A stretch of 16,455 bases of DNA, taken from contig CAYMED010000032.1 in NCBI GenBank assembly GCA_964389655.1, positions 1-16,455 of the forward strand, given 5' to 3'. This DNA comes from an uncultured Candidatus Poseidoniales archaeon (GTDB taxonomy: Archaea; Thermoplasmatota; Poseidoniia; Poseidoniales; CAYMED01). The notes beneath the pieces are model-generated. The model ran no database searches and had not been told where the DNA came from. It saw only the letters and a program-made list of their open reading frames with translations. Of the stretch, positions 1-16,455 are shown piece after piece (position 1 is the first letter of the stretch; every line of letters begins with the position of its first letter). A program made the translations under genes and the position numbers.

Positions 1-403
1 AGATGTGTCCCCCATCAGCTGTAGATACTGCTGTGATTTTGTCCCCTGGGCGTGCCAAGGCTTTCAATGCAGCAATGTTTGAAACAGTACCACTTGTAGA
101 TTGGATATTGGCAAATGAACAATCAAACACCTCTTTGGCAAGTTCAATCCCAAGTGCTTCAATATCATCAAAACCCTCACACCCTTGATAGTATCTCCTT
201 CCTGGCAATCCTTCGGCATACCGGCCATGAAGATCACTCGCCATTAATTCTTGAACGCGGGGGCTCAATATATTCTCACTCGCAATCATCCCTAGCCCCA
301 TCCTGTAGGCGTCCCCACTTTTTTTTGCTGCAGACTTTACACGTTCAGCAAAGTCTAGGTGCTCCGCTTTTGGTGCCCCCGCCCCTCGCTGATTCGATGA
401 CAT
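1..403 (-). CDS. glyA: Serine hydroxymethyltransferase, 5' part (runs off the left edge)
   Basis: Not in the ORF track. Manual translation from ATG at 403: MSSNQRGAG...GLGMIASENILSPRV...HGRYAEGLPGRRYYQGCEGFDDIE...ANIQSTSGTVSN...PGDKITAVSTADGGHI. The IASEN, YAEGxPGxRYYxGC and GGH motifs are diagnostic of SHMT. Confidence 0.95.
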   Translation of the reverse strand, partial: MSSNQRGAGAPKAEHLDFAERVKSAAKKSGDAYRMGLGMIASENILSPRVQELMASDLHGRYAEGLPGRRYYQGCEGFDDIEALGIELAKEVFDCSFANIQSTSGTVSNIAALKALARPGDKITAVSTADGGHI

Positions 404-483
404 GAATGCGGGACCTGTGTGCCACACGATGAATGTGCGCATGCATCAACACCTTCTTTGTGCAGTATCCCCTGCGGCAACTG

Positions 484-1233
484 ATGTATCGGACCTCAAA
501 CCCCGCGCTCAATGATCAGACCTTCATCATTGGCGCAGGAGTTCATCCAAATACGGAAGCAATGACACTCGAGGGCGTCGCTAGTAAAACTGCTTTTCTT
601 TTAGCTATCTCATCAGCAGTTGCAATTGGTGTATGGACTCTGACGATGCCGAGTAATAATGCCATGCTGGCAGTAGGACTCGCGGGGGCAGGATCAATAG
701 GTGGGCTAATTATCGCATTAATCGTGATTTTTGGCAAATCAGTGAACCCTGGACTCATCACTACTTATGCGCTGGTTGAGGGCTTGTTACTTGGGGGCAT
801 GTCCTCAGTTGCAGAAATGTATTACCCTGGAATTGCCATGCAGGCAGTCTTGCTCACGTTTTGCATTTTTGTTGGGGTTCTCGTGATCTACCGCATGCGC
901 TTAATCCCTTACACAGAGAATATGCGGATCGCCATATCAGCAGCTGTGGGTGGTATTTTCCTGATCTATTTGGTGTCATTCCTCCTGTCAGCCATTGGCT
1001 TTCCAGTACCCTATATTCATGGGTCAGGACCAATTGGAATCGGGTTCAGCATATTTGTTGTTCTAATTGCATGTCTCTCTCTTGTTGCAGATTTCGATTT
1101 TGTCGAGAAGGGTGTGGAGAACAAGGCCCCACGTGAACTGGAATGGCGTGCCGCTTTTGGCTTACTTGTGACTCTCATTTGGTTATACATTGAGGTCCTG
1201 CGTTTATTGATGAAGTTACAAAGCCGTCGATGA
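484..1233 (+). CDS. Bax inhibitor-1/YccA family membrane protein
   Basis: About 7 hydrophobic segments. Family-typical N-terminus MYRTSNPAL (start moved from 433 to ATG 484) and C-terminal DFDFVEKGV...APRELEWRAAFGLLVTLIWLYIEVLRLL. Confidence 0.88.
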   Translation: MYRTSNPALNDQTFIIGAGVHPNTEAMTLEGVASKTAFLLAISSAVAIGVWTLTMPSNNAMLAVGLAGAGSIGGLIIALIVIFGKSVNPGLITTYALVEGLLLGGMSSVAEMYYPGIAMQAVLLTFCIFVGVLVIYRMRLIPYTENMRIAISAAVGGIFLIYLVSFLLSAIGFPVPYIHGSGPIGIGFSIFVVLIACLSLVADFDFVEKGVENKAPRELEWRAAFGLLVTLIWLYIEVLRLLMKLQSRR

Positions 1234-1243
1234 TCAAAGGAAG

Positions 1244-1693
1244 TCATGGTTTGTAGGTGGCGCATGATTTTGGTGTTTCCCAAACATGCATTGCAGAGAG
1301 TTTCATAGCATTACCATACGCGGACTGAATATGTGGGGAAACTTGCTCAAATGCCCATTTGGCGAGATTTTCAGCAGTTGGGATAAATGGAACGACCAAA
1401 GTTTGGTGATCAGGTCCCATCGCATCTAGTGCGAGAAGTGTGACTTCATCACCTTCCCATACAACGAATGCATGATCAATGAGATCATGTACCTGTTCAG
1501 TCAAAATGCGATTAATATCGGCAAAATCAATGACCATTCCTTCATCTGAGACTCCAATTTGAGTGACCGTTTCTCCAACAACTTCTGCTTCCCATCGATA
1601 TCTATGGCCATGAAGGTTGCAACATTTCATTTTATGATTCGGAATTCGGTGCCCAGTGTCTGTTTCAACCCAGCGGCGTATGCTCATCGTCAT
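1244..1693 (-). CDS. queD: 6-carboxy-5,6,7,8-tetrahydropterin synthase (PTPS family)
   Basis: GHRIPNHKMKCCNLHGHRY, GMVIDF, DH, PTAENLA and VWETP motifs. ATGA overlap with the msrB stop, GGAGG RBS upstream, and que-cluster context. Confidence 0.93.
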   Translation of the reverse strand: MTMSIRRWVETDTGHRIPNHKMKCCNLHGHRYRWEAEVVGETVTQIGVSDEGMVIDFADINRILTEQVHDLIDHAFVVWEGDEVTLLALDAMGPDHQTLVVPFIPTAENLAKWAFEQVSPHIQSAYGNAMKLSAMHVWETPKSCATYKP

Positions 1694-2112
1694 GTTAACC
1701 TCCTCCCCTCCTCAAACTCTAAACTGGCAGAATTAATGCAATATCTCAAACCCCCGTGTTCTAGCGGCCCGTCGGGAAAAAGATGTCCCAAATGTGAATC
1801 ACAATGTGAGCATCGAACTTCTGTGCGAATTAATCCATGCGTCTTGTCCTCAATACGAGATATTTCTGCGCTCACGTCTTCTGTATGAAAAGATGGCCAC
1901 CCACAATGTGAAGCATATTTCATCTCTGAAGTGAATAGCAGATGTGAGCAACATATGCAGCGATAAGCCCCCTCCCTCCCTTCATTGAGATATTGTCCCG
2001 TGAATGCACTTTCAGTGCCTCCCTCTTGGGTGACATGCCACTGCAAATCGGTCAATCTTTTTTTCAAGTTATCCGCTGAGGACTTCTTATCTAACCGACC
2101 TTTTTCACTCAT
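1690..2112 (-). CDS. msrB: Peptide-methionine (R)-S-oxide reductase
   Basis: VTQEGGTExAF, YRCICC, CGWPSF, RTEVRCSHCDSHLGHLFPDGP and RYCINSASL motifs. ATG 2112 preferred over 2127 (GGAGG upstream, 8-nt overlap with the queC end). Confidence 0.96.
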   Translation of the reverse strand: MSEKGRLDKKSSADNLKKRLTDLQWHVTQEGGTESAFTGQYLNEGREGAYRCICCSHLLFTSEMKYASHCGWPSFHTEDVSAEISRIEDKTHGLIRTEVRCSHCDSHLGHLFPDGPLEHGGLRYCINSASLEFEEGRRLT

Positions 2113-2908
2113 CAAAATTCCCTCCAATATATCCCTCTCGAATGTATGATGCCTGCACTTTCAAGGCGTCCGAAAGGACATCCCTCCATGCTTTGATGTA
2201 GGGGGCCGGATCTTTCTTCCCTATTGAATGAAATGCCAAGATCCGTTCAACATCAGCACCACTCTGGCCAGATGATCGCCCTAATGAATCAGGGTTGTAG
2301 GACGTATTTGTGTTTGAAAAGACAGTATCAAAATCGAGACCAAGATGCTTGATGGCATCATCAGCATCTCGCAGGATTGTTTCCTTGTTTCCAGAAATAT
2401 AGGGGAGGTGGAAAGAAACTTGCTCACTGTTCCAGTTTCCGATTTTGAATGCGTTCTCAAGTGCATCGTAAAACTCAGGTCTGCAATCCGGATAAATCGC
2501 GTGATCGCCACTATGCACGCCAAGTGCAATCACCACTTTTGTGTCTTCACGCAAGGCAACAGATAGGGCGTAGCCATATAGGACCGATGCAAAAATCGCG
2601 TTTCGGTTCGGAACAACTGTCTGCTTCATTTGTTCCTCTTCGTAATGACCCAGTGGCACTTCGAAGTGATCTGTGGTTAGTGCAGAGTGGAACACACCCA
2701 TGGCAGAACTTAGGTCCACAATTTGATGCTCAACAACGATCCCCTTGGATGCGAGGTAGGCAATGTTCAATTTTGCTCGCTCTAATTCAATGCTATGTTT
2801 TTGTCCATAATTGTAGGATAGGCAACTAACTTGCCACCCATCTGCTAGCAAGCGCATCAGCAAACCTGTGCTGTCCATGCCACCTGAAAGAGCCATCACC
2901 GCACGCAT
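2105..2908 (-). CDS. queC: 7-cyano-7-deazaguanine (preQ0) synthase, cysteine-less zinc-site variant
   Basis: PP-loop LSGGMDST, YGQKHxxEL, TVVPNRNAIF and GVHSGDHAIYPDCRPEF motifs. Start at ATG 2908 in a TGATG overlap with the queE stop. Confidence 0.93.
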   Translation of the reverse strand: MRAVMALSGGMDSTGLLMRLLADGWQVSCLSYNYGQKHSIELERAKLNIAYLASKGIVVEHQIVDLSSAMGVFHSALTTDHFEVPLGHYEEEQMKQTVVPNRNAIFASVLYGYALSVALREDTKVVIALGVHSGDHAIYPDCRPEFYDALENAFKIGNWNSEQVSFHLPYISGNKETILRDADDAIKHLGLDFDTVFSNTNTSYNPDSLGRSSGQSGADVERILAFHSIGKKDPAPYIKAWRDVLSDALKVQASYIREGYIGGNFDE

Positions 2909-3507
2909 CACAGCACCCCCATCCACTTGTGTGTCTGGAGGCTGAGTCTCCAACCAGGACTGTCCTTGACGACTTTTTCGACAGCTTGGAATGATTTCCC
3001 ATTTTCTTCAACAGAATTTTCTTCGATGTAGCAGGGTTGGAGAAATTGGTGCTTGAATCCTTTCTTGAGATCATCATACATGCTCAAATCCTGACCACAG
3101 TAGACAACTTTCAGTTCATCTCCAAACCGCTGCTTGATCGCTATGTTTGGATACAATTGGTCCTTTGGGGATACACAAATCCAATCGATAATGGGATCTA
3201 CCACGATTGTACCGTTTGTTTCAATTGAAAGATTAATTCCGTGCATTTTCAATCGCTGACCAATTGCTGCTAAATTCTGAATCGCAGGCTCACCCCCTGT
3301 GAAAATGACGCGCTTGCAATTATAGGACAGCACTTTCTCAACAATTGGATCAATCCCATATTCCTCATAGGTGTTGAATTCAGTATCACACCATTTACAC
3401 TGCAGATTGCAATTGCCAAATCGGATGAAAACGTGCGGGATCCCTACATGAAAGCCTTCGCCCTGTACTGAGTGGAAAATTTCAACGACAGGGTAACTTT
3501 CTAGCAC
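2908..3507 (-). CDS. queE: 7-carboxy-7-deazaguanine synthase (radical SAM)
   Basis: EIFHSVQGEG, FIRFGNCNLQCKWCDT (CxxxCxxC), FTGGEP, IETNG, VSPK and WRLSLQTHK motifs. Start is GTG 3507 (GGGTG upstream) or TTG 3519. Confidence 0.94.
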   Translation of the reverse strand: MLESYPVVEIFHSVQGEGFHVGIPHVFIRFGNCNLQCKWCDTEFNTYEEYGIDPIVEKVLSYNCKRVIFTGGEPAIQNLAAIGQRLKMHGINLSIETNGTIVVDPIIDWICVSPKDQLYPNIAIKQRFGDELKVVYCGQDLSMYDDLKKGFKHQFLQPCYIEENSVEENGKSFQAVEKVVKDSPGWRLSLQTHKWMGVL

Positions 3508-3519
3508 ATAAACACCCAA

Positions 3520-4080
3520 TCATTCCCTTATTAGCTGCATTAATTCAGATCTCGCTTCTGCCTTATCGAAGAACACCCCACGCATTGCAGAAGTCGTCAT
3601 GATCGAATTCTGTTTTTTGACCCCTCGGCACTGCATACAGCCATGGGATGCCTCGATGATCACAGCACAACCTAGCGGCGCCAGATATGTCTCTAAATCA
3701 TCCGCTACATCCTTGGTAATTCTCTCTTGGTTTTGCAATCTGCAAGCATGTAAGTCGACAATTCGTGCTATTTTACTGACCCCCACAATTCGTTCCGTCG
3801 GGATGTAAGCAACATGTGCTTGACCTGTGAAGGGGAGAAGGTGATGCTCACAAGTGCTATGAAACTCGATGTCACGTAATAGCACAATTCCATCGTATCC
3901 CTCCCCATTAAAGGTGGAATCCAATACTTCATCAGGACTAATCTGATAACCACCAAAAATTTCCTTCCATGACTCAATCACTCGTCTAGGTGTATCTCGA
4001 AGCCCCTCGCGTTCAACGTCACCGCCGATATAATTGAGAAGGGTCTTCACAGCTTGCTGGGCCTCCGCTTCAGTAACCAT
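3520..4080 (-). CDS. folE: GTP cyclohydrolase I (type IA, FolE)
   Basis: REGLRDTPRRV, STCEHHLLPF, GVSKIAR, RLQNQER and HGCMQCRGV motifs. GGAGGTGA RBS directly upstream. Confidence 0.95.
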   Translation of the reverse strand: MVTEAEAQQAVKTLLNYIGGDVEREGLRDTPRRVIESWKEIFGGYQISPDEVLDSTFNGEGYDGIVLLRDIEFHSTCEHHLLPFTGQAHVAYIPTERIVGVSKIARIVDLHACRLQNQERITKDVADDLETYLAPLGCAVIIEASHGCMQCRGVKKQNSIMTTSAMRGVFFDKAEARSELMQLIRE

Positions 4081-4254
4081 TTAATCACCTCCAATTCGAC
4101 CATGACGTTGGTCAATGCGATCCAATTGATCCAGCAACTTTCTACAAGCCGTACGAATCGCATCTGAAAGGCTGACAAATTTGTGGCCATCCCCGACATG
4201 TACGCGCAGATCGGCTAGCAACTCAGCAGGTATGTCAAGGCTAATCTTGGGCAC
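4081..4254 (-). CDS. Ribbon-helix-helix (CopG/Arc/MetJ-type) transcriptional regulator, 57 aa
   Basis: From GTG 4254: MPKISLDIPAELLADLRVHVGDGHKFVSLSDAIRTACRKLLDQLD.... Shows an alternating beta strand (KISLDIP), helix A, and the SxSDAIRxA helix-B pattern. The stop abuts the folE ATG. The track's extension to 4404 overlaps the permease and is not credible. Confidence 0.85.
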   Translation of the reverse strand: MPKISLDIPAELLADLRVHVGDGHKFVSLSDAIRTACRKLLDQLDRIDQRHGRIGGD

Positions 4255-4279
4255 AATTGCTGTGATTTTACGCGCACAC

Positions 4280-4310
4280 TTAATATTACTGGAGTAATAC
4301 TTGGATATTA
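4280..4310 (-). promoter_or_regulatory. Putative promoter of the que operon with an overlapping palindromic operator
   Basis: Minus-strand TATTAA (4280-4285) lies 26-31 nt upstream of GTG 4254, which is leaderless archaeal spacing. It overlaps the perfect inverted repeat TATTACT-GG-AGTAATA (4284-4299). Confidence 0.6.
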
Positions 4311-5549
4311 TTAGGAGATGGATTCGACGAGGTCTTCTCTTCCAAATTGGCGAGCAGCATACCACACCGCAATCCCGGCATGAAAAAGACTCGATGAGAG
4401 CCATAATGTGACATGAGTGACGTGTACCCGGTCTAGAAGCAATTCACGCATCGCAATTAGAAGATTGACAATTGGTGCGACATGCCACAATGTCGCAATG
4501 CTGTCGAGGTTCAGAAATTGTGCAATTGCTACAGGGGCGATCATGAGTACTGTGATGGGTGTGAGCAGTGCTCCTGCTTCTCGAACCGATTTTGCCTTCA
4601 TTGCAATCGCAAGTTCTACTGCCACAATTAGTACTGAGAAGGTTAGTAGTGCAACAAAAAGTAGGGCCATGGAGGTGAGCGAGAGACTTGGTGCTGTGAA
4701 CATTGTAGTTCCTCTTGTCAGAACGGCAATGGCTATGCCCAACCCTGCAAATTGAGTGATGACTCCGGCGGCAGCAATGGTCGATACTGCCAACCACTTT
4801 CCCACGAGAAGTTCTTTGCGAGTAGCGGGAGTTGCCAGCAATGCCTCTAATGTTTGGCGTTCCCTCTCTCCTGCTGTCATGTCAATTGACGGCTGGATTG
4901 CTAGGGTTGCAGTCCAAAGTGTAACAAAGAATGGGACAAATAGGCTGAATATCCGACCAGAACGTTCGCCTACATCAGCTACATCGGTTAACTCACTTCC
5001 GGATGCTCTACGAACCGGTTCTAAGGTGGCATTTACATCAAGCCCTACGCCCTCAAGGCGCGCCGTCGTCATGGTCAACGACCAGGCATTCACAAGGCCA
5101 TCAACGCGATTCCACGCTTCAATGGATGATTCCCTGCGTGAATCATGAATGATTGAATAGCGCCAAACGTCTTCATTATCGGCATTTACCAACTGAATGC
5201 GCAATATGGCGTCAACATCGCCACCCCGGATTCGCATTCTATCCTCCCCTGGGTCCGAGATGTTTGAGGAGATATTTTCAGAGATCGTGGATGTCCCAAT
5301 GGTGATGTGCTGATTTTCAAATTGATTTAGCAAGCCTCTAGGTGCTGTTTGATTTGTTTCAGTTTGAATTTCAACAACGACATTTATTTCTTCCCTTTCC
5401 TCAATTTCTCCCTCGATCACCATGGGAAGTATCCACAGAAGCAATGGCATTGCGAGGAGTGGTACGAGAATTATTGCAAGGAGTGTGCGCCAATCACGGA
5501 CGAAATCTGTGAGCTCTTTGGCCCAAATAGTGCGTACACGAGGGTTCAT
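4311..5549 (-). CDS. ABC-2 type exporter permease (NatB-like)
   Basis: N-terminal KELxDxxRDxRTL plus a TM helix, a large extracytoplasmic domain, the AGERERQTLEALLATP...LLVGKW motif and about 5 further TM helices. 4-nt overlap with the ATPase gene. Confidence 0.88.
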   Translation of the reverse strand: MNPRVRTIWAKELTDFVRDWRTLLAIILVPLLAMPLLLWILPMVIEGEIEEREEINVVVEIQTETNQTAPRGLLNQFENQHITIGTSTISENISSNISDPGEDRMRIRGGDVDAILRIQLVNADNEDVWRYSIIHDSRRESSIEAWNRVDGLVNAWSLTMTTARLEGVGLDVNATLEPVRRASGSELTDVADVGERSGRIFSLFVPFFVTLWTATLAIQPSIDMTAGERERQTLEALLATPATRKELLVGKWLAVSTIAAAGVITQFAGLGIAIAVLTRGTTMFTAPSLSLTSMALLFVALLTFSVLIVAVELAIAMKAKSVREAGALLTPITVLMIAPVAIAQFLNLDSIATLWHVAPIVNLLIAMRELLLDRVHVTHVTLWLSSSLFHAGIAVWYAARQFGREDLVESIS

Positions 5550-6388
5550 TCTTCATCCTCCAGGGGGCTTTGAGTACGCGGGCGAATGATGCGTGTCCAC
5601 ATTCGATCTAAAATTCCTAAATTTTTGGCATCTGCCCCAACGTCACGCGCATGGTCAGAAGTCAGAGATACGAATGCGCCTTCGAGATCCATTGTACCAG
5701 TTTGCTGACGTATCTCTTCAGGCGAGCCAATTGCCCTTATCAGACCATTATGCATGATGATAATTGAATCACAAATCCGGTCAGCTTCTTCAAGGCGATG
5801 TGTGCTGTAGATCACAGTACCCCCTTCCATTGCCCAGGCCTTGACAAGATCTCGAACAGTACGTGCACTTGTGATGTCCAATCCAGCGGTTGGCTCGTCC
5901 AGCAAAAGCAAATCAGGACCATGGACAAGCGCCCGTAAAAGTGCGATTTTCTGCCTCATCCCGCGGCTAAATCCGCGGGTTGCCCGATTCAGATCATTGG
6001 CAACTTCAATCCGCTTAGCAAATTCAAGCGTGCGTTGCCAAGAGACCTCGTCGCTTAGGCCATGTAACCGGGCATGGTATCGTATATTTTCCCATCCTGA
6101 AAGTCGCTGATAGAGCCCAGTTGATTCGGGTAATACACCAATCTTTGCACGATGTGCTGAAGGTGAGACTTCCGCACCATCATCTGATACGAAGAAGAGA
6201 TTTCCATGATCGGGGCTGACTACACCGGAAAGAAGACGGAGTAGCGTGGTCTTGCCAGCTCCATTTCCGCCGACTAACCCACATACTCCTCCCCGCCTGA
6301 GATTAAAACTCACCCCATCAATGGCTTGCACTTGGCCAAATGATTTCCTCACGTTTTCTGCGACAACAAGATTATTTGAATTTTCCAT
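5546..6388 (-). CDS. ABC transporter ATP-binding protein (NatA-like)
   Basis: Walker A GGNGAGKTT, signature FSRGMRQK, Walker B LLLLDEPT and H-loop STH. Confidence 0.95.
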   Translation of the reverse strand: MENSNNLVVAENVRKSFGQVQAIDGVSFNLRRGGVCGLVGGNGAGKTTLLRLLSGVVSPDHGNLFFVSDDGAEVSPSAHRAKIGVLPESTGLYQRLSGWENIRYHARLHGLSDEVSWQRTLEFAKRIEVANDLNRATRGFSRGMRQKIALLRALVHGPDLLLLDEPTAGLDITSARTVRDLVKAWAMEGGTVIYSTHRLEEADRICDSIIIMHNGLIRAIGSPEEIRQQTGTMDLEGAFVSLTSDHARDVGADAKNLGILDRMWTRIIRPRTQSPLEDEE

Positions 6389-6455
6389 TCAAATCGTTCT
6401 CACATTCTGATGGGTTATTCCCGAAGAGGTATTATGTGCGTATAACACCCTCGAA

Positions 6456-6812
6456 TCACGCGTTTCCGATGGCAGTTCCGAGATTGGGATGCGCACTGTC
6501 TATGCGTTCAGCGCGTTCTAGCAAGGCCTGCAAACGCAGATTGATTTCTTCTTTATCAACACCTAGTCCAACTAAAGACGAGAGTAACTCAATTCCTCCT
6601 TCAATTGCTCCTGCAGCTAGATATGCATCATTCGTGATTTCTTCTGAATTGCGCAATGATGAGAGCCGTTTTGAGAGAAATATGTGTTCCTTTTTCAACA
6701 TCTCCGCATTGAGGTCGGCAACCGACATGAGTCGCTCAATCAGTGTCTTCATGATAAGAGCGGCTAATGGCCCGCCCTTGACATTTTTCCTGATGTCTGA
6801 GTCGTTGGACAT
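6456..6812 (-). CDS. Hypothetical, probably all-helical protein (118 aa)
   Basis: Fills the gap between co-oriented genes and has amphipathic-helix composition. ATG 6812 (MSNDSDIRK) preferred. No family recognised. Confidence 0.6.
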   Translation of the reverse strand: MSNDSDIRKNVKGGPLAALIMKTLIERLMSVADLNAEMLKKEHIFLSKRLSSLRNSEEITNDAYLAAGAIEGGIELLSSLVGLGVDKEEINLRLQALLERAERIDSAHPNLGTAIGNA

Positions 6813-7788
6813 GGTGCTGTGATGCAAGGAAAATGATTGCAAAGATGGGTAATGCGCCTAGGCTCGGGAGAAAACCACCCTCCTCACATGCCATTTCCGT
6901 ACAGCTCCATTCCCCACCACTGCAGGTGCAACTATTGCAGCCATCTCCAGATTCCTTTGTGTCTCCACTCGTACATGTTGTGATCTGTCCCATTGTGCTG
7001 TCCCAATCATGGATCAATATCAGGCGTAGGTCCTCTCCGTCTGTTGCTTGTGGAAGTTCAAGGGAAATCATGCCCCCGTTTCCAGTGCCCAAGTCAATCC
7101 AAGATCTTGAAACGTGAGGATATGTACCTAAGTCGTTTCCACCCTCTGGGAATTCAGCGGCATCTTCTACGATGACCAACCAAGAGCGAACGGAATTTAT
7201 GATCCCAGCTGTGTAGTTGAATGACCAAACAACTTCTCCGCTTCGGTTACCCGATAATGTCCAGTTGAGATAACTTGAACCTGATGCAGCATGCGTTGTT
7301 TGGGTGGCCAATGATCTATTATATTCTTCACCCAATGTGGCCCCTTCATCAGGTAATGAGCCAGCATGCATCAGCTCGCCATTGATCACGACAGTTGGAG
7401 GCGCTCTAGAGATGCGTGCTTCATTTATTGACACATTGCCATAGCGGTCCGTCCATCTTGCGTCACCCTCTGCAGTTCCAAAAGGGTCCTCCCCCCCTGG
7501 TTGCTCGTGCCTATGCACGTGAATTGCAACATCTTCAGCTCTTAATTCAGCATCAAGTGCATGTTCACTTTTAACGCAGTTAGTGCACCACGTAGCCGTA
7601 TATACTTCAATGATTGTGGGTAGTTCAGCAAGTGATGCAGTTTTCTCAGCACTTGTGTTTGCCAATACACTCAACCCTCCGATTGTCCCCCCTCCCTCGT
7701 TCCTACTAGGGACTGCCGCTCTACCTGATACTGATGGTAGTCCTGCCAGTAAGAGCATGATTGCGAGTACAATGAGTGCCCTGCGCAT
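6736..7788 (-). CDS. Exported, C-terminally anchored thioredoxin-fold protein (CxxC) with a pacifastin-like Cys-rich domain
   Basis: Signal peptide MRRALIVLAIMLLLAG; EVYTATWCTNC; cis-Pro-like PTVVING; a beta-rich domain with VIVED...HV.R (Omp28/DUF1223-like layout); a 6-Cys module; and a GFLPSLG + hydrophobic tail. Confidence 0.8.
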   Translation of the reverse strand: MRRALIVLAIMLLLAGLPSVSGRAAVPSRNEGGGTIGGLSVLANTSAEKTASLAELPTIIEVYTATWCTNCVKSEHALDAELRAEDVAIHVHRHEQPGGEDPFGTAEGDARWTDRYGNVSINEARISRAPPTVVINGELMHAGSLPDEGATLGEEYNRSLATQTTHAASGSSYLNWTLSGNRSGEVVWSFNYTAGIINSVRSWLVIVEDAAEFPEGGNDLGTYPHVSRSWIDLGTGNGGMISLELPQATDGEDLRLILIHDWDSTMGQITTCTSGDTKESGDGCNSCTCSGGEWSCTEMACEEGGFLPSLGALPIFAIIFLASQHHVQRLRHQEKCQGRAISRSYHEDTD

Positions 7789-7921
7789 GTGATGAAGGAG
7801 ATCATCTCTAGATATGAAGCGGTTGGTCAGCCGTTTTGTTCCCTGCCTGAATATTGAATTATAGATTTGTCCCGAAACCGACTAGGAGCAATTTCAAATC
7901 AACATAGTCAAAGGACCCCTC

Positions 7922-9364
7922 ATGGCGTTGGGGGCACTAGACTGGGGTGTCTTTCGTAGGAAGGAAGCATGGCAAGCCTTCGCCATATCAGTCGTTCTGT
8001 TTGCAGTAATCGCTTTTACTGCCCTCCATCTCTTTGGAATTTCAGGAAATCTCGGTGCACGAGGTGATCTGGAACCGGCTCTTGATTTTGAGGTTCAAAC
8101 ACTTAATCGAACTGGAATTGAGGAGGGTGTTGTGGGTCCAAATGGTACCTTCCGCCTTTCTGAACATCGGGGCGAAGTTGTGGTTATTGATTTCACCTCG
8201 ATCGAGTGCTTGAATTGCAAATTTATTGCCGCGCACATCAAGGAAAACCGAGCAGAATGGGCAGCATTAGAGGGTCCCCATAGAGTAACGATCATCTCGA
8301 TAGAGGCGTGGTATGCCCAGTATGGATTTACCGATGTCGAAGAGGTATTTGGCAATCCAGATGATTACCGGTACAAGCCATGGACGGTTGGTTATGGCTC
8401 AGATTCCTCTGTTTATTTGACAAATAACACTACTGCTGACATTGGATTTCACTACAAAGCCACAGCCCCTCCTGTCGTCTATGTAATTGATCATGAAGGG
8501 TGGATTGTGCACCGACATATAGGGTATGAGTTTGGAGAGGATTTCGCGGACCTTGACAATGCGATTATAGCAGCCAACAAGGGTGAGGCCCAAAATCTTA
8601 GGTTTGGCATTGGTTCAGCCGATGACTCAACATTTGGCCTCTTCGTACTGGGGCTCTTATTGGGTGTTCTCGTCTATTTCAGCCCTTGTGCATTTCCAGT
8701 TCTGCCGGGTTATATCTCCTATTATTTGGCATTAGGCACGCGAGAGGACGAACTAATTGAGGAGGGTAAACTGAAGGGCAGGATGCCGAGATCATTCGTG
8801 ATTGGTTTACTCGCAGGTTTGGGAATGCTGACATTTTTCCTAGTCATCGGCATAATTGTCTATACGATTGGGCGCTTCATTCCTTTAACAGGTATGCTGA
8901 CTTTCATATCCTATGCTATTGCAGTCCTACTAATCATACTGGGGGCTTTCATGCTTGTCGGGGGTACTGCGCATTTGATGGGTTTTGTCCAAAAGTGGAT
9001 CCAAAAGTGGCAGACTACAGAAACCGATGACCATTTCACACCGCGTAGAAACATGTATCTGTATGGGGTGGGGTATGCAGCAGCATCAATTGATTGTACT
9101 GCGGCAGCAGTTCTCCCTTTTTTAGCCGTAACAATGGCTCTCGGTACAAGTGCTACAATTGCGGGGATGAGTGGTTTGATGGTATCTGTTGTGTTCCTCA
9201 TGACTGCAGTGACTTCAATTGTTGGGGCAGGACGCGCAGCCTTTGTCGATTTTCTTCGCCATGCAACAGGCATCATCAAGCTAACTGGTGCATGGATGAT
9301 GATGTTCGCAGGTATTGGTCTGATCAGTTTCCTATCCTTGGGGCGACTTCAGTTGTCGACCTAG
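7922..9364 (+). CDS. Thioredoxin-like (TlpA/redoxin) domain fused to a CcdA/DsbD-type transmembrane electron transporter
   Basis: N-terminal TM helix, then FRLSEHRGEVVVIDFTSIECLNC...PVVYVIDHEG (redoxin). Then about 6 TM helices with FSPCAFPVLPGY and GYAAASIDCT, the two CcdA cysteines. Confidence 0.85.
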   Translation: MALGALDWGVFRRKEAWQAFAISVVLFAVIAFTALHLFGISGNLGARGDLEPALDFEVQTLNRTGIEEGVVGPNGTFRLSEHRGEVVVIDFTSIECLNCKFIAAHIKENRAEWAALEGPHRVTIISIEAWYAQYGFTDVEEVFGNPDDYRYKPWTVGYGSDSSVYLTNNTTADIGFHYKATAPPVVYVIDHEGWIVHRHIGYEFGEDFADLDNAIIAANKGEAQNLRFGIGSADDSTFGLFVLGLLLGVLVYFSPCAFPVLPGYISYYLALGTREDELIEEGKLKGRMPRSFVIGLLAGLGMLTFFLVIGIIVYTIGRFIPLTGMLTFISYAIAVLLIILGAFMLVGGTAHLMGFVQKWIQKWQTTETDDHFTPRRNMYLYGVGYAAASIDCTAAAVLPFLAVTMALGTSATIAGMSGLMVSVVFLMTAVTSIVGAGRAAFVDFLRHATGIIKLTGAWMMMFAGIGLISFLSLGRLQLST

Positions 9365-9370
9365 GTGTTG

Positions 9371-9799
9371 CTAATCCTCGGTTAATTCTACTAGAACACC
9401 ACCTGTGCTGCTTGGATGGACGAAAGCGATTCTAGAGCCATGTGCACCCATCTTTGGCCCCTCATCGATTAACCGAACACCATTGGCTAGCAGGTGTTCC
9501 AACATGGCATCTAAATTCTCTACTCGTAGGCAAAGTTGTTGGATTCCAGTGCCGCGCTTGTTGATAAATTTTCCAACTGGCGTGTGCTCACCCAACGGTT
9601 CTAAAATCTCTAATTTAGCAGGCCTCCCAGGTTCGTCTTCTGTTAAATCTAGGAATCGAATCTTCACACCCTGGTCGAAATTTTCGAGATCAGGTCCTGA
9701 ATTATCAAGTCCCAATAACTGCCAAAATGCCGAACCCGCATCGAGAGACGTTGCAGCAATCCCGATGTGGTCAATGCGAATAGGTCCAAGTTCAGACAT
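9371..9799 (-). CDS. mce: Methylmalonyl-CoA epimerase (VOC family)
   Basis: IDHIGIA, QGVKIRF, LEILEP, KFINKRGTGIQQLC and GAHGSRIAFVHPSSTGGVLVEL motifs. Lies 1 nt downstream of the mutase. Confidence 0.93.
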   Translation of the reverse strand: MSELGPIRIDHIGIAATSLDAGSAFWQLLGLDNSGPDLENFDQGVKIRFLDLTEDEPGRPAKLEILEPLGEHTPVGKFINKRGTGIQQLCLRVENLDAMLEHLLANGVRLIDEGPKMGAHGSRIAFVHPSSTGGVLVELTED

Positions 9800-9800
9800 G

Positions 9801-11393
9801 TTAAATCCCCGTGGGCGCCTCGTATGTCCCGAATTCGCTCTTCATTGCGTCAACGATTTCTCCAAGTGTTGCACGTGCACGTACGGCGGCAAGAATGGGT
9901 GGGAGAATATTCTCCTTGCCTCCTGCGGCCTTTGTCACTGCACCAAGTGTAACTTTGACCTCTTCTGAATCACGTTCTGAACACACTTCCTCGATCCTTT
10001 TGCCCTGAAGAGTTGCCACATTCGAGTCGATACTCTGGCTCTCAATTGGGTCCTTTTCTTCCATGAGTCCGTGATTCACTCCGATCACTTTCCGGCCACC
10101 CGCCTCTACGTCCATCAAATGCCGCCACGCCGAATCATGTATCATTTTTTGAGGGAAACCTGCTGAAATGGCACCAATTGCGCCTCCGTGGTCCTCGATT
10201 CGCTCAATAATCAACCGCGCTTCCTCCTCGATTTTCTGAGTGAGGTGTTCAACAAGAATAGATCCCGCCATTGGATCTACTGAATCAGCAACACCACTTT
10301 CTTCTGCTATGATCTGCTGGGTTCGAAGTGCAACTGTTGCTGCCTCTTCAGTTGGCAATCCGATCGCTTCATCATACGAATTTGTGTGCAAACTTTGAGT
10401 GCCCCCCAGAACTGCAGCAAGAGCCTGAATAGTAACTCTAGTGATGTTGTTGAGAGGCTGCTGGGCAGTCAGTGCAGCTCCAGCAACTTGCGTGTGAAAA
10501 CGCAGTCTAGTACTGTGGGGGTTAGCAGGGCTAAATCGAGAACTAACTAGGTCATGCCAAAGCTTACGTGCTGCCCTAAATTTGGAAATTTCTTCGAAAA
10601 AGTCGTTTTGTGCATTAAAGAAAAATGACAATCTCGGCGCAAAGTCGTCAATCGTCAATCCTGCTGCTATGCTTGCTTCGACATAAGCAAGGCCATTTGC
10701 AAGAGTTAAGCCCACTTCCTCAGGTGCTGTCGCTCCAGCTTCACGAATATGGTAGCCAGATATGCTAATTGGATTCCAATTTGGCATGTGTTTTGCACAC
10801 CACGAAATTGTGTCTGTGATCAAACGCATTGATGAGGATGGGCCAAAAATCCACGTTCCCCTTGCAATATATTCCTTCAAGATATCATTTTGTATTGTTC
10901 CGGACAACCTGTTTGTATCTACACCCATTTCTTCGGCAGTGACTACATACATTGCAAGAAGAATTGCTGCTGGTGCGTTAATGGTCATCGATGTAGATAC
11001 GGCATCCAGTGGGATTCCATCGAACAAGCGCTTCATGTCCTCTACAGTATCAATTGCAACTCCCACGCGCCCTACTTCTCCATCGGCAAGTGGGGCATTT
11101 GAATCCATTCCGATTTGAGTGGGAAGGTCAAATGCAACAGAAAGTCCCTTTTGCCCTCGCTCCAAGAGTGTCCGAAACCTCGTGTTTGTTGCTTCAGCGG
11201 ATGAAAATCCAGCATACTGTCGCATTGTCCACTTACGTCCGCGATACATTGTGCTATGGATCCCCCTTGTCCATGGGGGCTGACCCGGGAGCCCAATTAA
11301 GTCCGGATTTGCACCAATTTCAGTTAACCCCTCAAAACTTGCCAAGTCGGGAAGGGGTATGCCAGAGAGGGTTTCGCGTATTTCCTCATCCAT
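9801..11393 (-). CDS. mcmA: Methylmalonyl-CoA mutase, substrate-binding (large) subunit; no B12-binding domain
   Basis: WTMRQYAGF, GLSVAFDLPT, STSMTINA, GTIQNDILKEYIARGT, ISISGYHIREAG, KFRAAR and GGTQSLHTNSYDEA motifs. Tyr in RQYAGF and Arg in ARG indicate methylmalonyl-CoA rather than isobutyryl-CoA specificity. Confidence 0.93.
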   Translation of the reverse strand: MDEEIRETLSGIPLPDLASFEGLTEIGANPDLIGLPGQPPWTRGIHSTMYRGRKWTMRQYAGFSSAEATNTRFRTLLERGQKGLSVAFDLPTQIGMDSNAPLADGEVGRVGVAIDTVEDMKRLFDGIPLDAVSTSMTINAPAAILLAMYVVTAEEMGVDTNRLSGTIQNDILKEYIARGTWIFGPSSSMRLITDTISWCAKHMPNWNPISISGYHIREAGATAPEEVGLTLANGLAYVEASIAAGLTIDDFAPRLSFFFNAQNDFFEEISKFRAARKLWHDLVSSRFSPANPHSTRLRFHTQVAGAALTAQQPLNNITRVTIQALAAVLGGTQSLHTNSYDEAIGLPTEEAATVALRTQQIIAEESGVADSVDPMAGSILVEHLTQKIEEEARLIIERIEDHGGAIGAISAGFPQKMIHDSAWRHLMDVEAGGRKVIGVNHGLMEEKDPIESQSIDSNVATLQGKRIEEVCSERDSEEVKVTLGAVTKAAGGKENILPPILAAVRARATLGEIVDAMKSEFGTYEAPTGI

Positions 11394-11397
11394 GCAA

Positions 11398-11808
11398 TTA
11401 TCCCTCTACAACGTCAATATGTGCTTCAATATCGATGCCCGCCAATGGGTGGTTGAAATCGGCTAGTATGTGCTCTTCGTCAATCGACTTGACTACAAAT
11501 GCACGCTCCTCTCCGCCAAGGTCAGCAACCATAATGTCCCCTATCTGCGGATTGAACGGACTATGTAAATCAGACCGGCTTAATTGCACAATTGCCTCTG
11601 GACGATGTACGCCAAAAGCCTCCACCGCGGGTATTGTTATCTGCATGGCCTCTTTCACACCACCCGTGGCTAAAAGTGATTCAACAGGAGGGAATATCTG
11701 TCCCTTCCCAATTTCTATTCGCATGGGCTCGCCATCCGCAGTGGAATCGAGTAACTCCCCTGTTGATGCATTGAATATGCGAAGGTGGAAGGTTACTTCC
11801 TTCTCCAC
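11398..11808 (-). CDS. SlyD/SlpA-like FKBP-type peptidyl-prolyl isomerase/chaperone (no His-rich tail)
   Basis: GELLDST, IGKGQI, IPAVEAFG, an insert-in-flap domain and DFNHPLAG. Confidence 0.85.
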   Translation of the reverse strand: MEKEVTFHLRIFNASTGELLDSTADGEPMRIEIGKGQIFPPVESLLATGGVKEAMQITIPAVEAFGVHRPEAIVQLSRSDLHSPFNPQIGDIMVADLGGEERAFVVKSIDEEHILADFNHPLAGIDIEAHIDVVEG

Positions 11809-11817
11809 GAATTTCCC

Positions 11818-12663
11818 TCATCTCTTAGTGGCGAATTTCTTCAGGATGCGCTTCAGGGATGTGCCTGTATCAGCGCCCATGACTCCATCCTGGACTTTTT
11901 CATCAATGAACTTTCTAGCATCCTTGACCCCAATCCTCTCACCCTTAGCCCAAATCGAGCCAAGTAAATTTGCATGGTGTTCCTCCTGCACATCCGATGT
12001 TGCAAGAATTGAACGAAATTCTACCTTGAATTCTAAGTAATATTGGCGGTTCAACTTGATTTCTTTGACTTGAGGCGGGCGTCTTGTCGATCGGACTCTC
12101 TGATTATTTCGGCCAGTTCTCCTACGCGTGCGAGTTGTCTCAGCACCGTCAGTCTCCTTTTTTCTAGCAGTGCGCTGGAATACATTAACTGGAACCGTAC
12201 CAACCCCAGCAGTTCCAGCCTGTTCATTAGGGCGAGATGTGACGGCAGGCTGCAATTCGCCTTGCGGTTCCATTTTCGCCCCACCTGCTGCAGATTTCAG
12301 ATTTCTCTCTTTCGCCCCCTTGCGCGCAAGCGCTAGGAGGTCATCACGACTCATCTCTCCTGGCCGACCCCCCATTGTGCTGAGTCGGGGCCTCTCTTCA
12401 GATGAACGTCGAAGGCGACTTGGCCTTCGTTCATTCCCCTCTACTTGGGGTGCACGCGGTTGTGATCGTTTCAGTTCAACTTCAGGTTTTTTCTTTGACT
12501 CAGATTCCTTCTTGCGACTTGGTTTTGGGACACCTTTCGCTAGTTTCGGCTTTGCAGCACCTTGCCTACCCCGTCCACGGCGAACATCCTTCCCTTTTTG
12601 CGGTGGAGGGGGTTGGGCCGAACGGTTGCGGAGAAATGGATTTGGAGGTTCTTCTGCGCCCAC
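11818..12663 (-). CDS. Hypothetical protein: Arg/Lys/Pro-rich disordered N-terminus plus a helical C-terminal domain of about 80 aa
   Basis: Long ORF packed 12 nt after kae1 and 9 nt before the FKBP gene. GGTGA RBS precedes GTG 12663. Confidence 0.8.
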   Translation of the reverse strand: MGAEEPPNPFLRNRSAQPPPPQKGKDVRRGRGRQGAAKPKLAKGVPKPSRKKESESKKKPEVELKRSQPRAPQVEGNERRPSRLRRSSEERPRLSTMGGRPGEMSRDDLLALARKGAKERNLKSAAGGAKMEPQGELQPAVTSRPNEQAGTAGVGTVPVNVFQRTARKKETDGAETTRTRRRTGRNNQRVRSTRRPPQVKEIKLNRQYYLEFKVEFRSILATSDVQEEHHANLLGSIWAKGERIGVKDARKFIDEKVQDGVMGADTGTSLKRILKKFATKR

Positions 12664-12675
12664 TCGCTCACCTGA

Positions 12676-13701
12676 TCAGACGGCCTCAATAGGCCATGGT
12701 AACGGGGTCTCGTCTGTGCGGAGTTCTTGAATGATCGCACTCGAGAGAATGGGGGTTGTTTCTCCATACTCTAGGTGTCGTTGCCCTAAAAGAGCGATCA
12801 TTGTGCCATTGTCCACACAATACTGCTTTGGTGGGGCATGTGCTGTACCTCCACGTTCAAGTGCCATCTGATCGGCCATCTCGCGTAACCTTGCATTACA
12901 GGCTACACCACCACCGAGCAAGAGGTTGGCTTTCCCAGCATGTGCCATCGCCCGTTCAGCAACTTCAATACACGCTGCAAAAGCATGTTCTTGAATTGAC
13001 CAAGCCACTCCCTCAAGCGGCCTTCCCATCGATAATAGCCGTTCTGCGGAAGTCATTATTCCGCTAAATGCCAGATCCATCCCATGAACCGGATATGGGA
13101 GCTCAAAGTCGCTGATATCAGCCTCCGGGTTATTGGAAGTCCACGCGTCTGCCAGTGTCTCGATTTTTGGACCCCCTGGGAATGGAATTCCCTGATTACG
13201 GGCAAATTTATCCAGCATGTTTCCGATTCCGATATCGAGTGTTTCACCCAACACCCTATATCTTCCCGACAAGCGAGCAATCACCTGCGTATTGCCCCCT
13301 GAAACATAGAGTAGCACGGGGTCTTGGACGTTGCATAATCGGCGCCCAATTTCAATGTGGGCGACGCAGTGATTAACTCCAATCAGGGGGACCCCTAATT
13401 CACTCGAAAGTGCGCGCGAAACCATTGCACCTACACGAAGGCAGGGTGCCATTCCAGGTCCCTGGCTGAATGCAATGGCGACAATAGGCTCATCAATGGG
13501 TTCACTGCCTTCATGTAACTCCTCAAGTAACTTACCAGCTACGCTTGCATGATGGTCGGCTGCCTCACGTGGGTGTATCCCCCCTTCTAATGGCCGAACA
13601 GCAGATGATACAGAGCGCCTAGGCACCCCTTTTTGATCAACCCAGCCAATTGAAAACGTATGGGCTGTCGATTCGATCCCAAGCACTGCCCCTTGCTCCA
13701 T
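12676..13701 (-). CDS. kae1: tRNA N6-adenosine threonylcarbamoyltransferase Kae1 (KEOPS), not fused to Bud32
   Basis: VLGIESTAHT, GGIHPREAADHH, FSQGPG, VNHCVAHIE, LYVSGGNTQ, GETLDIGIGN and DNGTMIA motifs. Start moved to ATG 13701 to avoid overlap with hutI (13725 and 13731 are alternatives). Confidence 0.95.
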   Translation of the reverse strand: MEQGAVLGIESTAHTFSIGWVDQKGVPRRSVSSAVRPLEGGIHPREAADHHASVAGKLLEELHEGSEPIDEPIVAIAFSQGPGMAPCLRVGAMVSRALSSELGVPLIGVNHCVAHIEIGRRLCNVQDPVLLYVSGGNTQVIARLSGRYRVLGETLDIGIGNMLDKFARNQGIPFPGGPKIETLADAWTSNNPEADISDFELPYPVHGMDLAFSGIMTSAERLLSMGRPLEGVAWSIQEHAFAACIEVAERAMAHAGKANLLLGGGVACNARLREMADQMALERGGTAHAPPKQYCVDNGTMIALLGQRHLEYGETTPILSSAIIQELRTDETPLPWPIEAV

Positions 13702-13755
13702 CACGTTAGTTGGGCGAAAGGCCATACTCATATGCCCTGCGCCTTTCCACGACTC

Positions 13756-15069
13756 GTGAAGCAGCTCTGGGTCGACTGCGGACCCGTTGTACATCTCTCG
13801 GGATTGCAGGAAGGGGTATTGCACGCGGGACTGGCAGAGCGCGGAACAAACATTTCGGGTGCGGGTGAGTGGGCCCTCGCCTTTGAAGATGGAATGATCA
13901 TAGAATCCGGGCCTCTCGATGATGTGGTTGAGAATGTTCTCGGTGATGCTTATTTACCGAGATATGGCTCTCGAATTGATCTGATTGGGGATTGCGAAAT
14001 TCGTCGTCTTGAGGGTAGCGCAGTAATGCCGGGTTTGGTCGATTCACACACCCACCTTGTGTGGGCTGGTGACCGTTCAAGGGAAGTTTCCATGCGGCAT
14101 GCTGGGATGACGTATTCTGAAATCGCTAGTGCAGGTGGCGGCATACATTCCACCGTAGGTGCAACGAGGTCGGCGAAATATGCCGATTTGGTTCGCGAAG
14201 CCCAAAGGCGCTTGGCTGTGATGGGCCAACATGGAACTTGCGTTGTCGAGGCAAAAAGTGGCTACGGGTTGGATGTGGAATCAGAACTGAGTTTGCTGTC
14301 AGGAATTCATGAGGCTTCTGAACACACCCCACAAGAAATTCATGCGACATGGTTGGGTGCTCATGATCTCCCGCCAAGCGAATCAGACCGACCACGTGAT
14401 TTGCAGCGGAAGGAGTATGTAGATCACTTAATTTCTGAACAACTGCCCGCCGTTCTTGAGCAAGGAATCGCTTCTTCTCTTGACGTGTTTTGTGAACCAG
14501 GGTGGTTCGATTTAGAGGATACTGAGATGATTTCGCGGGCAGGTCTCAGAAGTGGTTTGAATCTGAGGTTACACGTGGATGAATTTTGTGACGGTGGTGG
14601 TGCAGGCCTAGCAGCAGAATTGGGGGCCAATTCAGCAGATCATGCACACCATTCATCGTTGGAGTCTCGCGCATCCTGTCAAGAAAGTGGAGTTTTGCAA
14701 ACTTTTCTTCCAGGTACTCCACATGTGCTGGGAGAAATGTCCCTGCCTCCTGCATCTACATGTTCAGAAAACAGATGGGCATGGGGTTTAGCAACTGATT
14801 ATAATCCAAACTGCAGGATTAAGTCTCTGGCATTCATTGCGAGTTTAGCGGTACAGAGAATGGGGGTCGATCCACTTAATGCCGCAATAGCATGTACTCA
14901 TAATCCAGCGACATCGCTAGCGTCAGGGAGTGGGAGACTGGTTCCTGGAATGCGAGCAGATGTTGCCGTAATTAGGGGCCCGCATTGGGAATTGTTTTCA
15001 CAGACCCCTGGGACCTCACCTTTCGAATTGGTGATGGCAGGCGGGTCAATCATACATGAGAGGGGGTAA
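13756..15069 (+). CDS. hutI: Imidazolonepropionase
   Basis: PGLVDSHTHLVWAGDR, GMTYSEIASAGGGIxSTVxATR, EAKSGYGL, TWLGAH, DVFCE, SADH and ATDYNP motifs. Start is probably GTG 13756 (ATG 13732 is an alternative). Confidence 0.92.
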   Translation: MKQLWVDCGPVVHLSGLQEGVLHAGLAERGTNISGAGEWALAFEDGMIIESGPLDDVVENVLGDAYLPRYGSRIDLIGDCEIRRLEGSAVMPGLVDSHTHLVWAGDRSREVSMRHAGMTYSEIASAGGGIHSTVGATRSAKYADLVREAQRRLAVMGQHGTCVVEAKSGYGLDVESELSLLSGIHEASEHTPQEIHATWLGAHDLPPSESDRPRDLQRKEYVDHLISEQLPAVLEQGIASSLDVFCEPGWFDLEDTEMISRAGLRSGLNLRLHVDEFCDGGGAGLAAELGANSADHAHHSSLESRASCQESGVLQTFLPGTPHVLGEMSLPPASTCSENRWAWGLATDYNPNCRIKSLAFIASLAVQRMGVDPLNAAIACTHNPATSLASGSGRLVPGMRADVAVIRGPHWELFSQTPGTSPFELVMAGGSIIHERG

Positions 15070-15130
15070 TTAATTTGATATTGTCGCTAATCCCTAAAGA
15101 AACAATCCCCGATTTATTAGGTGATATTCA

Positions 15131-15451
15131 ATGATTGTTGAAATTGTTGTCTGCACGGCTCGGATGGGGTCGGAAGTTCGTTTGCGTCGACTTTTAGAGA
15201 CCCGGGCAAAATACCGGGGGACACTAAAGGGTTGTTTGTCATCGGTGGTTGGAGAGGCCATTGATGGCACATCTGTCTTGCTTAGCCATTCCATCTTTTC
15301 AGATGAAGAGGCTTGGTCTGGTAGCAGTGAACGCGTCCAGAAAAGATATGATGCAAGGGATGGGGGTCTAGAGGCATGTATGTCGGGGCCAGCACTTGTG
15401 GGTGTCTTCGAAATGCCTGATTTACTCCATAATTCGGGTGATGTCGCATAA
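15131..15451 (+). CDS. Antibiotic-biosynthesis-monooxygenase-like (dimeric alpha-beta barrel) small protein
   Basis: GGTGA RBS at 15120-15124. Size and pattern (MIVEIV..ARxG.E....L......GCLS...G...S.F.DEEAW) resemble the ABM family. Confidence 0.65.
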   Translation: MIVEIVVCTARMGSEVRLRRLLETRAKYRGTLKGCLSSVVGEAIDGTSVLLSHSIFSDEEAWSGSSERVQKRYDARDGGLEACMSGPALVGVFEMPDLLHNSGDVA

Positions 15452-15470
15452 TCAGGGTTATGCGACATCA
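15439..15470. other. Perfect 13-6-13 inverted repeat; candidate dif-like tyrosine-recombinase (XerA) site
   Basis: TGATGTCGCATAA-TCAGGG-TTATGCGACATCA. The arms are exact reverse complements, the spacer is 6 bp and asymmetric, and the inner boundaries are CATAA/TTATG as in E. coli dif. Confidence 0.7.
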
Positions 15471-15572
15471 GGAGAAAAACATCTTTCCCCTAGGCATAAT
15501 CGCTGTGCTGCGCACTCATTGCTACAGAAAACCAGGTATTTTCCCCGTTGAAGGTAGGGGTGACCGGAGATA

Positions 15573-15597
15573 TTCACAGAACTTGCGCTTTTGTGAA
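15573..15597 (-). terminator. Possible stem-loop just downstream of tRNA-Val
   Basis: Minus strand TTCACAAAA-GCGCAAG-TTCTGTGAA (8 of 9 pairs), starting about 6 nt after the tRNA discriminator base. Confidence 0.3.
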
Positions 15598-15603
15598 GGG
15601 TAA

Positions 15604-15676
15604 TGGGCTCGGCAGGAATTGAACCTGCGATCTCCGCCATGTCAAGGCGACGTCATAACCCCTAGACCACGAGCCC
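15604..15676 (-). tRNA. tRNA-Val (GAC), intron-less, CCA not encoded
   Basis: GGGCTCG TG GTCTAGGGGTTATGAC G TCGCC TT GAC AT GGCGG AGATC GCAGG TTCAATT CCTGC CGAGCCC A forms a full cloverleaf. Confidence 0.97.
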
Positions 15677-15715
15677 TGAATGCGGCAATGACCTGGGCTA
15701 TTTGGATGATTCGAC

Positions 15716-15871
15716 TTATCCAATGATCTTGGAGATTTTGCCATTGCACCCTGTTTCGGAGCATGAACCAGCTATTCTCGGACGGCCATTCGACATCATC
15801 AGCTTTTTTGGGTCCTTGATTAGGCCGTATGTTTTGCACTTTAGGCAGTATCCATTCCATTTTTCTGTCAT
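15716..15871 (-). CDS. Small basic zinc-ribbon protein, DUF5679-like (51 aa)
   Basis: Below the ORF-track cutoff. MTEKWNGYCLKCKTYGLIKDPKKLMMSNGRPRIAGSCSETGCNGKISKIIG shows the YCxKC...KDP...NGRP...GxC...C pattern. GGTGA RBS at 15876-15880. Confidence 0.85.
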   Translation of the reverse strand: MTEKWNGYCLKCKTYGLIKDPKKLMMSNGRPRIAGSCSETGCNGKISKIIG

Positions 15872-15889
15872 TATCTCACCGAATGTTTG

Positions 15890-15921
15890 CTTTAAGGTAT
15901 ATTATACTTTTATTATTTATT
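15890..15921 (-). promoter_or_regulatory. Strong BRE/TATA-like promoter of the DUF5679-like gene
   Basis: Minus strand AATAAAAG-TATAATATA: a purine-rich BRE followed by a TATA box, about 27-35 nt upstream of ATG 15871. It is a conspicuously AT-rich tract. Confidence 0.6.
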
Positions 15922-15933
15922 GGCACGATCTAC

Positions 15934-16233
15934 TCACTCTTCACTTGAGAACATAAAGGAGGTCCCGCCGCCTCTCCATTGCGTGGTCATGTCCTCAATC
16001 TCTTCTTCAAATTCGTCAGGTATGCTGAATGTGGGATCTAGCGAATAGAATCGGGAATCAACTTCCCTTTTTGGTGCCGGCTGACTCTCAGGTGGTGGTT
16101 CTTCATTTAGGATGTTGCTGGAATGGAATGTGCCACATTCGGGGCATCGTAGGGAATTTCTTTCTTCAAAAGCGAAGCAGTTGGGGCAAATTTCAGCAAC
16201 TTTAAGACGCGAAAGTGGGTCGGGTTCGCTCAT
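15934..16233 (-). CDS. Hypothetical zinc-ribbon protein with an acidic/Pro-rich C-terminus
   Basis: CPNC...RCPECG pair. A GGTGA RBS containing the upstream stop codon precedes TTG ATG (ATG at 16233). Confidence 0.75.
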   Translation of the reverse strand: MSEPDPLSRLKVAEICPNCFAFEERNSLRCPECGTFHSSNILNEEPPPESQPAPKREVDSRFYSLDPTFSIPDEFEEEIEDMTTQWRGGGTSFMFSSEE

Positions 16234-16236
16234 CAA

Positions 16237-16455
16237 TCACCCGTCCACAAATAGTGCATCAAATGGGACCGTTACCTCGGATTGGTCATCAAGCCTTTCA
16301 ACGACAACTGAGTCCTCTTCATCATCTAGGAATTCAAGAACCACAGCTTGGAATTCCTTCCCCTTCCAATCAACTCCTACTTTTGACCCGACATCGACTG
16401 CTTCGTCGTCTGACTCCTCGTCCTCATCGTCTGATTCCTCGTCCTCATCGTCTGA
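16237..16455 (-). CDS. 3' end of an acidic protein with a Tudor/SH3-like C-terminal domain (partial)
   Basis: Not in the track. The frame is open from the window edge: SDDEDEESDDEDEESDDEAVDVGSKVGVDWKGKEFQAVVLEFLDDEEDSVVVERLDDQSEVTVPFDALFVDG*. Confidence 0.75.
   Translation of the reverse strand, partial: SDDEDEESDDEDEESDDEAVDVGSKVGVDWKGKEFQAVVLEFLDDEEDSVVVERLDDQSEVTVPFDALFVDG
16402..16455 (-). repeat. 21-bp coding tandem repeat (SDDEDEE)n
   Basis: TCAGACGATGAGGACGAGGA[A/G] occurs twice (16435-16455, 16414-16434) plus a partial third copy. It runs to the window edge. Confidence 0.9.

What the first reader, a model, noticed from the sequence alone, without database searches (positions are those of the whole stretch)
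15439..15470. Candidate archaeal dif (Xer recombination) site: perfect 13-bp arms with a 6-bp spacer
Seen: TGATGTCGCATAA/TCAGGG/TTATGCGACATCA, the longest perfect inverted repeat I found in the window, with no oligo-T tail on either strand. Known: dif sites are two arms of about 11 bp around a 6-bp spacer with TAA/TTA inner edges, and E. coli dif is GGTGCGCATAA-TGTATA-TTATGTTAAAT. By manual alignment the inner 11-bp arms match E. coli at 7/11 (CGCATAA) and 8/11. Archaea use a single XerA, so symmetric arms are expected. Inference: this is the chromosome-dimer-resolution site, or a Xer-exploited integration site, of an uncultured marine archaeon. It would be easy to miscall as a terminator. No recombinase gene is in the window.
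Basis: partly seen in the sequence, partly recalled or inferred. Interest (0 to 1): 0.8.

Follow-up and report, generated by a model that had tools for sequence, protein, structure and literature searches.

The report
Archaeal chromosome dimer-resolution site (dif)
This 32-base palindrome is very probably the single chromosomal site where the XerA recombinase of an uncultured marine Group II archaeon resolves chromosome dimers; it is an expected housekeeping element, located here for this group for the first time as far as the searched literature shows.

Summary
The palindrome is real: 13-bp perfect arms and a 6-bp spacer at 15439-15470. About 0.003 such repeats are expected by chance in the window.

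- The core GTCGCATAA-N6-TTATGCGAC occurs once in the window's own 2.1-Mb genome. It also occurs once per genome in the congener and in 52 of 58 genomes of the sister family, named Poseidoniaceae in public records.
- The spacer is always 6 bp. Flanking DNA is unconserved, and neighbouring proteins are only 35-50% identical.
- The same core occurs once per genome in other Thermoplasmatota families with unrelated neighbours. In two of them it lies directly upstream of xerA.
- The own genome encodes one tyrosine recombinase, and it is XerA-like.
- In a closed relative the site lies in the zone where GC, AT and k-mer skews reverse with terminus polarity.
- The second large family has a diverged core, also once per genome, at the same syntenic place.

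Terminator, operator and mobile-element att readings fit poorly.

Verdict: this is a new member of a known kind, an archaeal XerA/dif site. XerA binding and recombination are inferred, not shown.

The parts
15439..15470 (.). Full palindrome (13-6-13), the proposed dif site
   Evidence: It is unique in the own genome at up to 3 mismatches.
15441..15451 (.). Left 11-bp arm, a proposed XerA half-site; it contains the ABM ORF stop codon at 15449-15451
   Evidence: The inner 9 bp are conserved across relatives. The same 11-bp arm is seen in many other lineages.
15452..15457 (.). 6-bp central region, the proposed strand-exchange region
   Evidence: Its length is invariant (6 bp) in all 31 f1/f3 genomes when 4-9 bp was allowed. 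Its sequence varies.
15458..15468 (.). Right 11-bp arm, a proposed XerA half-site
15131..15451 (+). ABM-like 106-aa gene whose end overlaps the left arm; conserved syntenic neighbour
   Evidence: Pfam PF03992 at E 1.6e-4. tblastn hits in all f1/f3 loci.
13660..15069 (+). Amidohydrolase gene; a syntenic marker of the dif locus across the whole order
15604..15676 (-). tRNA-Val(GAC), convergent with the ABM gene; the site lies between the two 3' ends
   Evidence: Assembly contigs break here because the tRNA is a shared repeat.
15716..15871 (-). DUF5679 zinc-ribbon gene upstream of tRNA-Val; this two-gene unit is inverted relative to Poseidoniaceae

Best explanation
The palindrome is the chromosomal dif site of this Poseidoniales archaeon, meaning the core recombination site of its single XerA tyrosine recombinase.

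Proposed mechanism, taken from the characterised Pyrococcus, Thermoplasma and Thermococcus XerA/dif systems and from bacterial Xer systems:
- One XerA monomer binds each 11-bp arm.
- Two dif sites on a chromosome dimer synapse as a XerA tetramer.
- The catalytic tyrosines cleave at the two edges of the 6-bp central region.
- Strands are exchanged through a Holliday junction, and the dimer becomes two monomers before division, without FtsK.

Shown here: the architecture, uniqueness per genome, sequence-level purifying selection, fixed spacing, independence from the locus in other lineages, physical linkage to xerA in two lineages, presence of an intact XerA-like gene, and position in a terminus-type skew-reversal zone in one closed relative.

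Inferred: XerA binding, the cleavage positions and dimer resolution.
For: 1. Architecture. The site is 11-6-11 (13-6-13 here) with TAA/TTA inner edges. This matches the published description of archaeal dif (PMC8371274; PMC11840125 Methods).

2. Copy number. There is one copy in the own genome. There is exactly one copy in the congener and in 25/29, then 52/58, genomes of family f3, and reversed-pattern controls give almost nothing. With a looser core and spacers of 4-9 bp allowed, 29/29 f3 genomes have one site, always with 6 bp.

3. Selection. The 24-28-bp core is conserved while the adjoining DNA shows no conservation, and neighbouring proteins are only 30-50% identical.

4. Independence from the locus. 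The same core occurs once per genome in families f7, f15, f17, f22 and f23 (GC 39-68%), where no homologues of the window's neighbouring genes are found. In G063 and G074 it lies less than 10 bp upstream of a xerA gene scoring 269 and 280 bits on NF040815, above the 220-bit cut-off. About 14 of roughly 50 non-Poseidoniales genome hits have a Xer-like gene within about 1 kb.

5. Recombinase. The own genome has a single tyrosine recombinase. NF040815 (XerA) is its best family at 211 bits, and the R-K-H-R-H-Y catalytic residues are intact. Its best solved relatives are Thermoplasma and Pyrococcus XerA. XerA is single-copy in 59/61 relatives.

6. Position. In the closed 2,064,136-bp relative G003 the site is at 1,269,042. 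The cumulative GC-skew maximum is at 1,228,295 and the AT-skew minimum at 1,217,009. Ten skewed k-mers reverse between 1.18 and 1.32 Mb, and gene-strand bias changes sign in the same region.

7. Order-wide synteny. Family f2 carries a diverged core, one per genome in 37/41 (control 1/41), at the same place downstream of the amidohydrolase.

8. Stability. The site is unchanged in contigs from four marine metagenomes of two studies, with no joints. One of these samples may be the source of this DNA.
Against: - No binding or recombination data exist for this organism.
- The terminus evidence comes from one closed relative, and its skew is noisy.
- Neither Orc1/Cdc6 gene of G003 lies at the inferred origin.
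- In the single-contig f2 genome G026 the site is only 356-455 kb from the two cdc6 genes, and its skew could not be computed.
- Within the order the site is always in the same synteny, so a locus-specific function cannot be excluded from the order's genomes alone. The argument against that rests on other families.
- The own XerA scores just below the curated NF040815 cut-off (211 against 220 bits).
- One arm position changes symmetrically in both arms (C, T or G). That is also what a base-paired stem would show.
- I could not align the site to experimentally validated archaeal dif sequences, because those are held only as figures.
Confidence: 0.85

Rival explanations
1. It is a hairpin transcription terminator or RNA stability element for the convergent ABM gene and/or tRNA-Val.
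For: The site lies between two convergent 3' ends and overlaps a stop codon. It folds into a strong hairpin on both strands, with z-scores of -4.2 and -3.9. One arm position co-varies in both arms among relatives.
Against: There is no T-tract on either strand, and the terminator scan does not call it. Archaeal termination is known to depend on oligo-T, not on hairpins (established knowledge). There is one copy per genome rather than many, and only 4 perfect hairpins with arms of 13 bp or more exist in 2.1 Mb. Eight of nine inner arm bases and the 6-nt loop length are invariant across families with GC 39-68%. Many Poseidoniaceae keep a C/A mismatch in one orientation. The core occurs in both orientations relative to the flanking genes. 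In other families it has unrelated neighbours, including a position upstream of xerA.
Confidence: 0.03
2. It is a palindromic operator for a dimeric transcription factor, or another non-recombinase DNA-binding protein, acting on neighbouring genes.
For: Perfect dyad symmetry with fixed spacing is typical of dimeric DNA-binding proteins. The synteny is conserved across the order. In Poseidoniaceae the site lies about 250 bp upstream of the DUF5679 gene.
Against: In the window it lies at two convergent 3' ends, not in a promoter. In other families the same core has unrelated neighbours. Its recurrent physical linkage is to Xer-family recombinase genes. The 11-6-11 layout with TAA/TTA edges, and the similarity to E. 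coli dif, including the spacer in Poseidoniaceae (5 of 6 bases), point to a tyrosine-recombinase core.
Confidence: 0.07
3. It is an attachment site of a mobile element (an att site, or a Xer-exploited integration site) rather than the chromosomal dimer-resolution site.
For: Twenty-five viral-collection contigs carry the exact core, two of them with a Xer-like integrase 1-2.5 kb away. A tRNA gene lies 134 bp away. The contig ends 985 bp beyond the site.
Against: No second copy (attL/attR pair) is found in the genome at up to 3 mismatches. The site sits in the same housekeeping synteny across three families. No viral hit has Group II-like genes. The contig breaks are explained by the tRNA repeat, and no alternative joints are seen at the site in four metagenomes.
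Confidence: 0.05

Closest known systems
Archaeal XerA/dif systems: Pyrococcus abyssi and Thermococcales (Cortez 2010, PMC2958812), Thermococcus kodakarensis (PMC11840125), Thermoplasma acidophilum dif2 (cited in PMC8371274 and PMC11840125)
   Same: Both have a single XerA. The site is unique per genome, with 11-bp inverted arms, a 6-bp spacer and TAA...TTA inner edges. It lies apart from xerA in some lineages and forms a xerA/dif module in others. It lies between convergent genes, as does the T. kodakarensis dif, and in or near a skew-reversal zone.
   Different: The arm sequence is closer to bacterial dif than the 14-18 of 28 positions reported for Thermococcales. The arms here are perfectly symmetric to 13 bp. 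The site overlaps a stop codon. The core occurs in both orientations among close relatives. There is no experimental evidence here.
Escherichia coli XerCD/dif
   Same: Both have the 11-6-11 layout. Seven of 11 and 8 of 11 arm positions match. In Poseidoniaceae the spacer matches the E. coli spacer at 5 of 6 positions.
   Different: The arms are symmetric, consistent with one recombinase rather than a XerC/XerD pair. No FtsK-type control is known in archaea (PMC5357621, PMC8371274).
Single-recombinase xer/dif modules: XerS/difSL, XerH/difH, and the haloarchaeal dif upstream of the xerA operon
   Same: In two Thermoplasmatota families, and in many bacterial and archaeal hits, the same core abuts a Xer-family gene.
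   Different: In Poseidoniales xerA and the site are far apart: 51 kb against 1,269 kb in G003 and 7 kb against 978 kb in G026. No dif-like palindrome lies next to xerA.

Membership tests
dif (Xer core recombination site) | Two inverted arms of about 11 bp around a 6-bp central region, with TAA/TTA inner edges | tested here: met
   Spacing is invariant at 6 bp when 4-9 bp was allowed.
dif (Xer core recombination site) | Single copy per chromosome | tested here: met
   There is one copy in the own genome, which is 93% complete in 104 contigs. There is one per genome in relatives.
dif (Xer core recombination site) | A cognate Xer recombinase encoded in the genome | tested here: met
   The genome has a single PF00589 gene at G000:C6. 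NF040815 (XerA) is its best family at 211 bits, just under the 220-bit cut-off. The catalytic residues are intact, and the best PDB hits are XerA structures 5HXY and 4A8E.
dif (Xer core recombination site) | Sequence conserved among relatives independently of the flanking DNA and genes | tested here: met
   The flanks are unconserved. Other families have different neighbours.
dif (Xer core recombination site) | Location in the replication-termination or skew-inversion region | tested here: inconclusive
   This was met in the one closed relative tested, G003: the site lies 41-52 kb from the cumulative GC-skew maximum and AT-skew minimum and inside the k-mer reversal zone. The skew is noisy, the origins are unresolved, the own genome is too fragmented, and a second closed genome could not be fetched.
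dif (Xer core recombination site) | Bound and recombined by the Xer protein | not testable with these tools
   This needs gel-shift, half-site cleavage and plasmid recombination assays with the cognate XerA.
Intrinsic (hairpin plus T-tract) terminator | GC-rich stem followed by a T-run, occurring at many gene ends | tested here: not met
   There is no T-run, the scan does not call it, and it is unique in the genome.
Integrated mobile element att site / Xer-exploiting element | Two copies of the core flanking an inserted element | tested here: not met
   No second copy is found at up to 3 mismatches, and no joints are seen at the site in four metagenomes.

The most novel reading that the evidence does not exclude
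The Poseidoniales dif may be an orientation-free site that flips repeatedly. Between two congeners exactly the 28-bp core is inverted while both flanks stay collinear, and both spacer orientations are common across Poseidoniaceae. The arm sequence has also shifted as a block in the second large family, where XerA is retained. If XerA itself catalyses the flips (antiparallel synapsis of symmetric arms), or if they arise by cruciform or template switching, this would be natural evidence that archaeal XerA/dif works without the directional control that FtsK imposes in bacteria. It would also give a ready case of recombinase-site co-evolution across an abundant uncultured order.
Probability: 0.35. 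Interest if true: 0.55.

Novelty: new member of a known kind. Interest (0 to 1): 0.4.

Why it matters
Marine Group II archaea (Poseidoniales) are among the most abundant planktonic archaea and are uncultured. Their replication and chromosome-segregation machinery is known only by inference.

A defined, order-wide dif motif, with one sequence class for the window's family and Poseidoniaceae and a diverged class for the other large family, has several uses:
- It gives a physical marker of the fork-convergence region, useful for orienting and closing metagenome-assembled genomes and for growth-rate estimates from read depth.
- It gives a concrete substrate for biochemical work with recombinant XerA.
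- It provides a search handle for plasmids or viruses that exploit XerA in these hosts.

It also stops this hairpin from being annotated as a terminator.

Tried and rejected
- GC skew on the own genome's contigs is dominated by local noise, and the window's contig is only 16 kb, so it gave no information.
- In G003 the site is equidistant from the two Orc1/Cdc6 genes (568 and 561 kb). This was not reproduced in G026, where the distances are 455 and 356 kb, so I treat it as coincidence.
- A search for a dif-like palindrome next to xerA in 12 Poseidoniales loci found none.
- An ABM protein search in family f2 found nothing. The amidohydrolase was used as the syntenic anchor instead.
- For viral carriage, 25 IMG/VR contigs hold the exact core, but none shares genes with Group II genomes beyond two generic conserved genes and two Xer-like genes. 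There is therefore no evidence for magrovirus carriage.
- Contig ends close to the site in several assemblies looked suggestive. They are explained by assembly breaks at the neighbouring tRNA, and such proximity is expected by chance in assemblies with 50-300 contigs.
- No RNA holder was listed among the public runs, so transcript ends could not be examined.
- The sequences of experimentally validated archaeal dif sites are in figures or supplements that are not held. No direct alignment to them was made.
- Searching papers for Poseidoniales together with 'dif site' returned nothing.

Full report
OBSERVATION. The window holds a perfect inverted repeat at 15439-15470, with 13-nt arms and a 6-nt spacer. 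It is the longest perfect repeat in the window. About 0.003 are expected by chance in the window and about 0.4 in the whole 2.1-Mb genome, which holds only four perfect repeats with arms of 13 nt or more. No T-run follows it on either strand, and the terminator scan does not call it.

CONTEXT. The window is an entire 16.4-kb contig of a 104-contig, 93%-complete genome. The left arm contains the stop codon of a conserved 106-aa ABM-like gene at 15131-15451 on the + strand. That gene follows an amidohydrolase at 13660-15069. A tRNA-Val(GAC) at 15604-15676 on the - strand converges on the site.

THE OWN GENOME. The site is unique at up to 3 mismatches. The genome encodes one tyrosine recombinase, on contig C6. 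Its best family is the archaeal XerA equivalog NF040815, at 211 bits against a 220-bit cut-off. The catalytic R, K, HxxR, H and Y residues are all present. Its closest solved structures are Thermoplasma and Pyrococcus XerA.

RELATIVES IN THE ORDER.
- The core GTCGCATAA-N6-TTATGCGAC, at up to 2-3 mismatches, occurs exactly once in the congener and in 25/29, then 52/58, genomes of family f3. Reversed-pattern controls are nearly empty.
- Public record titles name these genomes Candidatus Poseidoniaceae, Poseidonia or MGIIa.
- With a looser core and spacers of 4-9 bp allowed, all 29 f3 genomes, the congener and the own genome have one site, always with a 6-bp spacer.
- The neighbourhood is syntenic throughout: amidohydrolase, ABM, the site, DUF5679 with tRNA-Val, then a 100-aa ORF.
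- Neighbouring proteins are only 30-50% identical, and the DNA on both sides of the core shows no conservation. The 24-28-bp core is therefore under sequence-level selection.
- The spacer varies. It is mostly TGTATG or TGTGAG, against TGTATA in E. coli.
- Many Poseidoniaceae keep one C/T asymmetry between the arms. That asymmetry breaks pairing on one strand.

INDEPENDENCE FROM THE LOCUS.
- In a 401-genome sample of the phylum, the same core occurs once per genome in families f7, f15, f17, f22 (4/9) and f23 (5/5). Their GC content ranges from 39 to 68%.
- Those loci have no homologue of the window's neighbouring genes.
- In G063 and G074 the site lies less than 10 bp upstream of a bona fide xerA gene scoring 269 and 280 bits.
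- A scan of one genome per prokaryotic species found the core in Thermoplasmata, DPANN archaea, Methanoperedens, candidate-phyla-radiation bacteria and others. These hits often carry the same 11-bp arm as here (ATGTCGCATAA). About 14 of roughly 50 non-Poseidoniales loci have a Xer-family gene within about 1 kb.
- Twenty-five viral-collection contigs carry the core, two of them with a Xer-like integrase nearby. None resembles Group II archaea.
- The motif is therefore a widespread Xer-type core. In Poseidoniales it is a fixed chromosomal feature.

POSITION ON THE CHROMOSOME. G003 is a single 2,064,136-bp contig of Poseidoniaceae, with the site at 1,269,042. The cumulative GC skew peaks at 1,228,295 and has its minimum at 28,159. 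The cumulative AT skew has its minimum at 1,217,009 and its maximum at 98,538. Ten k-mers chosen for opposite skew in the two halves reverse between 1.18 and 1.32 Mb. Gene-strand bias is positive from 0.2 to 1.0 Mb and negative from 1.3 Mb onward. By the usual polarity this is the fork-convergence side. The signal is noisy. The two Orc1/Cdc6 genes, at 701 and 1,830 kb, are not at the inferred origin. This is one genome, so I rate this criterion as supportive but not settled.

THE OTHER LARGE FAMILY. Family f2 is presumably Thalassarchaeaceae/MGIIb; that name is my inference. It lacks the core but has XerA in 29/30 genomes. Using the amidohydrolase as an anchor, I found a diverged palindrome, CYGATAA-N6-TTATCRG with G/C also seen at the variable position. 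It lies at the same syntenic place. It occurs exactly once in 37/41 genomes, against 1/41 for the control. The congener of the window's organism has the intermediate arm (G at the variable position). The site is therefore order-wide, and its arms have drifted symmetrically.

RIVALS.
- A terminator or RNA hairpin is contradicted by uniqueness, invariant arm sequence and loop length across very different GC contents, a tolerated mismatch, both orientations relative to the flanking genes, and the lack of a T-tract.
- An operator is contradicted by the position between convergent 3' ends here and by unrelated neighbours elsewhere.
- A mobile-element att site is contradicted by the single copy, the stable housekeeping synteny, and the absence of alternative joints in four marine metagenomes, where the site is identical.

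MECHANISM. By homology with characterised XerA/dif systems (PMC2958812, PMC3646895, PMC8371274, PMC11840125), XerA monomers bind the two arms. Two sites on a chromosome dimer synapse, the tyrosines cleave at the spacer edges, and a Holliday-junction pathway yields monomers without FtsK. None of these steps is shown here.

NOVELTY. Archaeal dif sites are established. TAA-N6-TTA palindromes with 11-bp arms are their hallmark, and both separated and adjacent xerA/dif arrangements are known (PMC5357621, PMC11840125). No held paper pairs Poseidoniales with a dif site. This is a new member of a known kind. Three side observations are of modest interest: the core flips, there are two arm classes, and the arms are close to bacterial and candidate-phyla-radiation arms.

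Noticed in passing
L016:1501-1528 versus L019:1501-1528 (two genomes of one Poseidoniaceae genus); also the window versus L004: Exactly the 28-bp core is inverted (100% identity in reverse) while both flanks stay collinear. Across loci with an ABM neighbour, the spacer reads in the T-first orientation in 39 rows and flipped in 24; these rows include duplicate genomes. The window and its congener also appear flipped relative to each other. The mechanism is unknown; candidates are cruciform or template switching, or antiparallel XerA synapsis.
   Followed up: partly
window 15604-15871 versus L008:1769-2041: The two-gene unit DUF5679 zinc ribbon plus tRNA-Val(GAC) is inverted in the window relative to all Poseidoniaceae loci. 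Here it is transcribed toward the site; there it is transcribed away from it.
   Followed up: partly
G003:C1 (closed relative): 701,157; 1,269,042; 1,829,565: The site lies 568 kb and 561 kb from the two Orc1/Cdc6 genes, within about 4 kb of their midpoint. In the single-contig f2 genome G026 the two cdc6 genes are only 99 kb apart and the site is 356-455 kb away, so the symmetry may be coincidence. In both genomes xerA is near coordinate 0 and the site is at about 61% of the contig.
   Followed up: partly
G000:C6:30748-30786, G000:C4:45894-45923, G000:C9:28790-28820: These are three other perfect inverted repeats in the own genome, with arms of 13-15 bp and loops of 9, 4 and 5 nt. They are unrelated in sequence to the dif core.
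   Followed up: no
L212-L291 (genome-contig hits): The same 11-bp arm as in the window recurs in Saccharibacteria, Berkelbacteria, Moraniibacteriota, Bdellovibrionales and DPANN archaea, often with a similar spacer. This suggests one very widely shared dif class across bacteria and archaea.
   Followed up: partly
window 15573-15710: Public assembly contigs from four marine metagenomes all break at the tRNA-Val gene, where summed depth rises to the thousands because the tRNA is shared among organisms. This explains why dif-bearing contigs of many assemblies end close to the site.
   Followed up: yes
G043:C4:297256-298140 and G060:C5/C29: One Poseidoniaceae genome has a second, divergent Xer-like recombinase at 90 bits, possibly a mobile-element integrase. 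One f2 genome has two copies of the site, each beside an amidohydrolase fragment; this is probably assembly or strain duplication.
   Followed up: no
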